This document shows positions 1 through 64,000 of a stretch of 64,000 bases of DNA, in pieces (the stretch's first letter is position 1; the number at the start of each line of letters is the position of its first letter). Made by a program: the position numbers and the translations under genes. The stretch covers positions 107,784-171,783 of the forward strand of contig JBHLMQ010000002.1 of NCBI GenBank assembly GCA_048938005.1, written 5' to 3'. The notes under the pieces are model-generated. The model saw nothing but the letters and a program-made list of their open reading frames with translations, was not told the origin of the DNA and did no database searches. The stretch comes from Promethearchaeota archaeon. GTDB taxonomy: Archaea; Asgardarchaeota; Lokiarchaeia; Sigyniarchaeales; SOKP01.

Positions 1-2
1 CA

Positions 3-665
3 GATTTCTGTATTTTCAAGATCGATTATTGATTCTTTCTCCTGTTCTCCAATATCAAAAGAAAAAGGATCTTGATCCCTACATAATTTTTTCATTTCTA
101 TAATAGGTTGAATTTCTCCCTTAACAATTAAAATATCATTTATTAACACCTTTTCATCTCTTTCAAAGAGCCATTTATCTTCTCTACGTATTGCTATTAA
201 ATCAACTCCATGTTTAGATCTAAAATGTACATCTTTCCTTGCTTGCCCAATGAACTCACAGCCCTTGTTAACTACAACTTTAACTATAGGTTCAGGTACA
301 TAACTAATATCACTAAATAATTGACTAAAGTAGGAGATATCATTATTGATATATACAACCCTCGCAATATCTGATAATGCGTCAGAAATCTTGTCAATAG
401 CGTAACCCATAACAACGAGGGGTTCTAATTTTTTCGCTCCATTTAGTCCTATTGGATGTGCTTGAATAATTTGGAAATTAAGCAAAAATGTAAGTTCATG
501 AATTCTTTGTTCCATTTTATAGGCTTCATCAGCAAGTTCTTTACTTCCGAACTTAATTGCACTATAAGCCAGATCAATCATTAAATCGATATTTTTTTTC
601 ATTTCCCGAAGTATTTCTCTTAGGGAAAGAGGCTTGTATTTAAATTTTTTACTAGGTTTGGTCAT
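3..665 (-). CDS. PhoU-like + TrkA-C domain protein (3' end runs off window)
   Basis: Not in the ORF track. Manual translation from the ATG at 665 gives MTKPSKKFKYKPLSLREILREMKKNIDLMIDLAYSAI...AIDKISDALSDIA...GVDLIAIRRRDKW...DILIVKG. It stays open to the window edge and lies downstream of the MgtE-domain genes. Confidence 0.8.
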   Translation of the reverse strand, partial: MTKPSKKFKYKPLSLREILREMKKNIDLMIDLAYSAIKFGSKELADEAYKMEQRIHELTFLLNFQIIQAHPIGLNGAKKLEPLVVMGYAIDKISDALSDIARVVYINNDISYFSQLFSDISYVPEPIVKVVVNKGCEFIGQARKDVHFRSKHGVDLIAIRREDKWLFERDEKVLINDILIVKGEIQPIIEMKKLCRDQDPFSFDIGEQEKESIIDLENTEI

Positions 666-702
666 ATAGTCCTATTCACTCACTTTTCATATTAATTTGA
701 TT

Positions 703-1254
703 TTATATAAATATTATTATAAATAAAATTAAGAATAGAGGCGTTAGAAAATCAGCTAAAGATGTAAGAAATGGAATTAAAAAATTATTTGGATCCTTAC
801 CACGCTTATATAAGAAAATAGCGCTAACAAACAATGCTACAAACATTATTATAAAAATCAATAAAACTGTAAGCGTAATAATAAAAATAATTAATAAGGG
901 ATTTACAATCTTAATACCTAAGATGATACTAAATACATATCCTATTAATAACAAGGCTATTAAACTCAATAATAGGGTAATGAGTAATCCTAAAAAGTCT
1001 TCTTTTAATCTATCAGATTTCTGAATTTTTGGAGGTAATGTACCGATATATAGGTGTGTGGTTAATCTCGATACAAGAACAGTTGATATATCACCTATTA
1101 AAGAATTCAAAGCTGGAATTATTAAAAGTAATATTGGAATAGAGGTTAATACGGCTTTATTTGAAGATAATAAAGTACCAGAGACGAGCCCAAACAAAGA
1201 AGACAGAATTACTATGATTATAGATTCTTTAAAAATTTTCATATAATACTTCAT
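703..1254 (-). CDS. MgtE-type divalent cation transporter, membrane domain
   Basis: IPALNSLIGDI and GKDPNNFLIPFLTSLADF match MgtE integral-membrane motifs; about 5 TM helices. Confidence 0.85.
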   Translation of the reverse strand: MKYYMKIFKESIIIVILSSLFGLVSGTLLSSNKAVLTSIPILLLIIPALNSLIGDISTVLVSRLTTHLYIGTLPPKIQKSDRLKEDFLGLLITLLLSLIALLLIGYVFSIILGIKIVNPLLIIFIITLTVLLIFIIMFVALFVSAIFLYKRGKDPNNFLIPFLTSLADFLTPLFLILFIIIFI

Positions 1255-1809
1255 TTAGGGCACCCCTAGCATTATAATAGTTAAGAAAAAGCATAATACA
1301 GTAGAAAAATCGTCAATTGCCGTCATCATGGGATTAACGACGTTATTTGGGTTTAATCCTCTCTTAAAAGCTACATAGTTTAATCCTGTGGAACAAGGAA
1401 TTGAAATAGCGAGTGTTAAGATTGTTGAAATTATAGGAATTATAATTAAATACGGAATGGGAAGAATATATAATTTGAAGAAAACAAAATCTAAGATAAT
1501 AGAGAAGATACCTATGAAAAATGCTGTTATAATTGAGAGTGTATAAGTGGCCAAAACATTTTCAACCCATGTTTTCCTAGAAAAATTTCCAATAACAAAA
1601 TCACGAGATGTTCTAGCTATAAATGGTCCACTTAAATTACCCCTTAAAGATAAAAGAGCCGGAATCATCAATATTAAAACAGGAAAACTATTAAATGGCA
1701 AAATGAGTAATGAAAGTATTATCCCCGCTAAGATATCCCCAATAATAGAGATAACCTCTGATGGGAAGGTTTGTTTAACAATTTTTCCTTTAGAGTCATG
1801 AATCTCCAT
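1255..1809 (-). CDS. MgtE-type divalent cation transporter, membrane domain (paralog)
   Basis: IPALLSLRGNL and GLNPNNVVNPMMTAIDD motifs; abuts 703..1254. Confidence 0.85.
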   Translation of the reverse strand: MEIHDSKGKIVKQTFPSEVISIIGDILAGIILSLLILPFNSFPVLILMIPALLSLRGNLSGPFIARTSRDFVIGNFSRKTWVENVLATYTLSIITAFFIGIFSIILDFVFFKLYILPIPYLIIIPIISTILTLAISIPCSTGLNYVAFKRGLNPNNVVNPMMTAIDDFSTVLCFFLTIIMLGVP

Positions 1810-2200
1810 ATACCATCCTCATCAGAATCCGTTGAATTAATATTATTTTCTTGAAACATTTCTTAATATAAAGTGATTTATTTTCCTTCTATTATTTATA
1901 TTATCTATAATTATATTTAAGAATTTAGTTATACCTAATTCATTAGAATAATTTTTAAACTTATGATTCAATTTTAAATAACAGGGTAGTTTTATTAACC
2001 ATAATTATAGTTTTTAAATTCGATGGGATTATTTTTAAGGTTAAGAGACTCTAGAAAGATCTAATTAATTTTACAGATATTCTTTTGCTAATTATATCCA
2101 TAAATGATATCTAATTAAACTTAAACAAATTTTATATGAATTCTTAATTAATAATTATTTAATTTTAATGAAAATATGAAATTTTAAGAGAGAAAGTTTA

Positions 2201-3853
2201 TTGAGCCTCTGGATTCCTGTAGCAAAAAATGAAATTCGGTTAAAAACAAGTCGATTTAGGAAAAATCGGAAATTATTCTTTATTGTAATTTTTTCAATAT
2301 TTTTATTATGGTCATCATATTTAGGACCAATTTTAATTGATGCAATATTGCCAGAAATTATAAAAATATTTTCCTCCAACTATGTAGGAATAATTATTCC
2401 ATTAATTGAGTATACTTTTAGTACCTTATTTTTAATGTATGTAATGTATCCTCTCTTTATTCTTTTTAGAAAAGCAGAAATTGGTTACAAAGAGATCATA
2501 TTAGCATCTCCAATAAAACGCAGTGATATTATTCTTGGTGAATTTATAGGGCGTTTGCCTTTTTACGCTTTACTTATTCTAGGAATTGGTCCATTTGGTA
2601 TAACATTGATATTACAGATTAATCCAGAAATGAATATTTTCCATTATCTCATTTTTTATTTAATTTTTTTTTCATTATCAATTTTTGGATCATTTATTGG
2701 AACAATTTTAGCCAATTGGGTTGAATTCAGAATAGCTAGGAGCGAGAAGATAAAAGAATTAAGGAGTATCTTTTTAATCTTATTGGCAATTTTAGTTTTA
2801 ATAATATTTTATTCTTTTCAATATTTATTTGGTCTATTTAGGACTTATCCAGAATTTAAAAACTTTCTACTTTTTTATCCATCTTTATGGTATTCAAATA
2901 TAATTCTATACCTTATTGATCCTAAGTTTATAGAATTATCTTTGTTTAATATTTGGGTAAATATTGGTCTCGCTATTATAATTCCTCTTTTATCTTTCTA
3001 TTTTTTCTATAAAATAAGTAATTATACTTATGATTTAAATTTTGAATTTAATAAAAAATTTAAAATCATTCATAAGGAGCATAAATTCTACAATTTTATT
3101 AAAAGAATTACGCATAAGAACTACAAAGGATTGGTCGTTATCCATTTTAAAGAATTTTTTCGGAAAAAGCAGAATAAAGTAAAATTAGTCTATATTATTG
3201 GAGTTATTTCAATGTTTAGCATTTTTTTATATTTAGCTTTAGAAAATCAGCCGTTTGTTTTTGAAACGAGTTTCTTAGGTATTCCTATAATTATTCAAAT
3301 CATACTAAATCAAAATGTTTTAATGTTACTTATTTCATGGATGGGAAGTTTTATTTTTGGAATTTTAATGGGAATGTCTGCTTTTGTTGATTCTAAAGAT
3401 GTATTATTTGTTTATAAAAAATCACCAATGGGTCTAAAAGCATTTCTTCAATCTTATTTATACGAAATGGTATATATTTTACTTTTGATAGATATTTTCT
3501 TTACAATCCTTTTCACATTCATTTTTATTCTCGAGATATTAGTTTCATTAACTTTTTTTTTCATATTTATGATAAATAGCATTATTATCATTATTCAAGC
3601 AATAGGGATTCAATGTATCAGACCTTTATTCGAGGAACGTCGTAAAAATATGATTTTTAACAATTATTATTTACTTGCCCTACAAGTTCTTTCTTTATTT
3701 ATAACTCTCTATTTAATTATCCCCGTTATGATAGGTACAATTGATACTTCTTCTGGTCTTTTTCTTATACTTCTAATTAATATTGGTATATCCACAGGAT
3801 TAGCATCATTAATATTTTCATTTGGGATTCATAATTTAAAGAAAATTGAATAA
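2201..3853 (+). CDS. Multi-pass membrane protein, ABC exporter permease-like
   Basis: Two halves, each starting with a K-N/H-E-x-R/K-like motif (VAKNEIR; IHFKEFFRK). Contains ILASPIKRSDIILGEF, typical of ABC-2 permeases. TTG start. Confidence 0.65.
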   Translation: MSLWIPVAKNEIRLKTSRFRKNRKLFFIVIFSIFLLWSSYLGPILIDAILPEIIKIFSSNYVGIIIPLIEYTFSTLFLMYVMYPLFILFRKAEIGYKEIILASPIKRSDIILGEFIGRLPFYALLILGIGPFGITLILQINPEMNIFHYLIFYLIFFSLSIFGSFIGTILANWVEFRIARSEKIKELRSIFLILLAILVLIIFYSFQYLFGLFRTYPEFKNFLLFYPSLWYSNIILYLIDPKFIELSLFNIWVNIGLAIIIPLLSFYFFYKISNYTYDLNFEFNKKFKIIHKEHKFYNFIKRITHKNYKGLVVIHFKEFFRKKQNKVKLVYIIGVISMFSIFLYLALENQPFVFETSFLGIPIIIQIILNQNVLMLLISWMGSFIFGILMGMSAFVDSKDVLFVYKKSPMGLKAFLQSYLYEMVYILLLIDIFFTILFTFIFILEILVSLTFFFIFMINSIIIIIQAIGIQCIRPLFEERRKNMIFNNYYLLALQVLSLFITLYLIIPVMIGTIDTSSGLFLILLINIGISTGLASLIFSFGIHNLKKIE

Positions 3854-3855
3854 AC

Positions 3856-4131
3856 CTATTTAAAATCCTTTTTAATACCCCAAATTTTTTTCAGTCCTTT
3901 GATTAAAATATGTATTGCTAAAGGAACTAGTAATAAGAAGAAGCCTAGGGGATTAATGAAAATATTTTTAATAAATGTTGAGAGAACTTCAAATGGATCG
4001 AAAAAAAATAATTGGATTATGAAAAATAAATAAATAGCAGCACCAAAAACGAGAAAAAAAGTATTTGCTTTTATTGTTGATAAATATATTAAAATAATAA
4101 TTAAAAAAAGAAAAGATTCAAGAATTTCCAT
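3856..4131 (-). CDS. Small membrane protein
   Basis: 91 aa with three hydrophobic segments and a basic C-terminus. Confidence 0.55.
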   Translation of the reverse strand: MEILESFLFLIIILIYLSTIKANTFFLVFGAAIYLFFIIQLFFFDPFEVLSTFIKNIFINPLGFFLLLVPLAIHILIKGLKKIWGIKKDFK

Positions 4132-4188
4132 TTTAGCAAAAAAATCTATGTTTTAAAATATATAAAAAAAAAGGATTTAAAAATTTGA

Positions 4189-5034
4189 TTAACTTATTCT
4201 TTTCTTTCTCTTTGTATAATAGATTAAACCTATTACAGCACTAGTAGTAATTATTAAAATGATTGAAAGCTCATATCCGAAAATTTCTTCTTCTGCGAAT
4301 CCTACGGTTATAATGGTTGCTCCACCATACTTAATGAGAGCATCACTAAGAACCCCATTAGCATTATATCTAACCGTGGCATCTACTTCACCAAAAGTTC
4401 CATTGAATATATAGTTGCTAACGTTAAATTCAAAGTATCCACCGGGATAATTAACATTCATTCCATTTTCTAGCGCAGTTATCGAAATGTTTCCTGGAAT
4501 CTCCGGAACCATTGATTTAAGAGTATTAATTTCATCTTCAAGTATTGTCCAATTCATATTCATTGGCATAAACAAGCCCCCGATGGTTCCATTAGGAAAA
4601 AAAACGCCACTTGCAAGATCCATGATTCCTCCTGTGTAGTTATCTTGGAACTTCACAATAATATGGTTAAATTCTGCAATATCCTCAATTGTAGTAGTTC
4701 CTGGAAAAACTAAAGAAAGCGAGCATAAAACGTTTACGTATTTTGTACCCATAAAATCCATTTCGTCTGAAACAGATTTAACGTTTACTTTAACATTAAT
4801 ACTTGCAGAACCAACAAAATAAGTTGAATAATCAGGGGGCATCTCACCAGTTATATTTAAGTCTTCATATAAATCTAGTAAAGGCTCTGCGTTTACTGTA
4901 ATTTTCCATGTAAAGCTATCACCAGCGCTTACTCCTACCCAATCAGGTGGAAGAGCATTAGAAACATTTATAGATGATAAAAATAATAAACAACCGACTA
5001 TACTAATACCGATTAATTTAATCTTATTCTTCAT
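4189..5034 (-). CDS. Secreted/surface protein with Loki-CTERM-like C-terminal anchor
   Basis: N-terminal signal peptide. Ends EEIFGYELSIILIITTSAVIGLIYYTKRKKRIS. Several N-x-S/T sequons. Confidence 0.75.
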   Translation of the reverse strand: MKNKIKLIGISIVGCLLFLSSINVSNALPPDWVGVSAGDSFTWKITVNAEPLLDLYEDLNITGEMPPDYSTYFVGSASINVKVNVKSVSDEMDFMGTKYVNVLCSLSLVFPGTTTIEDIAEFNHIIVKFQDNYTGGIMDLASGVFFPNGTIGGLFMPMNMNWTILEDEINTLKSMVPEIPGNISITALENGMNVNYPGGYFEFNVSNYIFNGTFGEVDATVRYNANGVLSDALIKYGGATIITVGFAEEEIFGYELSIILIITTSAVIGLIYYTKRKKRIS

Positions 5035-5277
5035 ATTATATTCTCATCCTCTATTTTTAAAGAAATTAAAAAAGTTACAATTATAATTTCAATACAATTA
5101 TTTAAATCTATCATTGAATTTGCTGCTTCTTCTTAATATCAATTCTTTATATATATAAAGCTATAAAAATATATTTATATTATACAATTATTTGATTCTA
5201 ATAAAACAGTTTTATTAGTACCTTGATATCAAATTTCATTTTTAAAGATAATTTAAATTGGATTACTATTAATATAA

Positions 5278-5991
5278 TTGATAATGAAATTTTCAAGATA
5301 TGAATCAAGATTTAAAGCGGGAGAAATATTAGCAGATTTTGTTTTTAATAAGGATAAAACCCTTGGTATACATGTTTTTGATGATCCAAATCAATTTTTT
5401 TGCTTTGCGATTCCTAATGGAGGGATCCCTGTTGTTGAAGGATTTTGTTTTAAATTGAATATTAATTATGATATATTAATTGTACGTAAAATTAAAATAC
5501 CATTTAATACTGAAGCAGGTTTTGGATCAGTCACTCCCGATGGGACTATATTAATAAATCAATCTCTGCTATACCATTTAAACTTATCCCAAAAGGCAAT
5601 CAATGATTCTATAGAGTTAACTAAACAAGAAATCAAAGAGAGACTTAAATTTTATGAAAAAGATTTAAAACTTGAGAATTTTTATGAGGAATGTATCTAT
5701 AATAAACACATTTTCATTCTAGATGATGGGCTAGCCTCAGGTTTTACAATGTTAGCTGCAATAAGCATGATAAAAAAATATCATCCAAAAAAGGTCTTTA
5801 TTGCTGTTCCAACAGCTCCTCTTAGAACCGTTAAAAAAATTAAAGAAAATGTTGATGATGTTTTTTGCCCAAATATTAGAGAGGTTCTGTGGTTTGCTGT
5901 TGCAGATGCATATAAAAATTGGTACGATGTACCTGAATCTGAAGTTGTAGAAATTTTAAATAATTCAAAATACTATGTGCAAAATATATAA
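5278..5991 (+). CDS. Phosphoribosyltransferase family protein
   Basis: AIPNGGIPV, IVRKIKIPFNTEAGFG and the PRPP loop ILDDGLASGFTM. Confidence 0.9.
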   Translation: MIMKFSRYESRFKAGEILADFVFNKDKTLGIHVFDDPNQFFCFAIPNGGIPVVEGFCFKLNINYDILIVRKIKIPFNTEAGFGSVTPDGTILINQSLLYHLNLSQKAINDSIELTKQEIKERLKFYEKDLKLENFYEECIYNKHIFILDDGLASGFTMLAAISMIKKYHPKKVFIAVPTAPLRTVKKIKENVDDVFCPNIREVLWFAVADAYKNWYDVPESEVVEILNNSKYYVQNI

Positions 5992-6047
5992 AAAATAATA
6001 GTATTTAGAGAGAATTCATTCAGTAAAAAAAACTAAGATTTAGAAAG

Positions 6048-7430
6048 ATGCATATTGAATTAAAAGAATTCCTAAAATCAAATAAACGTCTGGTAATTAT
6101 TTATTTTGGTTCTTTTAGTATACAAATTATAGTATTTTTAATAATTCAAGTTTTTGATTGGACCTCCCAGGAATCGTTAAATTCTTCATGGTTTAATCTA
6201 TTGATGAATACAGTGGAACCATATTCAGATTACAAATTTTGGTATCAAGGTTTTGCCAAACAGTTTATTTATGATGATTGGTTACCATACATTCAACAAT
6301 TTGAAGACCCTTCTAAATACCGAAATATTTTTGAGTACATTTTAGTTATTATTCTCGGAAATGGGCAGTTAAATTTCATTTATCCCCCTTTCTTTTTTTA
6401 TAGCATAATTATTCCAGCATTAATCAGTATAGATTTAGTGTTTCTTCCTTTATTATTAGCAAATCTTTTATTACCATTTATAATTTATAAATTTCTTAAT
6501 AATTTTTATGGAAAAAATATAGCAGAATGGGGTTTTATCACTACAACCTTATGTCCCCTTTCAATTTTTTATAATGGGGGGTTATTACTAAATACATCTT
6601 ATATAACTCTTTTTTTCGTTCTGGCATTATATTTTATTTCAATTAATAGATTTACATCAGCAACAGTCTTTTTAGCTATCTCTTTTCTTTTTAAACAAAC
6701 AGCTATTTTTTTTATTCCTCCAATTTTAGCATACATAATCTTAAAACATAAGTCAAGTGAAAATAAAATTGGGTTTCTTAGCTATACCAAAAGCTTCCTT
6801 AAATATACAGGAATATTGGTGGCAATAATATTATTGGGATCATTACCATGGATTATTATTACTCCAAAAAATTATATTGAGGCGTTACTTGTCAATCAAT
6901 CTATAACTTTTTATCCTGTATTTATTAATCCATGGTATAATTTTCCAGTACATTGGTATAGCTTTTTGATTGGATTAGGTGCTCCATATTGGTTATTGTA
7001 TATCTTAGGTTTTCTCACCTTTACTTTTATAGGGATAATACTTATGGAAATAATTGTTTTATTTTTATTGTTTAAGTGGCACCATAATGATGAATTGAAT
7101 TGGAAGAAATTAATTGATGTGATCATTTATGTAGCTTTTATAAGTCATCTTTTCCTTCCAAGGGGAGTATATAAATATTACTTTACTTTTCACGTCCCTC
7201 TTGTCATTCTTTGGATTTGCGTTCATTTCAATGACATTTTATCTAGTGATAGAAGTAAACAACTAAATTGGAGGTTAATATTCATACTTGGTTCTCTTAT
7301 AATTATAATCATACCACGTTTGTATTATTTGATAATAATTTGGTTAATTCTTGCTTTTATAATTAAAACAAATTTAAATCTCAGAAAACAAGAAATCCCA
7401 TTAAAAATGGAAAACCTAGATTTAAATTAA
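6048..7430 (+). CDS. GT-C fold membrane glycosyltransferase (GT87/PIG-M-like)
   Basis: Multi-TM protein with YSDY, FIYPPFF and FLFKQ motifs. Confidence 0.7.
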   Translation: MHIELKEFLKSNKRLVIIYFGSFSIQIIVFLIIQVFDWTSQESLNSSWFNLLMNTVEPYSDYKFWYQGFAKQFIYDDWLPYIQQFEDPSKYRNIFEYILVIILGNGQLNFIYPPFFFYSIIIPALISIDLVFLPLLLANLLLPFIIYKFLNNFYGKNIAEWGFITTTLCPLSIFYNGGLLLNTSYITLFFVLALYFISINRFTSATVFLAISFLFKQTAIFFIPPILAYIILKHKSSENKIGFLSYTKSFLKYTGILVAIILLGSLPWIIITPKNYIEALLVNQSITFYPVFINPWYNFPVHWYSFLIGLGAPYWLLYILGFLTFTFIGIILMEIIVLFLLFKWHHNDELNWKKLIDVIIYVAFISHLFLPRGVYKYYFTFHVPLVILWICVHFNDILSSDRSKQLNWRLIFILGSLIIIIIPRLYYLIIIWLILAFIIKTNLNLRKQEIPLKMENLDLN

Positions 7431-7513
7431 ATTAAAAATTAGAAACTATACTTTTACATAAAACATGATATATTTCAAGTTTAATATAAATACCTTATTT
7501 AAACTAGACTTTT

Positions 7514-8875
7514 TTATCTAACCAATAAATCAGTTTGATATTTTTCTTTTTTTAAAAAAAAATGAAGAATATTAATCAAACTTATAATAATTAGTATTGA
7601 ACTAAACAAAATTAGACTATATAGATTACTTATTATTGATTCAAGATTAAAAATAATAATAATTAAAGCATATATAAGCAGGCTAAAACTTAGTATTAAT
7701 ATTGATTTATGTGTTTTACTCTCTCTCCTAAAAAATCTTCCTAATAAGTAAAAAGGGAAGGCTAATCCAATAGATCCAATAACTATCAGTGGAATAAAGA
7801 TTAAATAAAGTTCAATTCTCGATTGAAGTGAGAAATACACAATAATCCTATAATAGAATACATCAACTACAAGCTGATGAAATAAAAATAACTCAAGAGT
7901 CTCTTTTCCAGGAATCTCAAGCATTTTATTGATTTTTGTTGTATATTTAAAGAACCAAATTGAAAAGATAACAAAGGAAATTGTTATTAACGGATGATAT
8001 AAAATCCTAATAAAATCTAAAAGAGTGTAATTTGTTATTGGGAAAAAAAAGTAAAACAATATAATAATAATTAATGATACAAGCGCAGTTAATCCAACAC
8101 CATTTTTCTGTAAAATATTTATAGATTTATTAGGATTTTTCCCTATCCAAAAACCTAGCAACATTCCAAAAAGAAAAACGAAAAATCGAAGCGCAAATAA
8201 ACTATAATACCATAAAAAGTCTAGTTTTGGGGGTAATTGAGTAACTAAATCTTTAGATATTTCAAAAATAGTGTTGGCAAATACGTTAGCAAAGAAAAGA
8301 TAACATATAAAAAGCAAAATACCCAAAAATGCTGTTAATTTAACATTTTTTTTTATGCATAAATAAAATAGTGGGAAGAGTAGATAACAGCTTAAAATTA
8401 ATGTGATATACCAATGGGGTGGAGCGATAATAAAAAAATTAGGGTTAGTTGGAATAGATTGTAATCCACTCATATGAATTAATATTGAATTGGCATCAAA
8501 ATTTTCATTAAAAAGATAATAATTACTAATTAAAAAGAAGAATGTAGATATAATCAGTAGTGGGTAAATTCTAACAATTCTTCTTTTATACCATTTTTTC
8601 CAAGAATGTTCTTTCTTATTACTTCTCATTACTCCGATAGTTAATAACATACCACTCAAAAATATAAAAATATCTCCGGTGCTTTCAATAATTTCGAAAA
8701 AGGTACGTATGAATATATTCGAATGATCTTTAATATCAGAAAGCTGCCCTATATGCCATATTATTATTCCTATGATTGCTATGGCTTGTATGGAAGTAAT
8801 ACTTCGAAAAAAGCTTTCTAATTTTGCTTCATTCCTTTTATTGTGGATTAACATTTGATTCTTGTTATTTTCCAT
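7514..8875 (-). CDS. Acyltransferase-3 family membrane O-acyltransferase
   Basis: IIIWH, DIFIFLSGML, KRRIVRIYP, WYITL and LFLFHQ motifs. Confidence 0.9.
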   Translation of the reverse strand: MENNKNQMLIHNKRNEAKLESFFRSITSIQAIAIIGIIIWHIGQLSDIKDHSNIFIRTFFEIIESTGDIFIFLSGMLLTIGVMRSNKKEHSWKKWYKRRIVRIYPLLIISTFFFLISNYYLFNENFDANSILIHMSGLQSIPTNPNFFIIAPPHWYITLILSCYLLFPLFYLCIKKNVKLTAFLGILLFICYLFFANVFANTIFEISKDLVTQLPPKLDFLWYYSLFALRFFVFLFGMLLGFWIGKNPNKSINILQKNGVGLTALVSLIIIILFYFFFPITNYTLLDFIRILYHPLITISFVIFSIWFFKYTTKINKMLEIPGKETLELFLFHQLVVDVFYYRIIVYFSLQSRIELYLIFIPLIVIGSIGLAFPFYLLGRFFRRESKTHKSILILSFSLLIYALIIIIFNLESIISNLYSLILFSSILIIISLINILHFFLKKEKYQTDLLVR

Positions 8876-9052
8876 CTATTTAACTTAATTATAATGAGTT
8901 TTGAATTAGTAATAGTAATTAGATGTTTAAATAATTTGTTGAGCTTGAAAATGTTAAAATCACATTTTATAGCATTAACTGGGAGTTAGGCTAAAGGTAG
9001 AAATTACAGAAAGGAGGTTTAATAAAAGAAAAGTAAAAAAAAATTTTATAAT

Positions 9053-9319
9053 TTAAGCGCTAATCAAACGGAATAATATTGAAGCATGAGGAATATAGAA
9101 CTCATCTCTTTTCTTTATCACAACAGTGTGAAAATATTCAGCAAGCCCCAGAAATCCACGAATTACTGACTCATCTTCTTCAAATCTAAAAATTACAGCG
9201 GCTATAGCAGATCCCGTATTGAAACTAACCTTATCATATACTCTTTCATCGATTAGAGGGATTTTTAATTCGTTGACAATTTCATAAACCCGTTTAATGA
9301 AGAGTTCTCGCTTAGGCAT
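9053..9319 (-). CDS. Hypothetical protein (88 aa)
   Basis: Clean ATG ORF with globular composition, divergent from the proline-rich gene. Confidence 0.7.
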   Translation of the reverse strand: MPKRELFIKRVYEIVNELKIPLIDERVYDKVSFNTGSAIAAVIFRFEEDESVIRGFLGLAEYFHTVVIKKRDEFYIPHASILFRLISA

Positions 9320-9613
9320 TTTTCATAAACCTTTTTAATTTATTCTATTCTAAAGAATTTTTTAGAAAATTGAATTTTTAATAATTTTTAAACTTACTAA
9401 TGAAATATGTTATATAATATTATTAGTTTAAGTTTTTTAATAATTAACGTTTTTCTAGATGTAGATAATATTGGGATTTATAGACTCAATTAAGAATGGA
9501 ATAAAAATATAAATACATATTAATATATTTTATATAATTAAAATATAAAGATTATAAATAGTAATTTTAATTTTAATCAATTTTTCAATAATATTAGAGG
9601 AATTGAGTAGAAC

Positions 9614-10309
9614 GTGGTCTCAAAAGAACAGAAGAAAATTGAACGAGTTATAAACTTTATGAAAAAGGGTTTAAATTCTCTTGCTGATGATCTGGAAGAA
9701 ACAGTTAAGGGAATTAATGATTTTATCAAATCTTTAGCAAAGGCTCAGAAGGATTTGAAGGAAGTTTCTGTTGGTGAAGAAGTTTTAACCGTTAGTACTT
9801 CCTCTAAAAAAATTGTTGCAGCAACTGATGGTCAAGCTAAAACAGCTGCTGCTAGTACATTATTTAGTTTATTAAGTACTAGCGGAGGTGCTGGAGCTCC
9901 AGTACCTGCAGCTGCTCCTGCAACAACACTCCCAGCAGCACCCGCACCCCCAGGTGCTGGGCCTCCATCTGCGCCAAAACCCCCTAGCGCAGGACCACCT
10001 ACAAAAGCTGGGCCACCAACTGCACCACCAAGTAGTGTTGGGCCTCCAAGAAAGCCTGGTTTACCACCAGCTCCAAAATTACCTCCAACAGGCGGTGCAC
10101 CCCCTGTAGCACCAAGTGCAAGCCCCCCAAAAGCCCCTAGTGGACCAACAAGCGCGAGTCCCCCAAGTGCCCCAGCATTTGCAAAAAGACCACCTGCACC
10201 AGCGGCAGCACCAACAACAGCGGTTAAAGTAGGAGGAGGGTTGGGATCTCTTCGAGACGAAATGTTAGACGAATTAAATCGTCTAAAGAAAATTATGAGA
10301 GGCGAATAA
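9614..10309 (+). CDS. Coiled-coil + proline-rich protein with C-terminal WH2-like/VASP-like helix
   Basis: GTG start after GAGG. N-terminal heptad helices, about 115 aa Pro/Ala/Gly-rich tract, and the end GGGLGSLRDEMLDELNRLKKIMRGE. Confidence 0.8.
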   Translation: MVSKEQKKIERVINFMKKGLNSLADDLEETVKGINDFIKSLAKAQKDLKEVSVGEEVLTVSTSSKKIVAATDGQAKTAAASTLFSLLSTSGGAGAPVPAAAPATTLPAAPAPPGAGPPSAPKPPSAGPPTKAGPPTAPPSSVGPPRKPGLPPAPKLPPTGGAPPVAPSASPPKAPSGPTSASPPSAPAFAKRPPAPAAAPTTAVKVGGGLGSLRDEMLDELNRLKKIMRGE

Positions 10310-10316
10310 CGGCCCC

Positions 10317-10352
10317 TAAGATTTTTAATCTTCATTTTTCCTTAAAATCTTA
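10317..10352 (+). terminator. Inverted repeat after the proline-rich gene (possible terminator)
   Basis: TAAGATTTT ... AAAATCTTA arms just after the stop codon, in T-rich context. Confidence 0.3.
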
Positions 10353-10587
10353 TTTCTATTATTTAGATATAGAGAGGATAAAAGATATAGAGATATTACG
10401 CGCAAATGTGATAATATTATCTTAAAAAGACTTCGATTTCTACTTTTTTTGTATTAAGTGAATTTATTATCCATTAAAGATTCTATTAGCATAGAAGTAG
10501 GAAGGTTTTTTTAGTAAATAAAATAATATATTAGATAGTGTCATTTTGGGTAGTTATCTTATTAATTAATTTGAAGTATAATAAAGT

Positions 10588-11709
10588 ATGGGAAATTTAA
10601 CAGTTGTACTAGATATTGGTCAATTTAGTACCAAAATTGGATTCGCAGGAGAGGATAGTCCCTCACAAGTCTTTCTAACGATGGTTGGAAAACCAAAATA
10701 TCAAAGTGTGGGTGCCAATTATGAATCTAAGGCTTCTCGTGAAAATGAAATATATGTAGGTGACGAAATTCAATCTATTGGATTATATAAAATTTTTCAT
10801 CCTATCGAAAAAGGAATTGTTATTGATTGGAATCATTTTGAGAATATTATTGATTACATTTTCTATAATCTAAGAGTAGATCCTACACTTGTTAATATCT
10901 TATTTGCTGTGCATCCATTATTTCCATATAAAGATTTAGAAAAAATATTTGAACTTTTTTTAGAAAAATATATGTGCATGAGTTTTTATCCTGTACTAGA
11001 TTCCATGTTAACTTTATACTCAGGCGGTTTCCAAACGGGATTAATTATAGAAATTGGAGATAGTAATACAAGAATAGTTCCGATTTATGAAGGATATAAA
11101 TTAGAACATGCAGTAAGGATTTTGGATATTGGTGGAAGAGTGTTAACTCGTCATATGGAACAGACTCTAGAATCTATTGGATGGTCTGTTGATTCTTCAA
11201 TACGAAGAGAGTTGGTAAGGGTTTTAAAAGAAAAATCATGTTTTGTCTCATTAGATTATAATGAAGATCTAAAGCGAAGTGAACAATATGAGAAGGAATA
11301 TTCTTTACCTGATGGTTCTACAATCTCACTTAATAAAGAAAGATTTATTGTACCGGAATTATTGTTTAAGCCATCATCAGAATTAGAAGAAGATGCATTA
11401 CATGTAGCTATTATGGATGTAATTGAAGCGTGTGATTTAGACATTCGTCCGGAATTGTTGAATAACATCTTTTTATCGGGTGGGTCCAGTATGTTTCCAA
11501 ATTTAAAATCTCGCATTTATCAAGAATTAGAATTGGAATTAGCACGAAGAAAGAAAAAAGATCAAGTGATCAGAATAATAGCACCGATGGAAAGAACCTT
11601 TTCTGTATGGATTGGTGGATCAATCTTAGCGATGATCCCGGAATTTTCCCAAAATTGGATTACTCGCGCTAAGTATTTTAATGAAGGGATACCACCTAAT
11701 TTACTATGA
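10588..11709 (+). CDS. Actin-related protein (divergent Asgard actin/Arp)
   Basis: Collinear with actin: KIGFAGEDSP, YVGDE, VPIYEGY, LPDG, LSGGSSMFP, FSVWIGGSILA. Confidence 0.97.
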   Translation: MGNLTVVLDIGQFSTKIGFAGEDSPSQVFLTMVGKPKYQSVGANYESKASRENEIYVGDEIQSIGLYKIFHPIEKGIVIDWNHFENIIDYIFYNLRVDPTLVNILFAVHPLFPYKDLEKIFELFLEKYMCMSFYPVLDSMLTLYSGGFQTGLIIEIGDSNTRIVPIYEGYKLEHAVRILDIGGRVLTRHMEQTLESIGWSVDSSIRRELVRVLKEKSCFVSLDYNEDLKRSEQYEKEYSLPDGSTISLNKERFIVPELLFKPSSELEEDALHVAIMDVIEACDLDIRPELLNNIFLSGGSSMFPNLKSRIYQELELELARRKKKDQVIRIIAPMERTFSVWIGGSILAMIPEFSQNWITRAKYFNEGIPPNLL

Positions 11710-11828
11710 TATATCCTATCTTAATTTTTTAGAATATCCAGATAATATTAAGATAATATAATTTGTTAAATAAGAATTCTCAATATTAATTCATATTATA
11801 ACCACTCCTTTTAAAGGTAAATTAGAAA

Positions 11829-12167
11829 ATGGAAAATTTTGGTGAAGATAGGTTTTATAAACCGAGCTATTCACTTTTATTTAACAAAATTAAAGATATC
11901 AAAACCCCAATAAAAAATGAAATATTAATCGCTCTTCTTGATGGGCAATGGCATTCTGAATTGGAATTAATAAGAGTTACTAAAAAACAACATGTATTTG
12001 TCGGAGCTGTAACTTTAGGGACAATGATTCACGTATTAAATCATACTATTAAAAATAATTATCTTCAAAAAAAGATTGTAAATGGTAAAATGTATTATAA
12101 GTTGAACGATAATTATGTTGGATTAACAAGAGCAGCATATAGATTCGATGCAAACGATTTTCTTTAA
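11829..12167 (+). CDS. Small winged-helix protein
   Basis: EILIALLDGQWHSELELIR...YLQKKIVNGKMYYKL fits a wHTH pattern. Confidence 0.6.
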   Translation: MENFGEDRFYKPSYSLLFNKIKDIKTPIKNEILIALLDGQWHSELELIRVTKKQHVFVGAVTLGTMIHVLNHTIKNNYLQKKIVNGKMYYKLNDNYVGLTRAAYRFDANDFL

Positions 12168-12184
12168 TAATATTAAATAGCGTT

Positions 12185-14314
12185 TCATTTTTTTATGCAT
12201 TGATCTTTATAAATTTTATATTCTTCGCAATTTGAACAAAATTTGGAACGATTCTCATTCCAGCATTTAGGACATAAATAATAAGTAAATGATTTATTAC
12301 TTTTTTTAAGACTAACTTTAAAAATATTAAAATTACAAATAGAACAGGTAGAATTTAATAATTCTAATTTTCCATTCTTAGGTAAAGACAAAAATTTATT
12401 ACAGTTTTTATCAGAACAAACTAAGAATCTTTTATTTTTAATATTAATGAATTTCATTTGATTTTTATTACAAAATGGACAATTTGAAGATGTGAGTGGG
12501 ATTGTATAATCAATCTTATAATTATCAACTTTAGAAACTAATGTGTGTTTATTTATTAGGAACTTATCAAATAGTTGTAAAAATTCTTTTCTTGTCTCAT
12601 CTACAACATCCTTCATATTTTTTTTCTCATTTTTAATTTCTTCAAGTTTTATTTCCACCCTTTTAGTAAAGTCTGGTTTTAAAAATGGTAACCATATTTC
12701 AATTAAATTTTCAATAATAAATTTACCTAGATCCGTTATAATATAATGAAATTTTATTCTTTCTGTTAATTCACGAGTTTTTAATAATTTTATTATTATT
12801 GGTCGAGTTGCTTTAGTGCCTAGGTGATTTCTTTCCATTAGTTTTAGCAATGTTGGATCAGTATACCTAGGAGGGGGTTTTGTTTCTTTTTGGATAAATA
12901 ATATCTCCTTTATTGGGATTTTATCACCAATGATTTGGATTTCTTCATCGTATTTCGGTTTAAGAAAAGGGGCAATTTCTAAAAATCCTGGAGAGATTAG
13001 TGATACAACTTGAGCAATAAATGGCTCCTCTTTAATTAGGATTTTTAAGAACTGTTTTGATTCCAAAGCTTCTTCTCCAAAAAGCGCAAGATAATGACGA
13101 GCAAGAAGATCATAGACTCTTTTTTGTAAATTGTTTTCGAATCTTGAACTATTTAGCTCTAAACTTTCAAGAGGAGTGATAGGGGGGTGGTCTCCCATAT
13201 CTCTCTTTCCTTTGGTAGGCTTTATTCTCTTATTTTTTAATAAATCTATAGTATAGTTCTTAAACTGAGTATGTAAAGTAAATTTTTGTAAAATTTCACG
13301 ATGATTAAAATCTGATTTATAAACATCACTATCAGTTCTAGGGTAAGAAATTATTTTATTCAAATACAAAGCATTCATGGTGCGCATTGCCACATTTGCT
13401 GAAATTCTTAAATTTTTTGTTAACAGAACTAAAGCTTTTGATGTATTCAATGGAGTTGGTGGAGACCTTTTAATTACATCTTTGGAATTATCAATAATCC
13501 TTGCTATTTTTTCATTTTTAATTTTTTGAAAAATTTGTCTTGCTTCTACTTCTTGTTGTTTTTTGAAAGGATTAAGTTGATGATGCGCTCTAAAAACACC
13601 ACTTTCGTGAAATAAATCAGCATCAATTAGAAAATAAGGTTCTGGAATAAAATTTAAAATCTCTTGTTCTCTAAGATATATTAAATATAAAAGACAGGTC
13701 TGGACGCGACCAATTGAAGTAAACCTTACTCTAAATTTATTTAATAATGGGCGTAGAGTATTTGTTAGTTCTCTAGTAGCTGAAAATCCAATAAATGCAT
13801 CAATAATTGATCTTGCTTCTCCTGATTCACCCCAACTATATTTAGGTATTATTAGATTATTAAATTTATTTATTATTTCATTTTTTTGAAGGGAACTAAG
13901 CCATAATTGCGATATTTGTATATTTGGATTTGCTTGTCTTACAAATGGAAGTGCATCAAATAATCCAATATTACACCCTTCAATATCAGCATCAGTTCCT
14001 ATGATACAATGATCACACTTTTTCGCATATTCTTTAACTGCTTTAATATATTGTCCCAAACCACTGATTTGGAATTTCTTAATGGATTTCGGATTTGTTA
14101 TTATTTCTCGCGGAGGAGGGTTTGCCCAACTTTTAAAAGCATCAGTATTTCTATATTCGAGGAGATGGCCACGTAAAGGAATTACAAAGATATTTTTTGA
14201 ATTAATCCAATATATATTTAATGATTTTGTTTTTTTAATTGTTTTGACTTGCCCTAATGCATTTGCTATAGCTTCTGCGGCCTTGTTTTTTTCAGTAATA
14301 ATTAATGTTGCCAT
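12185..14314 (-). CDS. topA: Type IA DNA topoisomerase with C-terminal zinc ribbons
   Basis: LIITEK, GTDADIEG, SIGRVQT, ISYPRTDS (catalytic Tyr), DHPPITP, LGTKATR and C-terminal CxxC pairs. Confidence 0.95.
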   Translation of the reverse strand: MATLIITEKNKAAEAIANALGQVKTIKKTKSLNIYWINSKNIFVIPLRGHLLEYRNTDAFKSWANPPPREIITNPKSIKKFQISGLGQYIKAVKEYAKKCDHCIIGTDADIEGCNIGLFDALPFVRQANPNIQISQLWLSSLQKNEIINKFNNLIIPKYSWGESGEARSIIDAFIGFSATRELTNTLRPLLNKFRVRFTSIGRVQTCLLYLIYLREQEILNFIPEPYFLIDADLFHESGVFRAHHQLNPFKKQQEVEARQIFQKIKNEKIARIIDNSKDVIKRSPPTPLNTSKALVLLTKNLRISANVAMRTMNALYLNKIISYPRTDSDVYKSDFNHREILQKFTLHTQFKNYTIDLLKNKRIKPTKGKRDMGDHPPITPLESLELNSSRFENNLQKRVYDLLARHYLALFGEEALESKQFLKILIKEEPFIAQVVSLISPGFLEIAPFLKPKYDEEIQIIGDKIPIKEILFIQKETKPPPRYTDPTLLKLMERNHLGTKATRPIIIKLLKTRELTERIKFHYIITDLGKFIIENLIEIWLPFLKPDFTKRVEIKLEEIKNEKKNMKDVVDETRKEFLQLFDKFLINKHTLVSKVDNYKIDYTIPLTSSNCPFCNKNQMKFINIKNKRFLVCSDKNCNKFLSLPKNGKLELLNSTCSICNFNIFKVSLKKSNKSFTYYLCPKCWNENRSKFCSNCEEYKIYKDQCIKK

Positions 14315-14505
14315 TTGACTTTTTGAACTTAGAAAAGAATACTTTAATTTAATCTCTGAAAAAGCAATAATATTTCATAACAGATAAATAAATTTCTGGT
14401 TATTATTAAAGAAAAATTAACTACTATAGAATTTTAATTATTATATTACAATTTAAGGTTTTGATAGTTTTTAGAAAACTGAAATTAAAAATATTATATA
14501 ATAAC

Positions 14506-17500
14506 TTAAATTGGTAATGTAAAGGTAAATGTTGAGCCTTTATTTTGCCCTTCCGAACTTGCCCAAATTTTACCTCCATGAGCATTAACAATTCCTTTAG
14601 TAATATACAAACCTAAACCAGTCCCTGCATCCTTAATATTAAGATCTTCATTTAGATTTGATGGCATAATTCTTTCAAATTTTTTAAATAACCTTTCAAT
14701 TTCATCTTTGGCTAACCCAATTCCATTATCTTTTATTTCAAAGACATATTCATTATCCTCTTTTTTTGCAGAAATCTCTATCCATCTATAGTCAGGAGAA
14801 AATTTAATCGCATTTGAAATCAAGTTAGTAAAAACCGCAAAAATACGCGTAGGATCTACATTCAACATGATTTCATGTTCAATATTTAAAATTATCTCAA
14901 GATTCTTTTCATTGATTAAATAACTCAACTCATCAAGACAATCATTGATAATTTTGGTGACATTTATTAATTCCTTCTGCAATTTTAATTCCTCTTCATC
15001 AATTTTCAAGACATCTAAAAGCTGATCCATTAAAACTTCTAATCTTTTAATATTTCTCTGGATGGTTATTAAATCCTGTGTAACTTCAAGATTTAATTGG
15101 TTCCTATATTTCATAAGGATATAATCTGTGTATCCTGAAATTGAAATTAATGGTGTTTTTAATTCATGTGCTGCCATTGTTATAAAATCATTTTTGACTT
15201 TGTCAAGTTTTTTCAATTCAATATTCTGTTCTCTTAATTTCTTCTCAGACTCTAATAATTCTTGTTCTAATCTGAATTTTTCTGTAATATCAGAAAAAGT
15301 TCCTTCAATTACCATAGGATTATTATTATCATCTCTTATAAGATGCGCATTTACTTGTACAACAATATTCTCTCCATTTTTCTTTTTTAAAGGTACGATG
15401 TAATTGCGAATTACTCCGTTTTTTTCTAATTGTCTTCTATATTTTTCATGATCCTTCGGTTTTTGCCAAGAGAATGGAGGCGGTTGTCCAATTAGATTTT
15501 CACGGAGATCATATCCCGCTATTTTACAAAATGCTGGATTATGATATAATAGATTTCCTTCCCATTGTGCCATATAGTATCCTTCATCCAAATTGGTTAT
15601 CATATTTCTGAAGTTTTCCTCAGATTCTATAAGTTGATTTTCCATTTTCTTGTTTTCAGTGATATCCCGTATAATCGTTATTACTTGGCTTACTTTATTC
15701 TCGCTAAAGATTGGAATTTTCCGAGTTTCAGTAAAAATTTCGATATAATTTAAAGTAATACTCCCTTCAGTAAGAAGGGTCTCCCCGCTATTAAAAACAT
15801 GTTCGTACTCGTCCCGAACTTTATCAGGTAAAAATGGAAATGCTTCAAAAACATTCTGACCAACAAGTTCTTTATCAATATCTAAATTCATGAGCCAAGA
15901 GCTAAAGGCAGAGTTGGATAAAATAATATTTAAATCTCTATCGACAACATGTAGAGGATCACTTAATGAATTAATTGTAGTACGATATTGCTGTTCAGAT
16001 TCTATTAGATCTTTTGTCCGCTCTAGTACCTTCTGCTCTAATTCTCTATTTAATTTTTTTAATTCTTCTTGCGATTTCTTTAATTCTTGATCAGCAATTT
16101 TTTTCTCTGTAACATCTTGTATTATTACCTGAAAAAAAGTTTCATCACCAATTTCAACTAGAGAATCATTTATACCTATCCACATTAATTTTCCATCTTT
16201 CGATCTAGAAATTTGAACCTCAAGTGGTTCTGGGACTATACCTTTTAAGACAATTTGGTATCTTTCTTTAAAAAGAGGTAAAACCTTTTCAGGTTTTATG
16301 CCTATATCTAAGAAATTTTGGTTGATTATTTCCTCAATTTTCCTATTAAAGAATTTTTCAGTAGCAGGATTACAATCTATTATTTTTCCTTTTCTATCAA
16401 CTAAAATAATTGAATATGGGGAACTTTCGAATAAATGACGATATTTTGTTTCTGATTCTTTTATCTTCTGCTCAGCATTTTTCTTTTCAGTAATATCCTG
16501 AATTATAGCCTGAGTAAGGGTTTTATCTCCAATTTTAACCAAGGAACTATGGATAGACAACCAAATTTTTGTCCCATTAACTCTTGTGAGTTGAAATTCT
16601 AAGGGTCCTAATCTCTCACCTTTTAAAAATCGCTTAAATCGATCTTTCAATATATTTATGAGATATTCAGATCTTTTGAGAACTGATAAAACTTCTGAAA
16701 ATTTTTTTCCAATTAGATCTTTAATTTCTAAAACAGAGAGTAAATCACTCATAATTGAATTACAATCAATTATAATTCCTTCTTCATCCATAAGCCATAT
16801 ACTATATGGTGAACTCTCAAATAAATGACGATACTTAATTTCAGATTCCTTTATTTTTTCTTCGAGAGAGAATTTTTCAGTAATATTTCGTGCTAAACCA
16901 CTAAATCCAATTTTTTTTCCATCTAAATCGTATCTTAAATATACCGAAGATTCACATGTTACTAAATCTCCACTTTTATTTCGAAATTGGTATTGGAAAT
17001 CTGACTCTGGTTGCTCTGTTTCATATACAATTCGATATACTTCAAAAATCTTATTTTTATTTTCTTCATCTACAAAAGTCTGAAAGTTCATTCCTAACAA
17101 TTCATTTCTTGGAGTTCCTTGAAGTTCACATAGGGCATCATTAAAAAAGGTGAAATTTCCATTCAGATCAACTTCAAAGTAACTTTCTTTAATATTTTCA
17201 AGTATTCCCCGATATTTTTCTTCAGATTCTTTTAATTTTTGTTCTGCAATTTTACGCATTGTAATATCTTCATAGGTAACGAGTATCCCCATTACTTTCC
17301 CCCTTGAATCATGTAATGGAATTCTGTTAATCTCAAAACAAGTCTGCTCACCTTTTGAAGTAATTAATGATTCGATAACATTATATTCGGGAGTATCATT
17401 TTTCATAATTTCAGCTTCCCTATCTTGAATTATTTTGCCAGGATCCTTAAGCCAAATTAGATCTTTATCAGTTCTTCCAATAATATTCGTAGGCTCTTTT

Positions 17501-18078
17501 ATTCTATTTAAAAGAGCAAAATTCTTATTGCATCCCATATAGACCAAGTTTCTATCTTTCCAATAGATGAGTTGAGGTATATTATCCAGTATTAATTCCA
17601 ACATTTCTCTTGTTTTCTGCACAAAAGTTTTTCCTTCTCTTGTTTGAAGAAGTTTCCAAAATTGTATCTCTGGTAAAGAATCTGCTAATTCATCGAAGCG
17701 AGCGTGACTTTTATTTAAATCAAATTCAAATTTTTTAAACTTGGTAATATCCCTACAGATTAAGAACACTTTTTTAGCATTATCTTCATAATCTATGAAA
17801 CTTTTTCCCTTAATTTCAAACCATCTAAATGGATTATTATCATATTTGATTTGAGCTTCTCCCATTCCATGACCAAATTTGAATATATCTTTTATTAATG
17901 TTATTACTCGTTTGAGATCCTCTAGACGAATAAAATCATCAATTTTTTTCTTTTCGGTAAAAGCTTGAAAATTAGTATATTCACATCGGTTCTTATCATT
18001 TAGGATAAATATAAGATCATCAATATTTTCAGAGAAAATCTGACCAATTTTACTGTGACTTTTAAACGTGCTTGTCAT
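14506..18078 (-). CDS. Cytoplasmic multi-PAS sensor histidine kinase
   Basis: About 7 PAS/PAC repeats (ESE.KYR...DITE), HisKA AHELKTPL, NLISNAIKF, DNGIG, GTGLGLY. Confidence 0.95.
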   Translation of the reverse strand: MTSTFKSHSKIGQIFSENIDDLIFILNDKNRCEYTNFQAFTEKKKIDDFIRLEDLKRVITLIKDIFKFGHGMGEAQIKYDNNPFRWFEIKGKSFIDYEDNAKKVFLICRDITKFKKFEFDLNKSHARFDELADSLPEIQFWKLLQTREGKTFVQKTREMLELILDNIPQLIYWKDRNLVYMGCNKNFALLNRIKEPTNIIGRTDKDLIWLKDPGKIIQDREAEIMKNDTPEYNVIESLITSKGEQTCFEINRIPLHDSRGKVMGILVTYEDITMRKIAEQKLKESEEKYRGILENIKESYFEVDLNGNFTFFNDALCELQGTPRNELLGMNFQTFVDEENKNKIFEVYRIVYETEQPESDFQYQFRNKSGDLVTCESSVYLRYDLDGKKIGFSGLARNITEKFSLEEKIKESEIKYRHLFESSPYSIWLMDEEGIIIDCNSIMSDLLSVLEIKDLIGKKFSEVLSVLKRSEYLINILKDRFKRFLKGERLGPLEFQLTRVNGTKIWLSIHSSLVKIGDKTLTQAIIQDITEKKNAEQKIKESETKYRHLFESSPYSIILVDRKGKIIDCNPATEKFFNRKIEEIINQNFLDIGIKPEKVLPLFKERYQIVLKGIVPEPLEVQISRSKDGKLMWIGINDSLVEIGDETFFQVIIQDVTEKKIADQELKKSQEELKKLNRELEQKVLERTKDLIESEQQYRTTINSLSDPLHVVDRDLNIILSNSAFSSWLMNLDIDKELVGQNVFEAFPFLPDKVRDEYEHVFNSGETLLTEGSITLNYIEIFTETRKIPIFSENKVSQVITIIRDITENKKMENQLIESEENFRNMITNLDEGYYMAQWEGNLLYHNPAFCKIAGYDLRENLIGQPPPFSWQKPKDHEKYRRQLEKNGVIRNYIVPLKKKNGENIVVQVNAHLIRDDNNNPMVIEGTFSDITEKFRLEQELLESEKKLREQNIELKKLDKVKNDFITMAAHELKTPLISISGYTDYILMKYRNQLNLEVTQDLITIQRNIKRLEVLMDQLLDVLKIDEEELKLQKELINVTKIINDCLDELSYLINEKNLEIILNIEHEIMLNVDPTRIFAVFTNLISNAIKFSPDYRWIEISAKKEDNEYVFEIKDNGIGLAKDEIERLFKKFERIMPSNLNEDLNIKDAGTGLGLYITKGIVNAHGGKIWASSEGQNKGSTFTFTLPI

Positions 18079-18365
18079 CTTTAATGATTACCCCATTTAA
18101 CTTTTTAGGATTTAAATCATACAATAGTAAAAGAGAAAATTAACATTTTCCTATTATAAAAATTGGAAAAGTAAAATATAATTTTTATCTATTTAGAATT
18201 TTTGGTGATATTATATATAAGCTACTCTAAGAAAAATTATCTCTCTATGGATTAATTTCTAATATTTTACTATAGAAAGAATTTAGCATTCTTAAATAAC
18301 TATTTAGTAAATTCATGTTATTTATAAGAAGAACCTAAAGAATAAGTTAATGAATTATTATTATT

Positions 18366-18848
18366 TTAATCCTTAATTTTAAATATTTCTTGGACTGATT
18401 TATTTCTCTCTCTTTCAATTATCTCCTTCCAATTTGGTTCTATTATATTGAAAGCTTTTAGTGTCAATTCTTTTATATCATCATCAGAAGAATCTAATAA
18501 AGGGCCAAGATATGCTAAAGCTCTTCTATCTTTAATTCTTGTCAAACTTTCAATTATATATATTATTCTGTATTTATCTGGATTGTATTTCTCTTGTTCC
18601 TCTTTAAGGAATTCTATAATTCTTAATGTTGCTCTCCCGTCTCTAATTCTTCCTAAAGCCTCTATTATTTTATTGATTACCATATGATCTTTTTCAGATC
18701 TGAGAGCTCTACAAAGTAAATTTGTTGCTCTTCCATCTTTCAATAATCCAAGTTGTCGGGCAGCTTCAGCTCTTTTCTGCCATTCATCATCATGAAAGAG
18801 TTGTCTTATTAAGGTGTTAAATTCTCTATTCTTTTCATGCCAATTCAT
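18366..18848 (-). CDS. HEAT/PBS-lyase repeat protein
   Basis: RAEAARQLGLLKDGRA, IEALGRIRDGRA and IESLTRIKDRRA repeats. Confidence 0.9.
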   Translation of the reverse strand: MNWHEKNREFNTLIRQLFHDDEWQKRAEAARQLGLLKDGRATNLLCRALRSEKDHMVINKIIEALGRIRDGRATLRIIEFLKEEQEKYNPDKYRIIYIIESLTRIKDRRALAYLGPLLDSSDDDIKELTLKAFNIIEPNWKEIIERERNKSVQEIFKIKD

Positions 18849-18945
18849 AATTTAAGAATAAAATTATAATAATTATTTTATAATTTGATGATTATAGAAT
18901 ATAAAACTCTAATAAATAGATAATTAACTCAATAAAAAGTAATTT

Positions 18946-20274
18946 TTATTTATTTAAAAGAGAATTCATATGATCAATTCGTTTTTGTAATAATTTTCGT
19001 GTACCTACATCCTTTCTATGAAATAAATTACCTTTAATACACTCTACTCCTGCTTCAGCAATCTTTTCAGCTTCTTCTAATGAATTTGCAATTCCCAATA
19101 CTCCAATTGCTCTTGAAGTTGTAGTATATATCTTTTCTCCTTCTCTATAAACTGAAGCATAATAATATTTTGCTCCTGTCTTATCAATTTTCTCTTTATT
19201 TATTTGAACAGATTCATCCTTTTTGGGATTAACAGGATATCCTTCTGGAGCTAAATATTTGCACACAGTTGCCTTATTTTCAAATTTAAAGTTATGAGAT
19301 AATTTTCCATCTATGATCGACCAGCAAATGTCCACAAAATTTCCATTAAGGAGAGGTAAAACATTCATAGCCTCAGGGTCGCCCCATCGAGAATTGTATT
19401 CAATTAATTTTAATCCTGTTGCAGTTTTCATGAATTGTCCATATAAAAATCCTTTATATTCTACTCCAATTTCTGTTTTTACTGCTGCGATGGTTTTTTT
19501 CATATCTTCAAGTGCTTTATTTAAATCTTCTTGAGTAATAAATGGCATAAGATGATCTTCCATAGAATAGGAACCCATCCCTCCTGTATTTGGCCCCTCA
19601 TCATCTTCATAAGCTCGTTTATGATCCTGAACTAATGGTGATCCAAGGACATTTATTCCATCAACGAAAGTTTGTAGAGTGAATTCTTCACCATCACATT
19701 TCTCTTCTAAGAGAAACCTGCTTTTTTGATTAACTAATTCTTGACAATATTTCAAAATATCTTCTTTTGAAAATAAATGATCTCCATAAACTTTTACTCC
19801 TTTACCACCAGTTAAACCCTCAGGTTTTACCACAATATTAATTTCTCCCATTTCTTCTATATAACTCTCTACTCCTTCCATTGAATTAAACATTTTACTC
19901 TTCACGTTTGATTGAATCTTATATTTTTCTAGCAGTTTTCTTGCAAAAACTTTTGATCCCTCTAACTGAGCCGCTTCAATTTTAGGTCCTACGCATGGGA
20001 ACCCCCCTTTCTCTAAAGCATCAACTATTCCAACCACTAAGGGAGCCTCAGGTCCAATTACAACAAAATCTATATTTTTTTCTTTACAAAATTCAATAAT
20101 TTGTTTAAAATCTGTTTCAGAATGAATTTTAATATCTTTACTTAGATCTTCTAATCCTGCGTTTTTAAAACTCATAAATGTAAATAGATTTGCCCCACCA
20201 TTAACAAGAGCTTCGCCAATAACATGTTCTCTCGCACCATGACCAACAATTAAGCAATTATTAACCATAATCAA
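18946..20274 (-). CDS. purD: Phosphoribosylamine--glycine ligase
   Basis: GHGAREH, VIGPEAPL, LEGSK, GGKGV, QDHKR, GPNTGGMGSY, EYNSRWGDPE. The start may be the ATG at 20268. Confidence 0.97.
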   Translation of the reverse strand: MIMVNNCLIVGHGAREHVIGEALVNGGANLFTFMSFKNAGLEDLSKDIKIHSETDFKQIIEFCKEKNIDFVVIGPEAPLVVGIVDALEKGGFPCVGPKIEAAQLEGSKVFARKLLEKYKIQSNVKSKMFNSMEGVESYIEEMGEINIVVKPEGLTGGKGVKVYGDHLFSKEDILKYCQELVNQKSRFLLEEKCDGEEFTLQTFVDGINVLGSPLVQDHKRAYEDDEGPNTGGMGSYSMEDHLMPFITQEDLNKALEDMKKTIAAVKTEIGVEYKGFLYGQFMKTATGLKLIEYNSRWGDPEAMNVLPLLNGNFVDICWSIIDGKLSHNFKFENKATVCKYLAPEGYPVNPKKDESVQINKEKIDKTGAKYYYASVYREGEKIYTTTSRAIGVLGIANSLEEAEKIAEAGVECIKGNLFHRKDVGTRKLLQKRIDHMNSLLNK

Positions 20275-20480
20275 CCAATATTGAGAATATTTTTATTTTA
20301 ATTCTTAATATTAACTAATTAGGTTTACAAATAATTTTAACCTTAATTATTAACCAAATAATTAATAACTTAACAAATCAAAGATGTAATTGAATTTTAA
20401 ATTTAGATTATTTACTAGACACTCAGAATGAATTTTAGCTTTAAAAAAAGTAAAATTATAAAATTAGTGCTTAAAGTCGT

Positions 20481-22208
20481 TCAACCTTGTCTCATATCTT
20501 TAGCTTTAGCCAGAAATTCCTTTAGATTCTTCTTTATCTCCCTTTTATTATACTTTCCGACGCTGGTCTTCGGTATTTCGTCGACAATGACCACTAGTTT
20601 GGGAAGCATCCATTTGGTTATCTTACCTTTCTCCACACCTTCAGTTATAAGGAATTCAATCAGGTCCTCTTCCTTTTTTTTAGAATCAGGTACAAGCTTT
20701 ATAATGGCAAGGGCTTTTTCTCCCCACACTTCATCAGGAACACCTACAACGGTAGCTTCAAGTATAAAATCAGCCATAGCGGCCAAATTTTCGAGTAAAA
20801 CCGTCGGAACCATCTCTGCACCGCTTCTTATGACATCTGACATCCGATCAGCAATTACTATAAAATCTTCTTCATCAACCTTTGCCAAATCCCCAGTGTG
20901 AAACCATCCATCATACCATACATTAATAGTCTTTTCAGGGTTCTTATAGTATTTTTCCATTACCCAGGGCCCACGGATAACGATCTGTCCAATAGTTTTA
21001 TTATCATGGGGAATTGGTTTTCCATCCTCGTCTATAACCTCAACTTCAAGCCCAGGAACGGATAATCCTGTCTTTACCCTAACTTCATCAAGTTTTTCCT
21101 TTGACCAATTTGCCATATATTTCTTTACAAAAGCCATTATAGTGACTGGTGCAGTTTCAGTCATGCCATATCCAGAACTTGCAGTAAATCCAGCAATCCT
21201 TTTCTCGACCTTAGTTTTTAATCCTAATGGCAAAGCTCCACCCCCTACACTAACATCTATAAGGCTACTCAAATTATATTTATCCAAATCTTTATACTGA
21301 AGAAGTAGGGCTAGAATTGTTGGTACTACTGCCACAGTTGTTACTTTTTCGGTCTGAACTAGTTCGCAGAACCCTTCAACCGTAAATGTGCCTGGTAACA
21401 CCAATTTTACTCCCATGAATACATAAAAAAAAGGCGCGCCCCAGGCATGGATGTGAAATAGGGGAGTGATCACCATAGGAACAGTATTCTCACCAAGATG
21501 TACATGTGTCGGATCATTAACAAAAGTAGTTCTGGCTATTAAATGCAAACTTTGAAGGTAAAGTGCTCTGTGAGTGAACATAACTCCCTTTGGAAGCCCT
21601 GTAGTGCCAGTAGTATAACAGAGAGTAGCATAGTTATCCTCACTTAAATAAGACCATTCAAATTTTTCAGATTCCTGTTTAAGCAATAACTCATACTCGT
21701 AAAGATTTTCTATCTTTGTATCAGGCAGTCCTGGTTTATCTGACATGTATACGAACTTCTTTACAGTATTTTTTATTCGATCGTAGATGCTTTCAACCAT
21801 AGGTAGAAGTAGATCATCAAAAAATATGACTTTATCCTCGGCATGATTTATAGTATAGACAATGTGATCCAAGGCAAGTCTCACATTGATCGGATGGAGC
21901 ACTGCCCCACTACATGGTACAGCATAATAAAGTTCTAAGTGCCTGTGAGTATTTAGTGCCATCGTAGCAACTCGTTCCCCTGGTTCATCAGGTTTTCCTG
22001 GCTTTACACCAAGGGAATTCAAAGCATTAGCTAAACGACAAGTACGTTTATACCACTCAATCCATGTAAAGCGGTGGTATTCACCAGAGACATGGTTTCG
22101 ATATACTACACCAATCTCATTTGGATAAATTTCCACCGGTCTTTTCATAAATGTCGTGAGAATTAGGGGATAGTGAGTACTAAATTCCGGATAAGTTCTA
22201 TACTCCAT
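20481..22208 (-). CDS. Long/medium-chain fatty acyl-CoA ligase
   Basis: YTTGTTGLPKG, GYGMTET, WFHTGD, PKTSVGK. Confidence 0.95.
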   Translation of the reverse strand: MEYRTYPEFSTHYPLILTTFMKRPVEIYPNEIGVVYRNHVSGEYHRFTWIEWYKRTCRLANALNSLGVKPGKPDEPGERVATMALNTHRHLELYYAVPCSGAVLHPINVRLALDHIVYTINHAEDKVIFFDDLLLPMVESIYDRIKNTVKKFVYMSDKPGLPDTKIENLYEYELLLKQESEKFEWSYLSEDNYATLCYTTGTTGLPKGVMFTHRALYLQSLHLIARTTFVNDPTHVHLGENTVPMVITPLFHIHAWGAPFFYVFMGVKLVLPGTFTVEGFCELVQTEKVTTVAVVPTILALLLQYKDLDKYNLSSLIDVSVGGGALPLGLKTKVEKRIAGFTASSGYGMTETAPVTIMAFVKKYMANWSKEKLDEVRVKTGLSVPGLEVEVIDEDGKPIPHDNKTIGQIVIRGPWVMEKYYKNPEKTINVWYDGWFHTGDLAKVDEEDFIVIADRMSDVIRSGAEMVPTVLLENLAAMADFILEATVVGVPDEVWGEKALAIIKLVPDSKKKEEDLIEFLITEGVEKGKITKWMLPKLVVIVDEIPKTSVGKYNKREIKKNLKEFLAKAKDMRQG

Positions 22209-22319
22209 TATCTTTCTCCATTATCCAAAAAATTATAATATTAGACTTTTTCCATAATAAAATATTATTAAATATTCTTAGATTGGATTATATATAAAAA
22301 TAATTTAAAAAAGATAAGA

Positions 22320-23465
22320 ATGTTAGATGAAAAATATAAAAAAGCTGCGAGAGCTATTGTTAAAGCTGGAGCATTTCCTTTTCCCATTAATGACACAATG
22401 CTTAAAATTTTAAAGAAATTAATAACTGAAGAAGAATTAGATCTGATACTAGCTTTTAAGAGAAATTCTTCACAAACCATAGAACAACTTAAACAAAGAA
22501 GTAAAATATCAGAAGAACAAATTCAAAAACATGCGAAATCGCTTGCTAAAAAAGGAATAATTTTTAATCAACCAAGTTCAACAGGGATTATGGTTTATAG
22601 ATTAATGCCATTACTAATGATTGGAATATTTGAATATACATTTATGAAAAAAATCAACTTTACTGAAAAAGAAAGGGAAATAGCCAAACTTTTTACTCAG
22701 TTATTTCAAGAATATAGTGGTTTTATTCAAGATAATTACGATACAATTGTCCCAGCAATTTTTGAAAATTCACGTCCTTATGATCGTACCGTGTCTATTT
22801 TGGATAAGACTATTTCAGGAGAAGAAATTCTCATATCTATAAATGAAGAAATAGAAGTCCCTGAAGAAAAAGTAATTCCAACTCAAGAAGTTGAGGCGAT
22901 TATACAAAAGTTTGATGATATTGCTGTAGGATATTGTTTCTGTAGACATCATCAAGATTTATTGGAAAATCCTTGTAAAACTACTAGTTTGAGAGAAACT
23001 TGTTTCACATTTGGGAAAAGTGCTCGTTATACAAGTGAACAAGGTTTTGCTAGGATGATTTCAAAAGACGAAGCTTTACAAATATTAAGAAAATCCGAAG
23101 AGTCAGGTCTGGTCCATAAAGCCTTTCATTCTAATTCAGATATTACTAAAATTGAGACATCAATTTGCAATTGTTGCAAGTGTTGTTGTGGTACTCTTGA
23201 GTGGTGGAGGATTGGAATGACTTCTTTAATTAATTGGACAAATTATTTGTCATGTATAGATAGTGGTTTATGTATTGGATGTGGTACATGTGTAGAAAAA
23301 TGTCCTGTAGATGCGATTAAATTAAATGATGATAATATTGCGGAAGTAAATACAAAATATTGCATAGGTTGTGGTATATGTGCTCACTTTTGTTCTGAAA
23401 ATGCTATATCCTTATTAGAAGGGATGAGAAAGGTTTATATCCCTCCTCCCAAATTAAGAGATTAG
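22320..23465 (+). CDS. 4Fe-4S dicluster protein with N-terminal HTH-like region
   Basis: CFCR, ICNCCKCCCG, CIGCGTCVEKCP and CIGCGICAHFC. Confidence 0.9.
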   Translation: MLDEKYKKAARAIVKAGAFPFPINDTMLKILKKLITEEELDLILAFKRNSSQTIEQLKQRSKISEEQIQKHAKSLAKKGIIFNQPSSTGIMVYRLMPLLMIGIFEYTFMKKINFTEKEREIAKLFTQLFQEYSGFIQDNYDTIVPAIFENSRPYDRTVSILDKTISGEEILISINEEIEVPEEKVIPTQEVEAIIQKFDDIAVGYCFCRHHQDLLENPCKTTSLRETCFTFGKSARYTSEQGFARMISKDEALQILRKSEESGLVHKAFHSNSDITKIETSICNCCKCCCGTLEWWRIGMTSLINWTNYLSCIDSGLCIGCGTCVEKCPVDAIKLNDDNIAEVNTKYCIGCGICAHFCSENAISLLEGMRKVYIPPPKLRD

Positions 23466-23587
23466 ACTCCTCTAAAAAGTTATTCTTTTTTTCTTAATTA
23501 CTTTTTAATTTTAATAAATTTTGATAAATTAATTATAGGACTAATAATTATAGACTTTAAAGGATTTAACAAATTCATTTATCTAAA

Positions 23588-24538
23588 ATGGAAAAAGAAA
23601 TTTGTATCGAATTTAGAAATGTTTCAAAAAGGTATAAACAAGTTCTTGCATTAGATAATATTTCCTTTAATATTCAGAAGGGAGAAATTTTTGGTTATAT
23701 TGGTCCTAATGGAGCTGGTAAGACAACTACAATTAAGATTTTAGTAGGTTTAATTAGGGATCATAAGGGAGATGTTTATATTTTCGGGAAAAATATTTCT
23801 ACCAGTAACAAAGAATTACATAATTTAATAGGATATCATCCACAAGAAGCGGGGTTTCAAGAATGGCGAACGGTTGATCATGCTTTTAAAACTTTTGGTC
23901 GTCTTTCCGGGCTAAGTTTCGAACGTATTGAAAATCGAACTCAAGAAATTTTGGAACTACTAAATCTTTCAGATGTTAGGTCCAAGAAAATTACTCATTT
24001 ATCAGGAGGTATGTTTCAAAAATTAAGGCTAGGTCAAGCTCTTTTACATGAACCAGAAATTTTAATTTTAGATGAACCTTTATCTGGGCTAGATCCAACT
24101 AGCCGATTTCAGTTTAAAGAAATTATAAAAAAACTTGCAAAAAGTGGTATAACCATTTTATTTTCATCACATATTCTAAGCGATGTCCAAGATATTGCAA
24201 CAAAAATTGGAATATTAAATCAAGGTCGTATTATGAAAATTGGCACTCCAGAAGAACTTCAAAGCGATTTTCAAGTAGGTAATATTATTGAAATCAGTGT
24301 AGCAAAAGATTCTTCACTCTTTGAAGGTTTAGAGGAAATTTCTGGAATCGAATATGTAGAAAAGATTAAGCCCAATGCTCAAATTATTCATCTGAAATCT
24401 GATGTAGATATTGATATAAGTATAAACAAAATTTTTAATAGAATTATAACACAAAATTGCAAAATACGACATTTTAATATAAAAACACCTAGTTTGGAAG
24501 AAGTATATTTAAAATATGTACGAGGGGGGATTGATTGA
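23588..24538 (+). CDS. ABC transporter ATP-binding protein
   Basis: GPNGAGKTT, LSGGM, ILDEP, SSH. Confidence 0.97.
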   Translation: MEKEICIEFRNVSKRYKQVLALDNISFNIQKGEIFGYIGPNGAGKTTTIKILVGLIRDHKGDVYIFGKNISTSNKELHNLIGYHPQEAGFQEWRTVDHAFKTFGRLSGLSFERIENRTQEILELLNLSDVRSKKITHLSGGMFQKLRLGQALLHEPEILILDEPLSGLDPTSRFQFKEIIKKLAKSGITILFSSHILSDVQDIATKIGILNQGRIMKIGTPEELQSDFQVGNIIEISVAKDSSLFEGLEEISGIEYVEKIKPNAQIIHLKSDVDIDISINKIFNRIITQNCKIRHFNIKTPSLEEVYLKYVRGGID

Positions 24539-25191
24539 GCCTAAAAATACTCTTTATTGATGAATTAAAAGGATTTTATAAATCAAAAGTTATGATTGTT
24601 TTATGGATTGGAATGCCTTTAATTGCTCTTTTATTTCATTACTTTCAACCAGACACTCAAGGTTTTCCTATCTCTTCTTTAGTTTCCCTAATTATTTCGA
24701 GCATAGGGGGAACCCTTTCTTCAGTTATGTTAAGTACTTCAATTGTAAATGAAAAGAATCGCCATGTTTACGAATTATTTCTCATCAGACCGGTTAAAAG
24801 AAGGAACTTGCTTATAGCAAAATTTTTAGCAGTTTATCTGTGTTTAACAATCGCAATTGGTATTTCTATTGGAATTGGTATTATCATTGATGTTTTTATT
24901 AATAAAATACCCTTAGAATTGAATACGATTTTTGGATCGCTATTTACTAGTATGGCAATAATCGCAATTTCATGCTCTTTAGGTACATTATTTGGAGTTT
25001 TAGTTTCTTCAGTTTCGGTAGCCGCTATTTTGTCTGTTTATTTAGGGAATCAATTATCTGCAGTTCTAATATTGCCTACATTTTTACTAGATTTTATGGA
25101 TCCCCTTATCGTCTCCCCTCTTTTAGGTTCTTTTATCACCATTTTACTAATGGGTATTAATATAATTTTATTTAACCGGCAACAATTTTAA
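24535..25191 (+). CDS. ABC-2 type permease
   Basis: Overlaps the ATPase stop by 4 nt. SIVNEK...LIRPVKRRNLLIAKF; about 6 TM helices. Confidence 0.9.
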   Translation: MSLKILFIDELKGFYKSKVMIVLWIGMPLIALLFHYFQPDTQGFPISSLVSLIISSIGGTLSSVMLSTSIVNEKNRHVYELFLIRPVKRRNLLIAKFLAVYLCLTIAIGISIGIGIIIDVFINKIPLELNTIFGSLFTSMAIIAISCSLGTLFGVLVSSVSVAAILSVYLGNQLSAVLILPTFLLDFMDPLIVSPLLGSFITILLMGINIILFNRQQF

Positions 25192-25224
25192 ATAGGGAAA
25201 TTTTACATTTTTTTATTACTTTCA

Positions 25225-25809
25225 CTACTTTTTTTTTTTCCTCGAGAATTTGCGATATGCAAATATAATTCGTTGAAATGCAGTTAAATTAGTTCCAAAT
25301 GCTAAAATTATCATCGTCCACCAAATTGCTGTAGGAATCCAAACTTGTAGGATAGCGCCTATGAATAAAATTGGCACACGATCAGTACGTTCAAGTATTC
25401 CAACACCGTATAAATTATCAACTCCCAAAGCTTCAATCTTAGCTCTAGTATATGATGTTAAGAATGCTCCAATAAAAACTATGATGCCAATTTCTACAGT
25501 TGTGTATCCACTAAGGATTATTCCAAAAAATAAAAAGAAATCTCCAATTCTATCTAATGTAGAATCTAGAAATCCTCCCCACGATGTAGGACCTTGGAGC
25601 CGAGCTACTACTCCATCTAATTGATCAAAAAATTCAGTTATAAATAGAAAAACGATTACTATAATTAAAAAATGGAAAATAAATCCAAAAAAAGTAATAA
25701 TAGCGGATATTAATCCAAATAAAGTAAAATAATTCGCAGGAATTTTAACTAACTTCCTCGCTAAAGGGAGTAATAGTTTTTCTGAGAATTTTTTTACTTG
25801 TAATAGCAT
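25225..25809 (-). CDS. CDP-alcohol phosphatidyltransferase (archaetidylinositol-phosphate synthase-like)
   Basis: DQLDGVVAR...GGFLDSTLDRIGD signature; SYTRAK, VGILERTDR. Confidence 0.9.
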   Translation of the reverse strand: MLLQVKKFSEKLLLPLARKLVKIPANYFTLFGLISAIITFFGFIFHFLIIVIVFLFITEFFDQLDGVVARLQGPTSWGGFLDSTLDRIGDFFLFFGIILSGYTTVEIGIIVFIGAFLTSYTRAKIEALGVDNLYGVGILERTDRVPILFIGAILQVWIPTAIWWTMIILAFGTNLTAFQRIIFAYRKFSRKKKK

Positions 25810-25882
25810 TTTTCTAGTTTTATGAAAATGATATAAAATAAAAGAATGTCTTTTTTAAAAATATAAAAATAAAAAAGATAAA

Positions 25883-27376
25883 TTAGAGTTTATAGATTGG
25901 ATAAAATTTTTTCTCAATATATTTTAAAAAATAGTCTGAATTCAAATCCTCTCCAGTCACTTTCTTGATCAATTCATTTGCTCGATAGATTTTGCCATAT
26001 TGGTGAATATTTTCTTTTAAGAAAGATAGTAGATTTGAAAATTCACCCTTTTTATAATCTTCAGGTAGAGATGGTAATATCTGCAGAGCTTTATTATAAA
26101 TCTGTGCTGCATAAAGATTTCCAAGAAAATAACTCGGGAAATATCCTATACTCTGCATGCTCCAATGAACATCTTGTAAAACTCCTTGGGCGTCATTTGG
26201 TGGAACAATTCCCAATAGTTTTTCAAATTTAGAATTCCATACCTCTGGTAACTCATTAACTTGAATTTTGTCCTCGATCAGATCTTTTTCAATTTCAAAT
26301 CTTAATATGATATGTAAACCGTATGTCACTTCATCGGCATTCACCCTGATGAATGATGGTTGAACAATGTTAATGGCTCTATAAAACTCTTCCAAGGGAT
26401 AATCTTTCAAATTTTCTGGGAAATATTTTTGAAAAGTTGGATACCAATATATCCAAAATTCTTTACTACGTCCTACCATATTTTCCCACATTCGTGATTG
26501 AGATTCATGAATTCCCATTGATGTACCATCGCACAAAATCGTATCATGAAGCTCTTTTATAATGCCCATTTCATACATTGCATGACCAAACTCATGAATT
26601 GTACTTGTAATACAATCTGGAAAAGGTTCTGTTGTTCTTGTAGTAATTCTTACATCCATAGAAGCAAGAGACGAGGTAAATGGATGAGTTACCTTATCTT
26701 GGCGTCCATAACCAAAGTTAAAGTTCAATTTTTCAATAATTTTACGGCTTAATTCAAATTGTTTATCCTCATCATAATGTTTCTTAAATATAGAACCATC
26801 AGGTTTATCAGAAGAAGAATTTAGTTTATTAACTAATTCAGTAAGTTTTGGTCTAATTGGATTAAAAATATTGGCAATCCAATCATATGTTGCTCCTGGT
26901 TCATACAAATCTATTAAGGTTGAATATAAATCAGGGTGGGTTTCGAGTTTTTCCGCTTTTTCTTTTTGTAATTCGACAGTTTTGATTAATAATTCTTCAA
27001 AAATTGAAAAATCACTTTTTGCTCTAGCTTCTCTCCACTCCTTTGCGGCTAATATACTGGTTTCTGCAATCTCGGTGACTAATTTTTCGGGTAATTTTGT
27101 AGCGAGATCATATTCTCTTTTAATTTCTCGTAGCATAGCAATTTCAATTTCGTTGAGATTAGAAAGTTTTTCAGCTTTTTTTATTAATTTTCCAACTTTT
27201 TCTGAAGTTACTCTTTTATGAATTAATTTTTCTAGTAAAGAGACTTGTTTCGATCTGCCTTCTAGGGATTTATAATTTTGCATATTTACTTCTTGATCCC
27301 ATGATAAAACAGCTTGAATATAGTTTAATCGCATTATATCTTCAAAATAATCTCTAAGTTCTTTGATTTCACTCAT
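25883..27376 (-). CDS. Thermostable carboxypeptidase, M32 family
   Basis: HPF, DVRITTR, HEFGH, HESQSR, IRVNADE, QDVHW, GYFPSY. Confidence 0.97.
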   Translation of the reverse strand: MSEIKELRDYFEDIMRLNYIQAVLSWDQEVNMQNYKSLEGRSKQVSLLEKLIHKRVTSEKVGKLIKKAEKLSNLNEIEIAMLREIKREYDLATKLPEKLVTEIAETSILAAKEWREARAKSDFSIFEELLIKTVELQKEKAEKLETHPDLYSTLIDLYEPGATYDWIANIFNPIRPKLTELVNKLNSSSDKPDGSIFKKHYDEDKQFELSRKIIEKLNFNFGYGRQDKVTHPFTSSLASMDVRITTRTTEPFPDCITSTIHEFGHAMYEMGIIKELHDTILCDGTSMGIHESQSRMWENMVGRSKEFWIYWYPTFQKYFPENLKDYPLEEFYRAINIVQPSFIRVNADEVTYGLHIILRFEIEKDLIEDKIQVNELPEVWNSKFEKLLGIVPPNDAQGVLQDVHWSMQSIGYFPSYFLGNLYAAQIYNKALQILPSLPEDYKKGEFSNLLSFLKENIHQYGKIYRANELIKKVTGEDLNSDYFLKYIEKKFYPIYKL

Positions 27377-27514
27377 TTTAAAAACATCAATATTAGTTTT
27401 TAGTTGAAATTAAATGAATTTATTTTTTGATTAATCTTAATATTGAATTACTTTAAAAGAAGTGTGTTGTGAACTTTTATTGAACTAACAACACGAAATT
27501 AGAAATTCTTTGAA

Positions 27515-29098
27515 TTAGGTTAATTGTTCTTGTTTTATGAAAAAGTCAGCTGCTAACTTAATATCATCAAGTGTTAAAGGTCTACCTAATGAATTCTCCA
27601 ATTCAGTTATTAGGTTTTCACATAATTTTAGACTGAGAGAGCTTCCTTTTTCTTTTATAATTTTTTGCAATTCTTGGGTAAAATCAATAACCAATGGTTT
27701 TTCCATATCTTTTTTTATTTCTTCATGTGGTTCAAATAATTCCAAAGGCATTTTTGGTTTAGGTTTTGTGATATCATCAGTTTTAGCAATTTTGAGCTCT
27801 TTAATTGTATCCGTGGGGAGAGATGTCTTTTTTATAAATTTTATAGGAGGTTTTGGAACTTTAGGCAGCTTTATTTCTACCTCTTTATCTAATTTTTGAA
27901 AGGTTACCAATTTTTTAGGAGGTTTAGAAGGAGCAGGAGGTAATTCTTCAGCAAATGACTCTTGTTCTTGAGGTTGAATTTTAGATTCTTCACTAGGAAG
28001 AGCCTTTACTGTAACCTTCCGTGTAAAAATTAATGGTTTAGCGACTTCAAATTCTTTCTTTTTTTCAAATTCTTTTCTTTTCTCCTTATCTCTTTTAATT
28101 TTATTATTAAGATCTCTTACTTTCTGTTTAAGAGTTTTTGAATACATGATATTTTGGTATGATTCGCTTAAAGAAATTAATTCTTTATATTTTGCTAAAG
28201 CTTGAATATTTTTTCCCTCAAGAACCAAATTGTCTGCCTCTTTTACTAATTCTCCAAAGTTTCGGGGCATTCCTATCTTTAGATTTAAAATCTCCATTAT
28301 AAACTGATGAACTTGTGATTTAGCATCATTATCATTTAAAGAGATTTCTTTAAAATCAGAAATACCCAATTCATTTTTTATTCTTTTTATATCCGCATCC
28401 TCTACTAAATCTCTTTTATTTCCAATAATTAATAGTTTAGAATAAGTACTTTCTAATTTATGAAGTTTTAAAAAATGGTTAATCATCTTTAAATTATAAT
28501 TAGCTAAATTAAATAGAAGGATTACCAAATCAGATCCACGTACAAATTTAGACCATAATAGAGAAAAATTATCTCGTAATTGAAAATCCCATAGGTCGAA
28601 AGCAATACCATCTACTTCTATAGTTGATGTTTTCGCGAAATCCATAATAGTTTTTTCTTCACCGCTTTTTAACATATTATAGAGTGTCGTCTTACCAGCA
28701 TATGCTGGCCCAATTATTGAAATTTTAGAATGGAGGTCCCTTTGAACCTGATCCAAGAAATCATTAAATTCGATATTAGAAGGAATAGATTCTTTCATTT
28801 CTTGAGGATTTGGAAATATTTCTCTAAACTTTTCAATTGTTCTTATTATAATCTCATCCATATATTGAAGGGAATCAACTATATCTGCAATAAGTAGAAA
28901 ATATGAATTATTAAATGCTCTATGAAAGATTTGAAAATTTCTTAAATTATTTTGAAAAGTCTTCCCTGGCATTGGCATATCAATGTATTTTTGTATTATT
29001 TTTTTTACGTTGTTTAATTCTTCGCTTCCAAGCGCTCGTGCATAATCTTTGACAAATAACAATTCGCCATTTAAAAAAATTAGGATTTGTCTCAACAT
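27515..29098 (-). CDS. Longin-like domain + Arf-like small GTPase + helical/Pro-rich tail
   Basis: G1 GPAYAGKTT, G2 KTIM, degenerate G3 WDFQLR, G4 NKRD. The N-terminal ~120 aa follow a longin-like beta/alpha pattern. Confidence 0.8.
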   Translation of the reverse strand: MLRQILIFLNGELLFVKDYARALGSEELNNVKKIIQKYIDMPMPGKTFQNNLRNFQIFHRAFNNSYFLLIADIVDSLQYMDEIIIRTIEKFREIFPNPQEMKESIPSNIEFNDFLDQVQRDLHSKISIIGPAYAGKTTLYNMLKSGEEKTIMDFAKTSTIEVDGIAFDLWDFQLRDNFSLLWSKFVRGSDLVILLFNLANYNLKMINHFLKLHKLESTYSKLLIIGNKRDLVEDADIKRIKNELGISDFKEISLNDNDAKSQVHQFIMEILNLKIGMPRNFGELVKEADNLVLEGKNIQALAKYKELISLSESYQNIMYSKTLKQKVRDLNNKIKRDKEKRKEFEKKKEFEVAKPLIFTRKVTVKALPSEESKIQPQEQESFAEELPPAPSKPPKKLVTFQKLDKEVEIKLPKVPKPPIKFIKKTSLPTDTIKELKIAKTDDITKPKPKMPLELFEPHEEIKKDMEKPLVIDFTQELQKIIKEKGSSLSLKLCENLITELENSLGRPLTLDDIKLAADFFIKQEQLT

Positions 29099-29304
29099 AT
29101 TCTATTGAACCTAATTTATTTGTTAGGAAGTGTTTATTTTTATAAGAAAAGAAGAAGAACTAATTAATAATTTTTTATAATTACTGGATTATAAATTTGA
29201 ATCATTTGTAAATTAATATCGAAAAATAATAAAAAATATTAGATTTTAATAATTATTTTCTCATAGATTAAGCCAAATAAAATTGTAATTTAGAAATTTA
29301 CAAG

Positions 29305-30255
29305 ATGCCATTACAACCAGAAAACATTCTAAAATATTTAATGGATGAATCAGACACTAAAATTAATTCAGAATTAATTGATATATTAAGGAAAAGAATT
29401 GACAAGTTGTGCTTTGAGGAGTGCCAAGTCGATAGGATTCTCTGTACATTATCACCCCTCTGTGAAAAAAGGCATCTTTTAAAATTACGTATTAAAAGCG
29501 GCCTTAACATGGAGGATTTGCCTCAGTTTTGTTATAGTGTCCATAAAGGAGTTATTGAGAGGTATTTCAGGAACAAAACGATTATTTATAGACCATATGA
29601 TGCATATCTATATTTAATTGATTTTTTAGATGTATTTTTTCATGGAGATTATCGTAAATTAAATAAATTTTTCTCCCTTAATAAATGGGAAGAAATCTTT
29701 AAGATTTTTGACGATAGGATCCATAATAGGAATGAAAATTTTGATTATCTTAAAACAGATAATTATTTTATTTTCAAATTTGAAGATCGTATTCATGTTG
29801 TCTTTTTAAATGAAAAATATGTTCTTTGTAATGCGAATCGTGAAAACATCACGAGTATTGAGTTATTAAACAGTATTTGCCAACTCTATGCTAAAATCTA
29901 CTTTCCTGAAGTAAATTTGCAATTAATCTCTTCTAAATATATCGAAATTGCTCTTAAAGTTCCTTATGATGTATTAACAAAAATATCAGAAGAACCCTCC
30001 AAAAATGATTCCAAAGCAGATAAATATTTTTGGAATACTTTTTGGGAAGATCTTAATGCTTTAACCCAATACTGTGATCAAATTAACTTACATGAGGATA
30101 AAAACCAAAATTTAGAAATAATTTTATATGTAAGTACTTTAACTAATAATTATACTGAAAGAGGAAATAGGTTAAAATTAAGATTTAGAGACTTAAGATT
30201 AATCTTTAATTTTATAACTCGAATTTATACCGAATATTATGTAATTTGGATATAA
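29305..30255 (+). CDS. Hypothetical protein with N-terminal Cys cluster
   Basis: CFEECQVDRILCTLSPLC...FC; 316 aa, soluble. Confidence 0.75.
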   Translation: MPLQPENILKYLMDESDTKINSELIDILRKRIDKLCFEECQVDRILCTLSPLCEKRHLLKLRIKSGLNMEDLPQFCYSVHKGVIERYFRNKTIIYRPYDAYLYLIDFLDVFFHGDYRKLNKFFSLNKWEEIFKIFDDRIHNRNENFDYLKTDNYFIFKFEDRIHVVFLNEKYVLCNANRENITSIELLNSICQLYAKIYFPEVNLQLISSKYIEIALKVPYDVLTKISEEPSKNDSKADKYFWNTFWEDLNALTQYCDQINLHEDKNQNLEIILYVSTLTNNYTERGNRLKLRFRDLRLIFNFITRIYTEYYVIWI

Positions 30256-30287
30256 TTGAATAAGAATTAAAAAAGTGTGTTTGTAAG

Positions 30288-31523
30288 ATGAATGATACTG
30301 AAAAAGAAGCCATAGAAATTAGTCAAATAAAAGATTTTGTAAATGATGGGAGATTTGACGATGCCGTACAGATTATTGCATTATATATTGGAGATGCTCT
30401 TGAAAGCGAATATTTAGATAGACTTGAAAATGTAATAGAAACCCTTTTGACCTTACATGGCGGGCGTACTGTATTACGGTTTTTAATAGAAAATCTTATA
30501 ATTGATATCCCATCTTTGTTGGAAAACCTGTCGAACCGAGATCCTGTTTTGCGATTCACGTTTTTATTACTCCTAAAAACGATTTGTGAAAAAGAATGTG
30601 ATCTCTTTCTTCCGTATAGTGAAGATTTGGTGAATTCAGAAGATCCTAATGTTCGAGAAGCTGCTTTACAATTATTAATTTATATGGCCGGTGGAGAGGC
30701 AATAATAGATGATGACACTCTTATTAAAACCATATTAATAAAACTAAGTGATGAAAAAGATTTCGTAGCAGAAAAAGCAATTCAAGCTTTAAAAACTATT
30801 GGAATGAAATCTCCCAAATTAATGACAAAAATTCTGACTGATTACGCTAAAGAGATTTCTGAGATGCCTGAAAATGAAGAATTAATAAATTCTATAGATC
30901 AAATTTTAAAATCAATTGTTACTGTTGATAAAATTGAAGAAATTGTGGAAGAAGAAATTGAACGGTCTGAAGTAGAAGAGAAGGAATATTTGGGAAAAGA
31001 GAAATCAGAAATATTGGATAAAGAATTTGAGCTTAAAAAGAAAGAATTAGAGATTAAGAAAAGAAAATTAGAAATAGAAGAAAAAGAGAAAGAAATTGAA
31101 GAAAAAGTAATTCAAAAGAAAGAAGAAGTTTTAAAGCTTAAAAAAGAAATTTTAGAAAAGGAGGGCGAAATAGGGGAAGAAATTGAAAAAAAAATCCCTA
31201 AAAAACTCAAGAAAAAGGAAGAAGAAATAATTGATAAAGAAATTGAATTAAAAAAGAAAGACTTAGAAATAAAGAAAAAGAAATTAGAGCTAGACGAAAA
31301 AGAGAAGGAATTGGAAGAAAAAGAGATTCTAGAGAGAGAAAAGGCATTAAAATTGAAAGAAGAGTTAATAGAAAAGGAAAAAGAATTATCTCTAGTTGAA
31401 TTAGAACTAAAACAAAAATCTATTCAAGAAAAAGAACAGGAAATTAAAAAAGAGGAATTAAAAAGAGTTGAAAAAGAGCTTGAAAAAATAAAAGAAAAAG
31501 AACAACATAATGATGAAAATTAA
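30288..31523 (+). CDS. HEAT-repeat protein with long Lys/Glu coiled-coil tail
   Basis: DPVLR, DPNVREAALQLL and DFVAEKAIQAL HEAT repeats, followed by about 190 aa of K/E heptads. Confidence 0.85.
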   Translation: MNDTEKEAIEISQIKDFVNDGRFDDAVQIIALYIGDALESEYLDRLENVIETLLTLHGGRTVLRFLIENLIIDIPSLLENLSNRDPVLRFTFLLLLKTICEKECDLFLPYSEDLVNSEDPNVREAALQLLIYMAGGEAIIDDDTLIKTILIKLSDEKDFVAEKAIQALKTIGMKSPKLMTKILTDYAKEISEMPENEELINSIDQILKSIVTVDKIEEIVEEEIERSEVEEKEYLGKEKSEILDKEFELKKKELEIKKRKLEIEEKEKEIEEKVIQKKEEVLKLKKEILEKEGEIGEEIEKKIPKKLKKKEEEIIDKEIELKKKDLEIKKKKLELDEKEKELEEKEILEREKALKLKEELIEKEKELSLVELELKQKSIQEKEQEIKKEELKRVEKELEKIKEKEQHNDEN

Positions 31524-32569
31524 TCATTTTCCTCTCCTTCTTCTTCAAATTCTCTACTTGATTCTGGTTTATTCTCACTAATTGGGGTAGTATGCAACCT
31601 TCTTACCAATTTTCTAATTTCTTCTATTTTCATACTCTCAGGTGGCAAACTAAGCTGGATTTTTTTTGCAAGATCGTAAGCTAATTCAATATATTGTAGA
31701 TCTTCGAGAAATTCTATGATCTGGATTTTATAATCTATATCATCTGCACCTTCACTGTATTCCATCAATTTTTCCTTAAGTAAAATATCAATTTTATCAG
31801 ATCTTTCAGACCCTTTAACCGCCTTTACAAGCATTTTAAAGGAATTCATAATGTTATACATTTCGGATTTAGCATAGCTATCAATGTTTTTTAATACATA
31901 GAAGATGTAGAGCTCTGCTTTTTCCCATCTATTGAACTTTAAACTAGCCTCCACTAATGCTAATAAAGCCTGTTCATAGAGAAATTTACTTTCAATATTT
32001 GGAATAATTTTTTCGAAAATCCAATCAAGTAGATTTGGTTGGTTAAACTTATCAATTATATCGATTAAGAACTTTTCCACTGCAAAATATAATTTTGCAT
32101 TTTCAGTCTTCGTTGAAGAAAGAAAAGAAACAAGAGCATATTTAACACGTCCCATAGCGTCCTCTAAATTGAGAGGTGTCTCGCCAAATTTATAAAAAGC
32201 AGATTCTAGAATAGGAATGATTTTATCTTTGGCATCAAAATCATAAATAAAGTATTCACCCCAAGCAGGACTTGGACCCGTAACTTTCTTAACGGAAGCT
32301 ATTTTATTTTCTCCCACTGCACTTTTAACTCTTAATGCTGTAGGTTTTTTTGCTTTTAATTTTTCAGTTAATTCTTTAACTTGCACATCAGATAAAAACT
32401 CCAGAATTATTTTGTCTTTTTCTTTTGGGACAAACAATCTGAAATATACATCAGTATCATCCTCAAATAATAATTCCCTTAAGTCTTTTGGAAAGGTGAT
32501 TCCTGTTTTAGTTTTCTTTACTATCTCTTCAAAAAACGGTTGATCATCGGAATTCTGATTTTCTTCCAT
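31520..32569 (-). CDS. AbrB/SpoVT-like N-terminal domain + alpha-helical repeat protein
   Basis: KTKTGITFPKDLRELL resembles the AbrB swapped-hairpin motif; the C-terminal half is all-helical and TPR-like. Confidence 0.55.
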   Translation of the reverse strand: MEENQNSDDQPFFEEIVKKTKTGITFPKDLRELLFEDDTDVYFRLFVPKEKDKIILEFLSDVQVKELTEKLKAKKPTALRVKSAVGENKIASVKKVTGPSPAWGEYFIYDFDAKDKIIPILESAFYKFGETPLNLEDAMGRVKYALVSFLSSTKTENAKLYFAVEKFLIDIIDKFNQPNLLDWIFEKIIPNIESKFLYEQALLALVEASLKFNRWEKAELYIFYVLKNIDSYAKSEMYNIMNSFKMLVKAVKGSERSDKIDILLKEKLMEYSEGADDIDYKIQIIEFLEDLQYIELAYDLAKKIQLSLPPESMKIEEIRKLVRRLHTTPISENKPESSREFEEEGEEND

Positions 32570-32652
32570 ATGTATATTATTTTAATTATCCTTTTAAAAT
32601 TCATTATTGAGGATTTAAGAATAATTTCTTAAGCTTTTAGAATTAGGATTTT

Positions 32653-33255
32653 TTAACCACTTATATTAACTAATTCCACACCACGTTGTTGATAGTCCTG
32701 ATCAATAAAGCAGAGAATGGCATGGCCTTTATGATTATATACTATAGGAACGGGATAGGATTCTGCGTTCTCAATGAAACTTTTTTTAACAAACAAAGGG
32801 AGAATTTTATTACATACTCTGCATTCTACATGAATTTTCATAATTAAATCTAAATCTGCAAAATTCTTTATGATATCTTCAATAACTTCCTTAAATCCAT
32901 TAAAAATACTGGGGCTAAAATTACCATATGATAATATTACCGCTACATCGTATATTTCATTAAATTTTAAATCAACATATTCCAATAATGCTTCCAATAA
33001 TTGATATTGTACTTTTGGACTTGCCCCTATTGTATATATTAAATTATGTTTTCGGATATATACAAGTTTCATGTTTCCCTTATCTCTATGAAAAAAAATG
33101 TTACTAATAGGATTTTCTTTAACAATATTTAAATCTAAATCAAATCTTCTAAATGATCTTTCCGGTTTCCACTCAAACAAAGTAAATTTTTCATTACTAA
33201 TATTAATAAATTCAAGAAACTCCGCAATATTTTTATAGACTGGCATTAAATTCAA
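32653..33255 (-). CDS. Hypothetical protein, longin-like region + CxxC/His metal-binding domain
   Basis: KLVYIRKHNLIYTIGA...LLEALLEYVDLKFNEIY; CRVC...HKGHAILCFID. TTG start. Confidence 0.6.
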   Translation of the reverse strand: MNLMPVYKNIAEFLEFINISNEKFTLFEWKPERSFRRFDLDLNIVKENPISNIFFHRDKGNMKLVYIRKHNLIYTIGASPKVQYQLLEALLEYVDLKFNEIYDVAVILSYGNFSPSIFNGFKEVIEDIIKNFADLDLIMKIHVECRVCNKILPLFVKKSFIENAESYPVPIVYNHKGHAILCFIDQDYQQRGVELVNISG

Positions 33256-33410
33256 ATCAATTTGATTTAATTTCTATAAATTTAAATTCTGTTTTATAAT
33301 AGATTATATCCTTATAATTACATAATTGATACTTTAACCAATTAATAGGACTTCTCATATTTATATCTTAATTATAGAAAAAATAATTATGAATTGAATT
33401 ATTTAGTTGT

Positions 33411-34247
33411 ATGATGAGTTTTGCTTATACAAATGGAATAAAAATTTCTTATGAAGTTAGTGGAAGTGGATTTCCAGTAATACTTATCCATGGATTTGGT
33501 TCAAAAAAGGAAATTTGGAGGCCCCAGGTTATAGATTTTAGTAAAAAATTTAAAGCAATTACATTTGACCTAAGAGGAACTGGGAAAACTGATAGACCAA
33601 ATTATCCTTATACTATGGGAATGTTTGCCGATGACATAAAAGGTCTAATGGATTACCTACAAATTGAATCAACTCACCTCATTGGTAGGTCATTAGGTGG
33701 AATGATTGCTCAGAATTTTGTTTTAAAATATCCTCAATATGTGAAAAAACTTGTGTTAATAGCAACTAATGCAAAATTTGATGATGAAGCTACAATTGAC
33801 TTAATTATAGAGAATAGGATAAAGAATATTGAATTATTAAAGAAGGATCCAGATAAGGCATTTTGGAATAATTCAAGGTTTTTATACCATCAAAAATTTA
33901 GGCAAGAACTCAAACGAAATCCTAAAAAGAAATTCTATGGAGCTTTTTCTCTAGAAGACCTAATAGAAGAAAGTAAAATATATCCATCCAGACCTCAAGA
34001 TATTAAAAATCAAGGAAGTGCAATGAAATTACATAGTGCATTTAATCGTTTAAATGAAATAAAAAGTGAGACACTATTAATTGCTGCTTCTCATGATAGG
34101 CTCATCCCTAAATCATCTATGGATGAAATTCATAAAAGGATTCCAAATAGCAAATTTAAAGTAATTGAAAATGCAGGTCATTTTATGACTTTATCAAAAG
34201 CACCTGAGATTAATAAATTAATTTTAGACTTCTTAAAAAGTGAATAA
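33411..34247 (+). CDS. Alpha/beta hydrolase
   Basis: LIHGFG, DLRGTG, GRSLGG nucleophile elbow, HD, AGH. Confidence 0.93.
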   Translation: MMSFAYTNGIKISYEVSGSGFPVILIHGFGSKKEIWRPQVIDFSKKFKAITFDLRGTGKTDRPNYPYTMGMFADDIKGLMDYLQIESTHLIGRSLGGMIAQNFVLKYPQYVKKLVLIATNAKFDDEATIDLIIENRIKNIELLKKDPDKAFWNNSRFLYHQKFRQELKRNPKKKFYGAFSLEDLIEESKIYPSRPQDIKNQGSAMKLHSAFNRLNEIKSETLLIAASHDRLIPKSSMDEIHKRIPNSKFKVIENAGHFMTLSKAPEINKLILDFLKSE

Positions 34248-34291
34248 TAATTTGCTTATAATGAAATTAAAATAAAGAGGTTGCATCTTAA

Positions 34292-35134
34292 TTGAATAAA
34301 AAAAAGAAAAAAGAAGTAATTCAATCTTTCCAAGAAACCTATAGAGCTCCTGAATATAAAAATTTATCATTTACTATTATTTTGGTCCAACCTGAACACG
34401 CAGGAAATATTGGGTCAATAGCACGGATAATGGAAAATTTTGATTTTAATAATCTCGTGATTTTTAACCCAATTGAAAGTGTGGAAAATATTTTAAGTTA
34501 TGAAACTCAAGGATTTGCCATGCATGGTAAGGATATTCTTTCTAATGCAGAAATTATAGAAATTAATACACAAGAAAATCATTTACTTGAATTTCAGGAT
34601 TTTCTCAAAAAATTTGATTATATTATCGCAACAACGGCTAAGGGAAAACGATACTCAAATATAAGAAGATTAGCAATTTTTCCTGAAGATTTAAACCTCC
34701 CAATATCTAATAAACCTTTTAAAATTGCTCTTCTATTCGGAAAAGAATCTCGAGGGTTAACTAATGAGGAGATCAGCTTAGCGAATATACTTTTAAGAAT
34801 TCCAACAAGTAGTGAATATTCCGCATTAAATTTATCTCATGCTTGTGGAATTATTTTATATGAAATATTTAAAAAAGTCAATATTCTAAATATAGGTCGA
34901 GGAAAAAATCCAGTTTTAATTGCTGATCGAGAAGATCGTTTAATGTTATATAATATAGTAGAAAAAGTAATAGAGAAATTAAAAATTCGCTCCTATAAAA
35001 AAGAAAATGTATTTTTCGCATTTAAGAACATATTTGGGCGTAGCTTCATGTCGAAAAAAGAATTGAGCCTCATTTTAGGATTATTCTCTAAAGTTAATTC
35101 AATATTAGAAAGTTTAAATCTATATGAAAATTAA
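34292..35134 (+). CDS. SPOUT tRNA/rRNA methyltransferase, TrmJ/LasT family
   Basis: LVQPEHAGNIGSIARIMENF, FGKESRGLTNEE, YSALNLSHA. Confidence 0.93.
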   Translation: MNKKKKKEVIQSFQETYRAPEYKNLSFTIILVQPEHAGNIGSIARIMENFDFNNLVIFNPIESVENILSYETQGFAMHGKDILSNAEIIEINTQENHLLEFQDFLKKFDYIIATTAKGKRYSNIRRLAIFPEDLNLPISNKPFKIALLFGKESRGLTNEEISLANILLRIPTSSEYSALNLSHACGIILYEIFKKVNILNIGRGKNPVLIADREDRLMLYNIVEKVIEKLKIRSYKKENVFFAFKNIFGRSFMSKKELSLILGLFSKVNSILESLNLYEN

Positions 35135-35339
35135 ATAAAAAAACTTGAGTGGATAAATGTAGACTCATTCTTATAAAGAATATTTCAATTTCAGCTTATT
35201 GTGAGTTTATAATTATAAAAAAGAATACAAAAGTTATGTAATAGAAAACATAGCTTCTGTCTATTATTTATATTTATTAAAAATAGTACAATACAATTAT
35301 GGTATTTTTTTATAATTTCTGTGATATATTAATATCATT

Positions 35340-35804
35340 ATGACGATATCTTATGAAGCCTTTATAAAAAAGTACCAATTAGATGATTTTAAAAAGGGAC
35401 TAGAACTAAAAGGGCACGAAAAAATAAATTTTTACAATGAATTTAATGAGATCTTAAAAATTGTTTGCAGAATTTTTGATAAATTAACAACAATATCCTC
35501 TCTTAGAGGGGGTCAAGTATTAATGAGTTTAGCTAAATTACAGGCATCTGAATCTGTCATTAATAAGACAGATGTTAAAGGGTGTCTTAATATTGATAGG
35601 TTAGAGAAATTAATGCACGCTTTTGATTATTTAGAAGAACAAAACTATATTAAAATTGAAAGAAAAACTAAAAAATTTCATATTATCAAATTAAATGATA
35701 AAGATAATCCAGATTTTACATTATTTAAAGAAATTGTTCAAAAATTTTGGACTTCTCCTGAAGAAGATAAAGAAAAAGTAAAAAAATGGGGAGATTTAAA
35801 ATAA
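35340..35804 (+). CDS. Winged-helix protein
   Basis: INKTDV...LMHAFDYLEEQNYIKIERK...IIKL wHTH pattern. Confidence 0.6.
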   Translation: MTISYEAFIKKYQLDDFKKGLELKGHEKINFYNEFNEILKIVCRIFDKLTTISSLRGGQVLMSLAKLQASESVINKTDVKGCLNIDRLEKLMHAFDYLEEQNYIKIERKTKKFHIIKLNDKDNPDFTLFKEIVQKFWTSPEEDKEKVKKWGDLK

Positions 35805-36685
35805 TTGAATCTACTAAAACTTCTAAAGAATTAGATTTTGAAGATGATGAGAATATATCAAATTCTTATTATAAAATTAGATCGGAATTTCGTAAAAAAG
35901 GGATTAAACAACTCAAATATCTACTTACTGTTTTAATGATTCTTGTTATTTATTTTGCCATAATTTATCCAATTTTTCTAATTCCTAATAAAAATGCTGG
36001 AATCACTACATTACAGCCTTCTGATTTCGGTCTAACTATAAATTGGACCTTATTTAGCTTTGGAACTTATTTAATTTTTTATTTTATTAAGATTGTACTT
36101 ATGAGAGCTACTCCCTCTCTAAAAAAATATATTAAAAGTGAGATTGAAAATATAGGGTTTAAAACTCAGGAAAAAAGAAAGAGTTGGATTTCATTTTTAG
36201 TGTTAAATAGTATTGCTGTCTTATTATTATTTTTAATGGAGCTTAAGATTATTTATTTTCATAATCTCTTTTTTAACACGCTTTTTAGAGGAATTTTGAT
36301 AATTTATTTAATAATAAGCATTATTACTCCGATAATATGGCGGTTTTACTATGATGGGTTAATTGTTCCAATAAAAGGGAATTACCAAGTTTTTCTTAAT
36401 CCTCATTATAGTATCCGAAAAAGTAAAGTTAAAGATTATCAGCTTATTGGAATATATTTAACTTCAAATAGGATTGCTTTTAAATTTGATAAATACAAAA
36501 AAAGAATATATACAAAAATAGCAGGATCTAGATGGCTTCCAAGAAAAAGAAAATCTATAATATCTAAATATGGATTAAGCCCATTCCTACGATTTAATGA
36601 ATTCTCAACGCCTTTAAATTTTCAAAAACAATTCTTAAATATTGTTCTCGCTCTTCAAGAATGGGATATCAAAAAGTCATTGTAA
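35786..36685 (+). CDS. Membrane protein, 4 TM with basic C-terminal domain
   Basis: Four hydrophobic segments; overlaps the upstream ORF. Confidence 0.65.
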   Translation: MGRFKIIESTKTSKELDFEDDENISNSYYKIRSEFRKKGIKQLKYLLTVLMILVIYFAIIYPIFLIPNKNAGITTLQPSDFGLTINWTLFSFGTYLIFYFIKIVLMRATPSLKKYIKSEIENIGFKTQEKRKSWISFLVLNSIAVLLLFLMELKIIYFHNLFFNTLFRGILIIYLIISIITPIIWRFYYDGLIVPIKGNYQVFLNPHYSIRKSKVKDYQLIGIYLTSNRIAFKFDKYKKRIYTKIAGSRWLPRKRKSIISKYGLSPFLRFNEFSTPLNFQKQFLNIVLALQEWDIKKSL

Positions 36686-36823
36686 AAATTACTCAAAGAA
36701 AAATTAGATGAAAATTTGCACAAGAGAGCTAATTTACAAAAAATTATGAATTATAATAATCTCCTGAAAAAAGGTTAAATAGCTATTTTTGATACTATTT
36801 AATGATCGACAATAATGTAAAAA

Positions 36824-37123
36824 ATGGGAGTATTTTTGCGAGAAAAAGTTAAAGCAGCAATCTTATTAATTTTTGGATTTTATCTCTTTATTGTTAATCC
36901 TGTTATATCACTATTTAATCCCGTTAGAATACCATGTATTCCTAATCCTTATGGGCCAGACTGTATTCCATTAGATCCAATAGACTATTTTGAATTATGG
37001 TTAGTGCAGTATGGATGGTATACTATATTAATCGCATTGGGAGGATTATATCTGATTATTTATAGTTTTCGCCATTTTTTAATGAAAAAAGAATTAAATG
37101 ATTCTAAGGCAACTACATTATAG
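36824..37123 (+). CDS. Small 2-TM membrane protein with a Cys-Pro loop
   Basis: TM - IPCIPNPYGPDCIP - TM. Confidence 0.65.
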   Translation: MGVFLREKVKAAILLIFGFYLFIVNPVISLFNPVRIPCIPNPYGPDCIPLDPIDYFELWLVQYGWYTILIALGGLYLIIYSFRHFLMKKELNDSKATTL

Positions 37124-37137
37124 ATATTATATATAAG

Positions 37138-37833
37138 TTATATGAAAACTTTTTTTTGTAGCCTCACATATTCATTATAATCCAGGAACTCCTTTTCAAC
37201 ATACTCAAAAGCTATTTCAAATAATTGTCTGAAAAGTTCCTCAGGAAAAGCTTTTTGCCTAAATATTGCTTCATTTATTAATTCTTCAGTCAATATTTGT
37301 GAATTAATAGGCTGATGCCACACCAAAAATTTCATCATTGCCTTTTCTACTCTTGATCTAATGAGATTTTTTATGAAATTTAAACTAATATCTCTTTGCG
37401 GATCAATAAAATAAGGATAATTCATATCATCCAAGATTTTAATATAATCTAAGGAATTCGTTATTTTCTCTACACAATAATCTAATGAACTTATTGGAAG
37501 ACCGAATTTCTGACAAAAATCTTTCTTAGTTTCATGCTCTGGAAACGCGAAAGGATGCCTTGAGATAATATAATATGCTGCAATAAAAAATTTATATAAG
37601 TTATGAGGAATTTTCCCATTGTTCCTCAAATATTTGTAAATTACCGAAACTGTATCTACCATATAATCTGTGTTGATATCAAATTGTTGTAAGAATTCTT
37701 GACCATCTTTTATTAAATCGATTGTGATGCGCTCTTTGGTATTAATTTCCTCGTATTGAGGAGTATAGAGTTCTAACATTTCACACACACATTTTATACC
37801 TAATTTTAAATGTTGGCAATATCGGTATGACAT
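37138..37833 (-). CDS. Cyclin/TFIIB-repeat-like protein (likely start ATG at 37779)
   Basis: FIAAYYIISR...ETKKDFCQKFGLPISSLDYCVEKITNSL parallels the TFB repeat AACVYAACR...RTLDEIA...IARNL. Confidence 0.6.
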   Translation of the reverse strand: MSYRYCQHLKLGIKCVCEMLELYTPQYEEINTKERITIDLIKDGQEFLQQFDINTDYMVDTVSVIYKYLRNNGKIPHNLYKFFIAAYYIISRHPFAFPEHETKKDFCQKFGLPISSLDYCVEKITNSLDYIKILDDMNYPYFIDPQRDISLNFIKNLIRSRVEKAMMKFLVWHQPINSQILTEELINEAIFRQKAFPEELFRQLFEIAFEYVEKEFLDYNEYVRLQKKVFI

Positions 37834-37878
37834 TTCAATATTATTAAGATATTATTCACAGATTTCATATTTAAATGT

Positions 37879-37898
37879 ATGCATCACAATTGATGCAT
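37879..37898. promoter_or_regulatory. Palindromic operator candidate ATGCATCA-N4-TGATGCAT
   Basis: Perfect 8-bp arms in the divergent intergenic region. Confidence 0.5.
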
Positions 37899-37981
37899 TT
37901 AAGGATCAAAAGTGCAAATATTTATATACTTAGAAGATCATTTTTATCTCAGCAATTTAATTTTGTCGGGTTAACATTAAG

Positions 37982-38443
37982 ATGCCATCTGATCCTGAAA
38001 CTCAAGAGGAAATTGAAGAAAAACAGAAAAGAATTACTGTTAAACTAGATGGATTTGACCGTAAGGTCGTTAGTAAGATGGCAACAAATAGAAATATATC
38101 TTTATCACATACTATGAGAAATATAGTCCATCAATGGATTGAAGATAATCCCGATTTATTAAAAAATAATTATGGAATTGAAGTAGAAGAAATTTCAGAA
38201 GAAATTGCTTTAGAAACGGCAAGTATAACATTAAACAAAACTTTAAAGCCATATGAGAGAGATATAATATCAGAATTAGCTCAATTTTTTGAAATGGTAG
38301 ATGATGTGAGTTTAGACGATTTAGCAGACCATTTTGATGTTAGTGTTAAAGCGATTAAAAATATAATTTTTACTCACAGTGAAAAAATCAAGAAAACGGG
38401 AATAATCCTTAAATATAGAGGAGATCGAATTTACAAAGAATGA
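37982..38443 (+). CDS. Ribbon-helix-helix + C-terminal wHTH regulator
   Basis: KRITVKLD...MATNRNISLSHTMRNIV (RHH); VSLDDLADHFDVSVKAIKNII (HTH). Confidence 0.7.
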   Translation: MPSDPETQEEIEEKQKRITVKLDGFDRKVVSKMATNRNISLSHTMRNIVHQWIEDNPDLLKNNYGIEVEEISEEIALETASITLNKTLKPYERDIISELAQFFEMVDDVSLDDLADHFDVSVKAIKNIIFTHSEKIKKTGIILKYRGDRIYKE

Positions 38444-38471
38444 AATTATAATAGGAAGTGAAAACAAAAAT

Positions 38472-38741
38472 TTGGAGCCCTTAAAGCTGAAAGGCAGACC
38501 ATTTGTAGAAACAAAGATCAATGAGAAGTCTAATGGTCATTATGATCTGTCAACTATTATTATACCATTTTCTAAGATCTTCAAAGGTAAAAAACAATCA
38601 GATATTTATTCAGGAACAGAAAGGATTCCATTTAAAGAAAGAGATCCTGAGTATAAAATGATTTTAAGGCAAGAGTTTGCTAATACCTTAAAAGTTGAAT
38701 TTAAAATTTTTAAACCAGTTGTAAAATTTCCTTCTTTTTAA
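38472..38741 (+). CDS. Small protein, IIPFS-DIY-IPFKERD family
   Basis: Paralogous to 43650..43868, which supports coding status. TTG start. Confidence 0.75.
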   Translation: MEPLKLKGRPFVETKINEKSNGHYDLSTIIIPFSKIFKGKKQSDIYSGTERIPFKERDPEYKMILRQEFANTLKVEFKIFKPVVKFPSF

Positions 38742-38823
38742 TATCAAACCTAGTTATTCTTTCCAAATGACAACGCGGGTAATTATCGTTAACGTAATAT
38801 GCTAGCATTAGCATACAATTATA

Positions 38824-38843
38824 TGTACTTTATATAAAGTACA
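38824..38843. promoter_or_regulatory. Perfect 20-bp palindrome TGTACTTTATATAAAGTACA
   Basis: Self-complementary, contains a TTTATATA TATA-like core, about 130 bp upstream of 38975. Confidence 0.5.
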
Positions 38844-38974
38844 AAGGTTTGAGGAATTAGAGATTTGCATAAAATATACAAAAATGTTAAATATTAATAA
38901 AGAATTAGTTATCATAACCTGAGTTTTTGAAGAAATGATAAAATTTCTTTAAAATGAGGAGGTGAAATCTAATA

Positions 38975-40135
38975 ATGAATAAGAAAAGAAGAAATCACAT
39001 TTTCCGCATAATTTTACTGATGTTTGTCTCCTATTCAGTTTTTCATTATATAACGTTTGGTTTTTATATTAAGACAGAGAGGAATTTATTTACTGGAAAT
39101 ATTGCACACAAAGTAATTCCAAAAGAAAATCCAAGCTGGGATATAACGCCTTTAATAATTGATAGTAATTTTGCATGGGAATCTTTAACAAGCTATTCCT
39201 GGTGTTCTGGAAATGGTACTTTAACTGATCCATATATTATTGAAAATATTACGATTAACGGTTTAAATTCTGGTATATGTCTTTCAATCACATCTACAAC
39301 TGTCTATTTTATTGTTAAAAATAGTCGATTTTATAACGCTGGTACAGGTTTTGGAGATTGTGGAATAAAAATTGACTTTGTTATTAATGGAAAATTAATC
39401 AATAATAATTGTTCTGGTGGCAATTATGATGGTATCTATATAATTCGTTCTTCAAATATTAAGATTTCCAATAATAACGCAAGTTATAATGAATATAATG
39501 GGATTAATATAATATGGAGCACAAACATTACAGTATCAGATAATGAAATGAATCACAATGGTAATTCTGGTATTGCCTTAAATGGTTATAGCGATTATAA
39601 CATATCAAATAATATAATAATATATAATGATGAGGTCGGGCTTGAAGTGAGGGATGTTGATAATAGTACGTTTGTTGAAAACAGTATATCTAATAATGAT
39701 GATTATGCATTCCACTTTACCCACTGCAACAATAGTAAAATTTTTGAAAATGTAATGAATAATCAGACATGGGGAATTATATCATGGTTTTCCCATTTCA
39801 ATAATATCTCACTGAATAATATAAAAAAAAGTGAATGTGGTGTACACCTTAGTGGGAGTAATAATAATACGATTTCATATAATTCATTAAGTAATAATCG
39901 TATAGGGATAGAATTATCTAACAGTCACTATAATACGATTTCTCACAATTACCTTAAATGTCATTATGAATGTTTTATTGAATATGATTGTATAGATAAT
40001 ATTTTTGTAGATAATGTTTGTGAACCATGCACCGCTGCTATTCCTGGATATGATATTTGCTTTTTTTATACAATTATCTTTATAACCACTCTTAGTATAA
40101 TTATGAAAGTTAAATATAGAGGAAGAGAAAATTAA
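38975..40135 (+). CDS. NosD-like parallel beta-helix surface protein with Loki-CTERM-like anchor
   Basis: WCSGNGTLTDPYII, N-rich GIxL...NNxIxxN repeats, ends IPGYDI-TM-basic. GAGGAGGTGA RBS. Confidence 0.88.
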   Translation: MNKKRRNHIFRIILLMFVSYSVFHYITFGFYIKTERNLFTGNIAHKVIPKENPSWDITPLIIDSNFAWESLTSYSWCSGNGTLTDPYIIENITINGLNSGICLSITSTTVYFIVKNSRFYNAGTGFGDCGIKIDFVINGKLINNNCSGGNYDGIYIIRSSNIKISNNNASYNEYNGINIIWSTNITVSDNEMNHNGNSGIALNGYSDYNISNNIIIYNDEVGLEVRDVDNSTFVENSISNNDDYAFHFTHCNNSKIFENVMNNQTWGIISWFSHFNNISLNNIKKSECGVHLSGSNNNTISYNSLSNNRIGIELSNSHYNTISHNYLKCHYECFIEYDCIDNIFVDNVCEPCTAAIPGYDICFFYTIIFITTLSIIMKVKYRGREN

Positions 40136-40299
40136 AAAAATTAAAATACATATCAAAGCAGATTCAAATTCAAAAAATCACTGAGATCCTCAATATATAA
40201 TTTCCTTCTTTTTAATATCTGGCCTTGTATTTTTGGCTTTTTTTAATATAACTGAAAATTTAAGAATTCTTTTACAAGCTTAATAAATTTTTTAATAGA

Positions 40300-41559
40300 T
40301 TGAAGATTACGGTTCATTATATAAGTAGAATGATAAACAAGATTGAAATCAGAACAAAAATGGAGATTAGAAAACTTACTGAAGAAGACCGTGAAGCTTA
40401 TGGCAAATTAGCTCGATATGCGTTTCAGACGTCGAAAAATACCTATGAGAATTTAGAATGGCCAATAAAATCAAGACCTATGGATCAATTTTATGGTGCT
40501 TTTGATAATGATTTAATGATTGCTGGATGTGGGATAAATCCTTTTGAAATTAAATTTCGATCCATACCTTTAAAAATGGGAGGAATAGATGGTGTTGCGA
40601 CGAAACCAGAATATCGCAATCGTGGTATTGTGAGAGAAATTTTTAAAAGAATGTTCCATGATATGAATGAAAATCAAATACCGATTTCAGTACTTTATCC
40701 CTTTAAAATTGCTTTTTATGAGGAGTTAGGATATAAAACTGTTGATGAGCAGATCTTTTATCAATTTGAAATTTCGGATATCAAATATAAAGAAACTAAA
40801 TATTACATGAAAGAGAATGAAAGAATAAATGAAGATATTATCCAAGTATACAATGAAGTAATAGAAAAATATGATTATATTGCGAAACGAGCCGAAATGC
40901 AGTGGAAAAGATTTTATAAAGAGAACTTTAAATTCATATGTTATAACGGAGATCAACCTGTTGGTTATGTAATTTTATTCTTTCCTAAAAAAACTACTGA
41001 ATCAATTTTTCTTCAAAACATTCAACACCTTGAGAGAACGATATTCGTTATGGAAGCATTTTGGCTTAATCATATGGCTAAGCAAACAATTATTAATTTT
41101 TTATGGACTCATAGAGATCAGCGAGAATATATAGCGGGATATTTTCCTGTCAATGAAAATATAATAGATCTATTAATTTCGCATAGGATTTTAAATCGTA
41201 AAATAGTAGGAAATTCTCTATTAAGAATAATAAATGTAAAGAGTGTTTTAAGAAATCTAGAATATCCCCTCAATAATTTTTCAATATCGCTTCATATTCA
41301 CGATAAATTCTGTCCTTGGAATAACGGATTTTTCTCCTTGACTTCAAATGATGCAATAATAAATGTAGAATTTAAAGAGGCATCAGAAGAATCTGTTGAT
41401 ATTGAAATTGATATTAGCTATTTAGCACAATTACTAGTAGGATTTAGAACAGTTAAAGAACTATTAGAATTCGGTTTAATATCAATAAACCAAGAAAAAT
41501 TTGAAATACTACAAAATCTTTTTCCTAAAATGAATAATTATTTCAAGGATTTTTTCTAA
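40300..41559 (+). CDS. Eis-family GNAT acetyltransferase with SCP2-like C-terminus (likely start ATG at 40360)
   Basis: GVATKPEYRNRG, SVLYPFKIAFYEELGY, LRIINV, DKFCPWNNG, terminal DFF. Confidence 0.92.
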   Translation: MKITVHYISRMINKIEIRTKMEIRKLTEEDREAYGKLARYAFQTSKNTYENLEWPIKSRPMDQFYGAFDNDLMIAGCGINPFEIKFRSIPLKMGGIDGVATKPEYRNRGIVREIFKRMFHDMNENQIPISVLYPFKIAFYEELGYKTVDEQIFYQFEISDIKYKETKYYMKENERINEDIIQVYNEVIEKYDYIAKRAEMQWKRFYKENFKFICYNGDQPVGYVILFFPKKTTESIFLQNIQHLERTIFVMEAFWLNHMAKQTIINFLWTHRDQREYIAGYFPVNENIIDLLISHRILNRKIVGNSLLRIINVKSVLRNLEYPLNNFSISLHIHDKFCPWNNGFFSLTSNDAIINVEFKEASEESVDIEIDISYLAQLLVGFRTVKELLEFGLISINQEKFEILQNLFPKMNNYFKDFF

Positions 41560-41668
41560 AGAAAATCTCTAAGATTAATAAATTTAAAATTTAGCATATA
41601 AACACTTTACATAAAGCTTTTTAAACAATGTAATTTCACTTATATTCATCAATTAAATCTAATTAAAA

Positions 41669-43081
41669 GTGATTTATATGTCAAAAGAAGATAATGATGT
41701 AAAAATTCCTTCTGAAATTCTAACTAGTGAAGAAGTAGAATATGAAACTACAACTTCAAGACGAAATATATTCTTTTGGGCGATGTATGACCTCGCAAAC
41801 ACGATTTACTCTATGGTAATTGTGAGTTTAATTATTAATCGTTATGTGCTGGTGATTGGACAAGTACAATATGGAATGTCTTATGGTGGTGTTAGCTTTC
41901 TCTATGGTACAGTTTCCTTGATTATGCAGTTAGGTGTAGCTATTTGTGTGCCAATTTTAGGAGCGCTCAGTGATAATGTAGGTAAGCGTAAACCTTTCGT
42001 TATAAGTTTAACAGGTATTATCCTTCTTTTTGCGAGTTTACTTGGATTTTTCCAGGATAATATTACAATTGTTTTGATGTTTTACGTTATTGCGAATGTT
42101 GCATTTCAATTTAGTTTGGTTTTTTATGATGCTATGCTTCCATTCATTGCTAAAAGAGAAGATATTGGAAAGGTTGCAGGATTTGGAGTTGCTTGGGGTT
42201 ACTTTGGGACAATACTTTCTCTCTTTATCATGTACCCTCTAATAGTTTTATTGGGTGATATGGTATCGGATCCTACTCAGGGAACTCCAACTTATGGCTA
42301 TACAGGCAATTGGTTACCGTTTGTTTTACCAATGTATTTATTTTTAATTTGTGCTATTCCCTTTCTCTATGTTCGTGAAAAGCAGAAAAAGGGCAAAAGA
42401 CCTCCTATCGGCAAGTTAATTGGTAATACTTTTAAACAGTTAAAGGGAACATTTAAGGATATTAGAAAACATAAATCAATGTTTATCTTTATTATAGGTT
42501 ATTTCTTTGTTGCTGATATTGCTAATGTTATAGTTCTTTATATGACACCAATAGTTACTGATGGTTTAATTATTGCTGGTGGATCAACATTATTTGCAAT
42601 ACTCTTTATAATAATTTCTACATTTTCTGCTGTTGCCTTCACTTATTTTGTCGGAAAATTTGGTCAAAAATATGGAGCAAAAAATACATTTTACCTTGTA
42701 GGCGCTTTGTGGGGAATTTCATTAATTATCGGCATAATATTAGTATTTTTTACAGATGGTATTGATGTTGGTGCAAATCTCCCTTTTATAATGAGTATAA
42801 TCATGGGTGTGGTAGCAGGCCCCGCATTAGGAGGAACATGGACAGCACAACGAATCATGGTGGTAGAACTTGCCCCTAAAGAAAAATTTGGAGAATTTTT
42901 TGGCTTTTCTAAGTTAAGTGGAAAACTTTCTTCAGCAATAGGTCCATTTATTTGGGGGGCTGTTATGTTAACTTTTGATATAATAGGTAAAGTTGCTTAT
43001 GGTTTGGCGATGATCTCTGTTGGAATTATAATGGGAATTGGAATAGTGATAATATCCTTTGTAAAGACAAATCAATCTTAA
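41669..43081 (+). CDS. MFS transporter, UMF1/Atg22-like
   Basis: WAMYDLANT, PILGALSD, FYDAMLP, GEFFGF; about 12 TM helices. Confidence 0.92.
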   Translation: MIYMSKEDNDVKIPSEILTSEEVEYETTTSRRNIFFWAMYDLANTIYSMVIVSLIINRYVLVIGQVQYGMSYGGVSFLYGTVSLIMQLGVAICVPILGALSDNVGKRKPFVISLTGIILLFASLLGFFQDNITIVLMFYVIANVAFQFSLVFYDAMLPFIAKREDIGKVAGFGVAWGYFGTILSLFIMYPLIVLLGDMVSDPTQGTPTYGYTGNWLPFVLPMYLFLICAIPFLYVREKQKKGKRPPIGKLIGNTFKQLKGTFKDIRKHKSMFIFIIGYFFVADIANVIVLYMTPIVTDGLIIAGGSTLFAILFIIISTFSAVAFTYFVGKFGQKYGAKNTFYLVGALWGISLIIGIILVFFTDGIDVGANLPFIMSIIMGVVAGPALGGTWTAQRIMVVELAPKEKFGEFFGFSKLSGKLSSAIGPFIWGAVMLTFDIIGKVAYGLAMISVGIIMGIGIVIISFVKTNQS

Positions 43082-43238
43082 ATTTATTACTAGATTTTCT
43101 TTTTTTTTATTTTTAATAGAATTGTATCTTTTTTTTTGGTTTGAAATTTACATCTAAGCTTTATTTTTCTATCAAAAAAATCAGTTACTTTTTATATTTT
43201 GATTAAGATAACCATAAAAAGAGTTATCCAGATGTATT

Positions 43239-43550
43239 TTGAATTCTAAGATTATTGAAAGGAAGGTAGAAAATTTCTTGAGTAAACTGTTTAAATCCAA
43301 TGAGTCTCTTAATAAAGAGTACTATCAAAAAAAGAAATTTATTTTACTTTCTAAACTCGTAGCAGACTTATTCAATAGCAAAAATTCACGAGTTTGCTTT
43401 AATAATATTTCAAGCTTGATAATATTAATTTTGAATATTTATAATGAACAGTTTCCAGTAGATATTTATTCAAGCGTAAAAGAAAATTCACTAAAAGAAC
43501 ATAATTCCAAATACAAACAAATTTTGAAGGAAGAATTCCTCCTTGAATAA
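43239..43550 (+). CDS. Small protein with degenerate DIY...ILxxEFLL C-terminal motif
   Basis: The C-terminal 50 aa align with 43650..43868. TTG start. Confidence 0.65.
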   Translation: MNSKIIERKVENFLSKLFKSNESLNKEYYQKKKFILLSKLVADLFNSKNSRVCFNNISSLIILILNIYNEQFPVDIYSSVKENSLKEHNSKYKQILKEEFLLE

Positions 43551-43649
43551 TAACTATTCTTAGATTTATCACTAAATCTGTCGAGACTTCCAATTTAAAT
43601 GAACAAGATTTTATTGAGATATTAAAGAGAATTCAGTGTGAGATGAAAA

Positions 43650-43868
43650 ATGGGATTAAATGTATTAAATAAAAAATTTCAGGTTAGTGAAAATGAAATT
43701 GAACTTTCCGAAGATCATATTAATATCTCAAATTTAATTATCCCTTTCTCATTAGTATTTAAAGAATATACCCCACCTGATATCTATAATGGAGAGGAAA
43801 CTATCCCTTTTAAGGAACGAGACTCAAAATTTCAACAAATTCTATTAAATGAGTTTCTATTAGATTAA
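43650..43868 (+). CDS. Small protein, IIPFS-DIY-IPFKERD family
   Basis: Paralog of 38472..38741. Confidence 0.75.
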   Translation: MGLNVLNKKFQVSENEIELSEDHINISNLIIPFSLVFKEYTPPDIYNGEETIPFKERDSKFQQILLNEFLLD

Positions 43869-43971
43869 AAACTCCATGAGAATTCTTGCTTATTTATTTT
43901 AATAAATATAAATATGACTTTGGATCTATATAATTTTAAGAACTGATTTTAAAATTAATAGATGAGATATC

Positions 43972-44601
43972 ATGGAAAAAGTAGATAAAATATATGAAAA
44001 AGTTCATACAAGTTATTTTGCTTTTATTGGGCTTATAATATTTTTCATTGGACTTATACCTGCTATGATAGTACACCCAGGTTTTAATTTCTTTGTTACT
44101 CACGTTAGTTATTTAGGAGGCCCAACAAATAGTCTCTACATATTTTTTAATGTTTGTTGGTTTATTACAGCCATTTTCATAATACTCTTTTTACTAGGAT
44201 TTACACGATTTTTACAGGAAAAAGGTATTGGCGTTAAAAAAGCGTGGATTGCATTTGCCTTTGGTGTGTTATCAGTAATAGGAATTATGGGTATGGCAAT
44301 ATTTAATACAGAGGAGGCTTTCAATCTTCATTACATTTTTGAATTAATTTTCTTCTTCATGGGAATACTATATTTATTTTCTTATTTTTATATCGAATGG
44401 AAATCTCCAGAATTTTCAAAAATACAATCGATATTCAATTTAATAGTAGTTTTCTTTTTTATCCTGTACTTAATTTTGCTAATTGTAAATAGAGTGTTAC
44501 ATGATGTACTTCCTGAAGCACAGACCTTAACAGAATGGCTATTTCTTTTTGCAAACTTATTTTGGTTCTTTGAAAATGGAATTCTTGTCTTGAAAAAATA
44601 G
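43972..44601 (+). CDS. DUF998/Frag1-DRAM-like membrane protein
   Basis: HVSYLGG, FN, LH and EW conserved positions; about 6 TM helices. Confidence 0.75.
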   Translation: MEKVDKIYEKVHTSYFAFIGLIIFFIGLIPAMIVHPGFNFFVTHVSYLGGPTNSLYIFFNVCWFITAIFIILFLLGFTRFLQEKGIGVKKAWIAFAFGVLSVIGIMGMAIFNTEEAFNLHYIFELIFFFMGILYLFSYFYIEWKSPEFSKIQSIFNLIVVFFFILYLILLIVNRVLHDVLPEAQTLTEWLFLFANLFWFFENGILVLKK

Positions 44602-44625
44602 TATAAAATTTCTTTTTTTTTTTAA

Positions 44626-44940
44626 TTATTTTTCAATTGGCATAGTTTTATGTGGAAACACAAAAACATTTTGGCACATAGGACATGCATTATATTTTAG
44701 CAACCAAGAGGATACACATGTAGAATGATACATGCTTCCACAATAAGAACAACTAATAATTTCATGCCTATTTGGATCAACCATTTTATGACAAATTATA
44801 CATTGAACTTTCTTCATCAACTTTTCTTTATTATTCTTTAATTTACTACCACAAAAGCAGCAAAAATTAGTCTCATACTTATTAGATTTAGGTAATCTTT
44901 TCCCACAATAAGGACAAAAATTATAATTTCTCTCAGACAA
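44626..44940 (-). CDS. Zinc ribbon + RING finger protein (E3 ligase-like)
   Basis: CPYC..CCFC, then CIIC...CSYC.GSMYHSTC...W....CPMC. TTG start. Confidence 0.85.
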   Translation of the reverse strand: MSERNYNFCPYCGKRLPKSNKYETNFCCFCGSKLKNNKEKLMKKVQCIICHKMVDPNRHEIISCSYCGSMYHSTCVSSWLLKYNACPMCQNVFVFPHKTMPIEK

Positions 44941-45039
44941 ATATTTTTCACTAAAGATAAGATGTTTATTTCTTAGTAAGTAGAAATAAAAATAGTAATA
45001 AAATGATCTTTAGTCCAATTTTTAACTGAAGTCTAAGAA

Positions 45040-45828
45040 TTATTTGTGTTTTTGAATAAATTCTTTCAATGGAGTAGTGTATTCCTCCTTAAATGAAAAA
45101 ATATTATTATGGCCCGCACCCTCAATTAGAACTAATTTCTTTTCAATTCCTTCAGGTACATTTTCATATATTAGCTTTCCTTCTTCGAATGGAATAATCC
45201 AATCTTGAGTACCATGAATCACTAATACCGGTTTTTGAAATTTTTTAATTCTTGTATCATTTGAATATTCTCTTAATCCTTCAGGTGTGATAGCTGGTCC
45301 GCTGACTCTAAACAATCTTGTCATCATATTATACATACTTGCGAATCCACTTTCAAAAATTATCCCTCGTAAACTATTTGGATTATGAGCACCAATTTCT
45401 GAAGCACAAGCGCTACCAAGTGAACGTCCCAATAAAAATAAAGAATCCCTTAAATTGTTTTCAATCAGCCAATTATAAAACTCGTCATAAATTGGCATTG
45501 CATCAGTAATTAGACTACTATAGATTGGTTCTCCTGTACTGAATCCATAACCACGAAAGTCAACCACAGCTAAATTTACTCCACAATCAAAAAAGAAATC
45601 TAAAAAATATTGGTAATCCGCGGCAATCTCCCCATTCCCATGAAACAATAAGATTGATGGAAAATTTTCATCATTTAAATAGAAAAATCCCCCAATCAAG
45701 ATGTTTTTTTTAATTTTGAATTTTAATACTTTAATATATGAGTCTAAAATAGTTGGTTCACGAATTTTTCGAGGAAAAAAAACAACATTAGAAACTGCAG
45801 GATTATCAATAAATGATTTTTTTACCAT
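45040..45828 (-). CDS. Alpha/beta hydrolase, ABHD13/17 (BEM46)-like
   Basis: LFHGNGE, DFRGYGFS, GRSLGS, IHGTQD, GAGHNN. Confidence 0.9.
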   Translation of the reverse strand: MVKKSFIDNPAVSNVVFFPRKIREPTILDSYIKVLKFKIKKNILIGGFFYLNDENFPSILLFHGNGEIAADYQYFLDFFFDCGVNLAVVDFRGYGFSTGEPIYSSLITDAMPIYDEFYNWLIENNLRDSLFLLGRSLGSACASEIGAHNPNSLRGIIFESGFASMYNMMTRLFRVSGPAITPEGLREYSNDTRIKKFQKPVLVIHGTQDWIIPFEEGKLIYENVPEGIEKKLVLIEGAGHNNIFSFKEEYTTPLKEFIQKHK

Positions 45829-45993
45829 ATTAGAAAACCTCTCATTATATCCTTATAAAATTGGTCTAATGTTTATATTTTTTGTTGAAAAAATGTTTTC
45901 ATAAAAATAGAAACTTTTAAATAAAATTGATATAAGGATTTACTTACCTTTAAATCCAATTTTTAAAAACATAAAACGAGGTAATAATTAATT

Positions 45994-46302
45994 ATGGGAA
46001 TTTTTATGGTAACTATTTGGGTTCCAAACCATAAAGGAGTAGAAATGGCAAAATTGTATTTGAAACAACCAAGAGAAATACCTTATGTAACAAAATGGCG
46101 AGTTTATAATACAGCAGGAGGAGTAGATGGTGCTAAACAATACCACATAATTTATACAGAAAGGGGAAAAGCAGAAGAGGCTGCAGAGGGGGTTATGAAA
46201 TATTTTATGCCATTTTCTAACGAGATTGAAGGATTCCGTTGGCAGGTTGAGAGTTTAATGGGAGTATCCGATACCTATAGAATGCTTGGAATGAAGTGGT
46301 AG
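45994..46302 (+). CDS. Hypothetical protein (102 aa)
   Basis: GAGGT RBS, ATG start, globular composition. Confidence 0.75.
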   Translation: MGIFMVTIWVPNHKGVEMAKLYLKQPREIPYVTKWRVYNTAGGVDGAKQYHIIYTERGKAEEAAEGVMKYFMPFSNEIEGFRWQVESLMGVSDTYRMLGMKW

Positions 46303-46308
46303 TTAAAA

Positions 46309-47250
46309 TCAACTATTAATTTTTTTTTTTATAAATAAATAATTTCTACTTTTTGATATCTTTTTCTTATAAAATGTTATTAGGATTACACTACTTAACA
46401 AAAATAATACAAGAAATACGATGAATGAAGAGCTAATTATAGGTTGTGTTTGTCCATTTGTACAAACTTCATAACCCTGGTCGATCCATGCAGTGATACC
46501 TCCAAGCATATTGTAGACTTTGGTAAAGTTATAAGATACAAGGATCTCACTTGCTTGTTGACTTCTATATCCACTTGCGCAATAGACAATTATCTCGGTG
46601 TCATTAAAAAGCTGAAGTTCATTGATTCTTGATTCAAGCTCCCCACGTGGTATTAGAGTAGCATTACAAATATGACTAGAATCATACTCTTCTTGCGTTC
46701 TAACATCTAATACAATTAAATCGGGATAAAAAGTAAAATTATTTATCATACTATATGCTTCTTGAACAGTAATGTCCGTATAAGTTAAAGATTGCGTTGT
46801 TTCATTCTCAACAGGATACCCTGTTCCTATCCATGCATTAATGCCCCCAAGCATGTTGTATATTTTTGTGAAATTATGATCATCAGCAAGATTTTGGCTT
46901 GCAATTGCACTTCTTGATCCTGACATACAATAAACAATTATCTCCGTATTGTTATAAGGGGCAAGTTCATTGATTCTAGAATCGATATCACCAAGTGGGA
47001 TCAAGGTTGCATTATATAAATGGTTTTCGTTATATTCCCATTGTTCTCTAACATCCAATACAAGTAGAGCAGGATATAACGTGTTATTATTAATCATATC
47101 ATAAGCTGTCTGCACAGAAATATCAGTATATGATTGGGCCTTGACAAGGACTACTGGTATTTGAGTTATTGATAATGTTAAAAATATCGCAACAGAAAGA
47201 ATTAATGCATTTTTAGGCTTAAAAAATCTTAGAGCAAATTTTGAATTCAA
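46309..47250 (-). CDS. Secreted tandem rhodanese-domain protein with C-terminal TM
   Basis: Two copies of LDVR...H...IIVYCxSGxRS...YNMLGGIxAW, plus a signal peptide and TM anchor. Confidence 0.92.
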   Translation of the reverse strand: MNSKFALRFFKPKNALILSVAIFLTLSITQIPVVLVKAQSYTDISVQTAYDMINNNTLYPALLVLDVREQWEYNENHLYNATLIPLGDIDSRINELAPYNNTEIIVYCMSGSRSAIASQNLADDHNFTKIYNMLGGINAWIGTGYPVENETTQSLTYTDITVQEAYSMINNFTFYPDLIVLDVRTQEEYDSSHICNATLIPRGELESRINELQLFNDTEIIVYCASGYRSQQASEILVSYNFTKVYNMLGGITAWIDQGYEVCTNGQTQPIISSSFIVFLVLFLLSSVILITFYKKKISKSRNYLFIKKKINS

Positions 47251-47402
47251 TTTTTCGACCTTTACAATTATAATTAATTCAATATTTACATCAAAATGTA
47301 AATAAAAGAGAGTATTTTAAATTGCTTCTTTTTTCAAATAAGCTTCTTACTCCTAAAATTTATTTTAATCAAATAAAAAATATTCAAACAGTTTTAGTTA
47401 AA

Positions 47403-48149
47403 TTATTTTACTCTTCCTTGAGCAGCAACAGCTTCTATTGCTTTTTCAATTTCCTCTTGGTCACCAAGATAATAATGGGTAATTGGTTTCAAATCATCGT
47501 CTAACTCATATATAAGAGGTACTCCAGTAGGAATATTTAACTTAACTACTTCTTCATCAGGCATATTATCAAGATACTTGACAAGTGCTCTTAAACTATT
47601 ACCATGTGCTGATATCAAGACTCTTTTACCTGATTTTATAGTTGGAGCAATAGTATCATGCCAATAAGGTAACACTCTTGCAACTGTATCCTTCAAACAT
47701 TCAGTTAAGGGAATCTCATCGGCGTTTAAGTCTGCATATTTTGCCTCATTTCCAGGGAATCTAGGGTCGCTTGTTTTTAGAGCAGGAGGAGGGATATCAT
47801 AACTTCTTCTCCAAATAAGCACTTGGTCTTCACCTACTTCAGCTGCCATTTTAGCTTTGAAAAAACCCTGTAAAGCACCATAATGTCTTTCATTTAATCG
47901 CCAAGATCGATACACAGGAATCCACATTAAGTCCATTTCATCTAAAACAATCCATAGAGTTCGAATTCCTCTCTTTAATACTGAGGTGTAAGCTATATCA
48001 AAAGTATAGCCTCCCTCTTTCAATAATTTTGCAGCTTCTTTTGCTTCTTGAATTCCTTTTTCTGAAAGGTCTACATCAGTCCATCCAGTAAATCTATTTT
48101 CTTTATTCCAAGTGCTTTCCCCATGTCTTAAAAGGACTACTTTATACAT
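47403..48149 (-). CDS. gpmA: 2,3-bisphosphoglycerate-dependent phosphoglycerate mutase
   Basis: [45 protein letters not shown]. Confidence 0.97.
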
Positions 48150-48182
48150 TCCAAATCATTTTCCTAAATTATGGTTATCGTG

Positions 48183-48428
48183 TTATGTAATTATTTTAAA
48201 ACTTAATATATATCTCTTTAGTTTTTATTTCATAAAACTATTTTTAAAGAAGAATAAAATTAGAAGAGAGATATTCAATGAAAGAAAGCGGAATTTTAAA
48301 AGGAGCTCCTCGATAAGAGAAAAATTGGAGAAAAATCAAATTTGGTGAACCTTTTAAGGATGCTCTTGATAAATTTAGAGAAGATGTTCAGAATCGAGGT
48401 GATTTTGACCCTTTATCTTTGCTTCAAT
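48183..48428 (+). repeat. Imperfect ~246-bp direct repeat, copy 1 (copy 2 at 49747..49992)
   Basis: Upstream region plus first 50 codons of 49842..50525, duplicated at an offset of 1564 bp. Confidence 0.92.
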
Positions 48429-48430
48429 AA
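48278..48430 (+). pseudogene. Truncated 5' copy of 49842..50525
   Basis: MKESGILKGAPR*EKNWRKIKFGEPFKDALDKFREDVQNRGDFDPLSLLQ*, with CAA->TAA at codon 13. Confidence 0.9.
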
Positions 48431-48447
48431 CATTTTTATCCTTTTTG

Positions 48448-49365
48448 TTAGTGATCTATGTTTCTTTTTAGTCGTCTTTTTCTTTTTACTAACAGAATAG
48501 TCATTGTAACTATTAATGTCACTGAAACGCTTATTCCCGCAATTATTAAGATATTAATATCAAATGGGAATAATCTACCATTATAAATTATCCCAACTTG
48601 CAGAACATTTGATCTTTCATTATTCCAATCCCAGATATAAATTCTACCATTACCAATATCTGTTATTTTACACCGGTCTTCAGAGATACCATTAGTATAT
48701 TCTCTATATGAATTAGGTATTTTTCCACTTACCTTAAATTCAATGTGTTCTGTTAAGTTCCCTTCCCATGCTCGTGCGGTTCCTATATCGTAATTTATAG
48801 AAAATTGATCACTGTGATATAGAGGATTTGATATAGCACCATTAAATTTATATCTAATAATTTTCGTACTGTTTTTTGAGAGAGTCATATTACACACAAT
48901 TATAACAGGACTACGTGAAGAATACACATTCGATAAAAAATCCCAAATTAATGAAGAAATGTTATAATTAAGCTCATAAATTTCGACTATTTCAAAAGGT
49001 ATAGTTGAACCATTTAACTGAACATCGCAACTGGAATTTACTACTTTAAAATCTAGTGCAAATGGAGCATATAAAGTGATATTAGCATCAATATTTGGAT
49101 TAAATATAGTATAATTTCCATCGAAATTTACACCAATATTATTGTAATAATTTGTAGAATCTATATTGAAAACCACATTAGCATTAAGAAGATTTAAAGA
49201 AATATTATAAGGAATTATTCCTGCCGCAAAATAATCTTCTGGTAGTGGTAACGGATTAGGGTGAACCTTTGGAATTAAAAAATTAAAATTCATTACATTT
49301 GTAAAAATAATAATCACTAGTAAAACTACTTTAAATTTTTTCACTATTAAACCCTCTTTAATCAT
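48448..49365 (-). CDS. Secreted protein with C-terminal TM anchor (DUF4424-like motif)
   Basis: Signal peptide, YDIGTARAWEGNL motif, TM + KRKRR tail. Confidence 0.7.
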   Translation of the reverse strand: MIKEGLIVKKFKVVLLVIIIFTNVMNFNFLIPKVHPNPLPLPEDYFAAGIIPYNISLNLLNANVVFNIDSTNYYNNIGVNFDGNYTIFNPNIDANITLYAPFALDFKVVNSSCDVQLNGSTIPFEIVEIYELNYNISSLIWDFLSNVYSSRSPVIIVCNMTLSKNSTKIIRYKFNGAISNPLYHSDQFSINYDIGTARAWEGNLTEHIEFKVSGKIPNSYREYTNGISEDRCKITDIGNGRIYIWDWNNERSNVLQVGIIYNGRLFPFDINILIIAGISVSVTLIVTMTILLVKRKRRLKRNIDH

Positions 49366-49491
49366 TTAAAAAAATTCAAGGTAAACATTTAAATCTTTTC
49401 TTAAGGCAATAGGATCTGAATTAGATAATATTATGGATATGGTGAGCATTTGACGCGAATTTTAAAAGTAAAAAAAAGAAAATTTGAATAA

Positions 49492-49748
49492 TTATACAAG
49501 GATATCCCTTTTATGGAAGATTAGTATTGAAGCCAAAGCTAATATAATTATATAACTTGAGAGAACAACGATTTTTATAGGAATTGCTTCCCAATTACTA
49601 TTAACAAGGAGATTTGAAACGTCAGAATAGTAAAAAATACTAATATATTTAATTCTTTCCATATTTTCTCCAAAACTTTACCAGAATTGACCAACAGCAT
49701 AAAAAAAGATAATTAGGCCAAACTTAAAGCAAGAGATTTCTTAGTATT
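49492..49748 (-). pseudogene. 3' remnant of an ABC-2 permease gene
   Basis: Manual translation NTKKSLALS/FGLIIFFYAVGQFW*SFGENMERIKYISIFYY...LASILIFHKRDILV*, with one frameshift and one stop. The F-x-KRD ending is typical of these permeases. Confidence 0.7.
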
Positions 49749-49992
49749 ATGTAATTATTTTAAAACTTAATATATATCTTTTTACGTTTTATTTCATAAA
49801 ACTATTTTTAAAAAAGAATAGAATTAAAGGAAGGATTTATAGTGAAAGAAGGTGGAATTTTAAAAGGAGCTCCACGGCAAGAGAAAAATTGGAATAAAAT
49901 CAAATTTGGCGAACCATTTAGGAAAGCACTTGATAAATTTAGAGAAGATGTTCAGAATCGAAGTGATTTTGATCCCACATCATTACTTCAAT
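49747..49992 (+). repeat. Imperfect direct repeat, copy 2
   Basis: Matches 48183..48428. Confidence 0.92.
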
Positions 49993-50525
49993 TTGGATTA
50001 TTTATGTCTATGGCCGTGATTAATATCTTAAAAGAGAATGAGGCTAGATTTGGAGTTGAAGGTCAAAAAGCCGTAAATGACGCATTAGTAAAGACAGGAT
50101 ATGATGTAGGAAAACAAATAGCTGAAAATGTTAAAGTTCCCTCAGAGGTTTCAGATATAGAACTAATGAGTTTCTTAGCAACTATTATTAACACACAAGC
50201 ATGGACATCCATCGAAGATCCTATAGTCGAAAATAAAGATAAGTGTTCATTTGATATTCTTTGGTGTCCACTCCAAGATGTTTATTCTGCATTTGATTGC
50301 CGTGTACAACGATATTTAGTCCAAGGAATTATTAATTATTTCAGAGAGCATTTAATAGAATCAGATTTTCAAATAGAATTTAAATCAACAATTCCAGCTG
50401 GAGCTGATCATTGTCGATTTGTTATAGAACGGAAAAAACCAGGAGAACAAGATAAATGGGAGACATATTCAAGAGTATTAGAACGTACAGCACTGAAAAG
50501 GCTTAAAGGAAGAGAGAAGAAATAA
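49842..50525 (+). CDS. ATC-hydrolase/V4R-like ligand-binding protein
   Basis: WCPL...DC...TIPAGADHCRF Cys pattern. Confidence 0.7.
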   Translation: MKEGGILKGAPRQEKNWNKIKFGEPFRKALDKFREDVQNRSDFDPTSLLQFGLFMSMAVINILKENEARFGVEGQKAVNDALVKTGYDVGKQIAENVKVPSEVSDIELMSFLATIINTQAWTSIEDPIVENKDKCSFDILWCPLQDVYSAFDCRVQRYLVQGIINYFREHLIESDFQIEFKSTIPAGADHCRFVIERKKPGEQDKWETYSRVLERTALKRLKGREKK

Positions 50526-50548
50526 AAATTTTATAATATATTCTTTTT

Positions 50549-50905
50549 CTATTCTATTTCAAAATCCTCGATTATAGAGATTTTTTTTTCAGTATCAATC
50601 GTTATTGCGATAAGTTTTATTTCTTCTTCATCTTTAGTTTCAGGATCCATCATTACAAAATAAAACGTATTACCTTCAGTATCGTATCCAACTTCCATCT
50701 CTCCACAGTCATCAGATAGGATCTTTTTAATATTTGCTGGCGCATTCTCTTTTAAGATCTCATAAATGGCATCTTCAATTTTCTTCTGATCTTTTCGGAT
50801 TTTTTTAATATTCGCGAAATCAAATTGCCCCATTAACTCTTGGGCTTTAGTATTTAACTCATTCCATTCTTGGAACATTTTATTTAATTCAGGAGTTGAA
50901 GACAT
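50549..50905 (-). CDS. Hypothetical protein (118 aa)
   Basis: Helical hairpin followed by a beta-rich region; ATG start. Confidence 0.7.
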   Translation of the reverse strand: MSSTPELNKMFQEWNELNTKAQELMGQFDFANIKKIRKDQKKIEDAIYEILKENAPANIKKILSDDCGEMEVGYDTEGNTFYFVMMDPETKDEEEIKLIAITIDTEKKISIIEDFEIE

Positions 50906-51011
50906 AGATAATCATTATTATTATTTAAAATAAAATTTCTTATTATCGCAGAAATAATATTATTCAATTAACCTCTATTATATTAAATAATCTTAAAAGC
51001 AAGGTGAAATA

Positions 51012-51587
51012 ATGGACATCCAACTTCCAAAACCAATATTAAAAGGGATTAAAAGTCTTGAAGAATGTATTTATCAGCGTGAAAGTGTGAGAAGTTATAA
51101 GGATGATATCGTAGAGATTGAAAAAATTTCACAGATATTATGGGCAACTCAAGGGAAAAAAGGTGAAAAAAGAACTGTTCCGTCTGCGGGAGCAACTTAT
51201 CCATTGGAAATTTATGTAACCCTTAAGGATAAAGGTTTTTTTAATTATAATGTTAAGAAACATGCATTAGAATTAATTACTGAAGAAGATTTGAGCAATA
51301 AACTTGCTAGAGCCTCCTTGGATCAATATTTTATTGCTGAAGCATATATAAATATAATAATCTGCGCAATTTTTTCAAGAACTACTTGGAGATATGGACA
51401 AAGAGGTCTTAGATATGTATTCATTGAAGTGGGCCATTGTGCACAAAATGTTCATTTAGAAGCAGTTGCTTTAGGTTTAGCATCAGTACCAATTGGTGCT
51501 TTTGAAGATGACCAAGTAAAAGAAGTTCTTAAACTTCCTAAAAAAATTGAACCACTTTATATTATACCTATAGGGTATGGTAAATAA
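51012..51587 (+). CDS. SagB/ThcOx-like nitroreductase family protein
   Basis: RESVRSY, RTVPSAGATYPLE, EVGHCAQNVHL, IGAF. Confidence 0.93.
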   Translation: MDIQLPKPILKGIKSLEECIYQRESVRSYKDDIVEIEKISQILWATQGKKGEKRTVPSAGATYPLEIYVTLKDKGFFNYNVKKHALELITEEDLSNKLARASLDQYFIAEAYINIIICAIFSRTTWRYGQRGLRYVFIEVGHCAQNVHLEAVALGLASVPIGAFEDDQVKEVLKLPKKIEPLYIIPIGYGK

Positions 51588-51704
51588 ACTTGAGATTACT
51601 TTTACAATAATTTTTACAAGAGGGTGATGATATTAAAATAGGAACATTATAAATGGGTGCCCTTTTTAAAAATAAAACAAAAAAAAAAGATTAGAATTTG
51701 TGTA

Positions 51705-53225
51705 TTAACTTTTTCTCTTTCTCCTTATTATAAGTAAAGCGACCAACCCAATAATAGCTACACCTTCTATTATACTTGCTATTAATAGAAACAATGAAAA
51801 GTCTAATCCTGGAGTGCTTACAACATTGCAGTTATTATCAGCAAAAATATTTCCGGTACTTCCAGTCTCATTGATGCAATATGTATTATGTAGTAATGTA
51901 TTTCCGATAATCATATTATTATTACTAGTGTCTATTATTAATCCAATTTCATTGTTATTGGCGGTATTGGAGTCTACAAAATTATCATCGCTATTTAATA
52001 AGTAGATACCATAAAGTTGGTTATTATTTATATAATTTTCGCTAACAGCATTGTTATCACTAGTATCTATGAAGATTCCATGGTTAATATTATCTTTTAT
52101 TGAATTTTTATACAAAATATTATTATCACTATTGCTAAAGATATAGATACCACTTTCCATATTATGATTTAATAAATTATTTCTTAGAAAATTGTGATTG
52201 CTTCCAGTACTAACCCTTATTCCATCCCTACCATTATCATAGGCATTATTGCCTTCTATAGTATTATTATCACTAAAGGATAAGGTTATACCATCAAAAC
52301 CATTAGAATATACTATATTTTCTGAAATTATATTAGAATCAATATCAATTGAGTCAATGCTAATTCCACTGTTAGCATTTTCATATGCTAAATTTTTTGA
52401 AACAGTATTCTCATCACAATTTTCCAACCAAAATCCATGATTAGGATTTTCTTTTGCTGTATTTTTAGATAATATATTTTTATCACAAGAAACCAAATGA
52501 ATACCATGCGAGTTGTTCAATAGTACGTTTTCTGAAAATTCGTTTGAATTACTTATGAATGAAAAAATTCCATCACCTGTATTATTAAATATTTCATTTT
52601 TATCTATAGTGCTCCAATTAACGTCATTAAAACTTATACCAAGACCACCTTTTGACGCTAAATTCCTTGAAATTGTTAGAAATTTCCCACCATCTATAAG
52701 ATATCCTGCATCACACGAAGTTGCATTATTTTCGAAAAGGGTTAAAGAGCTACAATTGACGATATCCATCCCAATAATCAAGTTGTATAAATCATTCCCT
52801 TCTAGTATCCCATTTGTTGTATTTTCGATAAAAATCCCTATGCCTAAAACTGATGATCTAAACTTACAGTTGATGATTTTAAAATGGATTCTTGAATTAA
52901 ATATCCATAAACATATACCCCCCACCATATTGAAAATATCATCTTGAATTATATATGGATCTCCAGGAGTTCCAGAACCAGTACATATCCCTTGATTGAA
53001 TGCCCATGTCCAATTACCAGAAGTTGTAGTGCTAGTAGTAAGCAATGCATCAATAGTTATTGAATTAGTATAAGTAGTAGAAGTCTTCAAATCCATTTTA
53101 TTAATTTTATTCCTAGATACAATGTTTTGGTGGCTTGATAAGAGGTTTAAGGAAATCCCAATGTAGGTTAACGTTGAAATCATTAATAGTACTATTAATA
53201 TAGATTTAAATTCTCTAATTTTCAT
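51705..53225 (-). CDS. NosD-like parallel beta-helix surface protein with C-terminal TM
   Basis: CTGSGTPGDPYII, many GI...NN..I..N repeats, ends TPGLD-TM-RRKRKS. Confidence 0.88.
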   Translation of the reverse strand: MKIREFKSILIVLLMISTLTYIGISLNLLSSHQNIVSRNKINKMDLKTSTTYTNSITIDALLTTSTTTSGNWTWAFNQGICTGSGTPGDPYIIQDDIFNMVGGICLWIFNSRIHFKIINCKFRSSVLGIGIFIENTTNGILEGNDLYNLIIGMDIVNCSSLTLFENNATSCDAGYLIDGGKFLTISRNLASKGGLGISFNDVNWSTIDKNEIFNNTGDGIFSFISNSNEFSENVLLNNSHGIHLVSCDKNILSKNTAKENPNHGFWLENCDENTVSKNLAYENANSGISIDSIDIDSNIISENIVYSNGFDGITLSFSDNNTIEGNNAYDNGRDGIRVSTGSNHNFLRNNLLNHNMESGIYIFSNSDNNILYKNSIKDNINHGIFIDTSDNNAVSENYINNNQLYGIYLLNSDDNFVDSNTANNNEIGLIIDTSNNNMIIGNTLLHNTYCINETGSTGNIFADNNCNVVSTPGLDFSLFLLIASIIEGVAIIGLVALLIIRRKRKS

Positions 53226-53343
53226 ATTTTCAACCCTCTTTTAATAGAGAAGTCTATAATTCAAGATTATAAAGTTGTATTTAAATATTTTCAGAAAGTT
53301 ATGGTACTTTTAAAAATCTTGTACACTCTTTTTTAAATAATCT

Positions 53344-53892
53344 TTAATAAAATCTTTGGATCTCGTATTCTGACTTTTCAATTGTGAAAAACATGGCCAT
53401 TGAAGTAATGTTATTGTATTGAATTTGACCCATATATTTCATTCCTATTCTTTCAGCAACTTTCCATAATGATGCGCTTTTAGGATTTATAAACGCTATT
53501 ATTTTAGCTAAATTTAATTTGGTAAAAGCATATTCTATAAGCTTTTTCATTGATTCTATAGCAAATCCCTGACCTCTATATCTAGGTAGCAGAGCATAGA
53601 AACATTCTACCTCATTACTACTTTCTAAAGGGATTAATCCACAAATCCCAATAAGATTATTGCTTTCCTTGTTTATAATTATTAAGGCAACCATTGGTCC
53701 TGAAGTATTATTTGAAGCAATAATAGATCGGAGTAAAGTCTTTTTATCCTTTTCTGGTTTATTTTTCAAGAAGAATTTTAGGTTTTCTGCAATATCATTA
53801 ACTTCAAAAATTTCTAATATAAATTCAAAATCGTCCTGATTAGTTGATCTAAGGATAAGTCTTTTCGTCTCTATTTGGTTAGTAACATTCAT
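53344..53892 (-). CDS. RimJ/RimL-type GNAT N-acetyltransferase
   Basis: IETKRLILR, YRGQGFAIE, VAERIGM. Confidence 0.9.
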   Translation of the reverse strand: MNVTNQIETKRLILRSTNQDDFEFILEIFEVNDIAENLKFFLKNKPEKDKKTLLRSIIASNNTSGPMVALIIINKESNNLIGICGLIPLESSNEVECFYALLPRYRGQGFAIESMKKLIEYAFTKLNLAKIIAFINPKSASLWKVAERIGMKYMGQIQYNNITSMAMFFTIEKSEYEIQRFY

Positions 53893-53974
53893 CTAATATA
53901 TTGAACTTATAAAATATCCATTATTTAGTTTAAAGGTTGTATTAATATATAAAATTTCAATTTAGTTACAATTG

Positions 53975-54991
53975 TTAGTCATTTACAATAACGATTAATG
54001 TTGGCCAACTATTAATTCCATCAACCAAATTTGAATCTATCATTGGTTGTGTATTGTTATAGATATCAGTTGCTTTAATACTTATATTGAAGGTTCCTGG
54101 TAATTCAATAGTAATCAAAGCTTTCCAGAAGACCCATACATGATCTAAATCAACGCTTTTGACAATATCAGCATTACTCCAATTCAAACCATCATTGAGT
54201 GTATATTCAATTTTAGAAATCCTTGTGCCTCCAAAAGCGGCCCCTCCAACTTCAAAAGCTACTCCAACTTTTACATTAACACCATCTTTAGGAAAAAAAA
54301 TTGTTGAATCAACGTCCATAGGTGGAGAGGTGTCCCAACCTCTATCATCCCAATAATCTTCAAGTGGTCTATCCATAACTTCTATTTCTATTACCCATGC
54401 CGGTTGCTTTGCTCCATATGAACCAGGATTGACAATTCTTAGAGGAAAACCTTGAACGAGAGGTAAGATTTTTCCATTCATATAGAGAGCTCCAATAGTT
54501 CCGTTATCTCTTATTTGATCAAGTGTATGAGAAACATAATATCCATCTGCTGCCATATATCTTACTCCTGTTGCATTTTCTTTCAAACCAAGCGACTCCA
54601 AGAGATCATATAATAAAAAACCTCTCCACACAGCAGTAGATAGAAGTGGCCCTTTAGGGAAATTACCAATACATTCTGTTGTTAATGTTCGATCAATTAG
54701 ATCTAAAGCCTGAAGTTCAGAAAGAGTGAAATTTTTTGGGTTATTTATTTGCCCCCACACAACGAGTTTGTAAGTATTTGAATCAATCTCAGGAATAGGT
54801 CCTATTCTTGCTGTAAAATAATCTTCATTTTTGGTTATGAAATCTGGAAATTTGTCCACATTTTTTTCAGAGAAATTCTCAACATATACAAATGTAATAA
54901 TTATGCTAGCTCCTATTAAAACACTAGCTAGAATGATACCTAGGAATAGTTTCTTTTTCTTTATTAAATTTAAACGTTCCCTTAGTTTCAA
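53975..54991 (-). CDS. Membrane-anchored sulfite oxidase-family molybdopterin oxidoreductase
   Basis: TECIGN, MNG..LPLVQGFPLRIVNPGSYGAK, YWDDRGW, C-terminal Ig-like domain. Confidence 0.92.
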   Translation of the reverse strand: MKLRERLNLIKKKKLFLGIILASVLIGASIIITFVYVENFSEKNVDKFPDFITKNEDYFTARIGPIPEIDSNTYKLVVWGQINNPKNFTLSELQALDLIDRTLTTECIGNFPKGPLLSTAVWRGFLLYDLLESLGLKENATGVRYMAADGYYVSHTLDQIRDNGTIGALYMNGKILPLVQGFPLRIVNPGSYGAKQPAWVIEIEVMDRPLEDYWDDRGWDTSPPMDVDSTIFFPKDGVNVKVGVAFEVGGAAFGGTRISKIEYTLNDGLNWSNADIVKSVDLDHVWVFWKALITIELPGTFNISIKATDIYNNTQPMIDSNLVDGINSWPTLIVIVND

Positions 54992-55236
54992 ATTATTTCA
55001 TTTATATCCAATATTAGTTTTAAGATTACCCATTAAGATTTAAAACTATATACTTTAAAAATAATAATGACGCTTATCAAATCAAAACTTTCTTGAGATT
55101 ATCTGAAGTTTTCTACATTGGATTAGTAAACTTTTAGATTATTTTATTTTTTATTTTAATTTTATTATAAAAGAGTTTATTTTTTAAACAACCCCAAATA
55201 AATTCTTAAATATACCTTTTTTGGAGAAAATAATAA

Positions 55237-56052
55237 GTGAAAATTGATTTTCGGGAAGCTAAAAGTATTATAACAAAAAGCAATATTCCTTCAATTGATT
55301 ATGTTATAAATCCCTATACTGGTTGTCAGCACGGTTGTATTTATTGTTATGCTGAATTTATGATTAGATTTACCAACCATAAAGGGGATAAATGGGGACA
55401 TTTCTTAGATATCAAAACCTTTGATTTGAATAAGATTAAGCCCCAGAGATACAATGGAAAAACAATCTTATTAAGTTCAGTAACAGATCCATATATCCCA
55501 TTAGAGAAAAAATATAGAAATACTCGTAAAATATTAGAAAGACTGGTTGGTACTGAAGCGGAGATCTCTATTCTCACTAAATCGAAATTAGTTGTTAGAG
55601 ATATTGATTTATTTAAGAAATTTAAAAATGTTAGAGTTGGTATTTCGATTAGCACTCTAAATGAGAATTTTGCAAGGATAATCGAAAGAGCGGCGTCTAA
55701 ACCGATTGATAGATTAGAAGCTATTAAGCAAATTTCTGAAGCAGGAATTGAAACTTATACATTTATATCACCTTTTTTTCCAGAAATTACTAATTTTAAA
55801 GCAATTATTGAAAAGACATTAGAATATTCCGATCGTTATAGCTTTGAGAACTTGAATTTCAGACCTCATAATATTCCACGAATTATGAAAGTAATTAAAG
55901 AATATTATCCAGGATTGCTACTAAAATATAAAGAAATCCAAAAAGATCGGAGTTATTGGGATATTCTTGAGAGCGAGATTGGGGAATATTGCGAAAAGAA
56001 GAAACTCAATTATAGTATTGAATTTCATCATGGAGGATTTTCAAAAAGTTAA
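55237..56052 (+). CDS. Radical SAM protein, SplB-like
   Basis: INPYTGCQHGCIYCYA, SSVTDPY, ILTKS. Confidence 0.92.
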   Translation: MKIDFREAKSIITKSNIPSIDYVINPYTGCQHGCIYCYAEFMIRFTNHKGDKWGHFLDIKTFDLNKIKPQRYNGKTILLSSVTDPYIPLEKKYRNTRKILERLVGTEAEISILTKSKLVVRDIDLFKKFKNVRVGISISTLNENFARIIERAASKPIDRLEAIKQISEAGIETYTFISPFFPEITNFKAIIEKTLEYSDRYSFENLNFRPHNIPRIMKVIKEYYPGLLLKYKEIQKDRSYWDILESEIGEYCEKKKLNYSIEFHHGGFSKS

Positions 56053-56097
56053 AACCAATTCTAAAATTATTACCATTAAAAAGATTAGTTTATTCAA

Positions 56098-56745
56098 ATG
56101 CCAAGTGGCGTAATTTCTCACCAAGCACCGGGTTTAGCGTTAAAAATAAAATATCCCAAAAGGTTTGACGGAACAGCTCTTTGTCTCAGTACTTTAGTTC
56201 CTGATTTTAATGTGATTATAGACCTATTTATACCATTTTCATTTAGAAATATTACTCATAGTTTATTGGGATTATTCATATATACTATACCGTTGACTAT
56301 AATATTAACTATAATATTTTGTAAATATATTGGTCCATTTGTTTCTAACCTTGCGAAAAAAAATAGCAAGATATATTATCCTTTGAAATATTTTGGCATC
56401 GATGAATGGGATAACTTAAAGAAAAAAGAATATAATAGGAGATATTTCTTTGTTGCATCTTATTCTTCGCTTATTGGAGCATTTACACATCTTTTACTCG
56501 ATCTTCCCGCACATGAATACATAGAGTTATTTTTTCCACTAATTATGCAATCTCCTGATTTTTTATTATACTCTATTGTAGATTTTGGTCCTATTTATAT
56601 AGGTCCATTGCAAATCGACCGTAATTTAACGGTATATCAACTTATATGGACTATTGAAACCGTTATTACGTTAGTTATAGCTCTTTATCTTCTTAGGTAT
56701 ATCAAGAAACGCAATTTAATTAGTAAATGGTATAAAGAAACTTGA
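56098..56745 (+). CDS. DUF4184-like membrane metal-dependent hydrolase
   Basis: MP...SH, VPD, THS, THLLLD..AH. Confidence 0.8.
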   Translation: MPSGVISHQAPGLALKIKYPKRFDGTALCLSTLVPDFNVIIDLFIPFSFRNITHSLLGLFIYTIPLTIILTIIFCKYIGPFVSNLAKKNSKIYYPLKYFGIDEWDNLKKKEYNRRYFFVASYSSLIGAFTHLLLDLPAHEYIELFFPLIMQSPDFLLYSIVDFGPIYIGPLQIDRNLTVYQLIWTIETVITLVIALYLLRYIKKRNLISKWYKET

Positions 56746-56763
56746 GATTAATAAATTAAATAT

Positions 56764-56790
56764 AAAAAAAAAGTTGGCTCTTATGAGCCG
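56764..56790 (-). terminator. Hairpin + U-tract terminator for 56794..59046
   Basis: Minus strand reads GGCTC-ATAA-GAGCC-AAC-TTTTTTTTT just after the stop. Confidence 0.6.
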
Positions 56791-56793
56791 TAA

Positions 56794-59046
56794 TTAGACT
56801 AGATAAAAAGATCGATTAAGTACCAATTCGTGGAATCCATAGTCGTCATGATAACCAACTATCCATGCAAAATAATTTATTCCAAGGTCAAGATCTAAAT
56901 CAACTGTGAAATAGTTAGGTTCAACTATTTTATAGAAAAATTGTGCGTAACCGGGTAAACCAAGCATTAGCTCATCCCAAACCCAAAAACTACCGTCATA
57001 GGAATATCTTATACTGTCAAACTGATAGTTCATTGTGTAGGGAGGAAAGGCTATACGCTGTGTTCTTTCTGAAAATGATTCTTTCCAAACTGCAATAATA
57101 TAGCATATCTCATCATCTATAACAGTGGCCAATCCTCTTAACCGATTCGTAGCTGGGTCGAAAAACCCGTTGATGATTTCATCTTCTTCAGGAGTAGTAA
57201 TATCCCATCCATTTTCTGCTAGGAATGGATAATTATCATATCCTGGTCCTGGCCATGATGTGTCATCACCGCTATAATCCGACCAATAATTCCCCTCTAG
57301 CATATAGATATTATGCCAATTATTAAGCCCTGGATACTCATCCGATGCTTGTATGTCATTTTCTATTATGTTGTTGTGATAGATATGATTTTGTAGACAA
57401 TATCCTTCTAAGAATATACCGACAATGTTATTATTAATTGTATTCCTAAAAATGTCGTTATTATTTACATAGGAGAAATAGACTCCGTAAGAATTTTGTT
57501 CGAGTGTATTTCCAACGAGTATATTGTCTTCTGCAGGACCAAACCAGCCAATGATGACAATACCAGCCCCTCCGTGTCCGGCACAATAATTATCGGTTAT
57601 AATGTTTCCATTCGTTCCTGATAGTACAATGCCTGAACCAGGATATTGGTCTGAACCAAGATTCTCCATACAGTTATTATCAGTTATTGTGTTATAGTCT
57701 GCGTTACCTAATAAAAAGATACCAAACTCAATGTTATTGGAACAAGCATTTTCTATTACTTCATTATGACTTGACCCGTATCCCATAGAGATACCCCATA
57801 GATTCCCAGGGCACAAATTCTGTATTATTAAATTATTATAGGAGTTTTCAAGATTAATACCAGCTTCGCCATTTTCGCTACAGTTATTATTGACTATAGA
57901 GTTTCCATCTGAAGATTCGACCGAAATTCCTGAAGCATGATTTTCGTTACAAACATTATTCGTTATTTCATTACCATAGGAGTTCATCCAATGGGCATAA
58001 TCGCTTATTATATGTAGACCTATAAAATTTTCACTGAAAGTATTCCAGGCAATATTATTGTATTCGGCATTATATACTTGCATCCCAGTAAACCCATTTC
58101 CGTACGCAAGATTATTTTCTACTGTATTTTGATAGGAACTATCAAGAACGATTCCCGATTCAAAGTTATCATAGCAAAGGTTATCATTTATAGTATTATA
58201 AAATGCCATATTGAATAACACAATCCCTGATCGTGCATTCTTAAAACATCTATTCTTCGTAATCATATTATATGATGAATAGGTCATGACAAGAATACCT
58301 TGTTCGAAGAAATTTTCAGAGCAAACATTATCTATAACATCATTTCCATGAGCGTATATAAGTTGAATCCCATGCCCGTTTTTGTTGCATTTATTTTTCG
58401 ATATTGAATTAAAATTCGAGTCATTGTACAAAAAAATACCTACCAAAACATTATTAGAACAGTCGTTTTTTGTTACTTCATTATTAGATGATCCCTCTCC
58501 AATGATAATACCATATAGATTCCCAGAGCATAAATTTTGTGTCATTATATTATCATTGGAGGCTTCAAGATAAATACCTGGTCCTTCATTGTCGTAGCAG
58601 AGATTTTTCTTTATTTTGTTGTTATGAGAAGCAATTAGTGCTATTCCAGATCCTTGTCCTGATCCTGGCAATCCAACCCAAGAAAATTGATTTTTGAAAA
58701 TTACGCCATTTTGAGTGTTGATTAATGCTAGTCCCGCGTTTCTCTCTACTGGTGGTGGTTTGGTATTGAAAAATGTACAACCCATTATTTTAAAGTATGC
58801 TTCAGAGTTCATGATAACCATACAATAAGAAAAGCCTTCACCATCTATAATAACATTTCTTATTATATACGGATCTTCTTCCGTACCGGAACCCTTACAC
58901 CATGGTTGTAAGGATGCTTGCTGCCAGGTATAATCTCCAAAGCCCCAATCATCTATAACTAAAGGATCTAGAATCCAATATTTCGGTTTAGCTCCAACTA
59001 TAGCTACTATAGGAAAAGTAAATGAAAGTGTAAGTATAATTACCAA
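56794..59046 (-). CDS. Large NosD-like parallel beta-helix secreted protein
   Basis: WCKGSGTEEDPYII, about 17 beta-helix coils, GNYWSDY cap, N-terminal hydrophobic signal. Start uncertain. Confidence 0.88.
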   Translation of the reverse strand: MVIILTLSFTFPIVAIVGAKPKYWILDPLVIDDWGFGDYTWQQASLQPWCKGSGTEEDPYIIRNVIIDGEGFSYCMVIMNSEAYFKIMGCTFFNTKPPPVERNAGLALINTQNGVIFKNQFSWVGLPGSGQGSGIALIASHNNKIKKNLCYDNEGPGIYLEASNDNIMTQNLCSGNLYGIIIGEGSSNNEVTKNDCSNNVLVGIFLYNDSNFNSISKNKCNKNGHGIQLIYAHGNDVIDNVCSENFFEQGILVMTYSSYNMITKNRCFKNARSGIVLFNMAFYNTINDNLCYDNFESGIVLDSSYQNTVENNLAYGNGFTGMQVYNAEYNNIAWNTFSENFIGLHIISDYAHWMNSYGNEITNNVCNENHASGISVESSDGNSIVNNNCSENGEAGINLENSYNNLIIQNLCPGNLWGISMGYGSSHNEVIENACSNNIEFGIFLLGNADYNTITDNNCMENLGSDQYPGSGIVLSGTNGNIITDNYCAGHGGAGIVIIGWFGPAEDNILVGNTLEQNSYGVYFSYVNNNDIFRNTINNNIVGIFLEGYCLQNHIYHNNIIENDIQASDEYPGLNNWHNIYMLEGNYWSDYSGDDTSWPGPGYDNYPFLAENGWDITTPEEDEIINGFFDPATNRLRGLATVIDDEICYIIAVWKESFSERTQRIAFPPYTMNYQFDSIRYSYDGSFWVWDELMLGLPGYAQFFYKIVEPNYFTVDLDLDLGINYFAWIVGYHDDYGFHELVLNRSFYLV

Positions 59047-59167
59047 TAGACTTATTTTAATATTTTTTTTTTGCGTTTTAACTCACCTTTATTTTTTTAT
59101 AGATTACTTGATCGATATTGATCAAAATTTGGTTACTTCAATTTGAATTAAAAAGATTATGTCGAAC

Positions 59168-59241
59168 TTTACCACTATATATTGGAAAAATAGTGGTAAA
59201 AAATATATTTTGGTGGTAAAAGTTTACGAATTACTAGTAAA
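59168..59241. promoter_or_regulatory. Operator-like array (TTTACCACTAT-N11-ATAGTGGTAAA plus related copies)
   Basis: 11-bp inverted repeat, then TGGTGGTAAA and TACTAGTAAA at about 20-bp period. Confidence 0.55.
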
Positions 59242-59461
59242 ATTAAAAGAGCTAACTATATTTACTACAATCGATTTATAAGAAGTGCGGGTTAGTTTTT
59301 AACACTTCTCATAAGAAACTGACCTATGTTCCTTTTATTTTAAAATGGTGTGAAATTTTATAAAAAAAAGTGTATATATATATAAAAAATTTTAATAAAT
59401 TACTATAATAGTTATATTTATATTTCCAGTTCAGAAGAAAATTGATTTCATGAAAGGGTAG

Positions 59462-61831
59462 GTGTTTTTGACTTCCTTAAATGTTATATTAGGAAATTTT
59501 GAAGAAGAATATATTAATAGTATTGATTCAATATTCGATGCCTATTTTTTACTCTCAAAAGAGAATATAGTCTTGAGTTATAAGATTAAAGACAAACTTC
59601 TTAATTCATATTTCGATAAGGAGTATCTTCAAGGAGAAAATTTTTTCAAGTTATTCGGATCTCAAATTCAACAAGAGCGAAATAAAGAATTGAAACGAAA
59701 AATTTTAGAAAAGAAACCTCAAATATTTGAACATAGTATAAAGATAAACAGTCAAATTGGCTTTTACAATATTTTTATTTTTATGCTAGCTAATGAGCGT
59801 ATGCTCATTAATTTTCGAAATATTGACGATCAAAAGAAAATTGAATTTGAGCTAGCTGAAGAGAGAAACACATTAAAAAATACAATCGAAATAAATCCTT
59901 ATGCTATTGAAATTAAGGATGCTGAGGGTCGACATGTTAGTGCTAATAAAGCATTTATAGATATGTTTAAATCCGTTGCTCCACCTGAATATTCAATCTT
60001 TACAGATCCTCATCTTAAAAAAAGAGGACTATTGGATAAAATTTTAAAATTAAAGGAAGGGAAAGTTGTGAAAATGGGAGAACATTGGTATGATGTTCGT
60101 GACTCCGCAATAGAAGCTGGTCTTAATTTAGAAGATTATCCAAGCTCACCAATATACCATAAAGCTGTTGCGTTCCCAATACATGACAGTGAGGGAAAGA
60201 TTAAGAATTACGTTTTTATGCATGAAGATATTACCGAGCGCAAAAAGACAGAGAGAAAATTACGTGAGAGTGAAGAAAGATTTCGCTCTCTGGTCGAAAC
60301 TACGAGTGATTGGATTTGGGAAGTGGATGCGAATCGTATCTTTACTTACACGAGTCCAAAAATTAAAGATATATTAGGATATGAACCAGAAGAAATCATT
60401 GGCAAAACACCTTTTGATTTAATGCCTTCAGATGAGGCAGAACGTGTATATAATATTTTTCAAACTAAACTTGAATCCGATAGATCTTTTAAAATCCTTG
60501 AAAATACAAACCTTCATAAAAATGGAAGCGTAGTTGTTCTTGAAACAAGTGGAGTGCCAATTTTTGATGAAAATCGGCAATTATTAGGCTATCGTGGCAT
60601 CACCCGTGATATTACCAACCGTAAAAAGGCAGAACAGAAATTAAAAGAATCTGAAGAAATGCATCGAAATTTATTTAATACTACACCCTATGCAATTTGG
60701 CTCGTAGATTTACAAGGGAAGATTATTGATTGCAATGAAACTATGGATAAATTCTTAGCAATATTTAAATACACTGATTTAATAGGAAAATCTTTCAGAG
60801 ATGTACTTAAAATGTTTGCACGTGAAGGAGATCCCAGATTTGATAATTTAGAGAAACTTATGAAAGATAGATTTAAAGTATTATTAAAAAAAGGGTACAT
60901 TAAACCTATCGAATTCGAAATTTATAGAGGTGATGGTAAACCATTTTGGATAACCTTGGAATCGTCCTTTGTCAAAATAGGTAAAAAAAGATTGATTCAG
61001 ACCTTTATTAAGGATATTACGGAGAAAAAGTTAGCCGAAATTGAATTAGAGGTTTTAAGGAAAAATTTAGAAACCAGAGTAAAAGAGAGAACGATCAAAC
61101 TGGAAAATTCCGAAATAAAATATCGAAGGGCATATAACAGAGCAAAATGTTATAAAGGATTGTTTACTCATGATATTTCTAATATGTTTCATACGATTGG
61201 AAATTCTATAGATTTATGTGATACTTTATTAAAAGAGGGAGTAAAAAATATTGATATGCTTGAATATTTTGATGTAATTGAGCAACAAATCAATCGAGGG
61301 AAGAAATTAATAAATAATATTAGAAATTTATCAGAAATTGAAGAATCTGAAATGCCCTTAGAACCTACAGAGGTTTTTGAGAAATTGAAAAGCGCTGTTC
61401 AATTTGTTAAAATAAACTTCCAGAAACGAGAGATTACTATTAATATTGAATCTGATTTAGATGAAATTTATGTACTTGCTAATGATCTGTTACTTGACGT
61501 ATTCGAAAATATTGTTATTAACTCTGTACTTTACAATAAAAATGAACCTATAGAGATTGAAATTAGCATTTCAAAATTGAGAGAAAATAATAAACCGTAT
61601 ATTAAATTTGAATTTAAAGATAATGGTATTGGTATAAATGATGATAGAAAAAGTCTTATATTCATAGAGAATTACAAGAAAAGAACTGGATCTAAAGGTA
61701 TGGGACTTGGACTTTCTCTGGTTGCTAAACTTATAGATCTATGCGAAGGTAAAATCTGGGTTGAAGATAGAATAAAAGGAGATTATACTCAAGGAAGTAA
61801 TTTTGTTATTTTAATACCAGAAGTAAAATAA
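59462..61831 (+). CDS. Multi-PAS sensor histidine kinase
   Basis: PAS/PAC repeats, THDISN His box, ENIVIN, DNGIG, GMGLGLS. Confidence 0.95.
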   Translation: MFLTSLNVILGNFEEEYINSIDSIFDAYFLLSKENIVLSYKIKDKLLNSYFDKEYLQGENFFKLFGSQIQQERNKELKRKILEKKPQIFEHSIKINSQIGFYNIFIFMLANERMLINFRNIDDQKKIEFELAEERNTLKNTIEINPYAIEIKDAEGRHVSANKAFIDMFKSVAPPEYSIFTDPHLKKRGLLDKILKLKEGKVVKMGEHWYDVRDSAIEAGLNLEDYPSSPIYHKAVAFPIHDSEGKIKNYVFMHEDITERKKTERKLRESEERFRSLVETTSDWIWEVDANRIFTYTSPKIKDILGYEPEEIIGKTPFDLMPSDEAERVYNIFQTKLESDRSFKILENTNLHKNGSVVVLETSGVPIFDENRQLLGYRGITRDITNRKKAEQKLKESEEMHRNLFNTTPYAIWLVDLQGKIIDCNETMDKFLAIFKYTDLIGKSFRDVLKMFAREGDPRFDNLEKLMKDRFKVLLKKGYIKPIEFEIYRGDGKPFWITLESSFVKIGKKRLIQTFIKDITEKKLAEIELEVLRKNLETRVKERTIKLENSEIKYRRAYNRAKCYKGLFTHDISNMFHTIGNSIDLCDTLLKEGVKNIDMLEYFDVIEQQINRGKKLINNIRNLSEIEESEMPLEPTEVFEKLKSAVQFVKINFQKREITINIESDLDEIYVLANDLLLDVFENIVINSVLYNKNEPIEIEISISKLRENNKPYIKFEFKDNGIGINDDRKSLIFIENYKKRTGSKGMGLGLSLVAKLIDLCEGKIWVEDRIKGDYTQGSNFVILIPEVK

Positions 61832-61899
61832 TTTAAGTGCTTAGTTAAATCATAATTTAGAAAATTTTAAAACCAAGAATCATAAAAAGTTATTTAAAG

Positions 61900-62727
61900 A
61901 TGAACGAGAAGATTCCTGAAAAAACAAAAAAATCGAAAAAAGAAGTAAAATGGTATACTTATGTAGATTCCAAACTCGATAGTAAATTAAAGGAGTTCAT
62001 GGAACAATATGATATTAAAAAACAAGCAAAAATAATAAGAGATTCAGTTTCTCACTATATAGATTATGTTAAACAAGTATTACGAAAATCTACTGATAGA
62101 AAAAGTTATGACGATAAATATATTGGAGATTTTATAAAGGAAGCTATTAATGTTTATGAAATGAACATTGATTATTATGAAGAGTTAAAACAGAAACTTT
62201 CACCCCTTAAAATATCAATTCTGATGTTAAATAATTTTTTAAATGAACCAAATAAACTGACTGAAAATCTTGAAAATATAAAAATCGCTCTTTTTGAATT
62301 AGAAAATTCAATAAAACGGCGTTTTGAGGAACCAGAACTAATAAGACATATGAAAAAATTCGATATTTTGTATATCGAAGATAATGAATTAGAACGAAAA
62401 ACAGTTGATACCTACTTCAAGAGAAAAGATTTAGATATTAAATCTATAGAAACTTCTGAAGAGGGGCTTGACATTTTAAAAGTTTCTACTCCTCGAGCTA
62501 TTTTATTAGATATAGATTTAAAAACTAGTAATATCAATGGAGACAAATTATGTCAAATGCTAAAATCAAAACCACAATATAGTAAAATTCCAATAATATT
62601 AATATCTGCCGTTGTTTCAGAAAAAGAAAAAAAGGAGATATTAAAATCTACTGGAGCAGATGATTTAATTCTTAAACCTATTGACAAGCTAGCAGATTTG
62701 GATATTCTATTTAAATATCTCAAATAG
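61900..62727 (+). CDS. Response regulator: RHH-like N-terminus + C-terminal REC domain
   Basis: REC motifs YIED, LLDI (phospho-Asp), IIL.SA, KPI. N-terminal YTYVDSKL...KQAKIIRDSV. Confidence 0.85.
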   Translation: MNEKIPEKTKKSKKEVKWYTYVDSKLDSKLKEFMEQYDIKKQAKIIRDSVSHYIDYVKQVLRKSTDRKSYDDKYIGDFIKEAINVYEMNIDYYEELKQKLSPLKISILMLNNFLNEPNKLTENLENIKIALFELENSIKRRFEEPELIRHMKKFDILYIEDNELERKTVDTYFKRKDLDIKSIETSEEGLDILKVSTPRAILLDIDLKTSNINGDKLCQMLKSKPQYSKIPIILISAVVSEKEKKEILKSTGADDLILKPIDKLADLDILFKYLK

Positions 62728-62749
62728 GATATTGACAATGTAATTACGT

Positions 62750-64000
62750 CTATTTAACGCTCCAAATTTTTATTGTCTTGTCGTTTGATCCACTGATGAT
62801 ATATTTAAAATCAGGAGAGATGGAAATTGAGCCAACCTCTTTTCTGTGCTCCGTGAGTGTCTTTAAGAGCTTCCCAGTGGCTAAATCCCATACTTTAATC
62901 TCCTTATCAAATGAGCTGCTAATCACATAATTATTATCGGGAGAAACAGCTACAGATAAAATATCCCAAGTATGCCCCGTGAAAGTTCGAATTAAATAAC
63001 CTGTGGAAAATTCCCATACTTTCACAGTTTTATCCCCTGATCCACTGATTATATACTTTCCATCAGCAGTGATAACTACCACTGTCACATATTTTTTATG
63101 CCCTGGGAGTGTTCTTACAAGATTGCCTGTAAGTAATTCCCAGATTTTTATTGTATTGTCGTTTGATCCGCTGACGATATATTTACCATCAGGCGAAACT
63201 GCAACAGAGCCTATATCTTTTGTGTGGCCTTTAAGTGTTTTTAAGAGCTTCCCAGTGGCTAAATCCCATACTTTAATCTCCTTATCAAATGAGCTGCTAA
63301 CTACATAATTGTTATCAGGAGAGACTGCTACAGATAAAACGTAAAAAGTATGCCCCTTAAGCGTTCGAACTAACTCTCCCTTAGAAAAATCCCATATTTT
63401 CACAGTTTTATCGTTTGAACAACTGATTATGTATTTTCCATCAGAAGAAACGACCACTGAATTTACGTATTTTTTATGCCCTTCGAGTGTTCTTACAAGC
63501 TTACCTGTAGATAATTCCCAGATTTTTATTGTCTTGTCTTTCGAACTACTTACAACATATTTACCGTTTGGAGAGAAGGTTACTGAAGTCACACCCTTTA
63601 GATGACCTTCAAAAGTTTGAATAGGAATAATATCTAAGACTTTTTTCATTTCTGGTTTTTCTTCTGGGATACTCACTGCTTCTTCTATGATTTCTACTTC
63701 TTCGGGTTTTTCTTCAACGATCTCTTCCACTGCTTCTTCTATGATTTCTACTTCTTCGGGCTTTTCTTCAACGATCTCTTCCACTACCTCTTCTATGATT
63801 TCTACTTCTTCGGGTTTCTCTTCAACGATCTCTTCTACTGCCTCTTCTACGATTTCTACTTCTTCGGGCTTTTCTTCAACGATCTCTTCCACTGCCTCTT
63901 CTATGATTTCTACTTCTTCGGGTTTTTCTTCAACGATCTCTTCCACTGCCTCTTCTATGATTTCTACTTCTTCGGGTTTCTCTTCAACGATCTCTTCCAC
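62750..64000 (-). CDS. WD40 seven-blade propeller preceded by acidic tandem repeats (5' end off window)
   Basis: Seven GH/EH...SPDG...S.S.DKT.K.W repeats, preceded by EEIVEEKPEEVEIIEEAV repeats. Confidence 0.95.
   Translation of the reverse strand: MEEIVEEKPEEVEIIEEAVEEIVEEKPEEVEIIEEAVEEIVEEKPEEVEIVEEAVEEIVEEKPEEVEIIEEVVEEIVEEKPEEVEIIEEAVEEIVEEKPEEVEIIEEAVSIPEEKPEMKKVLDIIPIQTFEGHLKGVTSVTFSPNGKYVVSSSKDKTIKIWELSTGKLVRTLEGHKKYVNSVVVSSDGKYIISCSNDKTVKIWDFSKGELVRTLKGHTFYVLSVAVSPDNNYVVSSSFDKEIKVWDLATGKLLKTLKGHTKDIGSVAVSPDGKYIVSGSNDNTIKIWELLTGNLVRTLPGHKKYVTVVVITADGKYIISGSGDKTVKVWEFSTGYLIRTFTGHTWDILSVAVSPDNNYVISSSFDKEIKVWDLATGKLLKTLTEHRKEVGSISISPDFKYIISGSNDKTIKIWSVK
63674..64000 (-). repeat. 54-bp coding tandem repeat, at least 6 copies
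   Basis: Units start at 63674, 63728, 63782, 63836, 63890 and 63944 and continue past the edge. Confidence 0.97.

Follow-up and report, generated by a model that had tools for sequence, protein, structure and literature searches.

A gene within the stretch of archaeal DNA analysed here (64,000 nucleotides, hereafter the window) encodes a divergent actin that belongs to an order-restricted family of actin paralogues, separate from the canonical Lokiactin. In this family, a freely evolving D-loop stands beside a barbed-end cleft that is the best-conserved part of the protein, a pairing that is a new observation of this study. Judging from sequence, we give an about even chance to the reading that the divergent actin is an Arp-like heterotypic partner, which would bind ATP or ADP and act through its barbed face and would not form a bulk polymer.

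A family of actins apart from Lokiactin

The open reading frame at 10588..11709 (plus strand; ATG start, 373 amino acids plus stop) encodes a real, full-length actin-fold protein and member of PF00022. Residues 5-367 match Pfam Actin with 304.8 bits (family HMM; gathering cut-off 27), the AF2 model (pLDDT 92.6, pTM 0.89) contains all four actin subdomains, and 49 of the 49 Foldseek matches listed for this model are entries with actin chains (TMq 0.87-0.91). The gene is also under strong purifying constraint and functional: dN/dS (NG86) amounts to 0.032-0.084 in 24 of 28 orthologue pairs, with dS saturated in the other four, and 136 of the 373 positions are the same across 118 or more of the 120 closest clusters, which share 69-97% identity with the protein.

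The genome of the window contains four actin homologues, one of which is a canonical Lokiactin located on another contig (locus L001). This Lokiactin scores 442 bits against Pfam Actin, versus ~300 for the divergent actin, and the two proteins are 40% identical. In the tree, the divergent actin family does not group with the Lokiactins and forms its own clade with support of 100/100 and a stem of ~1.24 substitutions per site. Forcing the family and the genome's own Lokiactin into one clade costs 15.07 lnL (AU p = 0.033), which is marginal and concerns a group that was named post hoc. When the library was clustered at 50% identity, the family was reduced to a single representative (813 bits, versus 365 for the next score); a cluster look-up named three of ten representatives, and three tree clades were labelled via PDB search. 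The preliminary description had set the protein apart from filament-forming, canonical Lokiactin, and the Lokiactin found elsewhere in the genome, the low identity, the tree and the site residues described below all agree with this view.

Orthologues with 62-100% identity are present in 61 of the 68 sampled genomes of the same family (coded GTDB family f1), plus one partial copy, and all seven genomes of its sister family in the same order (f2) carry orthologues with 49-58% identity. Best matches in the remaining sampled families reach merely 42-46%. Among the 301 genomes sampled, orthologues are therefore confined to f1 and f2 of one order, whereas Lokiactin is found phylum-wide.

One member of the family has been encountered before. 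Primer 82F, reported for the L. ossiferum 'ARP' UYP44126.1 (PMC9834061), matches exactly inside a 373-aa family member in genome G324, which lies inside the 100/100 clade; by primer match and tree, the UYP44126.1 gene thus belongs to the divergent actins. The accessible portion of that paper covers the position of UYP44126.1 in the tree and its RT-qPCR level only, transcripts of three ARPs being below Lokiactin in the L. ossiferum culture (PMC9834061). Co-immunoprecipitation of Lokiactin enriched profilin, five gelsolins, and an ARF GTPase, and the main text names no ARP, which speaks against a partner role with Lokiactin (PMC13716822). The G324 member resembles the window protein in its G[QE][FY] motif, F at R147, R at H161, and a four-residue insert. 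As an f2 member, it differs by G at 137, S at D157, and an insert that is not polybasic; upstream it neighbours a Ras-family GTPase gene instead of the gene for a proline-rich protein found in the window.

A rebuilt nucleotide site

To read the substitutions, the protein was aligned with HMMER to yeast actin and to further actins, and the coordinates of all sub-features were confirmed by translation. The P1 phosphate loop (10612..10635, plus strand), DIGQFSTK, corresponds to actin D11-K18 with S14 changed to Q and G15 to F, so that actin DNGSG reads DIGQF (query D9-F13); Q12 is found in 116 and F13 in 118 of the 120 closest clusters. Actin Q137 is replaced by D138 (FYPVLDSMLTLY), which is present in 119 of these clusters. 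In the P2 phosphate loop (11050..11073, plus strand), DSGDGVTH has become EIGDSNTR (query E155-R162; D154E, G158S, H161R), with E155 in 119 and both S159 and R162 in all 120 clusters. K75 (10810..10812, plus strand) takes the place of actin H73; it is K in 102 of the 120 clusters and variable in f2. Every substitution listed in the preliminary description is present in these alignments, and most are fixed across the ~120 relatives.

These residues are distinctive. Among 73 actin-like representatives from outside the family, none has D at 137, R at 161, or Q at 14, and one has F at 15. The Lokiactins (n=13) carry S, T, or D at 14, together with G15, H73, Q137, D154, G158, and H161 in 13 of 13, whereas the divergent actin has F, K, D, E, S, and R at the latter six positions. 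The two proteins are alike in fold and size and have D11, G13, K18, Y143, G156, D157, R210, K213, E214, G301/302, I345, and L346 in common, but they differ by S14Q, G15F, H73K, Q137D, R147F, T148Q, D154E, G158S, and H161R, as well as by the insert, the C-terminus, and the unconstrained D-loop of the divergent actin.

In actin, the attacking water is held in place and activated by Q137 and H161. An Asp/Arg pair replaces these two residues in the divergent actin, with S14Q, G15F, D154E, and G158S added on top. Since the residues that hold the nucleotide are kept (equivalents of D11, G13, K18, G156, D157, R210, K213, E214, and G301/G302) while Q137 and H161 are replaced, the protein probably still binds ATP or ADP, with altered hydrolysis, which might be slow or proceed via a different, carboxylate-based route. 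D157 is kept in f1 and is A or S in f2, where position 137 is mostly G and D occurs only in one genus (g11); this argues that the family is not selected for actin-type hydrolysis.

A free D-loop, a conserved cleft, and the proposed role

The D-loop region (residues 38-56; 10699..10755, plus strand) is longer than in eukaryotic actin by five residues, as had been noted before, and by three compared with HC1 actin and the genome's own Lokiactin. It varies in length and is the least conserved region of the family, with a pairwise identity of 0.31 vs 0.71 for the whole protein, while the corresponding values for Lokiactin are 0.80 vs 0.76. In the AF2 model, this block has a pLDDT of 55. At the other end of the scale, the cleft helix (10984..11040, plus strand), which contains D138, Y144, F148 at the position of R147, and Q149, is the most conserved region of the divergent actin (0.92 pairwise identity in f1). 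A second part of the cleft is formed by a strand and helix (11614..11706, plus strand) with I346, L347, I350, P351, E352, and N356, and this segment ends in the family-specific C-terminus GIPPNLL.

The preliminary description had held that the WH2/profilin-binding cleft is kept. This is correct for actin Y143, Y169, I345, and L346 (Y144, Y170, I346, and L347), but at least four other positions are changed (R147F, T148Q, T351E, and M355N), R147F being the same in all family members, and GIPPNLL stands where actin has GPSIVHRKCF. The HRKCF tail, which contacts profilin in actin, is absent. Only about half of the actin cleft thus appears to be kept.

A weakly constrained pointed-end D-loop (0.31 vs 0.71) together with a best-conserved barbed-end cleft (0.92 for its helix) fits a role outside bulk filaments and makes a heterotypic partner acting through its barbed face the most likely reading, while a bulk polymer appears unlikely. 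The barbed face would then be the working surface toward the partner, and the protein might, in the manner of an Arp, cap Lokiactin at the pointed end or seed its nucleation, or it might act as receptor and bind a helical ligand that is conserved; function as a seed, cap, or scaffold, as suggested earlier, is what we infer from these sequence patterns. Here, 'Arp-like' refers to behaviour, not to tested kinship, because the comparison contained no Arp2 or Arp3 sequences (Arp1 was present and no Arp2/3 identified among the best 150 representatives). Arp2 and Arp3 template actin with their barbed faces and do not polymerise through pointed-end contacts of their own; a conserved cleft and a free D-loop make the divergent actin similar to them by analogy of working only. 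Arp2 and Arp3 retain Q137 and H161 and hydrolyse ATP. The divergent actin is actin-sized and has small insertions only. Neither Pfam ARPC4 nor p34-Arc (PF05856 and PF04045) was matched in the window genome (G000, 95% complete), and control genomes were equally silent. Arp1 (centractin) is likewise an actin-sized paralogue, but its representatives (P0181, 599 bits to PDB Arp1) keep all canonical site residues and group with eukaryotic actins in a clade (96/94) from which the divergent actin family is excluded.

Two further features bear on filament contacts. The plug region (PSSELEE; 11371..11391, plus strand) is one residue shorter than in actin, and the hydrophobic FIGM/VLGL is replaced by S-(gap)-E-L. 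The protein had been called plug-deficient on this basis, and this description fits the window protein and its sub-lineage: position 264 is S, I, L, or M in 31, 27, 22, and 13 of the 120 closest clusters, respectively, and deeper family members have LFNL or LMSL plugs without the deletion. Judged from the alignments, the acidic, shortened plug is lineage-specific and not family-wide. The hydrophobic plug of the deeper members, as in a filament former, counts against a partner role. The basic ARRKKKDQ insertion (11542..11565, plus strand) is present as described, with four residues inserted after helix 306-320, and its positions are basic in 99-120 of the 120 closest clusters; its polybasic character is restricted to f1. 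This loop is part of the longitudinal contact of actin (actin 322-325), and the insert could therefore also disturb Lokiactin binding.

It is possible, although doubtful, that the divergent actin forms filaments by itself. These would be a further actin polymer with a specialised role, built on non-canonical contacts and hydrolysing by a different chemistry with Asp138 as the general base, a function performed by Glu in ParM, MreB, and Hsp70. The complete fold with its four subdomains, the nucleotide scaffold that is intact in f1, the plugs of the deeper members, and the very strong purifying selection all speak for such a polymer. Moreover, the D-loop contains the invariant residues K37 and Y38, along with Y45 in 101 of the 120 closest clusters, so that a non-canonical self-contact between Y38/Y45 and the conserved cleft could be made. 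However, the D-loop is the least conserved and length-variable region, the loss of D157 and the prevalence of G at 137 in f2 are hard to square with nucleotide-driven dynamics, and the transcript was below that of Lokiactin in the single culture examined (PMC9834061).

The proline-rich protein and other neighbours

Upstream of the divergent actin lies a gene for a proline-rich protein of 231 amino acids (9614..10309, plus strand) with an N-terminal helix, GPPKAP-type repeats, and an invariant LPPAPKLPP. Its C-terminus carries the invariant GGGLGSLRDEMLDELNRLKKIMRGE (10232-10306); beyond the Pro-rich region come an amphipathic helix and L-K-K-I. The C-terminal helix and LKKI might dock into the remodelled cleft, the two proteins forming an assembly factor comparable to WASP/verprolin with Arp, but we consider a dedicated partnership of this kind quite unlikely. 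What speaks for it is mainly synteny: the gene is found upstream of the actin gene, on the same strand and within ~2 kb, in 58 of 60 f1 genomes (adjacent in 16, about one gene away in 38, and at ~2 kb in four), and adjacency persists where the intervening PIG-L gene has been lost. In addition, C-terminal motif and cleft are both (nearly) invariant in f1. Both genes are jointly absent from six f1 genomes (G291, G057, G077, G168, G198, and G300), which is not independent evidence because linkage in incomplete assemblies gives the same result.

Beyond f1, the association dissolves. In f2, the two genes are linked in none of five genomes, being either separated by 43-72 kb or placed on different contigs. 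The proline-rich family is distributed far more widely than the divergent actin: proteins with the same C-terminal motif occur without it in f4 (1 of 1), f5 (4 of 4), and f14 (16 of 19), and membrane-anchored forms do so in f9, f15, and f18. Gene order is generally conservative, and the unrelated type IA DNA topoisomerase gene, our synteny control (12185..14314, minus strand, convergent; Pfam Topoisom_bac 287.8 bits, Toprim 45 bits), is also kept in 10 of 16 f1 loci. T-runs after the stop codon of the proline-rich gene in the window hint at separate transcripts; a search for RNA sequencing runs over 9000-12200 listed none. The partnership with the upstream protein that the preliminary description had proposed is thereby reduced to synteny at the level of one family. 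Two runs predicting a complex of the divergent actin with residues 186-231 of the proline-rich protein each gave 'no answer' with a score of 0.00, which counts neither way.

The Pro-rich region, amphipathic helix, and L-K-K-I near the C-terminus are reminiscent of WH2/verprolin motifs, but residues 183-231 matched no Pfam family, WH2 included, at E<=10, and neither an acidic nor a central region follows the motif. WH2-like LKKT motifs are known from Asgard 2DGel gelsolins (PMC9433394), and our literature search found WH2-like motifs of Asgard archaea reported inside gelsolins only. An Atlas search with the proline-rich protein retrieved only its own unnamed Promethearchaeota cluster. To our eye, the motif resembles the MIM1 helix of ESCRT-III; the C-terminus could be of this type and not WH2-like, with a partial fit to the consensus.

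Other neighbours invite a non-cytoskeletal reading, in which the protein would be a nucleic acid or chromatin scaffold similar to nuclear Arps, which hold ATP without turnover, and would make its contact via the polybasic insert. In line with this idea, f1 members share a conserved RRKKK insert, f2 members have a degenerate catalytic site, and the actin gene is followed in 13 of 16 f1 loci by a gene for a small protein of 112 amino acids (11829..12167, plus strand; conserved ...YYKLSDNYVGLTRAAY) that looks, by eye only, like a winged helix, in addition to the topoisomerase gene in 10 of 16 loci. Yet a Pfam search with the 112-aa protein gave no match, f2 members lack the basic character of the insert and have a Ras-family GTPase or PIG-L gene beside the actin gene instead, and surface conservation falls on the actin-type cleft rather than on the insert, all of which renders this reading very improbable. 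A further small gene (9053..9319, minus strand; 87-96 aa) accompanies the proline-rich gene in several Asgard families. Its 87-aa product is modelled well (AF2 pLDDT 91.1), with weak, unnamed matches only in the Atlas search, none at E<=0.001 with Foldseek against the PDB, and a best Z of 4.5, below the meaningful level, in the wide VIA-align search, hence no clear fold match. Finally, there is next to no chance that the divergent actin is the organism's Lokiactin or a decaying copy thereof: it has the size of an actin, and actins are its best matches in the PDB and Foldseek searches, but the canonical Lokiactin elsewhere in the genome, the 40% identity, and the separate 100/100 clade rule out the former, and dN/dS values of 0.03-0.08 exclude pseudogene decay.

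Asgard archaea are the best model for the origin of the eukaryotic actin system. To our knowledge, only Lokiactin, profilins, and gelsolins of this system have been characterised so far, additional 'ARPs' having merely been placed in trees. One such 'ARP' family is now described in testable terms, including its fixed Asp/Arg pair, free D-loop, remodelled cleft, order-level range, and conserved neighbours, i.e. a proline-rich, adaptor-like protein and a PIG-L enzyme or Ras-family GTPase. If the divergent actin caps or seeds Lokiactin, as in the heterotypic partner role that we favour, division of labour among actins, the logic of Arps, would predate eukaryotes; if it polymerises alone, archaea would possess a second actin cytoskeleton with different chemistry. 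There is also an outside chance that this Arp-like actin with its replaced catalytic pair and the Asgard-wide proline-rich protein constitute an archaeal module for actin nucleation or elongation. The latter protein would contribute a coiled-coil, poly-(GPPKAP) repeats, and the C-terminal helix with LKKI, in analogy to WASP/verprolin with Arp or to Ena/VASP, and a Ras-family GTPase gene does lie beside the actin gene in the sister family. Were this module real, a dedicated Arp, a proline-rich adaptor, and small-GTPase input would already have served regulated actin nucleation before eukaryotes arose.

A selected actin paralogue with a replaced catalytic constellation

The open reading frame at window positions 10588..11709 (+; ATG start) encodes a divergent actin paralogue of 373 aa. 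Residues 5-367 match the Pfam Actin profile (304.8 bits), and the top PDB sequence match is an archaeal 'HC1 actin' (294.9 bits; eukaryotic actins, ~280 bits). The AF2 model (pLDDT 92.6, pTM 0.89) has the D-loop as its only low block (55) and superposes on solved actins with TMq values of 0.87-0.91. Alignment to PDB actins recovers every substitution listed in the preliminary description, with sub-feature coordinates verified by translation: the P1 loop changes from DNGSG to DIGQF, the P2 loop from DSGDGVTH to EIGDSNTR, Q137 of actin to D138 of the paralogue, and H73 to K75. The D-loop exceeds that of eukaryotic actin by five residues and that of HC1 actin by three, a 4-residue insertion yields ARRKKKDQ, and the plug, PSSELEE, is one residue shorter than in actin.

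These substitutions are a family trait under selection, neither noise nor decay. Among the 120 closest protein clusters (69-97% identity), Q12 recurs in 116, F13 in 118, D138 and E155 in 119 each, K75 in 102, and S159 and R162 in all 120; the five insert positions are basic in 99-120 clusters, position by position, and 136 of the 373 positions are identical in at least 118. Pairwise NG86 dN/dS against 28 orthologous genes lies at 0.032-0.084 in 24 pairs, dS being saturated in the other four. The comparison outside the family covered 73 actin-like rows: 13 Lokiactins, 58 representatives drawn from other clusters and the two further paralogues of this genome. D137, R161 and Q14 are absent from all of them; F at 15 and F at R147 occur in one row each. 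The paralogue is an intact actin-fold protein in a distinct, order-restricted family, and its catalytic constellation has been replaced and the replacement fixed.

The family spans the window's own GTDB family (f1) and the sister family of the same order (f2). All members share the 4-residue insert, G158 to S/A and H161 to R; S14 is Q/E except in one cluster with S, and G15 is F/Y except in one f2 member with S. D11, G13, K18, G156, R210, K213, E214 and G301/302 are retained throughout. The polybasic character of the insert is confined to f1, as is D154 to E (one cluster has D). The WH2/profilin-binding cleft had been described as kept, which holds for the paralogue's equivalents of Y143, Y169, I345 and L346 (all but Y169 scored as retained in every member) but was overstated, as R147 is F in all members and the actin C-terminus GPSIVHRKCF is replaced by one that has GIP or GIS and ends in LL or a close variant. 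Likewise, plug deficiency applies to the paralogue and part of f1, where the plug is acidic with a one-residue deletion, and not to the family, since other members have LFNL, LMSL or LINS.

Phylogenetic position and distribution

Four actin homologues are encoded in the genome, which is assembled to 3.72 Mb in 101 contigs at 95% completeness. Its canonical Lokiactin (442 bits; DNGTG, Q137, DGVSH, H73) is 40% identical to the paralogue, which scores 300 bits. The third homologue (505 aa; L003 949-2466 (-), contig C72; Pfam Actin 215.5 bits) carries two zinc-ribbon motifs (Zn_ribbon_3, DZR) in an insertion in its C-terminal half. The fourth and most divergent (398 aa, 154 bits; L004 1438-2634 (-), contig C100) likewise lies downstream of a coiled-coil protein containing lysine and proline (261 aa) (L004 2695-3480 (-)), which has QLKKV in its C-terminal part and no Pfam match.

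When the library is clustered at 50% identity, a single representative stands for the family, and scores drop from 813 bits for it to 365 bits for the next entry. SH-aLRT support for the family was 100% in a quick 90-row tree. A more careful tree of 54 rows, comprising the 90 minus 37 (among them the three longest branches: the genome's own paralogue 4, P0257 and P0227) plus the orthologue of genome G324, with Arp2 and Arp3 absent, places it apart from Lokiactins in a clade with 100/100 support and a stem of ~1.24 substitutions per site. The proposal of a catalytically rewired actin that is not a Lokiactin is borne out. Eukaryotic actins and Arp1 (labelled from a PDB match of 599 bits) form a separate clade (96/94), and short-branched Lokiactins make up the backbone. 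A topology constrained to join the family and the genome's own Lokiactin as sisters is worse by 15.07 log-likelihood units (AU p = 0.033), a marginal rejection of a grouping chosen after seeing the tree.

Ca. L. ossiferum is reported to encode one Lokiactin and three 'ARPs', the latter with lower RT-qPCR signal (PMC9834061). The primer published there for the ARP UYP44126.1 exactly matches the interior of a 373-aa ORF of G324 that falls within the family clade, so the family has been published already, listed as an Asgard ARP without characterisation. The literature searches and text passages covered gave no account of what its sequence looks like or what it does. In a sample of 301 Asgard genomes, orthologues occur in 61 of 68 from f1 (62-100% identity, plus one partial) and 7 of 7 from f2 (49-58%), and best matches in the other families sampled stay at Lokiactin level (42-46%). 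Submitter names of some public members (Thor-, Odin-, Heimdall- and Hermodarchaeota) conflict with this distribution and are treated as loose MAG labels.

Hydrolysis, filament contacts and the barbed face

Judged from the sequence, the reading that we prefer, with evenly balanced confidence, is that the paralogue binds nucleotide, is not selected for actin-type hydrolysis and would engage a heterotypic partner through its barbed face. In actin, Q137 and H161 hold the hydrolytic water in place and activate it. Position 137 is D in f1 and in f2 genus g11, and G in the rest of f2. D157 is kept in f1 and becomes A or S in f2, and this loss argues that actin-type hydrolysis is not under selection in the family. 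Between actin subunits, the D-loop of one fits into the barbed-end cleft of its neighbour. Mean pairwise identity (computed for 11 f1 rows, 18 family rows and 13 Lokiactins) is 0.71 in f1 versus 0.76 in Lokiactins over the entire protein, 0.31 versus 0.80 in the D-loop, 0.92 versus 0.88 in the helix with D138, Y144 and F148, and 0.80 versus 0.84 in the second cleft segment; the D-loop of the family is weakly and the cleft highly constrained. The main rival, a separate homopolymer with contacts of its own and carboxylate-based hydrolysis, is in our estimate possible and on the unlikely side.

The preferred heterotypic partner could take two forms. Arp2 and Arp3 offer their barbed faces to actin, with no polymerisation at their pointed ends, and in one version the paralogue would cap Lokiactin at the pointed end or seed it. 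In the other, it would act as receptor for a helical ligand that is itself conserved. The main text of a Lokiactin co-immunoprecipitation study names profilin, gelsolins and an ARF GTPase and no ARP (PMC13716822), which, as far as that text goes, speaks against a stable association between the family and Lokiactin.

The upstream Pro-rich protein and neighbouring genes

The upstream gene (9614-10309 (+)) encodes a 231-aa Pro-rich protein with an N-terminal helix, the conserved segment AKTAAASTLFSLLSG, 3-9 GPPKAP-type repeats followed by an invariant LPPAPKLPP, and an invariant C-terminus, GGGL[GS]SLRDEML[DE]EL[NTA]RLKKIMRG. Pfam WH2 did not match this C-terminus even at E<=10. The helix could be WH2-like or MIM1-like; WH2-like motifs of Asgard archaea are, in the literature covered, reported inside gelsolins only. 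Related proteins of ~200-320 aa occur Asgard-wide in 105 of 301 sampled genomes (window 9614-10309; L067-L082, L088-L103), with an N-terminal helix or transmembrane segment plus coiled-coil, proline-rich repeats (GPPKAP, PPTGPPTA or GGPPSGGPP) and a conserved helix at the C-terminus that follows the pattern L-R/K-x-E-M-L-x-E-L-x-R-L-K-K-I/L-M; they have no Pfam family and no name in the Atlas. Two long ORFs at 9832-10335 (-; Gly/Ala-rich) and 9888-10109 (+; Leu/Gln-rich) were rejected as mirror-frame artefacts of the CCN-rich Pro-rich sequence.

A small gene of 87-96 aa (9053-9319 (-)) adjoins the Pro-rich gene in f1, f4, f5 and f14 (also L094-L100). Its product conserves KIPLIDERV... and F-Y-I-P-H, and its AF2 model (pLDDT 91.1, order alpha-beta-beta-alpha-beta-beta-beta) found no match in a solved-fold search (best Z 4.5). 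Downstream of the actin, a 112-aa protein ending ...YYKLNDNYVGLTRAAY (11829-12167 (+)) is found in 13 of 16 f1 loci and duplicated in some; it has a winged-helix look by eye and no Pfam match. The 1190-aa ORF at 14506-18078 (-) appears by eye to encode multiple PAS-like repeats and, at its C-terminal end, a histidine-kinase region.

The Pro-rich gene lies upstream of the actin on the same strand in 58 of the 60 f1 genomes with both genes located (immediately next to it in 16, about one gene away in 38 and at ~2 kb in 4). Where inspected, the gene in the gap belongs to the PIG-L family (73.8 bits). PIG-L de-N-acetylase genes directly precede the actin paralogue in numerous genomes of f1 and also in genus g11 of f2, where the two genes abut or overlap (L068 3821-4567 with 16 further loci; L083, L084), making PIG-L its widest-spread neighbour; the corresponding position in the window lacks it. 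In f2 genera g10 and g12, a Ras-family small GTPase gene precedes the actin paralogue on the same strand (Pfam Ras 138-142 bits for L085 3066-3656 and L087 1790-2359; L086 4267-4860 assigned by eye).

The suggestion that the actin and the Pro-rich protein are partners stands at the level of f1 synteny and does not extend to f2, where the Pro-rich gene is present in 5/5 genomes and linked to the actin in 0/5. An unrelated type IA topoisomerase is kept in 10 of 16 of the same f1 loci, so gene order there is conservative in general. Pro-rich proteins with the same C-terminal motif also occur in families lacking this type of actin (f4, f5 and f14, and membrane-anchored in f9, f15 and f18). These three observations temper the f1 linkage, and a dedicated two-gene module appears improbable to us. 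A role as a nucleic-acid scaffold, to which the basic insert and neighbour genes would point, is more improbable still. The preliminary reading of this actin is partly supported, and if an Arp-like or adaptor-module interpretation were shown, the significance of the protein would rise sharply.
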